NCBI GenBank assembly: GCA_963713865.1
Contig: OY970208.1
Coordinates: 384,001 to 448,000 of the forward strand
From: an uncultured candidate division Zixibacteria bacterium
GTDB taxonomy: Bacteria > Zixibacteria > MSB-5A5 > RBG-16-43-9
DNA: 64,000 nt
Direction: 5' to 3'
Shown here: piece by piece, positions 1 through 64,000 of the stretch
How positions within the stretch are numbered: position 1 is the stretch's first letter
Layout of the letters: each line of letters begins with the position of its first letter
Notes under the pieces: model-generated
Seen by the model: the letters and a program-made list of their open reading frames with translations, nothing else
What the model was told of the DNA's origin: nothing
The model's database searches: none
Made by a program: the position numbers and the translations under genes

Positions 1-96
1 GAAAAGTATCCAAAGTGTTGAAGTAAGATGATTAGAGAGGGATCTTGCTATTATTACTTGATTGAAGAAAAGATAAAATAAAAGAAAAGGAAAAAT

Positions 97-393
97 ATGC
101 TTTCTCACATACCGATAAATCTTGGGAAGATAAAAAAACAAAGCCTAGACGAACAAATACTTAGGGTGGGCATAATTGCTGAATTAGACGCCATAAATCT
201 CTATCAACAGTTAGCAGATATGACTGAGAACAGAGATATTAAGCAGGTCCTCTTGGACATAGCCAAAGAAGAAAAGACCCATGTGGGTGAATTCCAGGCG
301 TTTTTGCTGAAACAAGATGGGCAGCAAAAGAAGGAATTGGAACGAGGAAAAGAAGAGGTCGAAGAGCTAACTAAAGAAAGGAGGTCAACATAA
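97..393 (+). CDS. Small ferritin-like / rubrerythrin-family protein (encapsulated-ferritin-like)
   Basis: AELDAINLY and DIAKEEKTHVGEF di-iron ExxH-type motifs. Confidence 0.85.
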   Translation: MLSHIPINLGKIKKQSLDEQILRVGIIAELDAINLYQQLADMTENRDIKQVLLDIAKEEKTHVGEFQAFLLKQDGQQKKELERGKEEVEELTKERRST

Positions 394-528
394 CATAACT
401 TAAAGATGTTTATGTTAAACCTGCACACGGGTCATTTGTACCCGCAGCGGGTTCTGCTATCCCGACCGTGGGGATAGCACCATCATGGCGGTTAACAAAA
501 TGTCAATACGTGATTGTAAGGAGTTGAA

Positions 529-975
529 ATGGATTCAAAGACGAAGATTGGAATAGTTGTCTGCGATCGCTATCGCCGCTGTGCGGGCGGGAAGTGCCTC
601 AGAGCGATGAGAAACAGGGAAGGGGCTTTCAGCATATACGCAGACAAAGATGTGGAGTTGGTTGGTTTTACGACTTGCGATGGCTGTCCTGGTGGCAACA
701 TAGAATATGCAGGCGAAGAGATGGTGAAGAATGGCGCAGAGGTTATTCATTTAGCTACCGGCATGGTCGTGGGTTATCCTCCCTGTCCCTATATCGCTAC
801 ATTCAGAGCCTTTCTTGAAAAACGCTATGGGGTCAAGGTCGTTGTAGGCACACACCCTATACCGAGAAAGTATCTTGATATGCACACTTATCTTGGGACT
901 TGGGAGAACTCCATTTGGAAGTCACTCATCGCTCCGACCATGGCTGATGAAATGACCCGTGCAAGTTACGATTAA
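529..975 (+). CDS. CGGC-domain metal-binding protein
   Basis: IGIVVC..C.GGKC, TCDGCPG, PPCP, VVVGTH motifs; GGAG RBS. Confidence 0.85.
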   Translation: MDSKTKIGIVVCDRYRRCAGGKCLRAMRNREGAFSIYADKDVELVGFTTCDGCPGGNIEYAGEEMVKNGAEVIHLATGMVVGYPPCPYIATFRAFLEKRYGVKVVVGTHPIPRKYLDMHTYLGTWENSIWKSLIAPTMADEMTRASYD

Positions 976-988
976 GAAAAGCCACTCA

Positions 989-1087
989 TTGGATATAGCA
1001 AAAGAAGGAAAGATCAATGTGGGGGGATTCCAAGCGCTCTTGCTGGAACAGAATGAAGAACAAAAAAGAGAGTTAGAAGAAGGTTGA
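989..1087 (+). pseudogene. Degenerate fragment of the ferritin-like gene C-terminus
   Basis: Translates LDIAKEGKINVGGFQALLLEQNEEQKRELEEG* versus LDIAKEEKTHVGEFQAFLLKQDGQQKKELERG in 97..393. Confidence 0.8.
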
Positions 1088-1147
1088 AAAGGAGGAGTTG
1101 GAAAAAAGGATAAAAGAATTAGAGGATCAATTTAAATTAAAGGAAAG

Positions 1148-1543
1148 ATGATCATGAAAATAGCCATCGCATCAGATGATGAAAGAACTATATCTTCCCA
1201 TTTTGGGCAGACAAGGGGATTTGTGGTTTTTGAAGTGGAAGGTAAGGAAGTGAAAAGTCGAGAATACCGCCCTAACACTTTCACCGGACATGCTAGAGGG
1301 TTGGAGGGCGCTGGTCACGAGATTGACCGACACGGACCAATTCTTTCTGCTCTTTCGGACTGTAAAACGGTGATTTCACATGGCATGGGCAGAAGGATTT
1401 ACGATGATTTGAAAAGAGCGGGAATTGAAGCTTTTGTTACGGATGAGACGGAAGTCCAGAAAGCCCTTGATTTATACATTAACGGTACGCTGGTTGACCG
1501 ACCTGAACGGGGTTGTTCACATAAGCACGAGCTAAGTGAATAA
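1148..1543 (+). CDS. NifB/NifX-family (dinitrogenase FeMo-cofactor binding-like) protein
   Basis: MKIAIASDD..ISSHFG, C..VIS.GMG motifs. Confidence 0.85.
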   Translation: MIMKIAIASDDERTISSHFGQTRGFVVFEVEGKEVKSREYRPNTFTGHARGLEGAGHEIDRHGPILSALSDCKTVISHGMGRRIYDDLKRAGIEAFVTDETEVQKALDLYINGTLVDRPERGCSHKHELSE

Positions 1544-1552
1544 TGACGGCAC

Positions 1553-1633
1553 TTTCATCTGATAGTATGTTTGCGGTTCGCTAACGCCCACCCAAATTGC
1601 TTCGCAACTTCGCAAACACGCAGAACGTTATAT
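1553..1633 (+). mobile_element. attC-like integron cassette recombination site (R'' decayed)
   Basis: Stem TGTTTGCG(1568)/CGCAAACA(1611), core GTTATAT at 1627, degenerate inverse core TTCATCTGAT; starts about 10 bp after a stop codon. Confidence 0.65.
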
Positions 1634-1686
1634 GAAATTCCGTACCCCGTAAAAAAATAACTAAAAGAATTTTAATAAAATAAGGT

Positions 1687-1980
1687 ATGACAATGAAGGG
1701 TGCTATTAAATCAGAATTTAAAGTAGCTTTCTCGAAAAAAGCACAGCCAATATGGTTTAGAATCACAAAGTGGGCAGTGTTTATTGGCGTTGCTTGTTTA
1801 TTATATAGAACCAAGTTGTTTTTGATATGGGTGATTGGGGTACCTATTATAGGTGTGACAGTGCACTTTATATATAGATGGAAAACCAAAGGTTGGACGA
1901 AGTCTTGGAGAGGATGGAATAGCAAAACTGGAGAATGGAAACCCATAATATGGGGTTCTGATAGAAAAAGGACTAATTAA
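1687..1980 (+). CDS. Small 2-TM hypothetical cassette protein
   Basis: Two hydrophobic helices, Trp-rich tail; lies between two attC-like sites. Confidence 0.7.
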   Translation: MTMKGAIKSEFKVAFSKKAQPIWFRITKWAVFIGVACLLYRTKLFLIWVIGVPIIGVTVHFIYRWKTKGWTKSWRGWNSKTGEWKPIIWGSDRKRTN

Positions 1981-2028
1981 TTGCGAGGTTCGGAATTCTG
2001 CGGTTGCTTCGCAACCTTGCCCTTCGGG

Positions 2029-2110
2029 TCATATAACAGCTAATAAAAGGCTTCGCTATGCTTTATCCAAATTGCTTTCGGCGACTTCTTTTATCCACAA
2101 GACATTGTGC
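2029..2110 (+). mobile_element. attC-like site (core decayed to ATTGTGC)
   Basis: TCATATAAC (2029-2037) is the exact complement of GTTATATGA (1627-1635); ATAAAAG/CTTTTAT stem; shares CTTCGCTA..CCAAATTGCTT with the 1553 site. Confidence 0.65.
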
Positions 2111-2148
2111 GAAATTGTTTTTGATAAATCAATTAGGAGGATACAAAA

Positions 2149-3120
2149 ACGAGTGAAGATATAGTAATCCGGACATCGGATTTAACCAAATCCTACGGTG
2201 AGATTCTTGCCGCTGATCATATCAACTTTGAGATTGAGAAAGGCGAGATTTTCGGATTTCTTGGTCCAAATGGTGCGGGGAAAACCACGACTATAAGGAT
2301 GCTTACCGGTCTTTCCAAACCCACAGATGGAAAAGCATCTGTTTTAGGTTTCGACGTCGACACAGAAATCGTAGAGGCAAAGAAGCATATCGGGGTCGTC
2401 CCAGAAATCTCGAACCTCTATGATGAATTGTCCGCTCTTGACAACCTGTTCTTCATGGCACAACTCTACGGTGTTCCACGAACTCAGCGCAGAAAAAGAG
2501 CAGATGAATTGCTTAAAATCTTCGGGCTTTATGAGAGGAAAGACAGCCATTTTCGCACATTCTCCCGTGGCATGAAGCGGGCTTTGACAATTGCCGCAGC
2601 TTTGATTCACAACCCTGAGATTCTCTTTTTGGATGAGCCTACGGTCGGCTTAGATGTGGTGGCTGCCCGCTCTTTGCGCAATCTGATCGGCAACCTTCAC
2701 CAGCAGGGAATAACCGTCTTCCTCACGACTCACTATTTAGAGGAAGCGGACCTTTTATGTGACCGCATTGCCATTCTGGTTAAGGGACGAATAGTAAAAA
2801 TCGATACGCCTGAAGTTCTGAAAGCTGTTGCCAAGGAAGAATCAGTAATCGAGGTCTCCTTTAATGGGAAGGTATCTGAGTTGATTGAAGACCTATCCAA
2901 TAGACTCCCCGAAGTAAAAATTGTAGCAGTAGATAACAATAAGGCGCGAATTTACGGCGGTATTTCCAACAAGATATATGACTGCGTGTTTATCCTTGCT
3001 AAGGACAAAAATATGGAAATACAATTGATAAACAGTATTAAACCAAGTCTTGAGGATGCATTTCTTAAGATTACGGGATTAAGTCCTATGGTTATGGCAA
3101 TCGAGAAGGGGGGAAAGTAA
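2149..3120 (+). CDS. ABC-2/DrrA-type ATP-binding protein; apparent start codon is ACG at 2149
   Basis: Frame is open upstream of the called ORF and contains Walker A GPNGAGKT; FSRGM signature, LDEPT Walker B; AGGAGG at 2135-2140. Confidence 0.85.
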   Translation, partial: TSEDIVIRTSDLTKSYGEILAADHINFEIEKGEIFGFLGPNGAGKTTTIRMLTGLSKPTDGKASVLGFDVDTEIVEAKKHIGVVPEISNLYDELSALDNLFFMAQLYGVPRTQRRKRADELLKIFGLYERKDSHFRTFSRGMKRALTIAAALIHNPEILFLDEPTVGLDVVAARSLRNLIGNLHQQGITVFLTTHYLEEADLLCDRIAILVKGRIVKIDTPEVLKAVAKEESVIEVSFNGKVSELIEDLSNRLPEVKIVAVDNNKARIYGGISNKIYDCVFILAKDKNMEIQLINSIKPSLEDAFLKITGLSPMVMAIEKGGK

Positions 3121-3121
3121 A

Positions 3122-3850
3122 ATGTGGCGTGATAACTTGCGGTGCATTTATTATATCGCCTTAAAAGATATGAGGACATATTACCTTAAGCCCCCCTCAG
3201 TTAGTTGGGGGATTGTTTTCCCTGTTGCCTGGATTTTGGCCTTCTATCTGAGAAATCCACGCAGTTTTGAAGAATTAGTTCCTGGTCTTATTGCGATGAC
3301 CATCCTGTTCAGCACTACCGCAGCGGAAGCGGTAGTTATCAATTTTGAGCTTCGGCTCGGCTCTCTGGAAAGGTTACTCTTAGCCCCGGTTAGTTTACCC
3401 GCAGTGCTTCTGGGGAAGGTGCTGGGAGGAGCGATTTTCGGGCTTATGATGACAACGGTAATGACCATCGGGTCAGTGCTTATTATAGGACTCCATCTTA
3501 ATCTGCTTTACCTTGTCTTGATCATCATCCCCTCTCTTCTGGTCTTCTCATCCCTCGGTGCCCTTTTATGTGTTTTGGTAAAAGAGGTGTTCGAAGCTCA
3601 AACCCTGCTCAATTTACCGCGATTCTTAATGATATTCCTGAGTGGCGTCGTCTATCCTGTCTCAGCTATGCCTGTGGTATTACAATATCTCGCTTATGTA
3701 TTGCCACTCACCTACACTGTTAGAGGACTGCGTGACTCTTTTTCAGTCAGTTCGGGCATAACAGTTTTTACAGATACTTTAGTGCTTACGGTATTTTTCC
3801 TCCTCTTTATTTTTCCAGCAATAAAGTTGCTTCGCAAAAAATTTCAATAA
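3122..3850 (+). CDS. ABC-2 type permease
   Basis: 6 TM, GSLERLLLAP and FLSGVVYP motifs. Confidence 0.9.
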   Translation: MWRDNLRCIYYIALKDMRTYYLKPPSVSWGIVFPVAWILAFYLRNPRSFEELVPGLIAMTILFSTTAAEAVVINFELRLGSLERLLLAPVSLPAVLLGKVLGGAIFGLMMTTVMTIGSVLIIGLHLNLLYLVLIIIPSLLVFSSLGALLCVLVKEVFEAQTLLNLPRFLMIFLSGVVYPVSAMPVVLQYLAYVLPLTYTVRGLRDSFSVSSGITVFTDTLVLTVFFLLFIFPAIKLLRKKFQ

Positions 3851-3866
3851 GCAGGAGAGAAAGCCC

Positions 3867-4496
3867 ATGCCAAAAATTGAGTCATTTGAGAGGTATGCGA
3901 ATAAATATGAAGACTGGTTTGAGAATAACAAATTTGCTTATGAATCGGAACTTCAGGCCATAAAGGAACAATTGCCTGAGAATGGAGAAGGTATTGAAAT
4001 TGGCGTAGGCAGTGGTCGATTTGCAGCACCGTTGGGTATTAAAGTCGGGGTTGAGCCATCAGGTAAGATGAGGGAGATTGCTCGAAAGAGGGGGATTGAG
4101 GTTATCGATGGTGTAGCTGAAGAACTTCCTTTTGATGCTTTGAAGTTTGATTTTGCATTAATGGTTACTCTGATCTGCTTTTTAGACAACATAGAAGCTG
4201 CGTTTAAGGAGGCATATCGAATATTGAAGCCGGGTGGATATTTGATAATTGGATTGATAAATAAAAACAGTCTAGTTGGAAAACTGTATCAACAGCATAA
4301 AAAGAATAATGTGTTTTATAAAATTGCTACTTTTTATTCAGTGGATGAAGTCCTTTGTTACTTGAAAAAAGTCGGCTTCAAAGATTTTAATCTTACTCAA
4401 ACAATTTTCCATGATTTAGAAGAAATAAAAGATGTCGAGCCACCAAAAGAGGGTTATGGTGAAGGTTCGTTCGTGGTGGTCAAGGCAACGAAATAA
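3867..4496 (+). CDS. Class I SAM-dependent methyltransferase
   Basis: IEIGVGSGRF, AEELPF, RILKPGG motifs. Confidence 0.9.
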   Translation: MPKIESFERYANKYEDWFENNKFAYESELQAIKEQLPENGEGIEIGVGSGRFAAPLGIKVGVEPSGKMREIARKRGIEVIDGVAEELPFDALKFDFALMVTLICFLDNIEAAFKEAYRILKPGGYLIIGLINKNSLVGKLYQQHKKNNVFYKIATFYSVDEVLCYLKKVGFKDFNLTQTIFHDLEEIKDVEPPKEGYGEGSFVVVKATK

Positions 4497-4512
4497 TATA
4501 TCAAAGTGCGGA

Positions 4513-4609
4513 GCCTTAAAGCGTGTTTGCGGTTCGCGGAGTTTATCCCCCTGAAAGCGGGGCTTACCCAAATTCTTTCTGCACTTTGCAGACTCGCAAG
4601 ATGTTAAAT
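4513..4609 (+). mobile_element. attC-like site (decayed, same family as the 1553 site)
   Basis: GTGTTTGCGGTTCGC...ACCCAAATT...TTGCAGACTCGC then GTTAAAT (GTTRRRY) at 4603; clear similarity to 1568-1633. Confidence 0.6.
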
Positions 4610-4635
4610 AAAATTACCGAGGTTTGAACTTAAAG

Positions 4636-6360
4636 ATGAAAAAAATCCTTTTGATGGGTAACCCCAATGTGGGCAAAAGCGTGGTCTTCTCCCGGCTCAC
4701 CGGAATCAATGTAATTACCTCCAACTATCCGGGCACGACTGTGGAGTTTACTAAAGGACACATCAAATTGGGAAATGAGGTCATAGAAATCATAGATGTG
4801 CCCGGAACTTACACCCTTGAACCCAGCTCTTCGGCTGAAGAGGTGGCATTAAAGATTTTGAATCGGTCAGTGGAGGATAAGGACTGTATAGTGATAGATA
4901 TAGTTGATGCGACCAATTTAGAGCGGAATTTGAATCTTACCCTCCAACTGCTAAAAAAGGATATTCCGGTAATTGTTGCCCTAAATATATGGGATGAGGC
5001 AGGACACATCGGCGTTTCCATTGACGTAGAAAAACTACAGGAAATTCTTGGGGTCCCGGTTGTCCCAACCGTAGCCATAACCGGCGAAGGAATAAAGAAA
5101 CTGGTGGAGACATTACCTGTGGCTAAGAAAGGGGATTACCAATTTGAAAATGCTGAGAGATGGCACGAAATCGGTAGAATTGTGGAGAGAGTTCAGATTG
5201 TAAAACACCGGCATCATACATTCTTAGAGCGGATGGGGGATTTTACGGTAAGACCCTTTTCCGGAATCCCCACCGCAATTATTATTTTACTTCTGACATT
5301 TAAAATAGTGAGGTCTATTGGGGAAGGATTGATAAATCATCTTTTAGATCCTCTTTTTAAAAATCTTTACCTTCCGCTGATAACCAGCGCCATTGACAAC
5401 CTACTGCCAATCCAATTTTTTCATGATTTACTTTTAGGAACAACCCCGGATCCGCTGGGCTCATTTGGAGTCTTATCTGCAGGGGTCTATATCCCTTTTG
5501 TGGTGGTGTTGCCATATCTTTTCTCCTTCTACCTGGTTCTGAGTTTCTTAGAGGACCTGGGTTATCTGCCCCGGCTGGCAGTGCTTCTGGATAATCTTTT
5601 CCATCGTTTGGGCCTGCATGGTTATTCCTCGATTCCGGTAATCCTGGGACTTGGCTGTAAAGTTCCGGCTATACTCTCCACCAGAATCTTAGAGACCAGA
5701 AGGGAAAAGCTCATCGCCATTGCACTGATAATGATGAGCGCTCCCTGTTTGCCCCAGACCGCGATGATCTTAAGCATAATGGCCCCCTTTGGAAGCAGTT
5801 ATCTTTTTTTGATCTTCGGACTGCTTCTCCTGGTCTCCATTATCACCAGTATCATTTTAAACAAATTGCTCAAGGGTGAGACCCCGGAATTGCTCTGCGA
5901 GATTCCGCCATATCGCATCCCCAAGCTCTCTCTTCTAATGAGAAAGGTCTGGCTTCGCCTGAGTTCATTTGTTAAGGAAGCTGTCCCTCTTATTGTCCTG
6001 GGGATATTGTTCATTGCAATTTTAGATTTATCAGGTGCGATCGGATTTGCCAGCAAGATTCTGGGTGCGCCTATCTTGTATATATTGGGCCTTCCTCCGG
6101 AAACTGTCCTGGTGATGATAAGCGGATTTCTCCGCAAGGATGTCTCCATTGCTTTACTTACCCCTTTTAATCTGTCGCCTCAACAGCTTATTATCGCCTG
6201 CATATTTTTAGTCCTCTACCTCCCCTGCATTGCCACCTTTTTCGTTATGGTTAAGGAATTAGGCTTAAAAGATGGCGTGAAGCTGATAGCGATCTTGTTT
6301 TTCTCCGGTCTTTTAGTGGGTGGGATTCTTAATCTTTTCTTTAAAACCTTCGGAGCCTGA
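4636..6360 (+). CDS. feoB: Ferrous iron transporter FeoB
   Basis: GNPNVGKS, NYPGTTVE, DVPGTY GTPase motifs; gate motifs GLGCKVPA and LYLPCIAT. Confidence 0.92.
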   Translation: MKKILLMGNPNVGKSVVFSRLTGINVITSNYPGTTVEFTKGHIKLGNEVIEIIDVPGTYTLEPSSSAEEVALKILNRSVEDKDCIVIDIVDATNLERNLNLTLQLLKKDIPVIVALNIWDEAGHIGVSIDVEKLQEILGVPVVPTVAITGEGIKKLVETLPVAKKGDYQFENAERWHEIGRIVERVQIVKHRHHTFLERMGDFTVRPFSGIPTAIIILLLTFKIVRSIGEGLINHLLDPLFKNLYLPLITSAIDNLLPIQFFHDLLLGTTPDPLGSFGVLSAGVYIPFVVVLPYLFSFYLVLSFLEDLGYLPRLAVLLDNLFHRLGLHGYSSIPVILGLGCKVPAILSTRILETRREKLIAIALIMMSAPCLPQTAMILSIMAPFGSSYLFLIFGLLLLVSIITSIILNKLLKGETPELLCEIPPYRIPKLSLLMRKVWLRLSSFVKEAVPLIVLGILFIAILDLSGAIGFASKILGAPILYILGLPPETVLVMISGFLRKDVSIALLTPFNLSPQQLIIACIFLVLYLPCIATFFVMVKELGLKDGVKLIAILFFSGLLVGGILNLFFKTFGA

Positions 6361-6474
6361 GCGGTTAGCCAAGATTCCAGTCTGAGCCTTTTATTCTGAT
6401 ACCAATCGCAAGCTGAAGTCCGGGAAACGGAGACTACGTTTGGTGTAACCAGTGCAGGATTTGCAGCGACTCAA

Positions 6475-7713
6475 CTACTTATCCCTGAGTTTAGTTGAGA
6501 TGAAAATCCCACCAAAAGAGACGAGAAGCGTTAGGATATATAAGAATCTAAAAGAGGTGAGCTGTATTATTATTCCACCTACCGCAGATAAAAATATTGA
6601 GGGAGCAGTAAAGGTATGCAGAAATCCAACGTAAATAGGTCTTTCTGCCTCAGGTGAAATTTCCAGAAGATAGTTCATATAACCAATGCTCAAGCCAGAA
6701 GTTATTGTCCCCAAGAAGAAAAATATGGAGGAGTAAAGGAATATCGGAAGATAGAAAAAGTGATAGGCGAGAAGTATTAATGGAGGGAAAGAAGATATAA
6801 TTGCAGTTATCAGTAAGACCTCTTTATTCTTTCCCCGATTACTCAGATAACCCCAGAAAATATTAGATAACACAAATCCAACCATTTGAGAGGTTAAAAA
6901 TATTCCTACTGTCTGGGGTGGGATTTTCAAAAATCTCTCGGCATAGATCACATAAAAGGGCAACCCTAAAACATAAGCCCCGATTATTAACTGTACAATG
7001 TAGAACAGCCTGAACTCCCGGTCATGTTTGAAGATCTTCAGTCCCTGATACAGATTTTCTCTCAAGCTTCTTTTGGTTTTGATTTCAGTCAGGGGAGGCT
7101 CCTTCACCCAGGAAAAGCTGATCAAACCTAGTAAAATGAAAAAAAAGGCTAAGGCAAAGATTATCCCGAAATTAATCGGGAATTGATAATTCCCTAAGAT
7201 TTTTTCTACCAGAATACCCGCCAGTACAGCCAATGTTCCACCAAAGAACATCCTCATTCCAAAAAAACTACCTCTTTTATTGAAAGGAATGGTCTTTCCC
7301 ACGATATCCATAAAGGCAACTCCTGAAATACCCCCGGAAAGTGAGTATACCGCGAAGAATAAAAAGAAAAAGATTAAAAGGAGCTGAGGATTTCTCTCCC
7401 CTAAAAAGAAAACTGATAGAACTAAAAGGAAAAAAGAGATAATCCGGATATAGGCAGTTTTGATATAAAGTGGAAGCTGGTTTTTCTGATAGAGGGTCAT
7501 TCCCGCCACAAAAAGCTGGGGGGAAAGCCAGCCAATGGTTTCCAGTGTGGAGGAAAGACCAATCAGTATATTGGAATCGGTAAGCTGACTGATAAATAAT
7601 GGAAGTATGGTTGACCCGCTGATAAAAGCAAGGACCAGGTTAAAGAAAACCCCATTTATAACCCCTAAGCTGAAGTTCCGTTTGAAATATCTTTCCTGCA
7701 GACCAGATTCCAT
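6475..7713 (-). CDS. MFS transporter
   Basis: About 12 TM helices, 412 aa. Confidence 0.8.
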   Translation of the reverse strand: MESGLQERYFKRNFSLGVINGVFFNLVLAFISGSTILPLFISQLTDSNILIGLSSTLETIGWLSPQLFVAGMTLYQKNQLPLYIKTAYIRIISFFLLVLSVFFLGERNPQLLLIFFFLFFAVYSLSGGISGVAFMDIVGKTIPFNKRGSFFGMRMFFGGTLAVLAGILVEKILGNYQFPINFGIIFALAFFFILLGLISFSWVKEPPLTEIKTKRSLRENLYQGLKIFKHDREFRLFYIVQLIIGAYVLGLPFYVIYAERFLKIPPQTVGIFLTSQMVGFVLSNIFWGYLSNRGKNKEVLLITAIISSFPPLILLAYHFFYLPIFLYSSIFFFLGTITSGLSIGYMNYLLEISPEAERPIYVGFLHTFTAPSIFLSAVGGIIIQLTSFRFLYILTLLVSFGGIFISTKLRDK

Positions 7714-7982
7714 AGGGTGAAATGATATATTTGAGAATCTTTATTGTCAAGGATTAGCTTGATTGAATGACAGATTATAAATTGAAGATGAAAGGTGAAG
7801 AACTCATAGCGCTCGACCTTTGTGTCGTTCGTTTATTTTTTGTCAATTGTAGTTTTGGGTCTTGTGCCCAGCTAATTCCCTCTCCCCTATTGGGAGAGGT
7901 GGTATATTAGATAACAAACTTTAAATTTGACTTTGATTTTTAAGCTACTATATTAGCTGCAAAAGGAAAGGGAAGGAAAAAT

Positions 7983-8786
7983 ATGTCGATATTCGAAGAC
8001 CTGGCAATTGGACAATATCAACCCGTGGACTCTGCAATCCACAGGTTGGATCCCAGAATTAAATTATTTTTAGTTCTGATAATGGTCTTATTCGTTGCGG
8101 TAACGGTGAATTTTATACTATATATGGTTTGGTTGGCTTTTATTTCAGGATTATTCTTTATCTCTAAAATCCCTCCCTCCTCTATTTTGAAAAGCTTAAA
8201 GTCTTTCATTTTCTTTTTCATCTTTATCTTTTTGCTCCAGGTCTTCTTATCCTCGGAGAGTTTTGGAACTTATTTTTACTTTGGCTATTTCCAGATCGGA
8301 TTTGAGGGAATAGTCAATGGATTTATCTACACCTTGAGACTTCTCCTCTTTATTCTTGGAGCAACTTTTTTAAGCCTGACCACCTCTCCGATGGAGATCT
8401 TAGATGGGATTCTAAAATTTTTTGGTCCGTTGAAAAAATTGAAATTGCCGGTGGAGGAGTTCTCTTTAATGAGCCTTATCTCCATTAGATTTATCCCCCT
8501 CCTTTTGGATGAGGGCATAAACTTGAAAAAAGCCCAGATGGCACGGGGTGCAGATTTCGAAGGTGGTCTTGTCCAGAGGATCAAAAAAGCTTTCCCCCTG
8601 CTTATACCTTTGTTTATCTCTTCCTTCCGTAAGGCAGATGATTTAGCCCTGGCTTTAGAGGCACGGGGTTTTCAAAGCGGGGAAAAACGAAGCTCTTTCA
8701 ACCGGTTAAAATTTAAAAAGGAAGATTTCCTCTTTGCTGGTTTAATAATCCTTTTTTCTTTTCTGTCTTTAATAATTATTATTTAA
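7983..8786 (+). CDS. ecfT: ECF transporter transmembrane component T
   Basis: LDPRIKL, AQMARG and ALEARG motifs. Confidence 0.92.
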   Translation: MSIFEDLAIGQYQPVDSAIHRLDPRIKLFLVLIMVLFVAVTVNFILYMVWLAFISGLFFISKIPPSSILKSLKSFIFFFIFIFLLQVFLSSESFGTYFYFGYFQIGFEGIVNGFIYTLRLLLFILGATFLSLTTSPMEILDGILKFFGPLKKLKLPVEEFSLMSLISIRFIPLLLDEGINLKKAQMARGADFEGGLVQRIKKAFPLLIPLFISSFRKADDLALALEARGFQSGEKRSSFNRLKFKKEDFLFAGLIILFSFLSLIIII

Positions 8787-8787
8787 T

Positions 8788-9522
8788 TTGATGACCAGAA
8801 ATCTCAAGCTGAAAATAGAATATGACGGCACAGATTTTTCCGGCTGGCAGAGACAGCTGGATTTGAGAACGGTGCAGGGAGCAATAGAGGATCAGCTTAA
8901 AAAAATTACTCAGGAAGCGATTACCCTTACCGGTTCAGGCAGAACCGATGTCGGGGTGCATGCTTTGGAGCAGGTGGCAAATTTCAAGACTGAATCTAAA
9001 CTGGGTTTAGATTCAATTTTTAAAGGCCTGAATTCCCTATTGCCAGAGGATATTTTAATAAAAGATATTGAGGAGATGAATTTAGATTTTAACTCCAGAT
9101 ACAAAGCTAAAAGCCGGGTATATAGATACAAAATCTATTTGGGTAAAAACGTTTTCTTGAGAAGATATGCCTGGGAGGTTTCGTATCCATTGGACCTGGA
9201 GAAAATTAATTCGGCCACTCAGATAACTTTAGGGGAGCACGATTTCACCTCCTTCTGCGTCTCAGAGTCTGCCAAAGAGGATAATCGCTGCTATATTATA
9301 AAAGCTTTCTGGGAAAAAGATGAAAATAAACTGGAGTTTGAGATAGAAGCAGACCGGTTCCTGCATACCATGGTCAGGAGTTTAGTGGGAACTTTAATCG
9401 ATTTAGGCAGGGGATATTTCAGTCTGGATGATTTCAAAGAGATCCTTAATGCCAGAGACCATAAAAAAGCGGGCTTGACTGCACCAGCTAAAGGGTTATA
9501 TTTAGTCAAAGTCAACTACTAA
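8788..9522 (+). CDS. truA: tRNA pseudouridine(38-40) synthase
   Basis: [26 protein letters not shown]. Confidence 0.95.
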
Positions 9523-9533
9523 AAGGAGCGTTT

Positions 9534-10181
9534 ATGAAGATATTTTTGGATACGGCGAACTTCGAGGAGATAAAGGAGGCGGCATCCTGGGGGATTTTAG
9601 ATGGAGTTACCACCAATCCAACTTTGCTTTCCAAGGAGAAGGAAGATTATAAGACACTTCTTAAGAAAATCTGTGAAGTGGTGGATGGTCCTATCAGTGC
9701 GGAGGTGGTAAGTTTAGACCCGGAGGGGATGGTAAAAGAGGCTGAAGAGCTGGTCAAAATAGGAAGAAATATTGTGATAAAAGTCCCTATCTCCAGGGAT
9801 GGATTGAAAGCCATAAGAATGCTTTCAGACAAGGGGATAAAGACCAACTGCACTTTGATATTTGCACCCATCCAGGCGCTTTTGGCTGCCAAAGCAGGAG
9901 CATCTTTTGTCAGCCCTTTTGTTGGAAGATTGGATGATGCCAGTCATATAGGGATGGAGCTGGTCGGGCAGATTGTTAAAATCTTCGATAACTATGTGGT
10001 TGAGACTGAAATCATAGTTGCCAGTATCCGCAATCCGCTTCACGTGGTCGACGCTGCTCTTATGGGCGCGGATATTTCCACAATGCCTTTTAAGATTCTT
10101 CAGCAACTAGTAAAGCATCCTTTAACTGACGTGGGGATTAAGAATTTCTTAGCCGACTGGGAAAAAGTTAAGAAAGGATAA
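9534..10181 (+). CDS. fsa: Fructose-6-phosphate aldolase / transaldolase (MipB/TalC type)
   Basis: FLDTA, GVTTNPT, IVIKVP, SPFVGR. Confidence 0.92.
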
Positions 10182-10184
10182 AAA

Positions 10185-11483
10185 ATGATAGAAAGATATA
10201 CTCTGCCGCAGATGCAAGAGCTGTGGTCTGATGAGAACAAGTTCAGAAAATGGATAGAGATCGAAATCTTAGCCTGCGAGGCACAGGCGAAATTAGGAAA
10301 TATACCTAAAAATGTTATTCCGCGTATCCGGAAGAAGGCTGATTTCAATGTAGAAAAAATCAACCAGATCGAACAAAAGGTCAAGCACGACGTGATTGCC
10401 TTTTTGACCAATCTGGCGGAATATGTGGGAGAGGATTCAAAATATATTCACCTGGGAATGACCTCTTACGATGTGGTTGATACTGCGCTTTCCCTAATCT
10501 TAAAAGAGGCAGGAAATATTATCCTTAAAGATTTAGAAGGGTTAAGGAAGGTAGTCAGGAAAAAAGCTTTTCAATATAAAAAAACTCCTATGATCGGCAG
10601 GACTCACGGGGTTCAGGCTGAACCGATAAGTCTGGGTTTGAAATTCGCTTTATGGTATGCGGAGATCGAAAGGGATATAGAGAGACTGAAAAAAGCTATC
10701 AAGACTGTCTCAGTAGGGAAACTCTCCGGTGCAGTTGGTAATTTCGCTCATCTTTCCCCTAAGATTGAGGAATATGTCTGCAAAAAAGCAGGACTCGCTC
10801 CAGCTTCGGTTTCCACCCAGATATTACAGCGGGACAGACACGCAGAATTTGTAACCACAATGGCTCTAATTGCCGGGACAATTGAGAAATTCGCCACCGA
10901 GATAAGAAATCTCCAGCGAACTGAGATTTTAGAATTGGAAGAAGGATTTACCAAAGGACAAAAAGGCTCCTCCGCTATGCCGCACAAAAGAAACCCCTTT
11001 ATGTGCGAAAGGCTCACTGGAATGGCAAGAGTGGTCAGAGGAGATGCCTTAGCCGCTCTGGAAAATATGAATTTATGGCATGAAAGGGATATTACCAATT
11101 CTGCTGTGGAAAGGGTAATTCTGCCTGATTCCACCAGTTTGGTGGATTATATACTTGTGAATTTTACGCGGATTATGGAAAATCTGACCGTCTATACTGA
11201 AAATATGTTAAAGAATATAGACAAGACCAAAGGCTTGGTCTTCTCCCAGAGAGTCTTGACCAAACTAACCCAGAAAACCAAAACCAGAGAAGAAGCTTAC
11301 GCCTTAGTCCAGGAAAATGCAATGAAAGCCTGGAATTCAGGTGAGAGTTTTAAAGAATTAGTCCTACAGGACCAGAGGATAAAAAAATACCTGAGCCAGA
11401 AAGAGATTTTAGACTGCTTTGATTTAAAATATTATCTGAGGAATGTGGATTATATTTTCAAGAGGGTATTTAAGAGGAAGTAA
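10185..11483 (+). CDS. purB: Adenylosuccinate lyase
   Basis: MIERY, GRTHG, GSSAMPHKRNP signature. Confidence 0.97.
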   Translation: MIERYTLPQMQELWSDENKFRKWIEIEILACEAQAKLGNIPKNVIPRIRKKADFNVEKINQIEQKVKHDVIAFLTNLAEYVGEDSKYIHLGMTSYDVVDTALSLILKEAGNIILKDLEGLRKVVRKKAFQYKKTPMIGRTHGVQAEPISLGLKFALWYAEIERDIERLKKAIKTVSVGKLSGAVGNFAHLSPKIEEYVCKKAGLAPASVSTQILQRDRHAEFVTTMALIAGTIEKFATEIRNLQRTEILELEEGFTKGQKGSSAMPHKRNPFMCERLTGMARVVRGDALAALENMNLWHERDITNSAVERVILPDSTSLVDYILVNFTRIMENLTVYTENMLKNIDKTKGLVFSQRVLTKLTQKTKTREEAYALVQENAMKAWNSGESFKELVLQDQRIKKYLSQKEILDCFDLKYYLRNVDYIFKRVFKRK

Positions 11484-11486
11484 TCG

Positions 11487-14142
11487 ATGGAAAAAGAGAT
11501 AATGAAGAAACTAAAAGTGCTGGTTAATCTAGATGTAGATAAATACGTTCGGCGATCTGGTGAAAAAGTAGAGGAAAACGTTAAGATAAAACTGACCCTG
11601 CCCCTCCTTAGGCTTCTAGGCTATGATGATCAGAAAGATATGGATTTTGAGCATCACATAAGAAATAAAAGAGCGGACATAGCTCTGTTGTTTGAGGGAA
11701 AGCCCAAGTTAATAATCGAAACTAAAGACTTAGATGAGGATTTAGATAATCATATCGACCAGGCCTTAGATTACGCCTTTAAAAAAGGAGTGGATTGGGT
11801 AGTTTTAACCAATGGAGTTGAGATCAGGCTTTATAAATCGTTCATCACTGGTATATCACCTGTAGACAGAAAAATATTCTCTACCCATCTGAAGGAATTA
11901 GCCCAGAACATTCAAAAGTTTACAAGAAAGAATTTCCAAAGAGAATTTAAAAACCGCTCAGAAGATTATCCAAGAAGCTGAAGAGGTCAGGGAAAATATT
12001 ACTGCAAAAATCTTAGTAAAGGATTTAGCCGAGTGCAAGAAAAGATTGTTCCTTGACCTTTTTGACCAGTTTAAAGTTAGATATAAAACAGATGTAGAGT
12101 TTAAAAAGATTATAGATAACTGGGCAGATAGAGTTTCTATGAATTTAGATGATCCGAAACTTATAGATAAGCTTTGTATTGAGGGTGCTTATACCTTGAT
12201 TAATCGAGTTCTATTCTTGAGAATCTGTGAAGATAAAGGACATATAAAACCTAAGTTAACAAAAGATTCATTAAAGAAATGGAGGGAGATGGTGGAAAGG
12301 CCAAGCCGGATATTGGGTCTGGCCTTCTCAGAGATAGCAGATAGATTTGAAGGGCTTTATAAATCTCCTCTTTTCGATGATATAAAATTTGAAGATATTA
12401 AATGGAGTGATGATGTAGTAAACTTCATCCTGAATACCTTAGGTGAGCACGATTTTGGCAAAGTTACCAAAGATATCTTGGGACGGGCTTATGAACAACA
12501 TATAACCAAAGAAGAAAGAAAGGAATTAGGTCAATTTTACACACCTGATTTTGTTGTTGATTACATCCTGGACAGAATAGTGCTTTCGCCAGACAAAAAA
12601 ATCCTTGACCCGGCTTGTGGCTCTGGTGGGTTTTTGATGAAGTCTTATGATAGATTGAGAGACCTTTATAGAAAAGAGGATTGGGCTGAGGATAAAATTC
12701 ATAATGAGATTCTAAACAAAAATCTTTATGGGATAGATATTAATCCTTTTGCTACTCAACTTACAGTGATGAATCTGTTCTTAAAAGATTTAGACCATCC
12801 TACCAGTAACATACATATAGCTGAAGGTGATTCCTTAGAAAGATTAGAGAATTCTTTAGACTTGGATTATTTCCATAAAGAAAGCCCACTAAATAAAATT
12901 ACGAAATCAGATAAGAAGTTTTCGCATAACAAGATACTAAAAGAAATGCCCTTTGATGTGATTATTGGCAATCCCCCCTATATAAGTTTTGGAGTTAGAG
13001 GTTCAAGAGATACAGCTCAAAGGAAAAAAGCCTTATTAGAACGACTGAGGGAGAAGTATCCAAACTCGGCTGAATATAAAATCAGTTTATATGCGGTTTT
13101 TATGCAAAGAGGAATCGAGCTATTGAAACCAGGCGGAAAGTTTGGTTTCATTGTGCCGGATAGCTTTTTGTTGGGCAGGTATTTTTCTAAATTAAGACAG
13201 TATATTTTAAACAACTGTGCTATTGAAGAAATAACCTTGTTTAAGAAGGACTTCTGGAAGTATGGTGTCGTTGGAAGACCAGTGATTATCATACTTAGAA
13301 AAGAATTGGATGAAAAGAAGAGGAAAGAGAATAAATTAACTGCTCGGCTTTATTCTACTCAGTATGACATCCAGAAAATAAGTTTCAAATCTTATTCTTA
13401 TGAACAAAACTATTTTGAAAACACATTACATAATCGTTTTAGGCTGTTTTTTGATAAAGAGTCAAAAGTATTTGTAGAAAAGTTGGAGAGAAAAAGTAGA
13501 ATTCTGGGTGGAGAAAAAGGAATTGTCTCTATCCATACAGGTATTAGATCAAAAATAGGACAGAAAAAAATTGTTGGAGAAGCAAAAAAAGGTGTAAATT
13601 GGAAAAGAGGATTGATTTCCGGAGGACAAATTAATAGATACTCATTAAAATATGAAGGACATTTTATCAACATTGAACCTGAACTATTGTGGTCTGGTGG
13701 TTGGGACCCTGAAATTATTCAAAACAAGAAACTACTGCTTAGAAAAACTGGGGACAGCTTAATTACTACTTATGATGACAAAGGTTATTATCATCTTGAT
13801 AACCTTCATTCTATAGTCCTAAAGGATAGAGACTGCAACTTAAAATATATTTTGTCAGTTTTAAACTCCAACCTAATGAATAAATATTACAAATTCATAA
13901 GTTTAGAATCAGGACGGGTTATGGCTCAGACCGATATTGAGACGATTGAACAATTGCCAATTAGGCCAGCATCTAAAGAAAAACAAAAAGAGATTGCAAG
14001 ACTGGTGGATAAAATCCTTTTATTAAATGAACAGCTAAATAAGACAAAATCGGCCAAAGAATCTCAACAGCTTAAATCCCAGATTGAAGAGATAGATCAA
14101 CAAATTGAAGAAAAAATAAAGAAAATCTATGAAGTTGATTAA
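11487..14142 (+). pseudogene. Single-polypeptide restriction-modification enzyme (type IIG-like: HsdR_N-like nuclease, N6-adenine MTase, TRD), split by one extra base near 11901
   Basis: ADIAL..IETK and LTNG nuclease motifs; GQFYTP, DPACGSGGF, IGNPPY; second frame is open from 11902 (PRTFKSLQERISKE). Confidence 0.85.
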
Positions 14143-14178
14143 ATATCAATTTAATAAATTCTTTATTAAGGAATTAGT

Positions 14179-14823
14179 ATGACCAAGGACGGTTTAGGCA
14201 TTATAGTTATCAGTTTAATTTTAACCATCTTTCTCTTTTTGCTCTCGGTTTTAACCAGAAGCAAAATCATCTCAGGAATTACTGTTCTTTTTTTAGCAAT
14301 TACTCTTTTTATTGTTTTTTTCTTTCGAGACCCGGAAAGGAAGATTGCTCAGGAAGAAAATATAATATTTGCCCCTGCGGATGGAAAAATTTTTGAGCTT
14401 CTCCCTTTTTCTGAGAACAGTTTCATAAACTCCCCTGGCACCAAAGTCTCTATTTTTTTATCTCTTTGGGATGTGCATATAAACAGAAATCCGATAAGCG
14501 GGATAGTAAAATATTCAAAATATACTCCCGGCAGGTTCAATCCTGCCTATAAAGAAAAAGCGTCAGCCGAGAATGAAAGTAATGAGCTCGGTTTAGAGAA
14601 TGAGAAGATTAAATTAGTCTTGAAACAGATTGCTGGGACTATTGCCCGCAGGATAGTCTGCCGAATAAAAGAAGGGGATAAAATTATAGCTGGAGAAAGA
14701 TTCGGGATGATAAAGTTCGGCTCAAGGGTTGAGCTTTTTCTCCCGCAGAAGGCTAAGATTTTAGTGAAGTTAGGTCAGAAGGTTAAGGCAGGTGAAACTG
14801 TAATCGGTACGTATGAAGTGTAA
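14179..14823 (+). CDS. psd: Phosphatidylserine decarboxylase
   Basis: FFRDPER, PADG, DVHINR, KFGSRV cleavage site. Confidence 0.95.
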   Translation: MTKDGLGIIVISLILTIFLFLLSVLTRSKIISGITVLFLAITLFIVFFFRDPERKIAQEENIIFAPADGKIFELLPFSENSFINSPGTKVSIFLSLWDVHINRNPISGIVKYSKYTPGRFNPAYKEKASAENESNELGLENEKIKLVLKQIAGTIARRIVCRIKEGDKIIAGERFGMIKFGSRVELFLPQKAKILVKLGQKVKAGETVIGTYEV

Positions 14824-14853
14824 AGCTTCAGGAAAAATGGAAAAATCCAGAAC

Positions 14854-14949
14854 TGTCATTCTGAGGAAGTCCCCTCCGGGGACGACCGAAGAATCTCTTT
14901 GATTCTTAGGAAGATTCTTCGTTCGCCTACGGCGAGACTCAGAATGACA
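14854..14949. repeat. Palindromic MITE/REP-like element with TGTCATTCTGAG...CTCAGAATGACA ends
   Basis: 12-bp perfect terminal IR, internal CGAAGAATCT/AGATTCTTCG; second copy at 55763-55849. Confidence 0.8.
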
Positions 14950-15050
14950 CTTTGTTAGTTCTGGTTATAAATAACGCGTAAAGGCGGAGTTAAACTCCAC
15001 CCCTACGTGAGCAAAAATACCCAATGAATTGGGCAACTATATAAAATTAT

Positions 15051-15776
15051 ATGAGAAATTTTAAAGGAATCTTTCCAGGGGTTTTCACCGTGGGCAATAT
15101 GCTCTGCGGGTTTATCTCCATCCTGCAGAGCTTCGAAGGTGAGGCCATCCATGCGGCCTGGCTTATAATCTTAGCCGGTTTTTTCGATGCCCTGGATGGC
15201 AAGATCGCCCGTATTTCCAGGAGCGCTTCCCGCTTCGGCATAGAGCTGGACTCCTTTGCAGATTTCGTCTCCTTTGGCATAGCTCCTGCAGTCATCTTCT
15301 ATTCTTTCAGACTCTATGTCCTGGGAACCTGGGGTTGGCTTCTCGGTTTTTTGTTCATTATCTGCGGGGCTTTCAGATTAGCACGATTTAACATAGAAGC
15401 AAGACTTGAGGAAAAACCATATTTTACCGGACTCCCCATTCCAGCTGCGGCTGTTACCCTTTGTGGTTATACCCTTTTTTCCTATGAATTGTGGGGGGAG
15501 CTTTTATATCCTGAGGTTTTAATCACTTTAATTATAGTTTTTTCCGCATTAATGGTCTCGGGTATAGAATATGAGACCCTGCCAAGATTTTCCTTGAATT
15601 CTAAAAAGAATTTGATTAAACTGATTTATATACTGGTAGCTCTGATTGCCGTGCTGTTAAAACCCAGACTGGCTATCTTCCCCTTGGGGATGATTTATGT
15701 TCTTTCCGGAATTGCGAGGGAGGTTTACCAGTTAGTGCACATGGAACCAAAAAACGAAAAACTCGTAGATAAATAA
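15051..15776 (+). CDS. pssA: CDP-diacylglycerol--serine O-phosphatidyltransferase
   Basis: DALDGKIAR..G.ELDS.AD CDP-alcohol motif; follows psd. Confidence 0.95.
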   Translation: MRNFKGIFPGVFTVGNMLCGFISILQSFEGEAIHAAWLIILAGFFDALDGKIARISRSASRFGIELDSFADFVSFGIAPAVIFYSFRLYVLGTWGWLLGFLFIICGAFRLARFNIEARLEEKPYFTGLPIPAAAVTLCGYTLFSYELWGELLYPEVLITLIIVFSALMVSGIEYETLPRFSLNSKKNLIKLIYILVALIAVLLKPRLAIFPLGMIYVLSGIAREVYQLVHMEPKNEKLVDK

Positions 15777-16069
15777 TGAAGGTTCCTCCTAAAAAAGAGA
15801 AAGGTATGGAAAAAAAAGAAAAATCAGGTAAGGCCATAGTTTATGTCAGGCTAAAAGAAGGGGTCTTGGATCCTCAAGGCACCACCATCAAAAGGGCTCT
15901 GGAGGATATGGGGTATAAGGGGATCGAAGAGGTAAGGAGCGGTAAGTTTTTCGAGATAATTTTTCATTCCACAACCAAAAAAGAAGGTTTGAAACTGGTA
16001 AATAATATCTCCGATAAGCTTTTAGCCAACCCGGTGATCGAGGATTTCAAGGTGGAGATTTTAAAATGA
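15776..16069 (+). CDS. purS: FGAM synthase subunit PurS
   Basis: [18 protein letters not shown]. Confidence 0.95.
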
Positions 16070-16767
16070 AATTCGGTGTGATCATCTTTCCCGGCTCCAA
16101 CTGCGACTACGATGCTTACCAGATGGTAAAATCGGTGATAAAAGAGAATGTTGAGTTTCTCTGGCATCAGGAAAAAGACCTCAAGAATTTCGACTGCGTG
16201 ATCTTGCCTGGTGGATTTTCTTATGGGGATTATCTGCGCACTGGTGCCATTGCCCGGTTTGCTCCCATTATGAAGGAGGTCTATAACTTTGCAGAAAAAG
16301 GCGGGCTGGTCATAGGTATCTGCAATGGCTTTCAAATCCTTTTAGAGGCAAACCTTCTACCCGGAGCTATGTTGAGAAACTCCTCTTTGAGATTTGTCTG
16401 CAAATATGTCTATCTCCGGACAGAAGAAACAGATACTCCATTTACCAATGCCTGCCAGAAATCCCAGGTCTTGAAGATCCCTGTAGCTCATACCGATGGG
16501 AATTATTATATATCCGATGAAGGGCTTAAAAAACTGAAAGATAATAACCAGATAGTCTTCCGGTATTGCAATCCACAAGGAAAATTTGACCCGGCTTATA
16601 ATCCCAATGGTGCTTTGGACAACATTGCCGGCATCTGCAACTTTAAAAGGAATGTGCTGGGGATGATGCCTCACCCGGAAAGAAGTGGTGAAAATATCCT
16701 GGGGTCTGAAGACGGAAGATATATCTTCGAATCGGTAGTCAATTTTATCAAAGGGAAAGCAAATTGA
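16066..16767 (+). CDS. purQ: FGAM synthase glutaminase subunit PurQ
   Basis: [32 protein letters not shown]. Confidence 0.97.
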
Positions 16768-17030
16768 AGAAGGCAGAGATAGTCTCGATAGTAATCGCCC
16801 TGGTTTTAGCTGCAGTTATCGGTGGTTTGATCGGCGATTTAATCGGATCTTTCATCCCTGAGGGTGCGGTCAGAACCCTTTTCAAAGGGAGCGTAGATAT
16901 AGGTTTTAAAACCATATCTTTTGATTTCTATTCTATCTCCTTCACCATAGGATTGATGGTGAAGATCAATTTCGTATCGATCCTGATGGTAATTTTAGTA
17001 ATCGTTTATTTCAGATGGTGGTATTTGTGA
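16764..17030 (+). CDS. Small membrane protein (DUF4321-like)
   Basis: TM helix, beta hairpin, TM helix; 88 aa. Confidence 0.6.
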
Positions 17031-17065
17031 TAATAGGTATCAGGTTGTAGGTAATAGGTTATAGG
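17031..17065 (+). repeat. Five tandem degenerate heptamers (TnnnAGG)
   Basis: taatagg tatcagg ttgtagg taatagg ttatagg. Confidence 0.7.
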
Positions 17066-17074
17066 AAAAAAGAA

Positions 17075-17521
17075 ATGGGAATCTTTTCAGAAAAAGACAT
17101 AAAAAAGATTGAAACCTGTCTTGAGCCAGAAAGTCTCGGTCAGGAAAAAGACCATTATCGATTGAAAATTGTCAACCGCAAAGAGAAAAGAAGCGTTATC
17201 TTAGAGCTTTATCCAGAGATAACTTTGGGAAAGACCAAAGGTCCTTTAGTTGTAGTTTATACTTCTAATTGTCATTTACAATTGCACAATGTCTCCGGAT
17301 ACGTGATCAGCGAGGAATTAGGAGAAGTTACTTTTGTGGGAGAGGATGTGGGAAAAGTCTCCGGCCTGGTGGTAGAGAAAGAAGCTGGCTGTGCTTTCTA
17401 TGCCAATGTTAAAAGAGAGCTTATCTCCGGCGATTTTACTAAATTAGGTGTAGAGGTAATGCTCTCTGGAGTAGCGCTTTCTTTAGCAGAGGAGATTTTA
17501 GAGAAGAAGAAAGGTAACTGA
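17075..17521 (+). CDS. Hypothetical protein
   Basis: 148-aa ORF continuing the operon; no motif recognised. Confidence 0.7.
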   Translation: MGIFSEKDIKKIETCLEPESLGQEKDHYRLKIVNRKEKRSVILELYPEITLGKTKGPLVVVYTSNCHLQLHNVSGYVISEELGEVTFVGEDVGKVSGLVVEKEAGCAFYANVKRELISGDFTKLGVEVMLSGVALSLAEEILEKKKGN

Positions 17522-17644
17522 AACTTTAACCCTGCATTGGTGGAACAGACATCCTGTCTGTTCATCGGTAGCGTCCTTAATCTGTGAGGACGTTTTTACG
17601 TTGCCTCAGGAGAAGTAACGTTACAATAGCTAATAACATATAAT

Positions 17645-17671
17645 AAAAAAGCCCCCTACGGGGGCTTTTTT
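17645..17671. terminator. Bidirectional intrinsic terminator
   Basis: AAAAAAGCCCCC-TAC-GGGGGCTTTTTT between convergent genes. Confidence 0.9.
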
Positions 17672-17684
17672 ACTGGGGTATAGA

Positions 17685-18830
17685 TCAGGTAGCTGTAGGA
17701 GGAGGGGCAAGATACTTCTTAATCTGAAAGACAGACCCAAAACCAACGAAAAGAGCCAAAAGATATACTATCCAGTGAATATAAGGAATCAGAAACAGTA
17801 TATAGAGGATAACCAGTCCAACAATTAATGACCAGGCAGGAGCTGGAAGTCCATCGGTCTTGAAGAGTTTTAAAACTTTTTCACCCAGGGCGAACCCTAC
17901 GAAAATTTTGGCTATATAGACCAGAATCAGATAGGCGAAGATAACTATTATCGATATAGGTATGCCAATAATCGTAAAAAGCAATATTAGAGCCGCAACC
18001 GGAATACAGATCACAAAGACAAATCCTAATCCTAAATTTTTGAGGAAATCTTTGAATACCGCTTCTTTAACTGCTTTAAACTCTTTTTTAGCCACGAGAA
18101 GCATAAGCAACCCAGTCGCAATCGAGGCACACAATAATAAAAATTTGATTACAAGCTTACCCCCGGTTAACCCTCCCCCTTTTATCTTCTTGGGAATAAC
18201 TTTAGTCCACTTGGTCTCTCCGGTTATCTGAGCACCCTTCTCGATTTTGGCTTCTTTTTTGCTTTTATAAAAAAGGTTCCCGTTTATCTTCGCATCCGGC
18301 ATTATGGAAATCTCATCTGCTTGTATATTAACGTCACCATCTATAACTCCGGAGATAACCACAGAGCCTACGCTTCCCTTTACTCCTTTGCCTACCTTGC
18401 CGGAGATCTTTAACTCACCGCAGAAGGCGATGACATCTCCACCGATCTCAGAGTTATCTTTAAGATTAATGCTGGCGGCAAACCCTAAAAAATTTCTTTT
18501 GAGCTTGCCATCTAAGCTGATATTCTGGGCACCCCCGCGAAAGCTACCCCCCACCTCTCCGGAGATATCCAGGTCACGTGCAACTGCCATCAGGTTTCCG
18601 CCAATCACCCCTTTACTGGTCAAAGTCTGACTGCCGGAGACAAAGTCCCCCTCCACCTTACCTGAAAATTTGATATTATTCCCGGCAACAAAATAGTCAT
18701 CCTGAATCAGGGTTGACTCCGGGATGACTATGTTCTCACCACCTTTGAGTACTGTAGCTTGGATTAATTGGGGTAAGAAAGCTAAAGTGCAAAATATAAA
18801 AAGAATCAGAAACTTAAATAATTTAATCAT
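17685..18830 (-). CDS. Membrane protein with bactofilin-like beta-helix repeats
   Basis: Signal peptide, G.V.GD repeats, C-terminal TM bundle. Confidence 0.75.
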   Translation of the reverse strand: MIKLFKFLILFIFCTLAFLPQLIQATVLKGGENIVIPESTLIQDDYFVAGNNIKFSGKVEGDFVSGSQTLTSKGVIGGNLMAVARDLDISGEVGGSFRGGAQNISLDGKLKRNFLGFAASINLKDNSEIGGDVIAFCGELKISGKVGKGVKGSVGSVVISGVIDGDVNIQADEISIMPDAKINGNLFYKSKKEAKIEKGAQITGETKWTKVIPKKIKGGGLTGGKLVIKFLLLCASIATGLLMLLVAKKEFKAVKEAVFKDFLKNLGLGFVFVICIPVAALILLFTIIGIPISIIVIFAYLILVYIAKIFVGFALGEKVLKLFKTDGLPAPAWSLIVGLVILYILFLIPYIHWIVYLLALFVGFGSVFQIKKYLAPPPTAT

Positions 18831-18974
18831 ACTTCCTCCTTTTTGTCTTCTATTTAACTTTACGAGTAAAAATTTCCTTTGGTTTCAAATAAATTTTTAT
18901 TAATATATATACTTAAGTTTTGAGGTCAATGTTTTTTGGGATTGCCTTGAAAATAAATGTCTTTGCAAAAACTT

Positions 18975-19096
18975 TGGAGTGCCCCCCTTTTGGCGGGGTG
19001 AAAAATGAATTCTCTTTTAAAATCCGCCCAGGGAAAGATAAAGCTGAAGTCTTCACCAGGATCCTGTGGGCAAGACCTTGACGGTTTTACACTCCA
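18975..19096. repeat. Small element with TGGAGTG...CACTCCA ends
   Basis: 7-bp IR; same termini as 55681-55895. Confidence 0.4.
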
Positions 19097-19126
19097 TTAA
19101 TTTCTCTTATATGAGGAGATTCTTAG

Positions 19127-19640
19127 ATGGAAGAACAAAGAAAAGATAAGCCCGAAATATGTTTTTCAGAATATCCCAAAAGAATTATCCTGGGCAGGCT
19201 GCTTCTTCTGTTAGTCATCTTTGGCTCAGGGATTTATATCTTCTATCAGCTTAGAGCTGAATTATCCTATATCTATATTTTTTACAGTTTCTTAGCTATA
19301 AGTTTAGTCCTCCCTTTGTCCCGTTGCATCTTCTGTTCTTATCATGGTAAATATTGTAATACCGGCTGGGGTAAAGTTGCAGGTTACCTTTTTCCTAAAA
19401 GGAATGAAGATAAATTCAGCTCAGGATACGATTATATGCTTTTTATTTATCCTGTTCTGGTTTTTTCCTTTATTAGGCACATTAGTTCAACTGGTTAGAT
19501 TAAGAAATCTTTTCTGGTTAATTTTTTCAGGAGCATATATTTTTGTGTTGTTTTTAGAGAAGGTTTATTTGAAAAACTCTGCCTGTAGGTTCTGCTTTCA
19601 GAAAATGATTTGCCCAGGTGTCCCTTTTAATTCTAAATAG
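19127..19640 (+). pseudogene. Cys-motif 4-TM membrane protein split by a missing base near 19455
   Basis: RCIFCSYHGKYC in the first part, CRFC..C in the second; adding one T gives a continuous YPVFWFFPLLG. Confidence 0.7.
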
Positions 19641-19660
19641 ACAAACTAAAGGTTGGAAAT

Positions 19661-21337
19661 ATGAACCTGCTGTTGATTACTCTTTTTGCCGGGCTAATCC
19701 TCTTAGGGGCTTATTTTCTCTATGGAAGGTTCTTAGAGAAAAAGCTAAGCTTAGATAATAATAACCCGGTTCCCTCTCAGACGATGTATGATGGAGTGGA
19801 TTATATCCCTACGCGTAAGACACTTCTTTTGGGTCAGCATTTCTCAGCTATTGCTGCGGCTGGTCCCATTGTAGGACCTATCCTAGCTGGTCTTCTATTC
19901 GGCTGGGTGCCAGCTCTACTTTGGATCCTGGTAGGCTCAATCTTTATAGGTGGAGTGCACGATTTAACCGCCCTGGTAGCTTCAGTAAGACATAAAGCCA
20001 GGTCTATTGCTGAAGTGGTTAAGGAACATATGAGTAGAAGAGCTTATTTACTTTTTCTTCTGTTCATCTGGTTTTCCCTGGTATATGTGATAGTAGCTTT
20101 CACCGATATTACTGCCAGTGCTTTTACCCAGAAAACCTATGGGGCTGGCGTCGCCTCCTCCTCTTTTCTTTATCTTTCTTTAGCTTTCCTTATGGGGTTG
20201 GTTCTTTACAAGCTAAAGTTCCCTTTATGGCTTTCCACTCTTATCTTTTTACCTCTGGTAATCTTCGCTATCTGGTATGGACAGAAAATACCTATTACCC
20301 TGCCCTCATTTTTAGGACTGGAACCACTTAAAACCTGGGACCTTATTCTCCTTTTATACTGCTTTACCGCCTCGATCATCCCTTTGTGGCTGCTGCTTCA
20401 GCCACGTGGATATTTAGGAGGGCTTTTTCTGTATGGAACGCTTTTAGCCGGGATAATGGGGATACTTTTTGGAGGATTCAAGATCAATTACCCTCCGTTC
20501 ATAGGATTTAAGAGCATGGATGTAATTCCAATTTTCCCGGTACTTTTCATCACCGTAGCCTGTGGAGCCTGTTCCGGTTTTCATGCTATTGTAAGTTCAG
20601 GCACATCCTCTAAACAGCTCAAAAAAGAAAAAGATGCTAAATTGATCGGTTATGGAGGGATGCTCTTAGAAGGTTTAGTAGCAGTTATTGCCTTAGCTAC
20701 TTTGATGATGCTTACCAGGTTCGGAGCTTTATCCAAAGCAAAGCCGGATGAAATTTATGCCAATGGGATCAGCAATTTCTTATCGATTTTCAATATCAAT
20801 CGTGATTTCGCTATGAGCTTTGGACTTTTAGCTTTTGCCACCTTTATCTATGATACCTTAGACGTTTGTACCAGATTGGGTAGATATGTATTCCAGGAGC
20901 TAACTGACTGGAGAGGTAAATTCTCTAAAGCTGGTCCAACTCTCATAACTCTTTTAATTCCGGCTTTTTCAGTTATGGTGCAGGTAAAGGACTCATCTGG
21001 CAACCTGTTGCCAGCCTGGAGGATTTTCTGGTCCCTTTTTGGAACCAGCAATCAGCTTTTGGCAGCTTTAACTCTTTTAGGAGTAACAGTCTGGCTAAAG
21101 GAGACCAGGAAAGCCTGGTATTACACAGTTATACCTATGGCTTTTATGCTAATTATGACTTTATGGTCACTTATTTTGATGATTTTACCATGGTTAGGAA
21201 AGCTTTTTTCTGGCAACTTTATCATAGAAGTTATCCCTTTATGTGCTTTAGTCCTTTTAACCTTAGCTATACTCCTCTTAACTGAAGCCTTAAGGAGCCT
21301 GTTTTTTAAAAAATCTAATCTCAGAACAAATATTTGA
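19661..21337 (+). CDS. cstA: Carbon starvation protein A family transporter
   Basis: GQHFSAIAAAGPIVGP, ACGACSGFH, YGGMLLEG. Confidence 0.93.
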   Translation: MNLLLITLFAGLILLGAYFLYGRFLEKKLSLDNNNPVPSQTMYDGVDYIPTRKTLLLGQHFSAIAAAGPIVGPILAGLLFGWVPALLWILVGSIFIGGVHDLTALVASVRHKARSIAEVVKEHMSRRAYLLFLLFIWFSLVYVIVAFTDITASAFTQKTYGAGVASSSFLYLSLAFLMGLVLYKLKFPLWLSTLIFLPLVIFAIWYGQKIPITLPSFLGLEPLKTWDLILLLYCFTASIIPLWLLLQPRGYLGGLFLYGTLLAGIMGILFGGFKINYPPFIGFKSMDVIPIFPVLFITVACGACSGFHAIVSSGTSSKQLKKEKDAKLIGYGGMLLEGLVAVIALATLMMLTRFGALSKAKPDEIYANGISNFLSIFNINRDFAMSFGLLAFATFIYDTLDVCTRLGRYVFQELTDWRGKFSKAGPTLITLLIPAFSVMVQVKDSSGNLLPAWRIFWSLFGTSNQLLAALTLLGVTVWLKETRKAWYYTVIPMAFMLIMTLWSLILMILPWLGKLFSGNFIIEVIPLCALVLLTLAILLLTEALRSLFFKKSNLRTNI

Positions 21338-21424
21338 TTTCGACTTTCTGCCGATAAAAAAAGTAAGCTTTTGAATTTGGCTGGTTCAATTCTCAAGACT
21401 CAAATTCGAGCTAAAAAGGCTTTT

Positions 21425-22999
21425 ATGAATAATTATCCTCTGCAGAGAAATGGCTGGGAGAATTATTTAGGGGTAAATAACCTTTTCTTTTTTGCCAGAA
21501 GCCTGCTTTTTTTAGGGCTTTGTATCTGGCTTGCTTTTGCCCCGACTCCTCTGACTTCTCCTTATTTTGGATGGGTACTTCTTGCTATCTTCCTTTTACA
21601 GCTTTTTGGACTATACATTTACGTTTCCAGGTTCAAACCCAAATCAACTCATTTTTATAGCTTCACCTCCATTTTTGACCTGGTTTTCATAACCTTCCTG
21701 GTTTTATCTACCGGTGGGGTTAAAAGCGATTTCTATCTTCTTTATTATCTTTCTATCTCCCTCGGGGCTTATCAATTGGGTTTTAGCTCAGGACTTTTCC
21801 TGGCGTTTTTAGCCAACCTCTTATATCTCATAACTAATACCCCCCACCTGAATGAAATTTTCTTAGGGGACCTGTTGATTCGGCTATCTTTCCTCTGGGT
21901 TTTTGCCGCAGGAATTGGTAAACTTTCTATATTCTTGAAAGACTCAGAGGCAAGGCTTATGCAGGTATTCGATACTTTAAACCTGAGGACCTCAGAACTG
22001 GAAAAATCCCAGCTGCAGATCGAGACTGTTTATGAGGCTAGCCGTTCTTTAGGTGAGATCTACAGATTTGAACAGGTGATTGATGAGGTCTTAGAGATAG
22101 CTCAAAGGATATTAAAGTATCCGCACTTCACGATTCTGCTTCTGGATAAACAGAAAGAGGATCTTCTTCTGAAAGGGAAAATAGAGTCCGGTCGCAAGTT
22201 TCAATATACAGATCCTCCAGAGATCTCCTTAAGTGGTATAGCGGGCTCAGCTTTAAAAGAAGGTAAAGGGGTAAGGATCTATGAAGTCAAAGATGATCCC
22301 CGGTATATACCCGGTTTAGAAGGAGCCCATTCAGAGATGGCAGTCCCGATGATCTCTCAGGGTAAAACCATCGGGGTTTTGAACGCTGAGTCCAGAAAGG
22401 TTGGAGCATTTTCAGAGCAGGACCAGAAGATTTTCTCCATATTAGCCAGTTCAGCTGCTATGGCTTTAGAGAATGCCAGCCTCCATCAGAAGATGGAGGA
22501 ACTAACTGTTATCGATGAGCTTACCGGGATCTATAATTATCGCTATTTCGTACAGAAACTCGCTAATGAGCTTAAAAGAGCCAGAAGGTATCATCAGAAC
22601 CTTTCCCTGTTGATGATCGATATCGACTGGTTTAAAAGATATAATGACAACTATGGGCATCTTTTTGGCAACCTGATTTTAAGTGATTTAGCCAAGGTAA
22701 TCAAAAGCTGTATCCGTGATACTGATGTTCTGATCCGTTATGGAGGTGAGGAGTTTGTGGTGATACTCCCCCAAACTGAAAAAGAAGATGCGCGGAACAT
22801 CGGGGAGAGAATACGCTCTAAGGTCGAACAGGCCCAATTCGAGGAGAAGGAAAAAAAAATCAAGGTTAGCTTGACTGTGAGTTTAGGGGTTGCCACCTTT
22901 CCGGAGAATGGAACTGAACCAGAGGAGCTGGTTAGAAGTGTGGACCAGGCTTTATATTTAGCTAAAGGTAAAGGTAAGAACTTAATCTGCTCTCTATAA
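21425..22999 (+). CDS. Membrane-bound GAF-GGDEF diguanylate cyclase
   Basis: TM region, GAF (SEMAVPM), DELTG, RDTD I-site, RYGGEEF. Confidence 0.92.
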   Translation: MNNYPLQRNGWENYLGVNNLFFFARSLLFLGLCIWLAFAPTPLTSPYFGWVLLAIFLLQLFGLYIYVSRFKPKSTHFYSFTSIFDLVFITFLVLSTGGVKSDFYLLYYLSISLGAYQLGFSSGLFLAFLANLLYLITNTPHLNEIFLGDLLIRLSFLWVFAAGIGKLSIFLKDSEARLMQVFDTLNLRTSELEKSQLQIETVYEASRSLGEIYRFEQVIDEVLEIAQRILKYPHFTILLLDKQKEDLLLKGKIESGRKFQYTDPPEISLSGIAGSALKEGKGVRIYEVKDDPRYIPGLEGAHSEMAVPMISQGKTIGVLNAESRKVGAFSEQDQKIFSILASSAAMALENASLHQKMEELTVIDELTGIYNYRYFVQKLANELKRARRYHQNLSLLMIDIDWFKRYNDNYGHLFGNLILSDLAKVIKSCIRDTDVLIRYGGEEFVVILPQTEKEDARNIGERIRSKVEQAQFEEKEKKIKVSLTVSLGVATFPENGTEPEELVRSVDQALYLAKGKGKNLICSL

Positions 23000-23007
23000 G
23001 GAAAAAA

Positions 23008-23987
23008 GTGGATAAATTGAGGCTTGGTCAAATCTTTTGTTTGGGATATCAAGGGGTGGAACCCTCAGTTGAGTTTATAAACTTAGTCCAGAAGTATAAC
23101 CTGGGGGGGGTAATCCTTTTCTCTCGAAATCTAAACACGAAAGAAAAAATTAAAGAGAAGATTGAACTACTGCAAAGAAGATCTAAAATTCCACTCTTTG
23201 TAATGATAGATCAGGAAGGGGGTAGAATAAATCGCATTACGGATAATTTCCCTCTTTTCCCGGCTAATAAATTTTACGGAGAAAGTAAAGATAAAAATGG
23301 GGTGCATAAAGCTTACAGTCAAACTGCTAAGGAATTAAAGAGATTGGGCATTAATGTAAATTTAGCCCCAGTTGTGGATGTACTTACCAACCCTTCTAAT
23401 TCAGTAATAGGGGATAGGTCATTTGGATCCGATCCAGAATTGGTAGCAGAATTTTCTAAGATTGCTATTGAAGCTATCAGAGAAGAAGGGGTTTTAGCTT
23501 GTGCTAAACATTTTCCCGGAATAGGGATCTCTCAGAAGACCCTCATCAAATTCTGCCTTACAATTCAAATCCAAAACAGAGGTTTGATACGATAGATTTC
23601 CTCCCTTTTATAACAGCTATATCCTGTGAAGTAGATTTCATAATGAGCACACATCTATTCGCAACTGAGTTGGACCCGATCTTTCCAGCTTCCCTTTCAA
23701 AAAAAATCTGTTCAGAAATTTTAAGAGAAGAGCTAAATTTTAAGGGGGTTTTGCTCAGCGATGATATGCAAATGAAAGCCATAAGGGAGAACTATCCCTT
23801 AGAAGAAGCCTGCCTTTTAGCCTTTGAAGCCGGGAACGATATGATTTTACTAGCGGAAAATTTAGAGGAACAGACAAAGGTGATAGAACACTTTGAAAAA
23901 AAGTTAAAAGATAAAGAATTAAACCTACCTCGATATTCCGAGGTAATAAACAGGATCTTAGCTTTAAAAGAAAAAAGATTGAAATAG
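23008..23987 (+). pseudogene. nagZ: Beta-N-acetylhexosaminidase (GH3) split by a missing G at 23524-23526
   Basis: IDQEGG, NLAPVVD, KHFPG; adding one G restores IGDLSEDPH and joins the LSDDMQM half. Confidence 0.9.
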
Positions 23988-23995
23988 AGGCTTAA

Positions 23996-25201
23996 TTGAA
24001 CCTGAAAAGACTTATGGATAAGAGGAAAATGAAAGTAATCGGACTTATGTCCGGCACCTCAGCCAATGGAATAGATGCCTGTCTGATTGAAATCGAAAAG
24101 AAGGCAGCCGGTCTCGGTAATTCAAACCCGGAGCTTAAAATTAAACAGCTCGGTTTCAGAACCTTTAGATTTCCAAATTCTTTGCAAAGGAAAATCATAA
24201 CCGTATCCAGCCCTGGTTATCAGGATGTCGACGAGACCATCAGGCTGGATTTTCTTTTAGGAGAATATTTTACAAATGCCGCTATAAAAATGGCTGAAAC
24301 TTGTGATCTAAAATTAAAAGATATAGACCTCATCGGCTCACACGGTCAAACCGTAAGACACCTTCCCTCTTTTAAGAAAATGGGTAACTATCTGGTTAGA
24401 GGAACTCTTCAAATAGGGGAACCTATGGTGATCTCAACCCGGACCGGGATTGTTACCGTAGCTGATTTCAGGAGAAAAGATATTGCCCTGGGTGGAGAAG
24501 GAGCCCCCCTTACTCCTTTAGCCCATTTTTATCTTTTCCATAAAGAAAATAAAGCTCAGGGAGTTTTAAACCTAGGTGGAATCTCTAACCTCACTTTTCT
24601 ACCCAGAGGTAAAGGTGGGAAAAAAGTTTGGGGTATGGATGTTGGTCCGGGGAATATGCTCATAGACAGTCTGATGAGAAGATATTTTAACAAGAATTTT
24701 GATAAGGATGGTAACATTGCATTTAAGGGTAAAATCGTCAATCCCATCCTGAAAAAACAGCTGGAGAGAATTAATTTGCTTCTGAAGAGAAGGAAAAGTT
24801 TGGGAAGGGAGGATTTCGACAAGAAATTCACAGAAGATTTTGTCCGGAAAGCTGAAAGATATTCTACCAAACCTGAGGATCTTATAGCCACAGCCAGTGA
24901 GCTTACCGTAAGATCGATCTATCAAAATTATCTGAAGTTTTTCAAGAAAAAAGCTAAAATAGAGGAGCTGATCCTCTGCGGGGGTGGAGCTTTAAACCGA
25001 TATTTGTTCTTAAGGCTTGAAGAGCTTTTCTATCCGGTTAAGGTTTACTTATCAGATGATCTGGGATACAACCCTCTAACAGTTGAACCGATCTCTTTTG
25101 CCATCTTTGCCTTTCTTACCTTATCACAATTACAGGGAGATGTTCCAGAATTAGCCAGAGCCGGAAAAACCATAATCTCAGGGAAAATATGCTTGCCTTA
25201 A
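23996..25201 (+). CDS. anmK: Anhydro-N-acetylmuramic acid kinase
   Basis: GLMSGTS, GSHGQT, DFR..D...GGEGAPL, NLGGISN. Confidence 0.93.
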   Translation: MNLKRLMDKRKMKVIGLMSGTSANGIDACLIEIEKKAAGLGNSNPELKIKQLGFRTFRFPNSLQRKIITVSSPGYQDVDETIRLDFLLGEYFTNAAIKMAETCDLKLKDIDLIGSHGQTVRHLPSFKKMGNYLVRGTLQIGEPMVISTRTGIVTVADFRRKDIALGGEGAPLTPLAHFYLFHKENKAQGVLNLGGISNLTFLPRGKGGKKVWGMDVGPGNMLIDSLMRRYFNKNFDKDGNIAFKGKIVNPILKKQLERINLLLKRRKSLGREDFDKKFTEDFVRKAERYSTKPEDLIATASELTVRSIYQNYLKFFKKKAKIEELILCGGGALNRYLFLRLEELFYPVKVYLSDDLGYNPLTVEPISFAIFAFLTLSQLQGDVPELARAGKTIISGKICLP

Positions 25202-26478
25202 CGCTACTAAGAATAAGAACTTTTGGGATTAAGCTCGGTTTAATCCTTATTTCCATTTTCATATATAACTGTGCCCAGATACCTCTTTACCGGGAGGAGC
25301 CCTATTATCGCCGACTCAAAATCCCGAGCGTTAAGGTGAAGCTTTTAGAAACTAAAGAAAACCTGGAGGTAGCACCTGCTGGCTCATTTGTTATCCGTTG
25401 TTATAATCAAAAAAATGAAGGTAAAAACTCTGAGTATTTTTCCTCTGCTCAGATCTGGATCAAAGTAAAAGCCGAAGGGATAACCTTGGGGGCAAAAGGG
25501 CAAAAGGAATTAGAAAGTAAACTGCAGAGAATAATTTTTGAACCAAGGGGTGATAAGCAGTGGTTCTATCTAAATGGTAATAGATACAGAGGATTATTGG
25601 AGATTAATTATTCACCAGAAGATAGTTCCGCTTTAGCTTTGAATTTAGTTTTTGTGGAAGACTATTTAAAGGGAGTCCTTCCAGGGGAAATAGGAAAGTG
25701 GGGAGAAAAAGAGCTTGAAGCTTTAAAGGCTCAGGCAATAGCCGCTAGAACCTATGCTCTTTATTCTTCCGGCAACTATAAAGAAAAAGGGTATGACTTA
25801 GAGTCGACTGTAGCAGATCAGGTTTATCTGGGAGTAGATTCTGAGAACATACTGTCTAATCTGGCAATTCAAAAGACTAAAGGGATGATCTTAATTTATA
25901 ACGGGAAACCGATCAAAGCACATTATCATGCCAATTGTGGTGGCTGGACCGAAAGGATAGAGGAGGTCTGGAACAAATCACCAGAGCCTTATCTTAATTC
26001 GTATGGAGACAATAGCTTCTGTTCCTGGGCAAAGAATGCAACCTGGGAGGAAAGCTGGTCGAGGGAAGAATTAGAAGAGATTGTAAATACTTATATTACG
26101 CCTTATCAGGAATTACCCCAGGGAGGTATCGGTAAAATTTTAGACTTGAAAGTATTAGAGATATTTCCTTCGGGCAGGGTTTCATTTTTAGAGTTAAGAA
26201 CCGATAAATATATTATCAAGCTGGAGAAGGATAATATCAGATGGGTTTTGAGGAGAAAAAATCCACCTCATCCTATTCTTCCCAGTACTTTTTTCGATAT
26301 ATATCTTCAGAGAGACACATCTGACCAACTGGAAAAAATTGTTTTCCAAGGTTCTGGAAATGGTCATGGTGTGGGTATGTGCCAGACCGGAGCTATAGGA
26401 AGAGCTCGGGCTGGTCAGAGCTACCGGGCAATTCTTTCTCATTATTATCGGGGGGCAAAAATAGTTAAGCTTTACTAA
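25189..26478 (+). CDS. SpoIID/LytB-family lytic transglycosylase
   Basis: YLKGVLPGE, EALKAQAIAARTY, QVY, GHGVGMCQ. Confidence 0.92.
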   Translation: MLALTLLRIRTFGIKLGLILISIFIYNCAQIPLYREEPYYRRLKIPSVKVKLLETKENLEVAPAGSFVIRCYNQKNEGKNSEYFSSAQIWIKVKAEGITLGAKGQKELESKLQRIIFEPRGDKQWFYLNGNRYRGLLEINYSPEDSSALALNLVFVEDYLKGVLPGEIGKWGEKELEALKAQAIAARTYALYSSGNYKEKGYDLESTVADQVYLGVDSENILSNLAIQKTKGMILIYNGKPIKAHYHANCGGWTERIEEVWNKSPEPYLNSYGDNSFCSWAKNATWEESWSREELEEIVNTYITPYQELPQGGIGKILDLKVLEIFPSGRVSFLELRTDKYIIKLEKDNIRWVLRRKNPPHPILPSTFFDIYLQRDTSDQLEKIVFQGSGNGHGVGMCQTGAIGRARAGQSYRAILSHYYRGAKIVKLY

Positions 26479-26512
26479 CACTCTTCTTTTTTAAAAAAAC
26501 TAAAAAAAATAC

Positions 26513-26542
26513 TTGACAACCAAGCTTGCCTTTCTTTAAATT
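26513..26542 (+). promoter_or_regulatory. Sigma70-type promoter for the first ompA
   Basis: TTGACA at 26513, TAAATT 18 bp downstream, A-rich upstream tract. Confidence 0.5.
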
Positions 26543-26685
26543 CTTAAAACTTTAGATGTTAGAACGTGATTATATAAAAAGGGAATTTTAACTTAACGGA
26601 AGGAGGGGGTGATACCCGACCGAAAAATAAGTTTTTAAACCGGGGCAAGTTTCAGATCGAAAACTTTTAAACAGGAGGTAAGAAA

Positions 26686-28212
26686 GTGAAAAAACTAACT
26701 TGGCTACTCGGAGTAACTGTGTTAGTTCTTACATTGAGCGTTGTTTCATACCCCATCGAGATGAAGGGTATGGTTGGATTGGGGGCTCACGGTGGATTGT
26801 GGAAACCGGTCCTGACTGACCATTCAGACTTTTGGACAGTGGGGTTTGACGGCGGCGCTACTTTGAAGTACGGTATTCTGAAAAACTTAGCCATTGGTGT
26901 GACCGGAACTTACTTAATTACTTGGGAGGCAAAGCTGGACACAGAATCCAAGCTGAGCGATGGAGCGAAATTCACTTTCTCTAAGGCAGATAATGCAGCG
27001 AAGAATCAGCATATGATAATTGAGGCAGCTGCCTATTACTATTTTCTGCCGGATAAGAAATTCACTCCTTACATTTTCGGAGGCGGTGGTATAGACATCT
27101 GGAAGTGGAAAGACTATAATGGAGATCCAGTGTATTTTAAACCGGAAACTTCAGGTCTGGCAGATTCGGTTGAGATAAAAGACCAGGAGATCACGGCTTT
27201 AGCAGGAGCAGGTATTGAATATTATCCTACACCGCAAGTGGGCATTAATATCGGCGCCAAATTCCATTACCTGACCCATCTTCTGACAAGTTTTAAAAAT
27301 GACAAGAAAATCGTGGGAACGGGTGTCAATCAGTTAGACCTTCCCAAAGGGATTGTAGAGGCTTTTGTAGGGATAAATTACTATCTGGGGAAACCAAAGG
27401 ATACAGATAAGGATGGAGTACCAGAGAAGACCGATCAGTGTCCTGATACTCCCTTAGGATGCCTGGTAGATGCCAATGGTTGTCCACTGGATGCGGATAA
27501 CGATGGGATCTGCGATGGCTTAGACAAATGCCCGGGGACTCCCAAAGGGTGTAAGGTAGATGCCACTGGCTGTCCCACGGATGCAGATGCTGATGGTGTT
27601 TGCGATGGCTTGGATAAGTGTCCAGATACTCCCAAAGGGATAAAAGTAGATGCAATGGGCTGTCCGTTGGATGCAGATGCAGATGGTGTACCTGATTATA
27701 AAGACAAGTGTGCTGACACTCCCAAAGCCTGCAAGGTAGATGAAAATGGTTGCCCCGTTGATTCAGATAAGGATGGTGTTTGTAATGGAATGGATAAATG
27801 TCCCGATACTCCGGCCGGCAAAAAAGTTGATGCTACCGGCTGTCCTATCTCTGAGTTTATACCTGAGCCGGAGAAACCAGTGGTTCTGCACGGTGTCAAC
27901 TTTGAGTTCAATAAATCTTTACTGACTACCGGATCTAAGACCATCTTAGACCAGGTAGCATCTAGTTTGATAGATCGGCCGGATGTTAAGGTGGAAATCG
28001 GTGGACACACTGACTCCAAAGGATCAGATGCATACAACCTTAAGCTCTCTAATGCACGAGCCGATGCAGTGAAGCAATACTTGCTCAGTAAGGGAGTCAA
28101 AGCTGACAACCTGACAGCTAAGGGTTACGGGGAAACCCAACCCATCGCGGACAACAAAACCGATGAGGGCCGTGCTGAAAACCGAAGAGTAGAGCTGAAG
28201 CGGATTCAGTAA
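26686..28212 (+). CDS. OmpA-family protein: beta-barrel, five TSP3-like repeats, OmpA C-domain
   Basis: Signal peptide, DxDxDGVxDxxDKCP repeats, GHTD..G...N..LS..RA, NRRVE. Confidence 0.92.
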   Translation: MKKLTWLLGVTVLVLTLSVVSYPIEMKGMVGLGAHGGLWKPVLTDHSDFWTVGFDGGATLKYGILKNLAIGVTGTYLITWEAKLDTESKLSDGAKFTFSKADNAAKNQHMIIEAAAYYYFLPDKKFTPYIFGGGGIDIWKWKDYNGDPVYFKPETSGLADSVEIKDQEITALAGAGIEYYPTPQVGINIGAKFHYLTHLLTSFKNDKKIVGTGVNQLDLPKGIVEAFVGINYYLGKPKDTDKDGVPEKTDQCPDTPLGCLVDANGCPLDADNDGICDGLDKCPGTPKGCKVDATGCPTDADADGVCDGLDKCPDTPKGIKVDAMGCPLDADADGVPDYKDKCADTPKACKVDENGCPVDSDKDGVCNGMDKCPDTPAGKKVDATGCPISEFIPEPEKPVVLHGVNFEFNKSLLTTGSKTILDQVASSLIDRPDVKVEIGGHTDSKGSDAYNLKLSNARADAVKQYLLSKGVKADNLTAKGYGETQPIADNKTDEGRAENRRVELKRIQ

Positions 28213-28269
28213 GACCGCAGAATCATAGAACAGAGATCATCCAGAAGTGTGGTCTATGTGGAGAGAGGA

Positions 28270-28300
28270 GAAGGGCATCCAGTAGATGCCCTTCCTTTTT
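28270..28300 (+). terminator. Intrinsic terminator
   Basis: GAAGGGCATC-CAGTA-GATGCCCTTC followed by T-run. Confidence 0.8.
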
Positions 28301-28454
28301 TCTATAACTTTTTCTCTTTGGATTTTTCACAGAAAAAAGCGAGTTCTTTTTAAAATGAATTTCTGCATAATTGATGAAGGGGGTGATACCCAAAAGAAAA
28401 ATTATTTTAAATTTTAGCAATTATAAACTTAAAACTTTAACAGGAGGTAAGAAG

Positions 28455-29966
28455 GTGAAAAAACTTACCTGGCTATTCGGGGTAACAGTGTTAGTTCTTG
28501 CGCTGAGCGTTGCATCATACCCTATGGAGATGAAAGGTATGGTTGGATTGGGGGCGCATGGGGGTCTGTGGAAACCGGTCTTGACCGATCACTCTGATTT
28601 ATGGATTGTAGGACCCCAAGGCGGGGTTACTCTTAAATATGGTATTCTGAAGAACTTAGCCATTGGTGTAACTGGTACCTATGCTTATACCTGGCAGGCA
28701 AAGCTGGAAGGAAGTAAAATAGAAGATGGAGCTGGGTTTACCTTCTCCAAAGCCGATAGTGCTATGACCTTTGAGAATATAATGATCGATGTAGCTGCCT
28801 ATTACTATTTTATGCCCGAGAAGAAATACACCCCCTATGTCTTTGGAGGTGGTGGAATCTCTATATGGAAATGGAAAAACTTTAAAGGTGAACCTCTGAC
28901 TTTCCCAACTAAAAATTATGCCACTGATTCTACTACCTTTGAGATAAAAGATCAGGAGATAACTGCTTTAGTGGGTGTAGGTGTTGAGTGGTATCCCATA
29001 GAGAATCTGGGTATAAATATCGGTGGTAAGTTCCATTATTTAACCCGTCTTCTGACTAGTTTTACAGATAATAAAGATATGGTTGGTACAGAAGCTGGTG
29101 AATTAGACCTACCCAGAGGGATTCCAGAAGCTTTTGTGGGGATAAATTACTATTTTGGAAAACCAAAGGATACAGATAAGGATGGAGTGCCAGATAAAAT
29201 TGACCAGTGTCCGGACACACCTTTGGGCTGTTTGGTGGATGCCAACGGTTGTCCCACCGATGCGGATAACGATGGGATTTGCGATGGTTTGGATAAATGC
29301 CCGGATACTCCCAAAGGTTGTAAGGTGGATGCAACTGGATGCCCGACAGATGCGGATGCCGACGGTGTTTGCGATGGATTGGATAAGTGTGCTGATACTC
29401 CCAAAGGGGTAAAGGTAGATGCCACAGGTTGTCCGCTGGATGCAGATGAAGATGGAATACCCGATTTCAAGGATAAGTGCCCGGATACTCCTAAGGGATG
29501 TAAGGTGGATGAAACTGGTTGTCTCACAGATTCAGATAAAGATGGTGTTTGTGATGGTTTGGATAAATGCCCGGATACCCCGGCTGGAATAGAGGTTGAT
29601 GCTACTGGTTGTCCAAAGGTAAAACCAATTGAGCAGAAGATAACTCTGCATATAGTTTATAAGCCAGGAAGCGCAGAGATCGATGAGGCTAACAAAGCAA
29701 TTTTAGATGATCTGGCTTCCAGGCTTGCGACTTATAAGGATGTAAAGATCGAGGTGGGTGGTTATACCGATAATACTGGAACCGCAACTGCCAATAAGAA
29801 GCTTTCACAGAAGAGAGCAGATAAGGTTACTGATTATCTCATCTCCAAGGGAATAGAGAAAGATAGAATAACCTCGGTGGGTTACGGTGCAACTAATTTC
29901 ATAGCAGACAATGGAACCGAAGAAGGAAGACAGCAGAACCGCAGAGTGGAAATCATCCAGAAGTAG
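28455..29966 (+). CDS. OmpA-family paralogue with five TSP3-like repeats (GTG start)
   Basis: Near-identical signal peptide and RBS to 26686; GYTD, NRRVE. Confidence 0.92.
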   Translation: MKKLTWLFGVTVLVLALSVASYPMEMKGMVGLGAHGGLWKPVLTDHSDLWIVGPQGGVTLKYGILKNLAIGVTGTYAYTWQAKLEGSKIEDGAGFTFSKADSAMTFENIMIDVAAYYYFMPEKKYTPYVFGGGGISIWKWKNFKGEPLTFPTKNYATDSTTFEIKDQEITALVGVGVEWYPIENLGINIGGKFHYLTRLLTSFTDNKDMVGTEAGELDLPRGIPEAFVGINYYFGKPKDTDKDGVPDKIDQCPDTPLGCLVDANGCPTDADNDGICDGLDKCPDTPKGCKVDATGCPTDADADGVCDGLDKCADTPKGVKVDATGCPLDADEDGIPDFKDKCPDTPKGCKVDETGCLTDSDKDGVCDGLDKCPDTPAGIEVDATGCPKVKPIEQKITLHIVYKPGSAEIDEANKAILDDLASRLATYKDVKIEVGGYTDNTGTATANKKLSQKRADKVTDYLISKGIEKDRITSVGYGATNFIADNGTEEGRQQNRRVEIIQK

Positions 29967-29990
29967 TTATCTTTCTTCTAAATGATTTAT

Positions 29991-30017
29991 GTAGGGGCGG
30001 GGTAATCCCGCCCCTAC
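29991..30017. repeat. GTAG-type REP palindrome, probably acting as terminator
   Basis: GTAGGGGCGGG-GTAAT-CCCGCCCCTAC followed by T-run, overlapping the mazG stop. Confidence 0.75.
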
Positions 30018-30823
30018 TTTTTTTTATACTTTTTCCCGAATTTGAATCCTGTGGACTTGGATTTTTCCCATAGAAAATCGAGCTCTTTTAAGCTGGTTTC
30101 CTTAAGAGACTTTTTGCTTCTGGACAGTTCTTCCTCAATAAAATTAAATCTCTTCATAAATTTTTTTACAGTCCTTCTTAAGGCAAGCTCAGGATTTATC
30201 TTAAGGTGTCGGGATAAATTTACCAGGGTGAAGAAGATGTCACCTAATTCTTCTTCGATTTTCTTCTTGTTTTTAGAGCGGTAAGCTTTTTTGAACTCAT
30301 TCAATTCCTCATTTAACTTAGGCAAAATATCTACACTTCTCTGCCAGTCAAAACCATACCTCCCCACTTTTTCCCCAACCCGGTAAGCTTTTAGTAAAGC
30401 AGGGAAAATCTCAGGTATCCCGGATAAGACCGATTTGTTTTCTGTTGTGGCAAGTTTTATATGTTCCCAGTTTTTTATCACCTGGTCAGGAGATAGCTTT
30501 TTCTTTTTTTTGAAAACGTGCGGATGCCTTTGAATAAGCTTAGTTCTCAGATTATTAATCACCTCAAAGATATCAAACCTTTTTTGCTCTCTGGCTATTT
30601 CCGAGTGAAAGATAATCTGCAAAAGTAAATCTCCCAATTCTTCTTTGAATTTGAGATCATCCTTTTTCTCCGCTGAGTCCAGGACCTCATAAGCTTCTTC
30701 TAACAGATAAGGGAGAAGAGAGCTATGGGTCTGAGCCCTGTCCCAGGGACATCCTTTTTTTGAGCGGAGAAGGCTCATCAGGTTGACTAACTGGTTGAAA
30801 CTTTCGGAATCTTTTTTCTTCAC
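30014..30823 (-). CDS. mazG: Nucleoside triphosphate pyrophosphohydrolase
   Basis: GCPWD..QT, EEAYEV, EELGDLL, second EELGD. Confidence 0.95.
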   Translation of the reverse strand: MKKKDSESFNQLVNLMSLLRSKKGCPWDRAQTHSSLLPYLLEEAYEVLDSAEKKDDLKFKEELGDLLLQIIFHSEIAREQKRFDIFEVINNLRTKLIQRHPHVFKKKKKLSPDQVIKNWEHIKLATTENKSVLSGIPEIFPALLKAYRVGEKVGRYGFDWQRSVDILPKLNEELNEFKKAYRSKNKKKIEEELGDIFFTLVNLSRHLKINPELALRRTVKKFMKRFNFIEEELSRSKKSLKETSLKELDFLWEKSKSTGFKFGKKYKKK

Positions 30824-30921
30824 AGGTTTGCCTTTCGAATAATTTTCATATTGTAATTCAAATTACATTCCTAGATAATAAAATAAAAACAGGTGCTGAA
30901 ATCTATAAGTTTTTTACGAAG

Positions 30922-31065
30922 GTAGGGGTTAGATTTATCAAACCCAAAATTGTGACGGGTTTGATGAATCAAGCCCTTATAGGTTAGTCTGTAGTCTGTA
31001 GGGGCAGACCCCCGTGTCTGCCCCGATGATTTTAGATGTAGGGGTTCAAAATATTGAACCCCTAC
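30922..31065. repeat. Cluster of four GTAG-type REP hairpins
   Basis: e.g. GTAGGGGCAGAC..GTCTGCCCC and GTAGGGGTTCAA..TTGAACCCCTAC. Confidence 0.75.
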
Positions 31066-31143
31066 AATTTAGATACTCCAAGATATTTAGGACAGTATCC
31101 CGTCTAGAGAGCAAAGCAAGATTACCAATTAGATTACAAAAAA

Positions 31144-32346
31144 TTAAGTCCGGAAAAGAACCTGCTCTTTTTCAAAAAGCCAGCGGGTGATTAAAATCGC
31201 CAGACCAGCATATAAAGCAGTGCTTAAGAAGATAAGCCCGATATACCCCCAATTATAGGTCCCCAAAAGAATCTGCTTCAAAGCCAAGCTGATATTGATA
31301 ATCGGTATAAATGCCATCCCCACTGATAATTCCAGCCCTGGTAAAAAGGAAGCCATAGCTGGCATTATTATAATTATGAGCAAAGGGGAAATGTAACTCT
31401 GAGCTTCTTTATAAGATTTAGCGAAAATGGATAAGGAAAGCAAAATCGAGCTTGCCAGACAACAATAGGGAATTATAAGTAAGAACAGAACCAAAATGGA
31501 AAGAGGACTGACGAATAAAATTGCCTCTTTACCTATCTCTCCTGCCTCCTTGAATTTTGCAAAACTTGTTCCAGCACTTATGACCATACTGACTGTAGAA
31601 ACAATAGCGGTGACTAAAGAGGCCGTGAAAACAGCTAAGAACTTACCTGAGGAAATCTCACCTCGAGAAGCTGGTGAAACTAAAAGGGTCTCCAGTGTTC
31701 CTCTTTCCTTCTCACCGGCAGTCAAATCAATTGCCGGATACATCGCCCCGGTCAAAGCCATAATCATAATCATATAGGGTAAAAACATCGATAAGAAAAA
31801 CCCTCCCATTTTCTCTTTGGAAGCCAGATTTTCCATTTTGATTTTTACCGGGTGAAGCAGTGATCTATCAACATTTCGATCTTTTAACCTTTCGGTAACC
31901 ACGCTGTCCTGAAAAACTTTTAAAATATTGCCCAACTTATCTGAAGCCATATCCGATTGGATCTCAGCCTTGTCAAAGTAGATTTTAACCTGAGCCGAGT
32001 CTCCTGCACCAATCTTTTTCTCAAAATCTTTAGAGAACTCCAGTGCAGCTGTAATCCTTTTATCCTTTAAGGCGGTACTGTAATCCTTTTCCTGAACGAT
32101 TTCAAAGGACTTATTCTCCTTGAGGATAGAGAATATAGATGGAGCTTCATCCCTCCCAATGATTACTAAGGGGTTAACCCTTTCCCCTGTTTTTTTAGCC
32201 ATCATCATAGAGAGCGAAGTCATACCGAACATCAGAATCGGAAAAAGAAGGATCGGGACTAAAAGCATAGAGATAAGGGTTCTCCTGTCCCGGAGGATAT
32301 CTTTCATCTCTTTGAAATAGATTATCTTTATCTTTTTAAAATTCAT
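31144..32346 (-). CDS. natB: NatB-like ABC permease
   Basis: KEMKDILRDRRT, AIDLTAGEKERGTLETLL. Confidence 0.85.
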   Translation of the reverse strand: MNFKKIKIIYFKEMKDILRDRRTLISMLLVPILLFPILMFGMTSLSMMMAKKTGERVNPLVIIGRDEAPSIFSILKENKSFEIVQEKDYSTALKDKRITAALEFSKDFEKKIGAGDSAQVKIYFDKAEIQSDMASDKLGNILKVFQDSVVTERLKDRNVDRSLLHPVKIKMENLASKEKMGGFFLSMFLPYMIMIMALTGAMYPAIDLTAGEKERGTLETLLVSPASRGEISSGKFLAVFTASLVTAIVSTVSMVISAGTSFAKFKEAGEIGKEAILFVSPLSILVLFLLIIPYCCLASSILLSLSIFAKSYKEAQSYISPLLIIIIMPAMASFLPGLELSVGMAFIPIINISLALKQILLGTYNWGYIGLIFLSTALYAGLAILITRWLFEKEQVLFRT

Positions 32347-33080
32347 TCAAACTCCCCACTAATTTAACAAAAACCTCGTCTAAATCCTTGAGTCTGGTTT
32401 CGGATTGAAGTTTTTCTAAGGTGCCGAACCGCTAAGATTTTCCCTCTATGGATGATAGCGATCTCGTCACAGAGCTTTTCTGCCTCATGCATTATATGGG
32501 TGGAGAAAAGAACACACTTATTCTCTTCCTTAGCTCTGCGGATGAACTGGATGATATTTTTTGAGGTTATCACATCTAAACCCAGAGTGGGTTCATCTAA
32601 AATCAATACCTCCGGGTCATGTATAATGGTGCGAGCCAAAGAGACCTTTTGCTTCATCCCGGAGGAGAGTTTATCCACCCGTCTATCTCTGAAGTTCTTC
32701 ATATCGAAAATCATGAAAATATTTTCTAATCTTTTCTGGATTACCTCCTCCTCTATCCCATTCAATCTGGCAAAATAAGTTACCGTCTCCTCTGCTGTCA
32801 ACCTCGGATAAAGGGCGGTATCAGAAGAGAGGAACCCAATAGTGGCTTTTACTTTTTGAGAGTCAGTAAGGATATCGAAACCATTTACCTTTGCGGTTCC
32901 AGAAGTTGGCTTTAATACAGTAGAAAGAAGACGCATCAGGGTGGTTTTACCTGCGCCATTTAGCCCTAAGAGTCCAAAAATTTTCCCGGGCTGACATTCC
33001 ATATCTACCTTATCCACCGCCACTATCTCCCCCCTCTTTCTATCCCAAAATATCTTTGTGAGATTAAAGGTTTTTATCAT
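32336..33080 (-). CDS. natA: NatA-like ABC ATPase with one extra base near 32427
   Basis: GLNGAGKT, LSSGM, LDEPT; removing one base restores VGTLEKL..LDEVFV, ending at 32336 and overlapping natB. Confidence 0.82.
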
Positions 33081-33119
33081 CTTTAAAACTAAGAGGTGAA
33101 ATCCGGATCCTTTTTATTT

Positions 33120-34535
33120 TTAATACTCCGTGGTCTCCCTGGTCCTTTCAGACTCAAACTTTTCCAGCCAGCGCGGGTCTTTTATCTCCCCTTTGGCCGT
33201 AGACTGAACCAACTTGTAAACCCCATAACCTTGTTCATCTACGAAGATGAAGTAGACCCCACCCTGAATATAGTCATAGTTCCACCTCTCCCAGGATTTG
33301 GTTGACATAGAATAAGGGTGCCTTTCGATGTCAGTCGGCTCATCATATACAATATAGACCCTGCCCATATCAGTTTTCCAGCCATCTTTCTCTTTTTTAT
33401 TACTGGTTGAGTATCTGCGGTTTGCTTCTTCCCATCTATTATAATATCCGATTTTAAACTCGTTTTCAGGTGTTAGAGGATCCGGGTCCCTTTTCTTCCA
33501 GAATTCGAGCAAAAACTGGCTTTTGCCAAATAAATTCAGTTGATCATACATCTTTAATTCATCTTTCGTGCTGATGTAAGCGATCATCCTTCTTATAAGT
33601 TTGGCTTCTTCCTCAGTTCTGGGCTCTTCTGCGCTTTCTTGAAGAGACGGACCCAAGACCTGAAAAGGTTTTGTACCTTTGACCTCATCTCCGGAATCAA
33701 GATCTTTAACTAAAAGCTGGAGGAAATATTTACCGGGAGAAAGAGAATTTATATTCAGAGCGCTCATCACCACCGTAGAGTTCCCTGGCTTGGTGTTTAT
33801 CTGATAACCATAATCCTTGGGATTTGAGCCGGCAGAATCCAATATGGAAAAACTCAATGAATAACCCTTCTTCTCTCCCTCTAAATCTGTTTTGAGATTA
33901 TAAATCTCTGCGTAAAAATAGAGCATCGCTGTTTTCGAAATATATTCACCCCGGGGGTTGGGTAGGACCTTCATTCCGGATTTGTTGAATTTAACATCTA
34001 AGGTGTCCTCATCGGATAAGTTTAAAACCAACTGGAGGTCGCTCATCTGTAAAGCACCTCCTTTGAAATCTGGAATCAAAATTTGAGCCTTCTTAACCCC
34101 TACCTTACTGGAATTGAGATCAATAACTTTAAACTCCAGAAAATAGATACCCGGCTTGAGGGTATCTCCCAAGATATCGATCATCTGCACATCAGAGGTT
34201 TCAATTTTTTCCAAATCTGTTACCAAACTCCCGACCTGCCATTTTTTCTCCTTGACTTTTTCTCCTGCCTGATTTGTCAGGATAATCTCCAGAGAGATGA
34301 CGGTTCCGTATCCTTCAACCTGCTTTATATAATCCAGTTCCTTCTGTTCCAGGGAGTAATATATCTCCACATAACTTTTTTCTGTATCTGGTAGATATTT
34401 GAAAGCTCCATAATCCAGATTTATCTTAAGCGAGTCTATAGTTGTGCCCTGAGGCTGACCCTGAGGAACTAAAAAAATCAGAGTAAAAAACAAAAGATAG
34501 ATTATTCCCCTCCTCTGTTCTAACTGTCCTTTCAT
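33120..34535 (-). CDS. GWxTD-domain protein
   Basis: FWKKRDPDP.TPENE, GWKTDMGRVYIVY. Confidence 0.88.
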   Translation of the reverse strand: MKGQLEQRRGIIYLLFFTLIFLVPQGQPQGTTIDSLKINLDYGAFKYLPDTEKSYVEIYYSLEQKELDYIKQVEGYGTVISLEIILTNQAGEKVKEKKWQVGSLVTDLEKIETSDVQMIDILGDTLKPGIYFLEFKVIDLNSSKVGVKKAQILIPDFKGGALQMSDLQLVLNLSDEDTLDVKFNKSGMKVLPNPRGEYISKTAMLYFYAEIYNLKTDLEGEKKGYSLSFSILDSAGSNPKDYGYQINTKPGNSTVVMSALNINSLSPGKYFLQLLVKDLDSGDEVKGTKPFQVLGPSLQESAEEPRTEEEAKLIRRMIAYISTKDELKMYDQLNLFGKSQFLLEFWKKRDPDPLTPENEFKIGYYNRWEEANRRYSTSNKKEKDGWKTDMGRVYIVYDEPTDIERHPYSMSTKSWERWNYDYIQGGVYFIFVDEQGYGVYKLVQSTAKGEIKDPRWLEKFESERTRETTEY

Positions 34536-34595
34536 TTTTATCTCTCCTTTTTAAAATTGTTTTATTAAAAATTGAGGGGGATCTATGCTCGATTT

Positions 34596-35951
34596 TCACC
34601 TTCTGCCATCATAGGGATATTGAAGCTCATATTCTCCATGGCCAGTTACATCTACAAACAGGAATTTGCGATTGAGCCTGTAATAATACCAAACCAGATA
34701 GGATTTGGTGCTGAGCTCAAAAGGATGTCTATCCACTTCGTCTGGCGGACCAAACTTGATATAGACCATCCCCATATCGGTCTTATATCCCTCCTTATCG
34801 TAGATTCCGAAGTGTTCATTTGCATATTTCACCCTTTTATAATACTCCTCCATCAATTCATTCTCCGGTGTATCCGGGGTAGGGTCTTTAGATTTCCAGA
34901 AGTCTATCCATCTTTTTGTCCTATCTTCTTCCTTTGCATTTTTTAGATCTTTTAGTTCTTTATCCGAAGCCACATGGCGCAAAAGATCCACTGCCTTGGG
35001 GTAGTTGTTCTTCACCTGATAGAGCAGTGACCACTCAATATTCATCTCCTTTTGTGCTTTTGCCCTGACCCTCCCTTCCTTGTTCACGAGCTTAAGACGA
35101 AGGGTATAGGTTCCATCTTTTATTTCGCCAATTTTAATCTCTTTGAAATCATAGAAGCTCTGATCCGCTGCTGGTTGAAGTGGAATTCTGGAGGTATCTC
35201 TTAAGACTACAGCCTTATTACTTGTCTCTAATTCGTAGATTATCAAATACTCTTCTGCTCTTAAAGATTTAAAATTATAGATCTCATAATAAATCCAGAA
35301 AAGGGGTTCAGGATCACCGAAAATGCCTGAAACGCTGGGGATAACCTCTCTGCCTCGTTTGGTGAACTTGGAGGAATCCTGGTTCTCCTTCACGTCTCGA
35401 GCCAATTCTATACCACTAAAAGCTGGATCGTTACTCTTCAGAGAAGCAACACTGACCTGCTGTTCCGATTTAAGCACCTGATTGGAATTATGGTCGATTA
35501 GCTTAAAACTCAACTTGTACTCTCCAGCTGGAACTGATAAATTAACCTGGTTAATCAAGAAATTTGAAGGTGATTGAGTTTCCTGATAACTCTCAACCAT
35601 ATATTCTTCCTCATGGGAGCTGGCAGTAAACTGCTCATTTTTACTGAAAAGCACAATCTCGACCTCATAGCTGGCTTTGAACTTATCCTGTTCCTTTATG
35701 AAGGTGAATTTGTGGTTGAAAACCTTATAATAGATCTCTAATCTCCAGTTCTCCTCTTGTCCTTCTTTTCCTGTGGATCCGTTATCGAAGAAACAGGCAT
35801 AATCCAAGAAAATCCCCTTCTCTTCCGGTTCTTCTAAATATCCGAAATCGGTTTGTGAAAAAGCCCTGGGGATGAAAAACAAAGAAAGGCTCAAAATCAG
35901 TCCAAAACGGATACATCTAGAAAATGTAACCTTAGTTTTCATACTCTTCAT
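34596..35951 (-). CDS. GWxTD-domain protein (GYKTD variant)
   Basis: FWKSKDPTPDTPENE, GYKTDMGMVYIKFGPP. Confidence 0.88.
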   Translation of the reverse strand: MKSMKTKVTFSRCIRFGLILSLSLFFIPRAFSQTDFGYLEEPEEKGIFLDYACFFDNGSTGKEGQEENWRLEIYYKVFNHKFTFIKEQDKFKASYEVEIVLFSKNEQFTASSHEEEYMVESYQETQSPSNFLINQVNLSVPAGEYKLSFKLIDHNSNQVLKSEQQVSVASLKSNDPAFSGIELARDVKENQDSSKFTKRGREVIPSVSGIFGDPEPLFWIYYEIYNFKSLRAEEYLIIYELETSNKAVVLRDTSRIPLQPAADQSFYDFKEIKIGEIKDGTYTLRLKLVNKEGRVRAKAQKEMNIEWSLLYQVKNNYPKAVDLLRHVASDKELKDLKNAKEEDRTKRWIDFWKSKDPTPDTPENELMEEYYKRVKYANEHFGIYDKEGYKTDMGMVYIKFGPPDEVDRHPFELSTKSYLVWYYYRLNRKFLFVDVTGHGEYELQYPYDGRR

Positions 35952-36055
35952 TTTACAATATACCTGAATTTATGAGAAATATCCATAAAAAATTTTACCC
36001 AGCTTTCTCTTATAATTACTCTAAACCCCACTTTTATATTTGATGCTGCCCTTTC

Positions 36056-36227
36056 AGGGACTGTTGAAAAAGTGTTTTTGGGGTGCAAAAGCTTGTTTTT
36101 ACGATTTTTTAGAAATTTAGATCTCTTTAGATTTCAACTACTTAGATTTTTGAGAAAAATAGCACCAGCCTCAAGGTCAACTTCGACAAGCTGGTGCACT
36201 CCGATTCAGGGTTTTTCAACACACCCT
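36056..36227. mobile_element. Non-autonomous MITE / IS relic, 172 bp
   Basis: AGGGACTGTTGAAAAAG and GTTTTTCAACACACCCT form a 14/17 IR; no transposase. Confidence 0.65.
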
Positions 36228-36228
36228 T

Positions 36229-37485
36229 TTATTCGTACCTTAAGGAGATAATCGGGTCCACTTTGGCTGCCCGGTAAGCTGGATAGATGCCGAATATAAG
36301 CCCAACTCCGACAGCGACTGAGAAACCTATGATTACCCAGGGTAGGGAGATGCTGGCAGGCAAAGGGGTAGTTAAAGCTATAAGCTGGCTCAAAAGAAGC
36401 CCTATAGCTATACCCAGAACCCCGCCTGTTCCACTCAGGGTCATGGCCTCAATCAAAAACTGCCAGATGATATCCTTTTTTTTGGCTCCGATGGCTTTCC
36501 TTATCCCTATTTCCCTCGTTCTCTCCGTAACCGAGACCAGCATTATGTTCATCACCCCTACCCCCCCGACTAAAAGACCTATAGAGGAGATCACCACCAT
36601 TACCATATAAATAGCACTGGTGATCTGATGATAGACATTCATCAGGTCATCCTGAGTGGAGACGGCGAAATCATCCGGTTTATCGTAAGGGACAGCTCTC
36701 CTTCTTCTCATCATCTCAGTTATTTCGCCAATCGCCTTAGATATCAGCTCTGGTGATCTAGGCTTAGCAATTAAAAGCAGCTCCTTTTCCTCAGGGTAAA
36801 GTATATGGTAAGTACCATAAGGCAGTAGGACAAAATTGTTCATGCTTTCGCCCAATAGATTAGGCCTTTTCTCCATTACTCCTACAACTGTAAACTTCTT
36901 AGGTGAAAAGTTTGCCCCTCCCATTAATATCTCTTTGCCAATCGGGTCCTGAAAAGGAAATAGTTTCTCTTTCACATCTGGCCCTAAGACGATTACCTCA
37001 GCTTTATATTTTATATCCGAATCGGTGAAAAACCTTCCCTCCGCTACAAAATTGTTATTGACCACCTCATATTCCGGGGTAACGCCGATTAGCTGGAAAC
37101 CGGTTACCTCTTCTTTCCTGAATTTTATGATTTTGGATCCGGGTCCCCAATTCTGGGGAGAAACCTCGCTTATCGAAGGACAGTATTCCCTCACAGCCAT
37201 AGCATCCTCAAAAGTGATTGGTTTGCGATTCCTTTCCTCCTCCGGAATACGACCCATACGGATTCCAATCTTCTCTTTAGTAACATAAATGACATTTGAG
37301 CCTAAGGACTCTATCTGGGCAGCCATACTGTTATTCAAACCCTGGATAATCGAGACCATTCCGATAACTGCAGTCACCCCGATTAGAACCCCCAAGATAG
37401 TTAATAAAGAACGCATCTTGTTAGCCTTAAGCGCCGCCCAGGCCATCAACATACCTTCTCTTATCTCAAATAGATTCATCGTCAA
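36229..37485 (-). CDS. MacB/FtsX-like ABC permease
   Basis: RSLLTILGVLIG, VMNIMLVSVTERTREIGIRKAIGA. Confidence 0.92.
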   Translation of the reverse strand: MTMNLFEIREGMLMAWAALKANKMRSLLTILGVLIGVTAVIGMVSIIQGLNNSMAAQIESLGSNVIYVTKEKIGIRMGRIPEEERNRKPITFEDAMAVREYCPSISEVSPQNWGPGSKIIKFRKEEVTGFQLIGVTPEYEVVNNNFVAEGRFFTDSDIKYKAEVIVLGPDVKEKLFPFQDPIGKEILMGGANFSPKKFTVVGVMEKRPNLLGESMNNFVLLPYGTYHILYPEEKELLLIAKPRSPELISKAIGEITEMMRRRRAVPYDKPDDFAVSTQDDLMNVYHQITSAIYMVMVVISSIGLLVGGVGVMNIMLVSVTERTREIGIRKAIGAKKKDIIWQFLIEAMTLSGTGGVLGIAIGLLLSQLIALTTPLPASISLPWVIIGFSVAVGVGLIFGIYPAYRAAKVDPIISLRYE

Positions 37486-37656
37486 CCTATTCTTTATTCC
37501 TATTTGAATTCTACTAAAAAATCAAATCCGCCTGAGGTGGATAGCTTTACCTTTATTCAAGTTAAAAGAATCATTCTGATAGACCTAAAGGTTTATACTC
37601 CAATCTCTTTCTAAAACTACTTTTTCAATATTTTCTCTCTTATCTCTTACCTTTTT

Positions 37657-38874
37657 CTATTCATATCTCAGGCAAGCTATCGGATCCAGCTTGGCGGCCT
37701 TCATCGCCGGAAATATTCCGAAGAAAAGCCCTACTGAGGTAGCGATGATTAACCCGGTAATAACTGACCAGGCTTCAATTGCGGCTGGAAGTGGAGTAGT
37801 TGCAGCAATGATCTTAGCTATAAGGCTACCTAAGCTAACCCCGATTAAACCTCCAACTAAGGCTAAAGTAACCGCTTCAACTAAAAACTGCCAGAGTATA
37901 TTTTTCTTCTTCGCACCTACTGCCTTACGGATACCGATCTCCTTGGTTCTCTCTGTTACTGAGACCAGCATTATATTCATAATAACAATACCTCCAACCA
38001 CCAGAGCAATTGACGAAACCCCGATCATAACTAAGAAAGCGGTAGAGGTGAAAGTCCGATATAAATCCATAAAAGTATCAGAGGTCATAATGGCGAAATC
38101 ATCCGGCTTATCATAGGGAACATTTCTTCTGGTTCTGAGAACTAAGCGGACTTGATCTTGAGCTTCCTGCATTGAGCCAAAATTCTCCACCTTGACAAAG
38201 ATAGACATAAACCTTTTGGTTCCGAAAAGTTTACTGAAGGTGGTAATGGGGATTAAGACGAAATCGTCCTGATTCTCTCCCAAGAAAGTCCCTCTTTTCG
38301 TAGCTATTCCTACAACTCTGAAGTAATAATTCCCTATCTTGAGGTCTCTACCTAAGGGATCCTGGTTAGGAAATAGATTGTCCGCAATCTCCCATCCGAT
38401 AAGAACTACCCTTCTATTATGCTCATTTTCAAATTCAGAAGGGTACCTTCCACTGCTCAAATTTATGTCTGAGATCTCAGTTATGTTAGCAGTTGCTCCA
38501 GCTACAGCTATGTCACTAACATATTTCTCTCTATATTTAATTTTTTTAAAGGCAACCGCCCGAGCTCCAACCTTCCAGCACAACGGGCATCTTTCCTTTA
38601 TCGCCTCCATATCCTGCAGGGCAAAGTCTTTTCTTTTCAGCGCTTTTAAGTAGTCTTCTTCGCTCATAGTTATGCCGAACTTGTTCACAAAGAACGTGGA
38701 TGAGCCTAAAGCGTTGATTTGGTCAGCTACGTATTTGTTCATTCCGGCGATGATCGAGACTACTGCGATAACGGTCATAACCCCGATTATCACCCCGATC
38801 AGGGTGAGAATAGACCTGAGCTTATTTGAGATCAAAGACCTCAATGCCATCCCCACACTTTCTAAAAACTGCAA
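37657..38874 (-). CDS. MacB/FtsX-like ABC permease
   Basis: IMNIMLVSVTERTKEIGIRKAVGA. Confidence 0.92.
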   Translation of the reverse strand: MQFLESVGMALRSLISNKLRSILTLIGVIIGVMTVIAVVSIIAGMNKYVADQINALGSSTFFVNKFGITMSEEDYLKALKRKDFALQDMEAIKERCPLCWKVGARAVAFKKIKYREKYVSDIAVAGATANITEISDINLSSGRYPSEFENEHNRRVVLIGWEIADNLFPNQDPLGRDLKIGNYYFRVVGIATKRGTFLGENQDDFVLIPITTFSKLFGTKRFMSIFVKVENFGSMQEAQDQVRLVLRTRRNVPYDKPDDFAIMTSDTFMDLYRTFTSTAFLVMIGVSSIALVVGGIVIMNIMLVSVTERTKEIGIRKAVGAKKKNILWQFLVEAVTLALVGGLIGVSLGSLIAKIIAATTPLPAAIEAWSVITGLIIATSVGLFFGIFPAMKAAKLDPIACLRYE

Positions 38875-38899
38875 TCTTTTCCTCCATCAGAGAATAAAT

Positions 38900-39586
38900 T
38901 TATTTTAACCTTTCATCCTTCTCGATCATTCCATCCCGGATATGAACCACTCTATCAGCATATTTGGCTATGTCCGGCTCATGGGTAACAATAATCACTG
39001 TATTCCCCTCCGTATGCAACCGGTCAAAGAGTTTCATGATTTCCACTCCGGTGGCTGTATCCAGATTGCCGGTCGGTTCATCTGCTAAGATTAGCGAAGG
39101 GTTGTTCACTATTGCCCTGGCTATTGCTACCCTCTGTCTCTCCCCTCCAGAAAGCTCATTCGGTTTATGGGTAATCCTGACTTCTAAGTCAACCATCTTC
39201 AGGGCTTTTCTTGCTTTCTCTAACCTTTCTTTTGATTCAGTTCCGTTATAGATCAACGGAAGCTCCACATTATGCAGTGCAGTTGCTCTGGGTAAAAGGT
39301 TAAAAGTTTGGAACACAAACCCGATCTCTTTATTGCGGATAAAAGCTAATTCATCATCGTTCATCTGGCTCACCAGTCTGCTGTTGAGATAATATTTCCC
39401 CTGGGTGGGCGTATCCAAACACCCGATTAGATTCATAAGAGTCGACTTCCCGGAACCAGACGGTCCCATTATCGCCAGATACTCCCCTTTTTTCACTTCT
39501 AAATCAACCCCTCTTAAGGCCTGGACTTGAACCTTTTCGTTCCCGATCTCATATACCTTCCAGAGATTCTCAGTTTTAATCAGCAC
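38900..39586 (-). CDS. MacB/LolD-type ABC ATPase
   Basis: [22 protein letters not shown]. Confidence 0.93.
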
Positions 39587-39587
39587 T

Positions 39588-40823
39588 TTAACTTCCCTCT
39601 TTTTTCTCTATTTTTTTCTCAATCTTGATCCTATCCCCATCTTTTAAGGTTCTTAAGATCTTATAACTGCCAGTGATTATCTGGTCATTTTCCTTTAAAC
39701 CGGTAACTACTTCTATATTCTGCTGATCGGAAATTCCGCTTTTAATAGGAATGAATTTTGCCTTGCTTTTCTCAACCAAAAAGACCCCATCCAGCTCTTT
39801 TTTCTTCTTATTATTATTTTTTTCTTCTTCCGAGGAAGAGGCTAAGGCAGTAGCTTTACCTTCTTTGGATTTGGTATTCAGTGTATCTTTTTTCTCCTCT
39901 CGCATCACCACTGCGGCAATCGGGATCTGCAAAACGTCTTTATGAGAAGCGGTGGTAATATCCACTGAGGCTGACATACCGGGTTTTACCCCATTCACCT
40001 CATCTAAGAGCAAAACCTTAACCAGAAAATTGACCACCTGATCCTGGGTGCCATAACCGGTGATTTTAGCGGTATTGCCTATCTCTGAAACCTCTCCGTT
40101 AAAAACCGTATCCGGGAAAGCATCTATCTTTATTTTTGATTCCTGACCCAATTTCACCTCTGCGATATCGGTCTCGTCTACTTCTACTTCTACCTCGAAA
40201 AGAGATATGTCAGATATGGTCATGATCTCAGTTGGATTGTAAGTAGCACCGGTTACCATCTCCCCTTCTTTTTTCATCAACTCTGTAATCTTTCCATCCA
40301 TTGGAGCGGTAATGGTGGTTTTAGCCAAGAGATCGTTAGCTTGCCTAAGAGAAGCTGAGCTTTGATCATATTGAGCCTTAGCTATATTATACTCGGTCAT
40401 GCTTGCATCGTACTGTTCTTTGGAGGTAAGATTTTTTTCAAATAATTTCTTCTGGCGTTCAAAAACCAGTTCAGTCTGCTCAAAATTAGCTTTGGCAGAG
40501 TTTAATTGGGCAGTAGCTTGAGCAGCAGCAGATTTATATTCAGATGGGTCGATCTGAACCAGAAGCTGTCCTCTTTTAACCCAATCCCCATCCTTAACCG
40601 AAAGACTTATTATCACTCCCGGGACAGTAGCGCTGATCTTTACATCCTTTTTCGCTTGAACCTTTCCACTCCCTGTGACTATAGAGGCTATATCTCCTTT
40701 TTTGACTTTATCAACCTCCACCTTATAGACTTTTTCGCCGGATCGGGATAGATTGAGTAAAACGATAATCAATATTACAGCTATTACCACTACCCCGATT
40801 ATGATCTTACTTCTCTTCTTCAT
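39588..40823 (-). CDS. MacA-like periplasmic adaptor (MFP)
   Basis: N-terminal TM, lipoyl halves, coiled coil, KPGMSA. Confidence 0.9.
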
Positions 40824-40850
40824 AAATCTCCTCCAGTTTTTCTAATCCAC

Positions 40851-42131
40851 TTATTTGTCTATAGCTTTTTCAAATTGAGCTAAAGCTAAATTATAATCGT
40901 ACAGGGCTTGAACCTGGTTACTTTTGGCAGTTTTGTAGGAAACATTAGCATCTAAAAGCTCAAGGATAGATGCCGCACCCAGGTTGTATTTCTCCTGGGT
41001 TAATTTCAAATCCTCTTCGGCTGATTTCAAAGCATCATCCGTCAGTTGAATCTTCTGCTCTGCTTCTTTCACCGAAAGATAAGCCTGTTTTATCTCTAAT
41101 TCCAAATCCCTCCTGCTCTGCTTCAGGCTCTCTTTGGCTAAATTAAGCTGAGCCTTAGCACTTCTAACTTTGGAGGTGGTTAGAAAACCTTCAAATATAT
41201 TCAGGCTGATATTTATCCCGATCCCCCAGGAATCGTTCTTCTCTATATCCCGGCTTGAAGGAAATCCATAGCTGTTCCAGGAATAACTGCCCGAGAAAGA
41301 TATGTTGGGGAAATTGCCTCCTCTGGCAATGGTCAGGCTTGAATGAGCCTGATTTACTCCCATCTCGGCTTTATCGATCTGCGGATGATTTCCTAATGCT
41401 TTCCTGGTCTCCTCTTCTAAGTTAACTTCCAGCTTCTTATATCCTAACTTGGCATCTATCTCTAAGGGGGTATTTATATCTATACCTAACAAGCTGTTCA
41501 AGCTGGCTTCAGTTAATTTCACGTTGTTGGCATAAGTAATCAAATTCAGACTATCGTTCCCCAACTGCACTTTTGCCTTAAGATAATCGGAAAGGGAGGC
41601 AGAGCCTAAATCATACCTCGCTTTTGCCATGTTGAGCTGTTCGATACTCTTCTTCACTGCATCCTGCTGAACGTCATACAGCATCTGAGCTTTCAAAAGA
41701 TTATAACAGCCCTCTTTTACACTCAATGCCACAGATTTTTCTGCTAATTTTAAATCGTCCCAGGCTGACCTCTTTCCCGCTCTTCTCAAATTGAAACTCG
41801 CCCAGTTTGAACCACCGTCAAAAATAGTTTGGCTTACTCCAAGACTAAAACGATACTCATCATAATCTAATCTCTCCGGAAATGCATTTTGAATCGTCCA
41901 GCCCGAGGAAAGACCAAGGCTGGGCAATAAACCTGACCAGCCACCCAATAGCTCCCATCTGGCGGATTTATAATTCTCCTGGGCAGAACGAGCTTCAAAG
42001 TTGTTCTTCAGGGCTATCTGCACACAATCATCGATGGTGAGAACTTTTGGGGGAACCTCCTGTGCTTGCGCTAAAAAACCGGCCCAGAAGAAAAATATTA
42101 CCCAGAATGCAAAAAATACTCCTTTTTTCAT
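40851..42131 (-). CDS. TolC-family outer-membrane protein
   Basis: IALKNN, two Y.LG.AS repeats, OEP architecture. Confidence 0.9.
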   Translation of the reverse strand: MKKGVFFAFWVIFFFWAGFLAQAQEVPPKVLTIDDCVQIALKNNFEARSAQENYKSARWELLGGWSGLLPSLGLSSGWTIQNAFPERLDYDEYRFSLGVSQTIFDGGSNWASFNLRRAGKRSAWDDLKLAEKSVALSVKEGCYNLLKAQMLYDVQQDAVKKSIEQLNMAKARYDLGSASLSDYLKAKVQLGNDSLNLITYANNVKLTEASLNSLLGIDINTPLEIDAKLGYKKLEVNLEEETRKALGNHPQIDKAEMGVNQAHSSLTIARGGNFPNISFSGSYSWNSYGFPSSRDIEKNDSWGIGINISLNIFEGFLTTSKVRSAKAQLNLAKESLKQSRRDLELEIKQAYLSVKEAEQKIQLTDDALKSAEEDLKLTQEKYNLGAASILELLDANVSYKTAKSNQVQALYDYNLALAQFEKAIDK

Positions 42132-42153
42132 TTATACTCCTTTTAAAAGTTTT

Positions 42154-42897
42154 TTACCAGCTAACCGGCACCCCGGAAATTGACATCCCCATCACACCCA
42201 AACCAATTCCCAGACATACCAATATTATCCAGCTTATAAAAACTGCAATGAATGCTTTGGTCATAGAGAATTTATATAGAACAGTCATACCCAAGATTAT
42301 CAAGATTATCTCCCAGATAGAAAAAATATCAAAAGCTGAGAGGAGCATATATCTAATCTTGGTGAAATCACCTTCAGGCATCAACAATGCCAGACCTGTT
42401 TGCACATCTGCTGAATTTTTCGCTAAGATCAAAGGGGTTTTAAGAATTCCCCCTAAGACAGTTATAAAAGATATATAGGTTACAACCGATAAGACCTTTT
42501 TGTAACTGCTGTCTCCACCGAGAATGATATTGCAGAAAAAATAGACCAGGGAGGTAAGAAGAAAAAGTCCGATAAGAGTCTTTATGATCTCACCTACAGC
42601 TGTGCTTATCCTCGCTGTTGTAGTAACCTCAGTCATTTTCTCCAACAATTCCGGAGAAGAAGAAAACCTGGGTATATTGGAAACAATCTCCTTCTGTTGA
42701 AGAAGACTCTGTGGTAAAATTATCTCCGCTATAATTATGCCAATTATCAAAATGAGAATAAAGGCAAAAAGCCAGGAAGGCTTGTTGTTCAAAAAACTGA
42801 AAACCTTTTTCGGTTCAAAAAAGACCCCAAAGACCCTGGACAAAAACCCCATCTTCTCCTCTGTTTCAGGTTCCTGCGATTTTAGTTCCTCTTCCAT
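42154..42897 (-). CDS. Yip1-family membrane protein
   Basis: VFFEPKKVF..L..KPSW, 5 TM; upstream of the efflux genes. Confidence 0.75.
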   Translation of the reverse strand: MEEELKSQEPETEEKMGFLSRVFGVFFEPKKVFSFLNNKPSWLFAFILILIIGIIIAEIILPQSLLQQKEIVSNIPRFSSSPELLEKMTEVTTTARISTAVGEIIKTLIGLFLLTSLVYFFCNIILGGDSSYKKVLSVVTYISFITVLGGILKTPLILAKNSADVQTGLALLMPEGDFTKIRYMLLSAFDIFSIWEIILIILGMTVLYKFSMTKAFIAVFISWIILVCLGIGLGVMGMSISGVPVSW

Positions 42898-43136
42898 TCT
42901 TCCTCCTTAAAAATAGATTATACAATTATTTTAACGTAATAAAACCTAAAAAGTTTCAAAAATCAACTGAAATCGGAGTTTGATATAAGTATTGTTTTTG
43001 CGGGAGATAAAGGATGTAAATAGTGCTTATTTTTCTCTGCTCTTCGCTGGTGTCCTCACTAACGAAGAAATAGTCTTTGGTGAAGAAATCAATGACCAGC
43101 GGAAAAGTCTAAAAATCTTGAGATATTTTTAGAATC

Positions 43137-45491
43137 TCAATCTTTGATAATTCCTCTTCTTTTACTGATAACCAATGCCACAACCAGAATAACAAAACCC
43201 AAAAAAGCTAAGGGAGCTTTTAGTCCAGAAGAAATCTGGCTTTTGCCAATAAGAAGAGGTAAAATAAGAATAGATACCAAGTTCATCACTTTAATCAGAG
43301 GATTGAGCGATGGACCGGCTGTATCTTTGAAAGGGTCACCCACTGTATCTCCGATAATTGCAGCTTTATGAGCCTCAGACCCTTTGCCTCCATAAAGCCC
43401 GGCTTCAATCGTCTTTTTGGCATTATCCCAAGTTCCACCAGCATTAGAAAGCATAACTGCAAGAAGCTGACCGGTTAAGATTGTTCCGGCTAAAAATCCG
43501 CCCAGACCATCCACCCCCAAGAGAAATCCAACTATCAGAGGAGAAAGGATAGCTAAAAGTCCCGGGGTGATAAGCTCTTTTTGAGCCGCCAAAGTAGAGA
43601 TATTTACACACTTATAATATTCAGGTTTGCCTATCCCCTCCATCAATCCGGGTATCTCCTTGAACTGTCTCCTGACCTCTTCCACGACCTGAAAGGCAGC
43701 TCTTCCTACAGCTCTTATAGCTAAAGAGCTGAAAAGAAAAGGCATTGCTCCACCGATAAGAAGACCTACAAAAGCCCTGGGCATATTTATCTGGATACCT
43801 TTTTCGAAGAACTTTAAGGCTGGATCGAGCAGATTGATATCGGAACCATAAGACCGGAACAGGGAGACTGCCGCTACCACGGCTGAAGCTATGGCAAAGC
43901 CTTTGGTTACTGCTTTGGTGGTATTTCCAACCGCATCTAATTTGTGCACTATCAGATGGGCATTCGGATTATTATCTTCCTCCAAGACTTTGGACATCTC
44001 GAAGATACCATTAGCATTATCTGATACTGGTCCATAAGAATCCATTGAGACTATAAACCCGGTTGTAGTAAGCATACCCATACCGCATAAAGCGATTCCG
44101 TAGGCGGCTAAGGCGATGTCTCCAGCGAAGATAATATTTGAAACTATTATAGCCAAAGAAATGGCTATAATGGCTAAAACAGTTGACTCCATCCCTTCAG
44201 AAAATCCTGCCAGAATCGTTGTTGCCGGACCGGTTTTAGTAGCTCTGGCAGTTTCCTTTACTGGACTGTATTCCACTGCAGTATAGTATTCAGTTAAATA
44301 ACTGATCAAAATCGCTAAGACAATCCCGGAGAAGGTTGCCAGGAAAAACCTCATATCCGGAGCACCAGAAGAAGTTTTTATATAGAAATAGTTTATCAAC
44401 CCGAAACCGATGGTGGAAGATAAAGCTGCGATTAAAAACCCGTTCTGAATAGGTCTCATCGGATTGAAATCTTTTGTGTCTTTACCTTTAACACTCCAGG
44501 TTCCCAGTATGGAAGCAAACACTCCAACTGCCCTGACTAAAAGTGGGAAGATTATCAATTTTAAAGCTAAGTCCCTGCCAAAAATAGTCGGATTAATGGC
44601 TGCATAGGAAGCTCCTAAGATCATTGCTGCTACTAAGGTAACCTCATAAGATTCAAAAAGGTCTGCAGCCATTCCCGCACAATCTCCAACATTATCTCCC
44701 ACATTGTCTGCTATTACTGCTGCATTTCTGGGGTCATCCTCTGGAATACCAGCTTCAATTTTACCCACCAGGTCTGCACCTACATCTGCGGCTTTGGTAT
44801 AGATTCCACCACCTACCCTCATAAATAATGCCACCAGACTGCCTCCAAAGCCAAAGCCGATCAAAACCATCATCGCCTGCTCTTTGAAAATCATAAATAT
44901 AACGGTTGCCCCAACTAATCCCATTCCGATAGTGAACATCCCGGTAACAGTTCCCGATTGAAAAGCGGTTTCTAAGGCATTTTTAAAGGAGGTCCTGGCT
45001 GCATGAGCTACCCTGACATTACCCCGGACTGCTACTGACATCCCGATAAGACCGGTCATAGCTGACAAAGTCGAGCCAGCTAAAAAGGATAAGGCGATTC
45101 CCCAGACTAACTTCCAGTTCGGAGTTCCATCTGAAAGCAGGTAGATGTTTTTATAAACAAAAAATAACAGAATGGTTAAAGCGATGATGAAAAGAAATAG
45201 AACCCTGAACTGACGGGTAAGGTAGGCTTTAGCCCCTTCCTGAATAGCCTTTGCCACCTCGATCATCTTAGGGGTGCCCTGATCTTTCTTAACAACTTTG
45301 AAAGCTAAATAAAGTCCATAGGCTAATCCTAAAATGGCAGAAAGCAAAACAAAATATAAAGCATTATTTACTGTCTGGTCAAAGGGAGGCAAAAGTACGT
45401 TGTTCTCTCCAGCTAAAAGATTACCGGGGAGAAGCGATAAAAAGAAAATGAAGATAAAAAAAATTAGTTTAAAGCTAAAAATTTTTGGCAT
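43137..45491 (-). CDS. hppA: Membrane-integral pyrophosphatase, K+-independent signature
   Basis: DVGADLVGKIE, DNVGDNVGD, GNTTKA, GDTVGDPFKDT. Confidence 0.95.
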   Translation of the reverse strand: MPKIFSFKLIFFIFIFFLSLLPGNLLAGENNVLLPPFDQTVNNALYFVLLSAILGLAYGLYLAFKVVKKDQGTPKMIEVAKAIQEGAKAYLTRQFRVLFLFIIALTILLFFVYKNIYLLSDGTPNWKLVWGIALSFLAGSTLSAMTGLIGMSVAVRGNVRVAHAARTSFKNALETAFQSGTVTGMFTIGMGLVGATVIFMIFKEQAMMVLIGFGFGGSLVALFMRVGGGIYTKAADVGADLVGKIEAGIPEDDPRNAAVIADNVGDNVGDCAGMAADLFESYEVTLVAAMILGASYAAINPTIFGRDLALKLIIFPLLVRAVGVFASILGTWSVKGKDTKDFNPMRPIQNGFLIAALSSTIGFGLINYFYIKTSSGAPDMRFFLATFSGIVLAILISYLTEYYTAVEYSPVKETARATKTGPATTILAGFSEGMESTVLAIIAISLAIIVSNIIFAGDIALAAYGIALCGMGMLTTTGFIVSMDSYGPVSDNANGIFEMSKVLEEDNNPNAHLIVHKLDAVGNTTKAVTKGFAIASAVVAAVSLFRSYGSDINLLDPALKFFEKGIQINMPRAFVGLLIGGAMPFLFSSLAIRAVGRAAFQVVEEVRRQFKEIPGLMEGIGKPEYYKCVNISTLAAQKELITPGLLAILSPLIVGFLLGVDGLGGFLAGTILTGQLLAVMLSNAGGTWDNAKKTIEAGLYGGKGSEAHKAAIIGDTVGDPFKDTAGPSLNPLIKVMNLVSILILPLLIGKSQISSGLKAPLAFLGFVILVVALVISKRRGIIKD

Positions 45492-45602
45492 TCCTACCTC
45501 CCTTTCATATTTCTCCAGATTTAAAAAACAAAGGCAGCTTGATATAAACTGCCTTATGAATTTCCTATATAAAAAGCATCCTGCTGCTATTCCCCCTCTC
45601 CA

Positions 45603-46328
45603 TTATTTCAGGGTAAACTCCACTTTATACTGCACCCAGACCGCTACCGGCTCCTTATTGCTGATGGCTGGTTTATATTCATTCTGCATGGCGGCTTTGG
45701 TTGCGGCCTCACAGAAAATATCCTGGTTAACAGTGCCCGGTCCTTTAATACATTTCGCATCCCTGACTTTGCCATGTTTATCCACCAAGGCTTGCACCCA
45801 AACCACCCCTTCAACACTTGCCTTTCGAGCTAAATCCGGAAAGGGTGGTTTAATCCATTTTATTGGCACGGGAGCCTCTTCATACGGAACAAATTCATCC
45901 GCAGAAGGGAGATAATCTTCTGCTGGTATTTCTATAGATAATGACTCTTTACCCGTTCCCTCGGTTGAAGCTGTAGGGTTCTGCAAAACACTTAATTCAC
46001 TCTGGCTGGCTAAGGTAACGGTTTCCTTAACCTGATCGTCCGGAACCGCTTCGGGAATACCTACAGATGGTGCTGCTGCAGCTGGCGCTGCTACTGCAAC
46101 CTGCTGAGCCATACTCTGGCTCAAGGACGGTGGTGCTCCTAATTCAGCCACACTCTTTATCCTGATCACCCTAGTAGCCACTGGTTTCTGCGCTTTGATC
46201 TGGGTGAAAAGCAGAAAAGAACCTATTAGAATGATGTGTATCAACCCGGCAATAATCACTGCTAAGCCTAAATTTCTCTGATAAACTCTCTTGAGCTCAA
46301 AAGCTCCATAAGGTGTAGCGACTCTCAT
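45603..46328 (-). CDS. tonB: Energy transducer TonB
   Basis: TM with His, Pro/Ala linker, FPDLAR..VEGVV C-domain. Confidence 0.88.
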   Translation of the reverse strand: MRVATPYGAFELKRVYQRNLGLAVIIAGLIHIILIGSFLLFTQIKAQKPVATRVIRIKSVAELGAPPSLSQSMAQQVAVAAPAAAAPSVGIPEAVPDDQVKETVTLASQSELSVLQNPTASTEGTGKESLSIEIPAEDYLPSADEFVPYEEAPVPIKWIKPPFPDLARKASVEGVVWVQALVDKHGKVRDAKCIKGPGTVNQDIFCEAATKAAMQNEYKPAISNKEPVAVWVQYKVEFTLK

Positions 46329-46876
46329 CTTTTCTTCCCTCCTTTCGGCTGGATCTTTCCGGTGATAAGCCCTTCGTCTTCATCCGTAAAGGGGGCAAGG
46401 CTGAAACGATAACTGAATTTATCGTTCTTTTCCTTTATCTGCCTTTCGATCAACTGAATCTCATCGATTATATCGACCATTTTGTAATATTTTGCATCTT
46501 TATGAATCTTGATCAAGGTCACCAGCTTTGGCTTTTCAAGATTCTTTCTTAACAGGAGAGACCTCAAAGAATCCGCAGGTAAGGGCTCTGGTTTATCCAC
46601 CCCCATGCTCCAGAATATTTTTCCCTCTATATCCACTCTTAAGGTTAAAAGGTTAGATTCCGCAATAGGAACTGGAACATCCTCTGGAGGGAGGTTAATC
46701 TCCATAGCCTGAGGCATACTGAAAATTGTGGTTACCATATAGAAAATCAAGAGTAGAAATGCTATATCCACCATAGGGGTCATATCAATTCGAATCCCTA
46801 TCCTTCTCTTGGGTCTTCTTAAACCGCTACCCTTTTTCCCTCGAGGACTTGGTCCTCCTACATCAACTGCTGCCAT
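46325..46876 (-). CDS. exbD: ExbD
   Basis: IDMTPMVDIAFLLLIF. Confidence 0.92.
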   Translation of the reverse strand: MAAVDVGGPSPRGKKGSGLRRPKRRIGIRIDMTPMVDIAFLLLIFYMVTTIFSMPQAMEINLPPEDVPVPIAESNLLTLRVDIEGKIFWSMGVDKPEPLPADSLRSLLLRKNLEKPKLVTLIKIHKDAKYYKMVDIIDEIQLIERQIKEKNDKFSYRFSLAPFTDEDEGLITGKIQPKGGKKR

Positions 46877-46918
46877 AATAAATCACTCCTTAAGCAAAAA
46901 TTGCTTTAAATCCTCTTA

Positions 46919-47389
46919 TTAACTTCCGGTCTCGGTCTCGGTGACTAACTGAAAGCGCGGCATGTAGTTATCTCTCATGGTAGTCATCAGGCTCTGCATG
47001 GTCCCGTAACGAGCTTCTTTATCTGCTTTAATTACCACAAAGATCCGAGGGTACTTTGCCCGGATGGAATTTATAATTCCTACCACCGTATTAAGATTTA
47101 CCTCTTCATAAATTCTTTCAGTAATCTTCTCCTTCTTCCCCTTTATCTCCACTTCCTTCCTGGTCAAATAATCTACAAAGATTGAGTCTTCTTTAGTCAC
47201 TGTTATCGTCAAAATATCCGTCTCCGGAAGTTTGATCTCGGAATGGGAGGAGGGTAGAGCGACTGTTTTCTTTTCTGGAGGTTTGAACTGGGTTGTAGTC
47301 ATATAGAAGATCAAAAGCAGAAAGGCGATATCCACCATAGGGGTCATATCGATTTTGACTCCTATTCTCCTTTTCATCTTCTTTAACAT
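46919..47389 (-). CDS. exbD: ExbD
   Basis: IDMTPMVDIAFLLLIF, IKADK. Confidence 0.92.
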   Translation of the reverse strand: MLKKMKRRIGVKIDMTPMVDIAFLLLIFYMTTTQFKPPEKKTVALPSSHSEIKLPETDILTITVTKEDSIFVDYLTRKEVEIKGKKEKITERIYEEVNLNTVVGIINSIRAKYPRIFVVIKADKEARYGTMQSLMTTMRDNYMPRFQLVTETETGS

Positions 47390-48114
47390 TACTTTTCAGC
47401 CTCCTTGCTCTTCAACAGCTGTAATACCTCGTATGTAGCCTCATCCATAGTATAGTTAAAGGCATCTACTTTATTCACGAAGAAATTATAAGCTACGATC
47501 CCCACGATGGCATTAAAAAGCCCACCAGCAGTATTCACTAAAGCTTCGGAAATCCCTTTGGCTAACTGCATAGCATCCACCACACCTCCTACCCTTGACG
47601 AAGTTGCTGCAAAAGCTCTGATCATTCCGATAGTGGTTCCCAAAAGTCCCACCATGGTGGCAATCGAGGCAATAGTGGATAGAGCGATCAGGTTCCTCTC
47701 TAAAAGCGGGACTTCTAAGGCATTTGCCTCCTCAATTGCTCTCTGGGTTTCGCTTAAGCGTTTCTCCGAGGTAGTCCCCCCTTTCAATTGTTGATACCTC
47801 TCGATTCCGGCCCTTAAAACATTAGCAGTTGTACCTCTCTGTTTATCACAGGCTGCTATCGCACCATCGAAATCCCCTTTATCCAGCATCTGGATTACAT
47901 TTTTAAAAAAGGACTGGACTGAAGCTTTTCCCCGGGCTTTTCTCAAAGTGAAAATCCTTTCAAAGATAAATGATACAAGCATCACCGCTAAAGCTATCAG
48001 TACTGCCACCAGCGGACCCCCCTCTTTCAGGTAGGAAGGCAACATGCTCCAGATGACAAATCCTAGTATTAATGCCACCAACAACACCGCAGTTATAAAA
48101 ACCGATTGTTTCAC
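47389..48114 (-). CDS. exbB: MotA/TolQ/ExbB proton channel
   Basis: GLLGTTIGMI.AF, GISEALVNTA. Confidence 0.92.
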   Translation of the reverse strand: MKQSVFITAVLLVALILGFVIWSMLPSYLKEGGPLVAVLIALAVMLVSFIFERIFTLRKARGKASVQSFFKNVIQMLDKGDFDGAIAACDKQRGTTANVLRAGIERYQQLKGGTTSEKRLSETQRAIEEANALEVPLLERNLIALSTIASIATMVGLLGTTIGMIRAFAATSSRVGGVVDAMQLAKGISEALVNTAGGLFNAIVGIVAYNFFVNKVDAFNYTMDEATYEVLQLLKSKEAEK

Positions 48115-48204
48115 GAGAATACCTCCTTTGAAGTTTAAAATTTAAGTTATAATTTTATATTTTTTTCTACTTAAAACTATCTCATCCTTACCTCCTTCAT
48201 ACTC

Positions 48205-48912
48205 TTATAGATCATTTGCTTTAATGCTATTCATCACCCAGCATCCCAGGCTGATCCACAGACCAGTTCCGGATATGCTCACTAAAGTTACCACATTGAA
48301 AGTATCCTTGAGCTGATTTACCCCGAAAGCAGATGCCAGCGGGGTAGCCATCCCGAATATCGAGAGGATAACCGCAATTAGCCACAAAAGCAAAGGGACG
48401 AAATTAAGTCTGAGCGACCTTTTGAGCTTCTGGAGATAACCACCTTCCGAGTTTGTTTTACTGTAAAGGGCTAACAGGTTCAGAATCCCAAAGATAAAGG
48501 AACTTAAAATCACGAACAAGAAGATAATCACTGAAAGTCCCAGAAGAGGTCCCCCTAAGCCGGAATAGGTCATCGCCGTTCCAAGATTAATCAGGTATTG
48601 AAGGGCATTGTAGCGTATGGCACTCTCTCCGCGGGTGAAAGTAAACCAGGGAAGAAAAACGCTCAAAATCATCAAAGAAGAAGTCAGGCTGAGCACCCAT
48701 TTCTCCACCGGAGTGAAAATCGGCACAAAAACTACGCTGTGGTCACGCTCCTCCCTTTCTCCCTTTTCCTTTCTTTTTTTAGTTTCTTCTAAATATCTTT
48801 TTTCCTCCTCCGCATTTTTCCAGAACTTCCTGGGCTTGAGGGGGAAAACCTCAAACCCGATATACTTATAGCGCAGGTCCTCTTCTTTTTCTCCCTTTTT
48901 TTCTTCTACCAT
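48205..48912 (-). CDS. Hypothetical membrane protein
   Basis: Charged N-terminus plus about 4 TM; GGAG RBS. Confidence 0.7.
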   Translation of the reverse strand: MVEEKKGEKEEDLRYKYIGFEVFPLKPRKFWKNAEEEKRYLEETKKRKEKGEREERDHSVVFVPIFTPVEKWVLSLTSSLMILSVFLPWFTFTRGESAIRYNALQYLINLGTAMTYSGLGGPLLGLSVIIFLFVILSSFIFGILNLLALYSKTNSEGGYLQKLKRSLRLNFVPLLLWLIAVILSIFGMATPLASAFGVNQLKDTFNVVTLVSISGTGLWISLGCWVMNSIKANDL

Positions 48913-48983
48913 ATCACTCCTCTATTTCTATACAATTGAAATTAAATTTTATTCCTTTCGAATTCCTTGGGATAATTCGGTAA

Positions 48984-50657
48984 TTAATAGTTGAACTCTA
49001 AGAAAGCCAATCGGTCTTTAGCAAGTTTATTCTTTGGATCTAACCTCAAAACCTTGCGGTAAGCTTCTTTCGCCTTCTCATACTGGTTAGTGATATCATA
49101 AGCCTGAGCCAGCCATAAATTAAAGGAGATGTCGTTCTGCTGGCAGTTGACTGCCTCTATGAGAGGTCTTATCGCCTCAGAGGCTCTATTCATAGTAAGA
49201 AGTACATAACCGTAACTACCTTTGGCTTGACAGTCCTGAGGATTCAATAGAATGATCTTCTCATATTCCGCTTTAGCCTCAGGATAAGACTTAAGCTCGT
49301 TCAAATAGATATAGGCCAGATATTGATGAGCTTGCAGATAATCCGCTTTTAGCTCTACTACCTTCTTCAAAGGCTCTAAAGCTTCCTTATACTGCTTCAT
49401 ATTCACATAGCAATAAGCCAGATTAAGGTAGCTGTTAAAGCTGGTGGAATCCATTTCAATTTTCTTTTTCAGGGCAGGGATTGCCTCTGAATATTTTTTG
49501 AGTTGATAATAAGCTAAACCAAGATAAGAATAAGATTCGCTGTAATTTGAATCTAACTGGACGGCTAAGACAAGATAGTTCACCGCCTTCTCCAGATTTA
49601 GAGAATCACCTAAATAATAATGCACCTGACCTTTATCCACTAAGAAATCTCTATCTTTAACTGTCCATTCAAATTTATTTTTACTGGTATATCTTTTCTC
49701 ATAACTATCGTAGGCTGAAGCTGCCTCCGAATACATTTTCTTGTCCTGGTAGCTCTTACCTAAATAAAAGTAAGCTTCAGTCAGGTTAGAATCCAGCTGG
49801 ATAGCTTTATTCAAATCCACTAAGGTGCTATCCAGTTGATGCATATTATAATATGCTTTTCCCAGACCTAAATAGGCTAAAGGATTATTCGGGTCTAATT
49901 TTATATATTCATTATATGCCCATCCGGCCTCAGGATATTTTTTAGCTAAGATGTATATATTCCCCAGGTCGGTATAGACCGATTTGAATTCCGGTTCTAT
50001 TTTCACTGTTTTTTTAAAGGCATCTGCGGCCGAATTAAAATCCATCTGCAAAAGATAAGCTTTTCCTAAACTGTAGTACACCTCAGCCCGGTTGGAATCA
50101 AGGCTTAAAGCTTTATTATATTCCTCAATGGCTATAGAGGGAACCTCTTTCTTCAAATTGACATCCCCTAAATTCTTATGATACTCAGGTTTCTTAGGGT
50201 TCGCTGAGATGGCTGAGCGAAAACTTAGATCCGCCTCAACCAGGTTACCTTGAGCTATCTGCACCAAACCTTTTCCATTCAGGAAATCACCCGAGTTCTT
50301 TTTCGTTTCCAGCCCTTGATTAAACGTTTGTAGAGCCTGCTCGTAAGAGCCTTTATTTAGATAAGTTAAGCCAAGCTTGTAGATAGCTTCGAAATACTTT
50401 GGTTTTCGATCGATGGCATTTTGATATTGAGGGATAGCCTCATCCCACATCTTCTTTTCAAAATAACAGTTTCCTAAATAGTAATACCCCTCAGCATCAA
50501 GCGGCTTTTTCTCCAAATACGCTTTCAGGAGTTCAATGGCTTTATCGTAATTCCCATTCTGGTAAGCTTTTTTCCCGCTGTCCAGATCCTGACATCCAGC
50601 CGTTGTATAGAGGGTTAAAAAAAGTATTATTGCTGTAAGCCAGACCCGAAAAATCAT
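48984..50657 (-). CDS. Exported TPR-repeat protein
   Basis: Many TPR repeats, signal/lipobox-like TAGC; GAGGAG RBS before 50657. Confidence 0.88.
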   Translation of the reverse strand: MIFRVWLTAIILFLTLYTTAGCQDLDSGKKAYQNGNYDKAIELLKAYLEKKPLDAEGYYYLGNCYFEKKMWDEAIPQYQNAIDRKPKYFEAIYKLGLTYLNKGSYEQALQTFNQGLETKKNSGDFLNGKGLVQIAQGNLVEADLSFRSAISANPKKPEYHKNLGDVNLKKEVPSIAIEEYNKALSLDSNRAEVYYSLGKAYLLQMDFNSAADAFKKTVKIEPEFKSVYTDLGNIYILAKKYPEAGWAYNEYIKLDPNNPLAYLGLGKAYYNMHQLDSTLVDLNKAIQLDSNLTEAYFYLGKSYQDKKMYSEAASAYDSYEKRYTSKNKFEWTVKDRDFLVDKGQVHYYLGDSLNLEKAVNYLVLAVQLDSNYSESYSYLGLAYYQLKKYSEAIPALKKKIEMDSTSFNSYLNLAYCYVNMKQYKEALEPLKKVVELKADYLQAHQYLAYIYLNELKSYPEAKAEYEKIILLNPQDCQAKGSYGYVLLTMNRASEAIRPLIEAVNCQQNDISFNLWLAQAYDITNQYEKAKEAYRKVLRLDPKNKLAKDRLAFLEFNY

Positions 50658-50748
50658 CTCTTTTCTCCTCATCCGACCTTTACCTAAAAAGTTTAAAAAT
50701 ATCATATAACCTTTCGTTGTCAAGTGTTTATTTTATATAATATTAATT

Positions 50749-50973
50749 TTACTCTTCTTTCTCCTCAATTATTTGTTCTTTTCTATATTTATTCCTCAAA
50801 AGTAAAAACCTTAAAAACCCATAAACCAGTATAATCCCGCCAAATATTATACGAAAATTTGGTTCCATTCTGAACACACCCGAAATTACCAGAAGTCCCA
50901 GAAAAATTAGAATACCGATCAGGGTATAATTAAAAATCCTCTCGAATTTTGATGAATGATAATTCATAGTCAT
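50749..50973 (-). CDS. Small 2-TM protein
   Basis: Two hydrophobic helices, 74 aa. Confidence 0.6.
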   Translation of the reverse strand: MTMNYHSSKFERIFNYTLIGILIFLGLLVISGVFRMEPNFRIIFGGIILVYGFLRFLLLRNKYRKEQIIEEKEE

Positions 50974-51345
50974 AATTTATTATTTTTCAGTAATTCCTTG
51001 ACTAAAAAATACCACTTTAGTATTATTTTAACTTAAAAATTTATTTTGTCAAGCCTAAATTTAAGCTAATGCTCTACTTATAAAACAAGCATCTAAGGGT
51101 CTTTAAAACCCTTCAGAACATAAAAACCCATTTCATATATTCAAATCTCATACCAAAAAATAGTGTTTTTAATTCTTCAATATTACCATAGACTTATATC
51201 TGTTTATGATTGGGTCAAACATCAAATCTGACAAAATTTATACAAATTATTATACCGATTTTAAGGCAACAGTATCAAGTTATTGGCTATCTTTAGATTA
51301 AAATATATTAAATTTTTGCGTTCCTCTTTAAAAACTTACGTTTTT

Positions 51346-52500
51346 TCAGCCTAATTTCTTCTGAAAACGAAGGACACTGAAAATAAGGACTGCAATCCCA
51401 ATACCTGCCAGGGGCAAGAGTTTATCCCAGAGGACAGAAAGGTTGCTTCCTTTCAGAAAAATACCCCGGACAATAATCAAAAAATACCTGAGCGGATTGA
51501 TATAGGCAAGATATTGAATCAGTTCCGGCATGTTAGAGATCGGGAACATAAATCCGGATAGTATAATCGCCGGCATCAAGAAGAAGAAAGTCGTCATCAT
51601 AGCCTGTTGCTGGGTTTTGGTAAGGGTGGAGATGAAAAGCCCTATCCCGATTGTGGTTAGGAGATAAACTCCCACTGATAAAAAGAGCAGAAAGAAACTT
51701 CCTCTGAATGGAATTTTAAACCACAGGATAGCTACTGAAGTTACCAGCACCACATCAATAAACCCGATCAGAGCAAAAGGAACGACTTTACCTAAGATTA
51801 ACTCGGTGGTTTTAATCGGAGTAACCATCAACTGCTCGATAGTTCCGATCTCCTTTTCCCTGACAATAGCCATTGAGGTAAGCATCATCGTGGTGATCAT
51901 AAGAATCAGAGCTAAAACTCCGGGCAGGTTATAATCTCTGCTTTTCAATTCCGGATTATACCAGGCCCTGGTTTGATTTTCCAGATTTAGAAATTTTATC
52001 TCCGGGACAATTCCAGAGGATAAAGCTTGAGCAGCTTCTTTCTGTATCTTATCCTGGATAAGTTTTTTATTATAGGGTAAAAGAAGCTGATTGATATAAT
52101 CTGAAGCAACCCCGGCAGTGTTTGAATTGGTTCCATCGATTATTATCTGGATCGAGGCGGTTTTCCCCTTTTTTAACTCTTGGGCAAAATCACTTCCTAT
52201 CTCAATCCCCACCCAGGCTTTACCCTGATCCAGAAGCTCTACTAACTCTATCTGCGAGTCAGGGAAATAATTGATCTCAAAGCGGCCCGAGTTTTTGAAA
52301 AGCAAGAGAATCTCTCTGCTTTCCTGAGTTTTAGAGAAATCCAATATGGCTGTGGGAATCCGGTTTACATCTGTTGTTGCTGCATATCCCAATAGAATAA
52401 GCTGAATCACCGGTGCAACAAATATAATCATCAGCATCCTTCTATCTCTTCTGACCTGGATAGTCTCCTTAAGCAAGATATGTTTAATCCTTTCCCACAT
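51346..52500 (-). CDS. YbhR-like ABC-2 permease
   Basis: REKEIGTIEQLMVTP, WYNPEL. Confidence 0.9.
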   Translation of the reverse strand: MWERIKHILLKETIQVRRDRRMLMIIFVAPVIQLILLGYAATTDVNRIPTAILDFSKTQESREILLLFKNSGRFEINYFPDSQIELVELLDQGKAWVGIEIGSDFAQELKKGKTASIQIIIDGTNSNTAGVASDYINQLLLPYNKKLIQDKIQKEAAQALSSGIVPEIKFLNLENQTRAWYNPELKSRDYNLPGVLALILMITTMMLTSMAIVREKEIGTIEQLMVTPIKTTELILGKVVPFALIGFIDVVLVTSVAILWFKIPFRGSFFLLFLSVGVYLLTTIGIGLFISTLTKTQQQAMMTTFFFLMPAIILSGFMFPISNMPELIQYLAYINPLRYFLIIVRGIFLKGSNLSVLWDKLLPLAGIGIAVLIFSVLRFQKKLG

Positions 52501-52501
52501 A

Positions 52502-53614
52502 TCAGTCCGGCAGCCTTTTTTTGAAAAGTAGCTTGGCAACCGCAAGCATCAAGAATGCAAAAACAGACAAAAGTAATACCTCCAGCCCCAGTATTTTAAA
52601 ACCGTTCCCTTTTAAAAAGATCCCCTGGAGAATCCTGATATAATATCTGGCAGGCACAAAATAGGTAATTATTCTCAAGAAAACAGGCATGCTGAATATC
52701 GGGAAGATGAAGCCAGAAAGTATGTATGAGGGCAAAAAAGAGGTTAGCATCGCCATCTGATAGGCTAATTGCTGTGATTTAGTTAAAATCGAAATGAACA
52801 TCCCGATCCCCAAAGCTCCGGTAAGAAATATTCCTGAGACCAGAAACATAAAAAGAAAGTTACCCCGGAACGGAACCTTAAAGATTAGACTGCTTAAGAG
52901 TACTGCCAATAATAAATCGATCATCCCTATGACAAAATAGGGAACAAGCTTCCCGAAAATAAGCTCAGAAGACCTGATCGGAGTAGCGATCAACTGCTCC
53001 ATTGTCCCCCTTTCCCACTCGCGGGCAATCACCAGGGAGGTCAGCAATGCCCCGATGATCATCATAATCACCGCAATCAAACCGGGGATGATAAAGTTTT
53101 TGCTTTTAAGCTCCTGGTTATACCAGATTCTGATTCTTCCTTCGATTGCGGGTTTATAAACTGTCCGGCTCATCTTCTGGGAGAAAAGCTGTAAAACTCC
53201 TGAAAGATAACCAGAGCCAATGGTGGCAGTGTTAGCGTCACTGCCATCCAAGAGGGTTTGAATCTCTGTTTTACCCCCTGATTTTATCTTTCTGGAAAAA
53301 TCCTCAGGAATTACCAGGGCAATTTTGATTTTACCTTTTTCGATTAGATCCTGGAGCTCTTCATAATTTCCCGCATAGCCATTTATTGAAAAATAACCTG
53401 ACTGAACCAGGCTTGTTATTAACTCCCTGCTTTCCTGGGAATTACTCTGGTCATAAACTCCTAAAGGAAGATCGTTAATATCCAGGGTTACTGCGTACCC
53501 AAAAAGGATAAGAAGTATCAGCGGAATGGCAAAAGCCATAATCAAAACCCGAACATCCCGGAATATCTGAAGAAATTCCTTATAAGCAACTGCTGTAAAT
53601 TTCTTAAATTTCAT
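52502..53614 (-). CDS. YbhS-like ABC-2 permease
   Basis: AREWERGTMEQLIATP. Confidence 0.9.
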   Translation of the reverse strand: MKFKKFTAVAYKEFLQIFRDVRVLIMAFAIPLILLILFGYAVTLDINDLPLGVYDQSNSQESRELITSLVQSGYFSINGYAGNYEELQDLIEKGKIKIALVIPEDFSRKIKSGGKTEIQTLLDGSDANTATIGSGYLSGVLQLFSQKMSRTVYKPAIEGRIRIWYNQELKSKNFIIPGLIAVIMMIIGALLTSLVIAREWERGTMEQLIATPIRSSELIFGKLVPYFVIGMIDLLLAVLLSSLIFKVPFRGNFLFMFLVSGIFLTGALGIGMFISILTKSQQLAYQMAMLTSFLPSYILSGFIFPIFSMPVFLRIITYFVPARYYIRILQGIFLKGNGFKILGLEVLLLSVFAFLMLAVAKLLFKKRLPD

Positions 53615-53617
53615 TTA

Positions 53618-54553
53618 TTAAGCCGCCTCTCTGATCAAAGAAACAAATACATCCTCTAATGACGGAACTATCTTCTCTAATTTTATAATCTCAATCCCTT
53701 TTCCCTTTAAGAATTGCGATACAAAAGCAGGTTCTTTTTCCTCTATGGTAAGGAGGAAATGGATATTCATTCCGAAAAAGGAAGCTTCGATTACCCTCTT
53801 GTCATTTTGCAAAGATTCCAGAGCCTCGATCGGATTATGGCACTCTAATTCCCAGATCGAGTTAGCCATGGTCTTACCTTTCAGCTCTTCCGGAGTTCCG
53901 ATCTGCACCAGCTTCCCTCTGAAGATAAGCCCTAACCTGTGGCAATATTCTGCCTCATCCATATAATGCGTGGTGACGAAAACGGTGGTCCCCTTATCCG
54001 AAAGTGAATAGATTAAATCCCAGAAATTGCGTCTGGAAACCGGGTCAACTCCAGAAGTGGGCTCATCCAGAAAAAGGATGGGCGGGTCATGCAGAAGAGC
54101 GCACCCTAAAGCTAATCTCTGTTTCCAGCCTAAGGCTAACTCTCTGGTTTTTCTCTTTGTTTTATCCACCAGATCCGCCATTTTCAAGACCCATTCCTTT
54201 TTATCCTTCTTGAGCTCTTTTCTCACCTTGTATATCCCGCTGTAGAAATCTATGTTCTCTTCAACGGTCAGGTCCTCATATAAAGAGAATCTCTGGGACA
54301 TATAACCTATATTCTCTTTGATCTTCTCCGACTGGGTGAAAACGTCATATTCTCCCACTCTCCCCTTGCCTGCAGTTGGGGTTAAAAGTCCGCAGAGTAT
54401 CTTTATGGTAGTGGTTTTTCCAGCACCATTGGGTCCCAAAAATCCGAAAACCTCACCTTTATTTACCTGAAAACTGATATTGTCCACTGCGGTGAAAACA
54501 CCGAACCTTTTCACTAAATTTTCCACCTCAACTGCAATCTCAGTTTTATCCAT
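53618..54553 (-). CDS. ABC ATPase (like the C-half of YbhF)
   Basis: GPNGAGKT, GYMSQRFSLY, LDEPTSGVDP. Confidence 0.92.
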   Translation of the reverse strand: MDKTEIAVEVENLVKRFGVFTAVDNISFQVNKGEVFGFLGPNGAGKTTTIKILCGLLTPTAGKGRVGEYDVFTQSEKIKENIGYMSQRFSLYEDLTVEENIDFYSGIYKVRKELKKDKKEWVLKMADLVDKTKRKTRELALGWKQRLALGCALLHDPPILFLDEPTSGVDPVSRRNFWDLIYSLSDKGTTVFVTTHYMDEAEYCHRLGLIFRGKLVQIGTPEELKGKTMANSIWELECHNPIEALESLQNDKRVIEASFFGMNIHFLLTIEEKEPAFVSQFLKGKGIEIIKLEKIVPSLEDVFVSLIREAA

Positions 54554-54752
54554 CTAATCCTCTTTTTGTGCCCGGCGTCCGCCTAAGGCGGACTGACCCG
54601 ACGGGATTAAAACCAGTCAAGTCAGGGGACTTGACTGGCACAGAAGCCTGCGAAAACGAGATATTGAAATTTAATGATATGCGTAACCTGTAGGTTACGG
54701 CTGCCAATTCTTCTATGGTAATGTCATCATTCCCCATGTAGTCCTCATTTTC

Positions 54753-55655
54753 TTACTGCTTGAGCAAGATGAAGATATCCTCTAAAGAAGGTGTAATCCT
54801 TTTCAAACTAAAAATCACAATGCTGTTTTCTTCAAGCTTGGATTTAATATTATCTAGGAGCTTTTCATCCTTCACCGTAAAATGAATCTTTTCACCAAAA
54901 ATGGAGATTCCTGAAACCCCTTCCCCTTTTTCCAGAAACGTTCTTGCTTCCCTTCTTTTATCACAGCTTAATTCAAAAAGAGCCTTTTCCATTATCTTTT
55001 TAAGTTTGAGAGGAGTATCATAGGCAATCAATTCCCCCTTATCCAAAAAGGCGACTTTCTGGCACCTTTCCGCCTCATCCATATAGGAGGTGGAGATGAA
55101 AATGGTCATCCCCCTTTTTTGCTGTTCATAAAGAATTCCCCAGAAGTCTCTTCGCGAAATCGGATCAACCCCGCGTGTAGGCTCATCCAGGAGCAGAACC
55201 TCCGGATTATGTAAAAGGACACAGGATAAAGCTAATTTCTGTTTCATCCCCCCGGAAAGGTTCCCAGCAAGAAAATCTTTAAACGGCTCAAGCTGGCTGA
55301 ACCCAAAAAGCTCTTTGTATTTTTCCTTTCTTTTCTCCCCGGTAAGTTGATATATATCTGAAAAGAAATTGAGATTCTCCAGCACTGTCAAATCCTCATA
55401 CAAACCAAACCGCTGGGGCATATATCCGATTTTTTCTTTGAGTTTTTCTGATTCTTTATTTATATCATATCCAGCTACGGATGCAGTTCCAGAAGAAGGC
55501 GATAAAATCGCAGAAAGAATTCTCATCAGGGTAGTTTTTCCGGCACCATCCGGACCCACCAGTCCCACCATCTCCCCTTTTTCTATTTTCAAACTGAGAT
55601 TATCAATGGCTATTACTGAATCGAATTTTTTCTGTAGATTTAATATCTCCACCAT
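54753..55655 (-). CDS. ABC ATPase (like the N-half of YbhF)
   Basis: GPDGAGKT, LSGGMKQKL, LDEPT. Confidence 0.92.
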   Translation of the reverse strand: MVEILNLQKKFDSVIAIDNLSLKIEKGEMVGLVGPDGAGKTTLMRILSAILSPSSGTASVAGYDINKESEKLKEKIGYMPQRFGLYEDLTVLENLNFFSDIYQLTGEKRKEKYKELFGFSQLEPFKDFLAGNLSGGMKQKLALSCVLLHNPEVLLLDEPTRGVDPISRRDFWGILYEQQKRGMTIFISTSYMDEAERCQKVAFLDKGELIAYDTPLKLKKIMEKALFELSCDKRREARTFLEKGEGVSGISIFGEKIHFTVKDEKLLDNIKSKLEENSIVIFSLKRITPSLEDIFILLKQ

Positions 55656-55680
55656 AAAATTTTAAAAGTATGGGTGTTTT

Positions 55681-55895
55681 TGGAGTGCATTGACCGTGTC
55701 AATACTTAGTCGTCGAGTCAGGGGACTCGACGACCACCAATAAGTGCTGAAAAAGTCCTGCCTGTCATTCTGAGGGAGAGTAGCGACCGAAGAATCTCTT
55801 TGGTTCGTACAGAGATTCTCCCCCCGCCTACGGCGGGGTTAGAATGACACTCTCTTATCCCCGGTTTTTCAACAGTCTTAAAGGTTCGCACTCCA
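55681..55895. repeat. Nested composite of three inverted-repeat elements plus hairpins
   Basis: TGGAGTGC/GCACTCCA enclosing GTGCTGAAAAA/TTTTTCAACAG enclosing TGTCATTCTGA/TTAGAATGACA. Confidence 0.7.
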
Positions 55896-55905
55896 GTCAT
55901 TCTTT

Positions 55906-56775
55906 TTATTCTTTCAATAAACTCACATCTGCAGGCATGCCCGGCTTTAAAATCTGCAAAGGGTTATCCAGGCTGACCTTTATCCCGAAAACAAGCTTCA
56001 CCCTTTCCTCTTTGGTTTGGATATTCTTGGGAGTGAATTCAGCCTGGCTGGAGATATAAGTTACTTTCCCCTCGAAAACTTTATCCGGATAAGTATCTAT
56101 TTTGACCTCTGCCTTCTGTCCTAATTTAACTTTGCCTAAATCTGTTTCTTTGATATAGATTTTCACCCAGGGCTTGGAGAGATCCCCTAAGGTCAAAAGA
56201 GAGTTGCCGGGCAAGACCACTTCACCCATCTCTGTGTTTTTACTTAATACCAGACCATCAATCGGTGATTTTATTATGGAGTTATCTATATTGGTTTTGA
56301 TTAACTCGATAGTCGCCTTATTCTGCTCGGTCAAATGAGAGGCTAAATTAAACTGGTCCTTTGCCACATCATATTTTGTCTCCATATCATCCAATTGCTG
56401 CTGGGTAGCACTCCCGGCCTTGAAAAGCTCTTTTATTCTATCCAAATTAGTCTTGAGATTATCTAAACTGGACCTGGATTGGGAGAGTTGAGCCAAAGAA
56501 ACCTGATAAGCTGCTTCTACCTGTTTAAGCTGAGCCTGAAGCTCTTTTGCTTCTAACTCGATTAAAACTTGGCCTTTAATTACGCTGTCCCCTTCATCTA
56601 TCATAAGCTTTTCTATCCTTCCGGAAACCTTTGAGCTTACCTCCACCTCAGTAATCTCAATCGTGCCCGAGGCAGATATTTGGTTTTTATTATTTCCCCC
56701 TTTAGTCTTGAGCAAAAAATAAAGAACCAATCCCAAGACTATTATAAATAGAAACAAAATCCTTAGCCTTTTCAT
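55906..56775 (-). CDS. YbhG/HlyD-family periplasmic adaptor
   Basis: ASGTIE, AEFTPKNIQT, LKPGMPA. Confidence 0.92.
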   Translation of the reverse strand: MKRLRILFLFIIVLGLVLYFLLKTKGGNNKNQISASGTIEITEVEVSSKVSGRIEKLMIDEGDSVIKGQVLIELEAKELQAQLKQVEAAYQVSLAQLSQSRSSLDNLKTNLDRIKELFKAGSATQQQLDDMETKYDVAKDQFNLASHLTEQNKATIELIKTNIDNSIIKSPIDGLVLSKNTEMGEVVLPGNSLLTLGDLSKPWVKIYIKETDLGKVKLGQKAEVKIDTYPDKVFEGKVTYISSQAEFTPKNIQTKEERVKLVFGIKVSLDNPLQILKPGMPADVSLLKE

Positions 56776-56865
56776 TATTTTCTCCTTTACCTTATTATCA
56801 TATCATTCTTAAATGAAGAATATAAGAACCTCCTCCCTTTTTCACAAATGAAATTAATTTTTTCG

Positions 56866-57036
56866 TTTTTGTAGTTGCCAAATTTATTGGCATTTGATTT
56901 TTGGTAGGTTAGACATTCCTATCTAACCGTCGTGAACACTTCGTAGCGTCCGGACCCGTATCGGATGTTTTTTTATAATTTTGTCGGGCAGTCTTTAAAG
57001 ACCTGACCTATAAAAAATAAGAATTTTTATTGACAA
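56866..57036 (+). repeat. GTAG-REP cluster plus promoter start; left copy of an imperfect direct repeat
   Basis: 26 bp (56940-56965) identical to 62930-62955; shared GTAGTTGCC..GGCATTTGATTTTT. Confidence 0.8.
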
Positions 57037-57058
57037 GATTTTTGGGGTGTAGTATAAT
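57030..57058 (+). promoter_or_regulatory. Perfect consensus sigma70 promoter in a Pc-like position
   Basis: TTGACA (57030-57035), 17 bp, TATAAT (57053-57058). Confidence 0.85.
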
Positions 57059-57382
57059 ATTAACTATAAAAGTCTGAATTTGAATTCATTGGGAGTTATA
57101 ATGGGAATAAACGCAACAGGTTCGTCTATAACCCCAATTTTAAGATGATAAACGAACTTATTACGCCAGTAACCAAGTTAAATGAAATTTCGGGTATGAA
57201 AAAGAGAGCAAGACATCGAATTTTCTTTTCGGTTTTGATATACTATTGTACTATTATAAGTCTTGCACAGGGGTACCTTGGTGTTATGGAGCTTTTGGGC
57301 TTATCTAGAGCGCGGATTGAATTGAGGAGAAAAAAATGAAAAAGGTAAATATGGAAACAAAATCTATCTACCTATTATAACT

Positions 57383-58543
57383 ATGTCTATAAGCACAAGC
57401 GTAATCAAAGAAGCTATTATTGAAAACCTCAAGAGTCAAGGATTTAAGATTAAAAAGAATGGATTAATCTCTATTTCTCAGAATCTGACAAAAGAGCATA
57501 TTAGAGGACTTCATGACCGTGGTCGTGTTGAAAAAATATTATCAGAAAAAACATTTATTAAGGAACACTTTAGTGAATTGTCTACTTATTTTGCAGATGG
57601 TACTTCAGTAAACCCTGAGAAATTTAAACCTGTTGTCCATATAGTACAGCCAGATACTGAGTTTTCAGCACTATTCCGTTTTGCAACACTACTTTGGAGT
57701 GTCCCTGTCTCTCAGGGATATGGTAGAAGATTAAGATTTATAGTCATTGATGAACATAACGGAAAGCTTGTTGGACTTTTCGCTCTTGGTGACCCCGTTT
57801 TTAATTTGAATGTCCGTGATAAATGGATTGGATGGGACCAACAATTGCGATCAGAAAGACTATATAATGTTATGGACTTATTTGTAGTCGGGGCTGTACC
57901 TCCTTATTCTCAATTGGTATGTGGTAAACTTATGGCAATGTTGGCTACAAGTTATGAAATTAGGAAAATCCTGTGGCATAAATACAGAGATTCAGAAACT
58001 ACGATCAAAAAAGAATTAAAAAAACCACACCTTGTCTTGTTAACTACCTCATCTGCCTTAGGTAGATCTTCGCTCTATAATCGAATAACTTTTAATGGGA
58101 AACCTCTTTTTATAAAAATCGGGGAAACGGTCGGTTGGGGACACTTCCATCTTTCTAATGGAAGCTTTAAACTAATGCGTAATTATTTAAGCTATATAGA
58201 ACATCCAATTAATAAATCTCATAGATTTGGACAAGGACCCAATTGGAAAATACGAACAATAAGAACCTGCCTTGAACTATTAGGGCTATCTCCTGATTTA
58301 TTAATGCACGGTATTAAAAGAGAGGTTTACATTGCACCTTTAGCAGAGAATTATAAAGAGTTTCTTTTAGGACAATCAAAGAGACCCAAGTATTATGAAA
58401 TAAGAAAAGAAAGTCTAATAGATTTTTTCACTCAGCGATGGCTTCTCCCGAGGTCGTTTCGCAATAATGATTACATAAGAGTTAGAGCAAAAGATATACT
58501 AAGAGAAATAAAGAAAATTGCAAAAGATAAAGAGGTTCATTGA
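57383..58543 (+). CDS. druA: DruA-like (DUF4338) protein
   Basis: WSVPVSQGYGRRLRF..DEHNGKLVG..ALGDPVFNL.VRD.WIGW, GAVPPYS.L..GKL, TSSALGRSS.YNR, GQGPNWK. Confidence 0.8.
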   Translation: MSISTSVIKEAIIENLKSQGFKIKKNGLISISQNLTKEHIRGLHDRGRVEKILSEKTFIKEHFSELSTYFADGTSVNPEKFKPVVHIVQPDTEFSALFRFATLLWSVPVSQGYGRRLRFIVIDEHNGKLVGLFALGDPVFNLNVRDKWIGWDQQLRSERLYNVMDLFVVGAVPPYSQLVCGKLMAMLATSYEIRKILWHKYRDSETTIKKELKKPHLVLLTTSSALGRSSLYNRITFNGKPLFIKIGETVGWGHFHLSNGSFKLMRNYLSYIEHPINKSHRFGQGPNWKIRTIRTCLELLGLSPDLLMHGIKREVYIAPLAENYKEFLLGQSKRPKYYEIRKESLIDFFTQRWLLPRSFRNNDYIRVRAKDILREIKKIAKDKEVH

Positions 58544-58544
58544 A

Positions 58545-61070
58545 ATGGCAAAAAACTTTGAAGATATTAGTTGTATTTTCTGTGGAGAAAAAAACAATTG
58601 TAGAGATACAGCTTGCATCTCATGCAAAATGCCTCTAGATATTGGAAAAGAATTCTTAGGAAAAACCATTAATAACTACATCTTAAAGGAATATAAGACC
58701 AGAGGTTTTTATGGACTTACCTTTAGAGCAGTCGATAACTATGGGAAGAATTTTGCTATTAAGCTTATATCAACAAGTAGTTATTCAAAAAACAGCAAGG
58801 ATTTTTATAGAGAAGCTGGAATGTATGCAAATCTTCCTGCAACACCCTCAATTGTAAATTATGTTGGTGCTGGGGAGACAACAATCTTATACAACGACAG
58901 ACCTTTAGACTTTTTTTATATAGTTTGTCAGTGGGTAAATGGTTCAGTATTTAAAGATTTTATTTCCGATCAAAATGTTGAACCCGAGGATTTAATAATC
59001 GCGGCCAGAGATTTATTATTGGGATTACAGGACTTATATGATAACAACCTTTGGCATAATGACTTGCATGATGAAAATGTAATGATAGAACCCTTAAGCC
59101 AAACTCAAATTAGAAGATTTAATAGGTCGATCCCACGAATATATAGAATCATTGATGTAGGAAGTATGGTTTATAGAAATCCAGCAGATACAAAGTCATT
59201 CACAGATATGAATTGTATAGGGAATATATTGTTTCAAATATCCGAGAAACTCAAAACGAACTTTAGCGAGTTTCCAAAGGAAGATCAATATTTCATAAAT
59301 CTCTTAGATAGCACCTTTATTCAGATGATGGATGAACATCCTGGAAGATCATTTCCAACGCCTGTTGATGCTCTCAATCAAATAGAGGAATTTTATAAAA
59401 TTTCTCGAATTGGTGAAATTTCTCCAAGCAAGAAATTAGATAGCCCATATGGATATATAAATGCAAATGATATACCTTCTCCTTGGCTCTTAAAACAAAT
59501 GTTTTCAGACAAGTTCCCTTATTTTAATAGAATCATGAGTACGTCCGACCAATGCCTTTTAATTACTGGCCCCCGTGGATGTGGTAAGACCATGATTTTA
59601 AAATATATGCGTTTTATAACTATGTATGATTCTCAAGAAGAAAATAAAGAAGAATTCTTAAAAAATCTGCCATATATCGGCCTTTTTTTATCTGCCAGAA
59701 CAAACTTTGGAAACTATCTAGTTTCATATAGGCAACAAGAATGGATAAACAGTGAATCCAAAATTCTATTATATTTTAATATTCTGGTCTCGATTGAGCT
59801 AATAGATGTTCTTTACAGATTAGTTTTTGATCGTTTAATAGAAGAGCAGCAAATCAAACCAATAATCGATATGATATCAGAACGATTTTCCGTGCCCTTT
59901 GTGAATTTACTCACTGTCAAAACGAAACTGGTGCAAATTAGCAGACACTTGATAGCGAACAAAGATGTTACTACAACAATAGATAATTCAACCCCTGCCT
60001 ATTTGAATGATCTGTTCCAAGTTCTTAGAAGTGTTATTCCCATCATAAGAGATAAAGAAGTTATTATTTTGATAGATGATCTTTCTTTGCCTCGCATTCC
60101 TGTTAAAATACAAAAGTCTATTATTCCGTCTGTATTTAATACGGGGTCAAGTTATAAAACAAGGATTACTGCACATAGCGATGGAATAGTCTTTAAGGAT
60201 TATTCTGGTGAAGTATACAAAGCAAACAGAGATTTTACTCAAATTAATCTTGGATATGAATATTGGCAACTTTCAGAAAAATATGAGACGTGTCGTGATG
60301 GCTTTGATGACATATTAAACAAAAGATTTAATTTAGCAAAAAAAGAAACTTTTATAGGACTGGAAAACATGCTTGAGCGGGGTGATAAGTTGGATAATAT
60401 AGGGAGAGAAATCCACCGTTTATATAAGGAAAAACTTCTAAGAACCCTCAATTATCACGGGGCAAAAGTTTTAATTAAATTGTGCTCGGGTGACTTAAGT
60501 TATCTTCTTGAGATTTTAGGCAAAATGGAACTTCGAGCTAATGGAAAAACACCTATCCCAATCAGAATTCAAAATAGCGTAATCAGAAATTATGCAAGAA
60601 ACGAGTTAAGAAGTCTTCAGGATATTAGATCAGATTATATAAGATGTTCTCTTTATGATATTGCTTATTATTTTGGTGTATGGTCGAAAAGTCAGTTAAT
60701 AAAGGCAGATGAAGACTATATTCGGATTGAATTTCCCATGCAAAAACTTCCTGAAAAGTTAAAGGTTGTGGCAAGAGAATTACTTTGTTACGGGGTATTC
60801 ATAGACGGGGGGTCCAGCACTATGTCTGATGGACAAACTGCCCGAAAATTTCTATTCCGAAGAATATTCACTCCAGCGTTTCCGACTACATTCACTGATC
60901 ACAGCACGTATCCAATGGTACCGAAATCTTTCAAAAAATTTGTCGAGAATCCTAAAGATTTTGTTCGGGAAAGAATGAGCGCTTATGAAATACCTCCTTC
61001 AGAACAACAAAGATTAGAACAACTTGATTTAATGCTTGAAGATAATGGGGAACCCAATGAAAATCTTTAA
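58545..61070 (+). CDS. Zn-ribbon, Ser/Thr-kinase-like and ORC/CDC6-like P-loop ATPase fusion
   Basis: CIFC..CISC; RGFYG, FAIK, HNDLHDEN, IDVG; GPRGCGKT Walker A; IILIDD Walker B. Confidence 0.85.
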   Translation: MAKNFEDISCIFCGEKNNCRDTACISCKMPLDIGKEFLGKTINNYILKEYKTRGFYGLTFRAVDNYGKNFAIKLISTSSYSKNSKDFYREAGMYANLPATPSIVNYVGAGETTILYNDRPLDFFYIVCQWVNGSVFKDFISDQNVEPEDLIIAARDLLLGLQDLYDNNLWHNDLHDENVMIEPLSQTQIRRFNRSIPRIYRIIDVGSMVYRNPADTKSFTDMNCIGNILFQISEKLKTNFSEFPKEDQYFINLLDSTFIQMMDEHPGRSFPTPVDALNQIEEFYKISRIGEISPSKKLDSPYGYINANDIPSPWLLKQMFSDKFPYFNRIMSTSDQCLLITGPRGCGKTMILKYMRFITMYDSQEENKEEFLKNLPYIGLFLSARTNFGNYLVSYRQQEWINSESKILLYFNILVSIELIDVLYRLVFDRLIEEQQIKPIIDMISERFSVPFVNLLTVKTKLVQISRHLIANKDVTTTIDNSTPAYLNDLFQVLRSVIPIIRDKEVIILIDDLSLPRIPVKIQKSIIPSVFNTGSSYKTRITAHSDGIVFKDYSGEVYKANRDFTQINLGYEYWQLSEKYETCRDGFDDILNKRFNLAKKETFIGLENMLERGDKLDNIGREIHRLYKEKLLRTLNYHGAKVLIKLCSGDLSYLLEILGKMELRANGKTPIPIRIQNSVIRNYARNELRSLQDIRSDYIRCSLYDIAYYFGVWSKSQLIKADEDYIRIEFPMQKLPEKLKVVARELLCYGVFIDGGSSTMSDGQTARKFLFRRIFTPAFPTTFTDHSTYPMVPKSFKKFVENPKDFVRERMSAYEIPPSEQQRLEQLDLMLEDNGEPNENL

Positions 61071-62082
61071 ATTTATAGATAAACTGCAAGAGACTCCTTA
61101 TAAGAAAAAGAATCTCGTTCTAATTCTAGCTGCTGGCTTTGAAGAAAGGGATCTCTCAATTATTGAAATAATTAAAGCAGTTGCTATCCCTATAAAAAAA
61201 ATAATAGTTCTTGATTATGAGAATACAGAACAAAATGAGCCAGTCCGTTCAAAAGTTATTAACATGGCAAGGTCAATTTCAGCAGCTGTTAAAACAGTAA
61301 AAGTGGGAGAATTACCAAATCTGTTGACTCATATAGAAATACTTGAAAATGACATGTTAATCATAGATATCACAGGGATGTCAAGGATTATCATATTCCA
61401 AATTTTGAATCAAATTGACAAAGCAAAAATATCCTACAACATTGCATACACCGAGGCAGAAGAATATTTTCCGCTAAAAGGACTATATGACACTCTTATT
61501 GCAAATCAAGCAAGTGAAGAAGTTGCTTTTACCAGATATCTGGAAACCGAAAAAGCAGAATTTGTATACTCATATGATTGCTCCATAATTCAACCCCCTG
61601 AATTTATGGGTAATCCTGAGCCAGGGAGACCCGCAATGATATTAGCTTTTTTTACTTTTAAAAGATCACGCTTACAAGCTATATTGCAAGTTCTAGAAAT
61701 TGAAAAAAGAGTTTTAATCTTAAGTGAACCTGTAAGGCAAGACTTAAAATGGAGAAAGGATTTTATGAAAATTGCAAATCTGGATATAATCCAAAAAAAT
61801 GAACCAGATGTTAACATTCTGGGCACTCTTGACGCATTCCAGCTAATGGATTTTTTTGAGGATAAGATATACAGAAATAAAGAGTACACAAAATATAATT
61901 TGATACTCGCTCCTCTTGGGAGCAAAATGCAAACGATTGGAAGTTACTTATTTTGGAGAAAACATTCTGAAATTAGTGTTTTATTTTCACAACCAGGATC
62001 TTATTTTAAGGACGCCTACTCAAAAGGCTATAGAGATACATTCATCATTACTGCAGAAACATTAGAAAAGACCATATCTTGA
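61057..62082 (+). CDS. Hypothetical protein with two CARF-like Rossmann units
   Basis: LILAAGFEER / IIDITGMSR and ILAFFTFKRSR / LAPLGSKMQ; overlaps the upstream stop. Confidence 0.6.
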   Translation: MKIFKFIDKLQETPYKKKNLVLILAAGFEERDLSIIEIIKAVAIPIKKIIVLDYENTEQNEPVRSKVINMARSISAAVKTVKVGELPNLLTHIEILENDMLIIDITGMSRIIIFQILNQIDKAKISYNIAYTEAEEYFPLKGLYDTLIANQASEEVAFTRYLETEKAEFVYSYDCSIIQPPEFMGNPEPGRPAMILAFFTFKRSRLQAILQVLEIEKRVLILSEPVRQDLKWRKDFMKIANLDIIQKNEPDVNILGTLDAFQLMDFFEDKIYRNKEYTKYNLILAPLGSKMQTIGSYLFWRKHSEISVLFSQPGSYFKDAYSKGYRDTFIITAETLEKTIS

Positions 62083-62093
62083 GATGGACTTTT

Positions 62094-62663
62094 ATGAAAG
62101 AAAATACCACTATAACAAAGACTCTTGATAGTTCAAGAAAGATTATTACAATAATTCTAATTTTTCAAATATTCCTGCTCCTCCTAACATTTGCGCTTTT
62201 ATTTATCAATAATGCAACACAATTGTATTTATTTAATATCGGATATTCTATCATTATAAATGCAGCTCTCTTTGGATTTGCAGGCTGTTTAATTTATTTT
62301 TCGCGTAAAAGCTATGTCTACTTAATAACAAATAAATTTTTGAAAATAGTAAACGATAACACTACAAATAAAGGAATTGATGATTATGTGATTTCTAATA
62401 TTATTTATGGATATTATTTATATTTGGCCCTACGACCTTTTGTAGGTCTTATTATCGGCCCAATTATATATATGTTAGTTCTTACAGGGTTAATTACTTT
62501 TATGAAAACTTCTATTTCAATGGACGCTGATTTATCACGATCTGGAAGATATTTAATTTATTTTCTCTCATTTATTGGCGGACATGCATCGAGCGATATT
62601 TTAGATTATTTTTCAAAATTAGCAAAAAAAATAGTTGAAAAAAGTAACGAAAAAATATCCTAG
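62094..62663 (+). CDS. 4-TM hypothetical protein, candidate membrane effector
   Basis: Four hydrophobic helices; GFAGCL, YLALRPFVG, FIGG motifs. Confidence 0.75.
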   Translation: MKENTTITKTLDSSRKIITIILIFQIFLLLLTFALLFINNATQLYLFNIGYSIIINAALFGFAGCLIYFSRKSYVYLITNKFLKIVNDNTTNKGIDDYVISNIIYGYYLYLALRPFVGLIIGPIIYMLVLTGLITFMKTSISMDADLSRSGRYLIYFLSFIGGHASSDILDYFSKLAKKIVEKSNEKIS

Positions 62664-62699
62664 AGGGGACGGTTCTATTTGAAGAATGCCCGAAACTTC

Positions 62700-62803
62700 A
62701 TTTAACAACAGGCTTGCGCAAAGGCCAACAGGCAAACAAAAACGCTTTATTATTGAATCCCTTGACTCTGGTGTTTTTGTTTCGCAAGCCCACCACGTTA
62801 TAC
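62700..62803 (+). mobile_element. attC site
   Basis: R'' ATTTAAC (RYYYAAC); GGCTTGCG(C)AA / TTCGCAAGCC with one extra base; inner stem AAACAAAAACGC/GTGTTTTTGTTT; GTT at 62797; 104 bp. Confidence 0.82.
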
Positions 62804-62889
62804 TCCCTCGTTTAGTCCGATTTTGCCCGCCTTATGCGGACTGTTTAAAGACATAATGAAATTTCTGTCCTACGGAGAAAAATATTCTA

Positions 62890-63026
62890 TTTTGTAGTTG
62901 CCCAAATTATTGGGCATTTGATTTTTCAGTTCGTAGCGTCCGGACCCGTATCGGACGCTATTTTTTGGTAGATTTTGCCGGACAGACTTCATTGGCCCGA
63001 CCTACTTTATAAAATCTCCTTGACAA
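62890..63026 (+). repeat. GTAG-REP cluster plus TTGACA; right copy of the direct repeat
   Basis: Same REP order as 56866-57036; TTGACA 90 bp from the start of the identical 26-mer in both copies. Confidence 0.8.
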
Positions 63027-63141
63027 CGTACACGTTAAAATTATTTTAGCTTTGAACAGTTATGATTATAAGCACAGATTAAATCTAAACATTTCAGCGA
63101 TATTCCCTGGTCTTAACCGGAGAATATCCGAAGGAGGAAAG

Positions 63142-63786
63142 ATGAAAAAGATGAGTGCACTGGTTGTTCTCTTGGCGCTTTTGACTGGAGGTATTATGAA
63201 TGCCCAGGATTTAAAAACCATAAAGCTTCCTGCTCCCGCTTTAAAGAACGACAAACTGTTCATGCAAACAGTAAAAGAGAGAAAAAGCAGCCGGGAATTC
63301 TCCGAAAAGGAGCTCAGCCTGCAGGACCTGTCTAACCTGCTCTGGTGTGCCAACGGGGTTAACCGGCCGGAAAGCGGAATGCGCACCAGCCCCTCAGCCA
63401 TGAATAAGCAGGACGTGGACGTTTATGCAGTATTGAAAGATGGGATATATCTGTATGAAGCCATAAAGCATGAGCTACTTCCTGTCGTTTCCGGAGATTT
63501 TCGCAAAAATACCGGTATGCAGCCCTATGTAGGCACTGCCCCTCTGAACCTGGTCTATGTTTCCGATCTTGCTAAATTCGATTTCGTTAAAGAGCGGGAA
63601 GGGCAGGTTATGACTGCAGCCATAGATGCCGGACACTGTTCGCAGAATGTGTATCTGTATGGAGCTGCCGCCAACCTGGCGGTTGTCACCCGCACCTCGA
63701 TTGATAAGACAAAAATGGCTGAAATATTAAAACTGAGACCCCAGCAGCTGGTCATAATGGCACAAACCGTCGGTTACCCGAAATGA
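63142..63786 (+). CDS. Exported SagB/ThcOx-like nitroreductase
   Basis: ERKSSREF, LSNLLW.A.G.NR, RTSPSA, DAGH.SQNVYL; AAGGAGG RBS. Confidence 0.88.
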   Translation: MKKMSALVVLLALLTGGIMNAQDLKTIKLPAPALKNDKLFMQTVKERKSSREFSEKELSLQDLSNLLWCANGVNRPESGMRTSPSAMNKQDVDVYAVLKDGIYLYEAIKHELLPVVSGDFRKNTGMQPYVGTAPLNLVYVSDLAKFDFVKEREGQVMTAAIDAGHCSQNVYLYGAAANLAVVTRTSIDKTKMAEILKLRPQQLVIMAQTVGYPK

Positions 63787-63912
63787 GTAGGTTGGGTTTC
63801 GATAGCTACCCATCTACGAAAAAGTAGCGTTGCCACTCCGGCCCTACGGGGGCTTGCTCTGGCAACGATATTTATTAACAGATAATCGTCCTCACTGGAG
63901 TGAGGACGCTAC
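63787..63912. repeat. GTAG-type REP cluster
   Basis: GTAGGTTGGGT..ACCCATCTAC; GTAGCGTTGCCA..TGGCAACG; CGTCCTCAC..GTGAGGACGCTAC. Confidence 0.7.
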
Positions 63913-63943
63913 GGTTTTTATTAAATTTGTTCAATTAATACTT

Positions 63944-64000
63944 ATGTCTGAAATCAAATATCGAAAAGCAAATAGTAAAGACGCGAATGCCATATCGCTC
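63944..64000 (+). CDS. Possible GNAT acetyltransferase N-terminus, cut by the window edge
   Basis: MSEIKYRKANSKDANAISL resembles the GNAT start I.YR.A...D...I. Confidence 0.4.
   Translation, partial: MSEIKYRKANSKDANAISL

Follow-up and report, generated by a model that had tools for sequence, protein, structure and literature searches.

A 5.6-kb four-gene operon of a Zixibacteria bacterium is probably a single integron-type gene cassette at a conserved attI-like entry site

RESULTS

Four genes between an entry site and an attC-type site

The window analyzed here is a stretch of 64,000 nucleotides from the genome of an uncultured Zixibacteria bacterium (called G000 below). Near its right end lie four genes whose ends abut or overlap, enclosed by the following features (window coordinates; + is the forward strand).

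56862-56974, +, left repeated intergenic module with GTAG-led hairpins and terminator-like sites at 56876-56892 and 56945-56969
57030-57058, +, consensus sigma-70 promoter, TTGACA-17-TATAAT, pointing into the proposed cassette
57097-57177, +, attI-like entry site ending AACCAAG↓TT (the arrow marks the exchange point), with repeated ATAAACGMAAC and GTTCGTCTAT motifs
57177-57197, +, proposed cassette 5' end: core GTTAAAT (57177-57183) and a 14-nt extension, complementary to 62686-62706
57383-58543, +, DruA-family protein (DUF4338), 386 aa; Pfam PF14236, E 5e-89; PADLOC DruA, E 1.5e-137
58518-61070, +, Ser/Thr protein kinase fused to an ORC/CDC6-like AAA ATPase, 850 aa; Pfam Pkinase and ORC-CDC6-like
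61036-62082, +, CARF-like protein, 348 aa; PADLOC CARF6 models, E 1.2e-22
62079-62663, +, hydrophobic protein, 194 aa, with several long hydrophobic stretches in the translation as read by eye
62686-62706, +, inverted copy of the cassette's first bases, with R'' ATTTAAC (62700-62706) at its end
62700-62803, +, attC-type site: R'', 4-nt spacer, L'', variable hairpin, L', 6-nt spacer, R'
62797-62900, +, 3' conserved segment after the last cassette, with a hairpin
62885-62964, +, right repeated intergenic module with two terminator-like hairpins

The likely start of the kinase-ATPase gene is the ATG at 58545, and the alignment of its product with a Nitrospirota homologue begins at residue 9. This protein also matches the PADLOC CARF6 profile CARF_STK_AAA (PDLC01925; E 1.7e-62) over positions 4-716 of 1187. 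The CARF-like protein, which has no Pfam match, aligns with positions 892-1183 of the fused STK_AAA_CARF profile (PDLC01925; E 2e-16). The 194-aa protein, for which neither Pfam nor PADLOC gave a significant family, is probably a multi-pass membrane protein. Taken together, these family matches suggest that the cargo may be a phage-defence or signalling module. In a search of 285 genomes of the phylum, the kinase-AAA protein was present in one, G000 itself, a pattern in favour of acquisition of the cassette.

A distant homologue of the gene trio lies at locus L133, where DruA (32% identity), a kinase-AAA protein (24%) and a CARF-like gene make up a single cassette of 4,884 nt at a different entry site; its ends pair at 19 of 20 positions. 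Because the combination of DruA, kinase-ATPase and CARF recurs at 24-32% identity, we regard it as a candidate defence system. We also considered the Nitrospirota kinase-AAA relative (68% identity) as a cassette and rejected it: the match is cut by a contig end, with no DruA gene upstream and no cassette-like boundary.

Different cargoes abut one conserved entry site

The entry site is common to G000, G003, G006 and G008, where it follows an HlyD-family gene and the 85 nt upstream of the junction are shared; the copy in G000 is 84-89% identical to the other three. Similarity among the four genomes ends at AACCAAG↓TTA. Over the 100 nt that precede G↓TT the sequences are 75-89% identical, a figure that falls to 50-59% past it. 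In an alignment of the region (A2), invariant columns number 65 of 84 as far as the junction and 4 of 62 beyond. The first cargo after the junction differs, being an MGS-like gene in G006, DUF5655 and HSDR_N in G003 and yet another sequence in G008. We place the left crossover between G57177 and T57178. A second entry site is common to G000 and G001; there similarity breaks at GAG↓TTA, and the cargo is a trypsin-like peptidase in G000 versus SIR2 and HerA in G001.

The entry site also occurs in at least 41 metagenome contigs (41 of 80 loci among the matches listed), followed by many different sequences that start with GTTA. G000 itself carries four copies, and a further alignment (A7) comprised 31 entry-site copies. 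The site is not a classical attI. No Rfam family matched 56800-57400 at E <= 1. A structured RNA was considered and rejected: the consensus fold has an energy of -5 kcal/mol, and none of its 7 predicted pairs shows covariation. The sequence would be better explained by recurring motifs for the binding of protein to double-stranded DNA. The promoter, located 120 nt upstream of the cassette, is the sole 12/12 consensus match in 56700-63100, and it is conserved in G008 and at a downstream platform of G000.

The two ends of the operon are complementary

The operon is bounded by a 21-nt inverted repeat (57177-57197 and 62686-62706; GTTAAATGAAATTTCGGGTAT at 57177) with 19 of 21 positions (90%) complementary. 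Its left core GTTAAAT agrees fully with GTTRRRY, and the inverse copy begins 22 nt past the last stop codon (62661-62663). Coordinates and sequence of both arms, as well as the distance from the stop codon, are as an earlier note on this DNA had given them. By itself the repeat is unremarkable, as 30 inverted pairs were found in 14 kb. The delimitation of the cassette therefore rests on comparison with related genomes and metagenome contigs.

When anchored at a junction that relatives define independently, the pairing does exceed chance. The first ~20 nt of the cassette are the reverse complement of ~20 nt that end in R'', and cassettes repeatedly open in this way, with ~20 nt complementary to their own end: pairing of at least 16 of 20, with an inverse copy ending in AAC, was found at 8 of 13 anchors. 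Among 2,988 random GTTA sites, searched within 8 kb, 48 score at least 16 and 5 at least 18. The present cassette scores 18/20, which ties for the top among 253 attC-shaped candidates in the genome; the maximum in the shuffled genome was 16 (258 candidates).

The right boundary was likewise compared with relatives. Sequence after G62797 recurs 3' of the last cassette in the next array (genome positions 453362-453435), with similarity beginning at GTT, and the latter part of this 3' segment (query positions 58-111) recurs once more at 449792-449845. At E <= 0.001 the segment is absent from 40 of 40 relatives, with one chance-level match in G030. A groundwater relative of the operon (an X4 contig, ~93% identical), whose cover excludes the left end, matches 62367-62801 and then diverges. 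One X1 contig matches from 62687 on, the sequence before that position being unlike. We place the right crossover after G62797. The earlier proposal, a single large cassette of several genes with its boundaries at 57177 and 62797, is thus backed by relatives at both ends.

The attC-type site has paired L boxes and unequal spacers

Integron recombination sites open with an inverse core, RYYYAAC, at their 5' end and close with GTTRRRY at their 3' end. Here R'' ATTTAAC (62700-62706) fits the former, and R' GTTATAC (62797-62803) fits the latter at 6 of 7 positions, with T at the second R; with R' there, the site measures 104 nt from R'' to R'. L'' GGCTTGCG (62711-62718) is perfectly complementary to L' CGCAAGCC (62783-62790), giving an 8-bp stem, and the inner stem of the hairpin has 12 bp. 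The 8-bp stem contains no extrahelical base; asymmetry lies in the spacers instead (4 versus 6 nt). The earlier description of a 104-bp attC with paired L boxes and GTT at 62797 stands. Read by eye, the L133 site and the site beside an IntI remnant in G000 do have an extra base in L''. Locus L089 has the same R'' and L boxes that are different yet complementary (CATTGACG and CGCCAATG).

By z score the fold of the integrated site is weak (-1.5 and -2.8). In a further comparison the integrated site reached -20 kcal/mol, against -11.2 +/- 2.7 for 200 shuffles, and the circle junction -32 kcal/mol. With a covariance model built without this site (R2) and filters off, the best match in 56000-64000 was 62697-62805 on the + strand (21.5 bits; E 0.0016 in 8 kb), and its R and L boxes fall in register; genome-wide this score would not be significant. 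R2 was trained on 9 rows from one narrow sequence family, one row being a reverse-strand self-match, and it left the site unreported in a 120-kb search with default filters (E <= 10) and in a whole-genome search at E <= 0.01. A model of two sites (R1) missed it at E <= 10. MAFFT alignments of attC sites (A1 and A3) put the boxes out of register and so were not used for the model. A scan for the YAAC-stem-GTT shape alone gave 166 and 167 matches on the two strands versus 145 and 151 in the shuffled genome; because it is unspecific, the anchored tests described above were used instead. Rfam gave 0 matches at gathering scores across the whole window and, at E <= 1, one chance-level sRNA match in 62600-63100. 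Inside the operon the best R2 match was 12.0 bits (E 0.45), which, with the single cassette at L133, agrees with the earlier view that there is no internal attC and that the four genes form one unit.

A short recombinase accompanies the entry site in other contigs

No integron integrase passed the NCBIfam TIGR02249 cut-off in G000, which keeps three decayed integrase remnants. In family f1, 0 of 9 genomes have one over the cut-off, and in the order 3 of 41 genomes have a true IntI over it. Upstream of the entry site in G000 lie the promoter, repeats and the HlyD-family gene, with no adjacent IntI. Of the parts of a strict integron (intI, attI and Pc), the locus thus lacks an adjacent IntI and has a promoter into the cassettes by consensus only. 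Elsewhere, in 13 of 41 contigs with the entry site, a short XerA/IntI-like gene or what remains of it immediately precedes the site on its own strand, and none has a true IntI at that place. The designation of the locus as an integron accordingly holds for the cassette structure and fails for an adjacent IntI, the recombinases that neighbour the site elsewhere being without the IntI-specific insert.

An intact recombinase gene beside the entry site is found in G024 only, plus an L085 copy cut by the contig end. The G024 enzyme has 286 aa and is 35% identical to the IntI of G014, with a gap at the IntI extra domain. Its score exceeds the cut-off of the NCBIfam XerA-type model (240 versus 220 bits) and falls below that of the integron integrase model (219 versus 265 bits). 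Relatives occur in 9 of 285 genomes of the phylum, including G024. The other eight contribute 9 further matches, none with the entry site and each followed by an open frame with cysteine motifs, which, reading it by eye, we take to be an IS91-type transposase. When the platforms were compared by BLAST with 8 IntI loci, only G024 matched.

The earlier note had judged the cassette to be probably still excisable, and our results do not bear this out: to the lack of an integrase over the cut-off and the three decayed remnants is added that no circle or empty site was found. A circle joint and an empty-site joint were absent from the contigs of four public runs for 56800-63100; assembled contigs cannot show rare forms, and contig depth and cover gaps are uninformative. 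No empty site was present among 40 relatives. The size of the cassette also bears on mobility. A preprint reports that recombination declines with cassette size, and in Vibrio cholerae 4-kb attC spacing went with no cassette recovery.

DISCUSSION

The comparison of the operon with related genomes and metagenome contigs makes it very probable that 57178-62797 (5,620 nt) is a single integron-type gene cassette, with four genes, inserted at a conserved attI-like entry site. The cassette would have arrived by site-specific recombination at G↓TT, catalyzed by a tyrosine recombinase, most likely the short XerA/IntI-like enzyme that other contigs encode upstream of the same entry site. In the excised circle, the two cassette ends would pair into one long stem, and after integration the consensus promoter would drive the four genes. 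G000 would have lost the recombinase gene, a loss that would leave the cassette fixed unless the enzyme is supplied from outside.

The enzyme could instead have been a true IntI, with the locus a remnant of a classical integron (CALIN-like) and the short recombinase incidental, and we consider this unlikely. A source is at hand, since besides the three genomes of the order with an IntI over the cut-off, G000 retains, at 753.9 kb, a 68-aa C-terminal IntI remnant that is 79% identical to the IntI of G014; an attI of its own comes next, and then a SnoaL cassette with a short attC of canonical form. Sites of the attC type are moreover used by several IntI enzymes (PMC2095811). The attI beside the true IntI of G014 and G000 (TATAACCAT[A/C]G↓TTGGGC) is, however, unrelated to the present entry site, and it is the short recombinase or its remnants, never a true IntI, that stands in the 13 of 41 contigs.

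Promoter, entry site, cassette and tail together make up a 6-kb presence/absence difference. This unit, flanked by direct repeats, falls within a variable stretch that runs from the HlyD-family gene to a histidine ammonia-lyase gene. It could be argued that the inverted repeat is a chance one and that the operon lies in a genomic island whose gain or loss came about by homologous recombination between two ~100-nt direct repeats (56862-56974 and 62885-62964). The repeats are real, the left module matching 62885-62964 at 86-89% in direct repeats D4, D6 and D8; similar GTAG-led hairpins are scattered in related genomes. G004 has one hybrid copy that joins the HlyD-family gene to a nitroreductase gene, and G001 lacks everything from window coordinate 56863 to ~5.5 kb past the window end (69500). 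Such exchange accounts for the 6-kb presence/absence only and leaves the inner structure unexplained: the end of similarity at G↓TT, which four genomes and dozens of contigs have in common, the recurring pairing of start and end, and the loss of similarity to X4 at 62801. Island and cassette are levels that coexist and do not compete, and as a replacement for the cassette the island is very improbable.

We give equally little credit to a non-autonomous transposon that has the 21-nt arms as its terminal inverted repeats and lies beside an unrelated terminator hairpin. The arms do lie at the very ends of the cargo, and the same ends (35 and 37 nt) flank an unrelated 2.06-kb cassette in L089, L128 and L115 (89% identity at the start; 95% between 62671-62707 and the end of the L089 cassette), as one would expect of a transposon family. 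Against this, a transposase gene and a target duplication are both missing (flanking bases CCAA and AACA), other cassettes with other arms keep the layout of GTT, AAC copy, L boxes and GTT, in every case the left arm adjoins the one conserved entry site at G↓TT, and similarity to X4 runs through the hairpin to 62801 and not only to 62706.

Returning to the single cassette at the entry site, we suggest tentatively that it may belong to a separate lineage of integron-like elements that occurs both in this phylum and in metagenomes from sediment and groundwater. Such a lineage would combine a ~286-aa XerA/IntI-like tyrosine recombinase without the I2 insert, encoded upstream of the entry site in the orientation of the cassettes, an ~85-nt multi-motif entry site and a ~20-bp outer stem; it would routinely move multi-gene defence operons of 2-5.6 kb, and its entry site would outlive the recombinase as an expression slot under the promoter, with several copies in a genome. 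Multi-gene cassettes of 2-5.6 kb are common in this system, and neighbouring cassettes carry a methylase with a partner gene, and SIR2 with HerA. The usual picture of an integron cassette is one small gene. The four-gene 5.6-kb cassette, its 4.9-kb relative and several two-gene cassettes of 2-3 kb suggest that whole defence systems can be stored in this way. Association with a recombinase that has no IntI-specific helix is relevant to the evolution of single-strand hairpin recombination, an ability that has been tied to the I2 helix (PMC7790495). The system is a natural test case: hairpin cassettes may be processed by an enzyme that has no such helix, or recombination at these sites may proceed by a different route. 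In a limited literature search we found no publication on Zixibacteria integrons, nor any account of cassette arrays whose IntI-like enzyme has no extra domain.

Comparison with known systems

With class 1 and Vibrio chromosomal integrons the locus shares recombinase-free cargo in one orientation, an upstream promoter that would drive the cassettes, an imperfect R''/L''/L'/R' hairpin, exchange at G↓TT and varied cassettes per entry site. The order of recombinase and cassettes is also alike, since in G024, L085 and the contigs with remnants the recombinase gene precedes the cassettes and is oriented like them, as is the true IntI gene of G014. Cassettes of classical integrons pair start and end over 7 nt; here the pairing extends over ~20 nt. 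The spacers of the present system are unequal (3-4 nt versus 5-7 nt, with one outlier at 17 nt), no extrahelical base is seen in this L stem, and no IntI is adjacent. The cassette is among the largest of the integron type. Its 5.6 kb and four genes are far above the ~2 kb given for the largest cassettes known in 2016 (PMC4889954).

Clusters of attC sites lacking an integrase (CALIN; PMC4889954) resemble the locus in having cassette and attC without a nearby integrase, with decayed remnants elsewhere; this locus also keeps a conserved entry site, a promoter and multiple copies per genome. The default attC clustering distance of IntegronFinder was set at 4 kb, twice the ~2 kb of the largest cassettes. 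Spacing of 5.6 kb exceeds this distance, so the sites would not be linked, and default settings would miss cassettes as large as these. The category SALIN, reportedly introduced with IntegronFinder 2.0, denotes a single attC site lacking an integrase.

In its cargo the cassette resembles the phage-defence cassettes of mobile and chromosomal integrons described in two recent studies (10.1101/2024.07.02.601719; 10.64898/2026.03.17.712381), which share defence-type genes in cassettes and differ in host phylum and recombinase type. DruA, strongly matched, recalls Druantia; no DruE helicase or other Dru protein matched among the four proteins, so the operon does not show the gene set of a Druantia system. 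DruA is tied to the kinase-AAA/CARF pair here and in L133 and not in the Nitrospirota relative. Judged by domain content (Ser/Thr kinase, AAA ATPase and CARF), the operon would belong with PADLOC CARF6, whose 1,187-position profile the kinase-AAA and CARF-like proteins jointly cover; CARF6 is one fused protein, whereas here its parts are encoded by two adjacent genes and are accompanied by a probable membrane protein.

Cassette ends and cargo genes

The host genome is a single contig of 2.72 Mb. The earlier note had described a GTTAAAT core from 57177 whose 21 nt are complementary at 19 of 21 positions to 62686-62706, and these coordinates proved exact. The inverse copy begins 22 nt past the last stop codon and closes in ATTTAAC (62700-62706). 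Four genes, whose neighboring ends abut or overlap, lie between the cassette ends.

Features of the DruA cassette
Gene 1, + strand: DruA-family protein (Pfam E 5e-89)
Gene 2, + strand: Ser/Thr kinase fused to an ORC/CDC6-like ATPase
Gene 3, + strand: CARF-like protein
Gene 4, + strand: hydrophobic protein of 194 aa
attC-type site, left half: ATTTAAC (62700-62706), 4-nt spacer, GGCTTGCG (62711-62718), then a variable hairpin
attC-type site, right half: CGCAAGCC (62783-62790, perfect partner of GGCTTGCG), 6-nt spacer, GTTATAC (62797-62803)

The cassette is unusually large, and its cargo is likely a defense system.

Boundaries of the cassette

Comparisons at the left and right boundaries indicate that the claim of one cassette bounded at 57177 and 62797 describes a real unit. 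On the left, a sequence of ~85 nt that follows the upstream HlyD-family gene and ends in AACCAAG|TTA is common to the host genome (G000) and three relatives (G003, G006, and G008). All six genome pairs show 75-89% identity in the 100 nt leading to the junction G and 50-59% after it. Alignment A2 has 65 invariant columns among the 84 that lead up to the junction and 4 among the 62 beyond it. The cargo past the junction differs in each case: the DruA operon in G000, an MGS-like gene in G006, DUF5655 and HSDR_N genes in G003, and another sequence again in G008. A second entry site, at 523.6 kb of the genome, is common to G000 and G001 and breaks at GAG|TTA, with a trypsin-like peptidase as cargo in G000 and SIR2+HerA in G001. 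When metagenome contigs were scanned with an exact 18-mer of the entry site, 119 stretches were found and 80 examined; the entry site aligned with a score of at least 37 in 41 of these 80 listed matches (119 total), and the other 39 scored 23 or less. Alignment A7 (31 rows) shows conservation up to GTTA and a drop afterwards.

On the right, the ~100 nt past G62797 reappear in G000 behind the final cassette of the next array, with similarity from GTT onward. A groundwater metagenome from a separate study (run X4) has a contig with ~93% identity to the operon; this contig matches 62367-62801 and then continues in sequence unlike the window, and another contig (run X1) matches only from 62687 onward. 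Three stretches (L089, L128, and L115) hold a 2,056-nt cassette with different cargo, including a viperin-like gene; at both ends, over the first 35 nt and the last 37 nt (to R''), this cassette has 89-95% identity to the DruA cassette. The paired ends thus behave like recombination-site sequence and not like cargo. The 2.06-kb cassette carries two genes (L089 1696-3603) unrelated to the DruA cargo, one with a weak viperin-type match (E 2e-15).

At 57142-57147, within a well-conserved stretch of the entry site, the window has AAGATG in place of GAGGGG, the consensus of 31 aligned copies. This reading is unique to the window copy, with other copies varying at some of these columns; it disrupts a CCCC/GGGG inverted pair and supplies the ATG of a 64-aa frame (57145-57339).

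Chance tests and covariance models

Taken alone, the DruA-cassette repeat is no more than chance would give. The cassette-end pair (I5) is one of 30 inverted pairs in 14 kb; a shape-only YAAC-stem-GTT scan gave 166 and 167 matches, one count per strand, and a shuffled genome gave 145 and 151; and the integrated hairpin site folds slightly better than shuffles (z -1.5 and -2.8). The case for a cassette rests on comparison with other sequences. In an anchored test, each junction G served as anchor, and the 20 nt that follow were searched for their best reverse-complement match within 8 kb. Eight of 13 anchors scored at least 16, with the copy terminating in AAC and backed by a hairpin site in every case, and the DruA cassette scored 18 (of 20 nt); the remaining five scored 13-14, one of which (14) still indicated the correct site. 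Random GTTA sites (n=2,988) reached at least 16 in 48 cases and at least 18 in 5. Among 253 attC-shaped candidates in the genome, the DruA cassette tied for first with one at 524.6 kb (score 18), and the maximum among 258 such candidates in a shuffled genome was not above 16. The predicted folding energy is -32 kcal/mol for the ends joined in silico as in the circle and -20 kcal/mol for the integrated site (200 shuffles, -11.2 ± 2.7).

For covariance model R1, two sites of the 523-kb array were used and the structure was assigned by hand; R2 was rebuilt from nine R1 matches that do not include the DruA-cassette site. With filters off over 56000-64000, the top R2 match is 62697-62805 on the + strand (21.5 bits, E 0.0016), and its R and L boxes fall where the model places them; elsewhere R2 reached 13.2 bits on the reverse strand and 12.0 bits at best inside the operon. 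With default filters R2 did not report the site, and at genome scale the site was not significant. The R2 result gives modest support for an attC-type site.

Three further attC-type sites on the + strand at the window start belong to the sequence family of those at 524.5 and 526.6 kb of the genome: 1554-1635, 2028-2112, and 4510-4611. They score 42.9, 31.9, and 16.5 bits, respectively, with R1, which was built without them; R2, which includes them, gives 75, 64, and 61 bits. The R boxes of these sites look decayed (e.g., GTT to ATT), and the sites are probably an old cassette array.

The four genes as one unit

The operon leaves no room for a site between its genes, and neither the shape scan nor R2 gave an internal match, in agreement with the earlier note's observation of no internal attC. 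In stretch L133, genes for DruA (32% identity), a kinase-ATPase (24%), and a CARF-like protein keep the order seen in the window and form a single 4,884-nt cassette right behind another entry site, with an end pairing of 19/20 and a short hairpin site; the fourth gene is absent. Both the grouping of the trio and its cassette form thus recur. Among 285 genomes of the phylum, no other one yielded the kinase-ATPase. Its closest relative found, in a Nitrospirota assembly (L045), is 68% identical and has no DruA upstream, which points to transfer between phyla. The DNA-level match is 68% over 1 kb, to 58542-59584, and a 436-aa gene takes the place of DruA there.

The larger variable region

Promoter, entry site, cassette, and tail make up a 6-kb difference between direct repeats of 86-89% identity. 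A related genome, G004, has a single hybrid repeat and no platform, and G001 is missing the whole span between window coordinate 56863 and window-scale 69500 (~5.5 kb past the window end). From these comparisons, the region varies at two levels, by site-specific exchange at G|TT and by repeat-mediated gain or loss of whole units.

Several other elements lie in or near the region. GTAG-led hairpin repeats at 62885-62919 and 63818-63919, presumably akin to REP elements, occur in dozens of copies at 90-97% identity in related genomes. Just beyond the window (L029, genome 447000-462000), two further entry sites follow nitroreductase and GNAT genes; one reads GCT for GTT, and the other has three cassettes, whose hairpin sites lie at 451277-451376, about 452650-452752, and 453261-453369 of the genome. 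A histidine ammonia-lyase gene bounds the variable region at its far end. A fourth entry site (L041, genome 523000-531000) has the trypsin-like peptidase cassette and a two-gene cassette of an N6/N4 DNA methylase and a gene of unassigned family; its counterpart in G001 (L046) has the SIR2+HerA cassette of 2.8 kb.

Recombinase and mobility

No integron integrase over the cut-off was found in G000, which has three integrase remnants (753.9, 795.4, and 1868.4 kb). Three of 41 relatives encode a true IntI, and none of the 9 genomes of the family does. Where it is present (in relative G014 and as a remnant in G000), the adjoining attI is unlike the DruA-cassette entry site, and in G000 there is also a short canonical attC. 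This remnant, within locus L001 (genome 752428-755634), comprises 68 C-terminal aa of the true enzyme. Behind it, in the same orientation, come an attI of its own, a cassette with a SnoaL-like gene, and a canonical attC of 72 nt that has an extra base in L''.

In relative G024, the entry site lies directly downstream of a same-strand gene for a 286-aa tyrosine recombinase, which has 35% identity to IntI, a gap at the position of the IntI extra domain, and a score over the XerA-type NCBIfam cut-off and below the integron integrase model. Among the 41 metagenome contigs from the matches listed, 13 have this gene or its fragments right upstream of the entry site, a count that includes three near-identical copies; L085 alone is uninterrupted, as far as the contig covers the gene. 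The start of L133 resembles, by eye, the final 15 codons of this gene, and promoter-like sequence replaces the gene in G000 and five other contigs. By gene neighborhood, the entry site appears to be linked to this short recombinase and not to true IntI.

The suggestion that the cassette is probably still excisable found no support. The genome is without an intact recombinase, a search of assembled contigs and relatives found no circle and no empty site, and the entry-site copy departs from consensus (AAGATG for GAGGGG). A preprint reports that cassette recovery drops as size rises, a 4-kb spacing being accompanied by no recovery. The system that hosts the DruA cassette is integron-like, yet its recombinase, its entry site, and the length of its paired ends set it apart from classical integrons.
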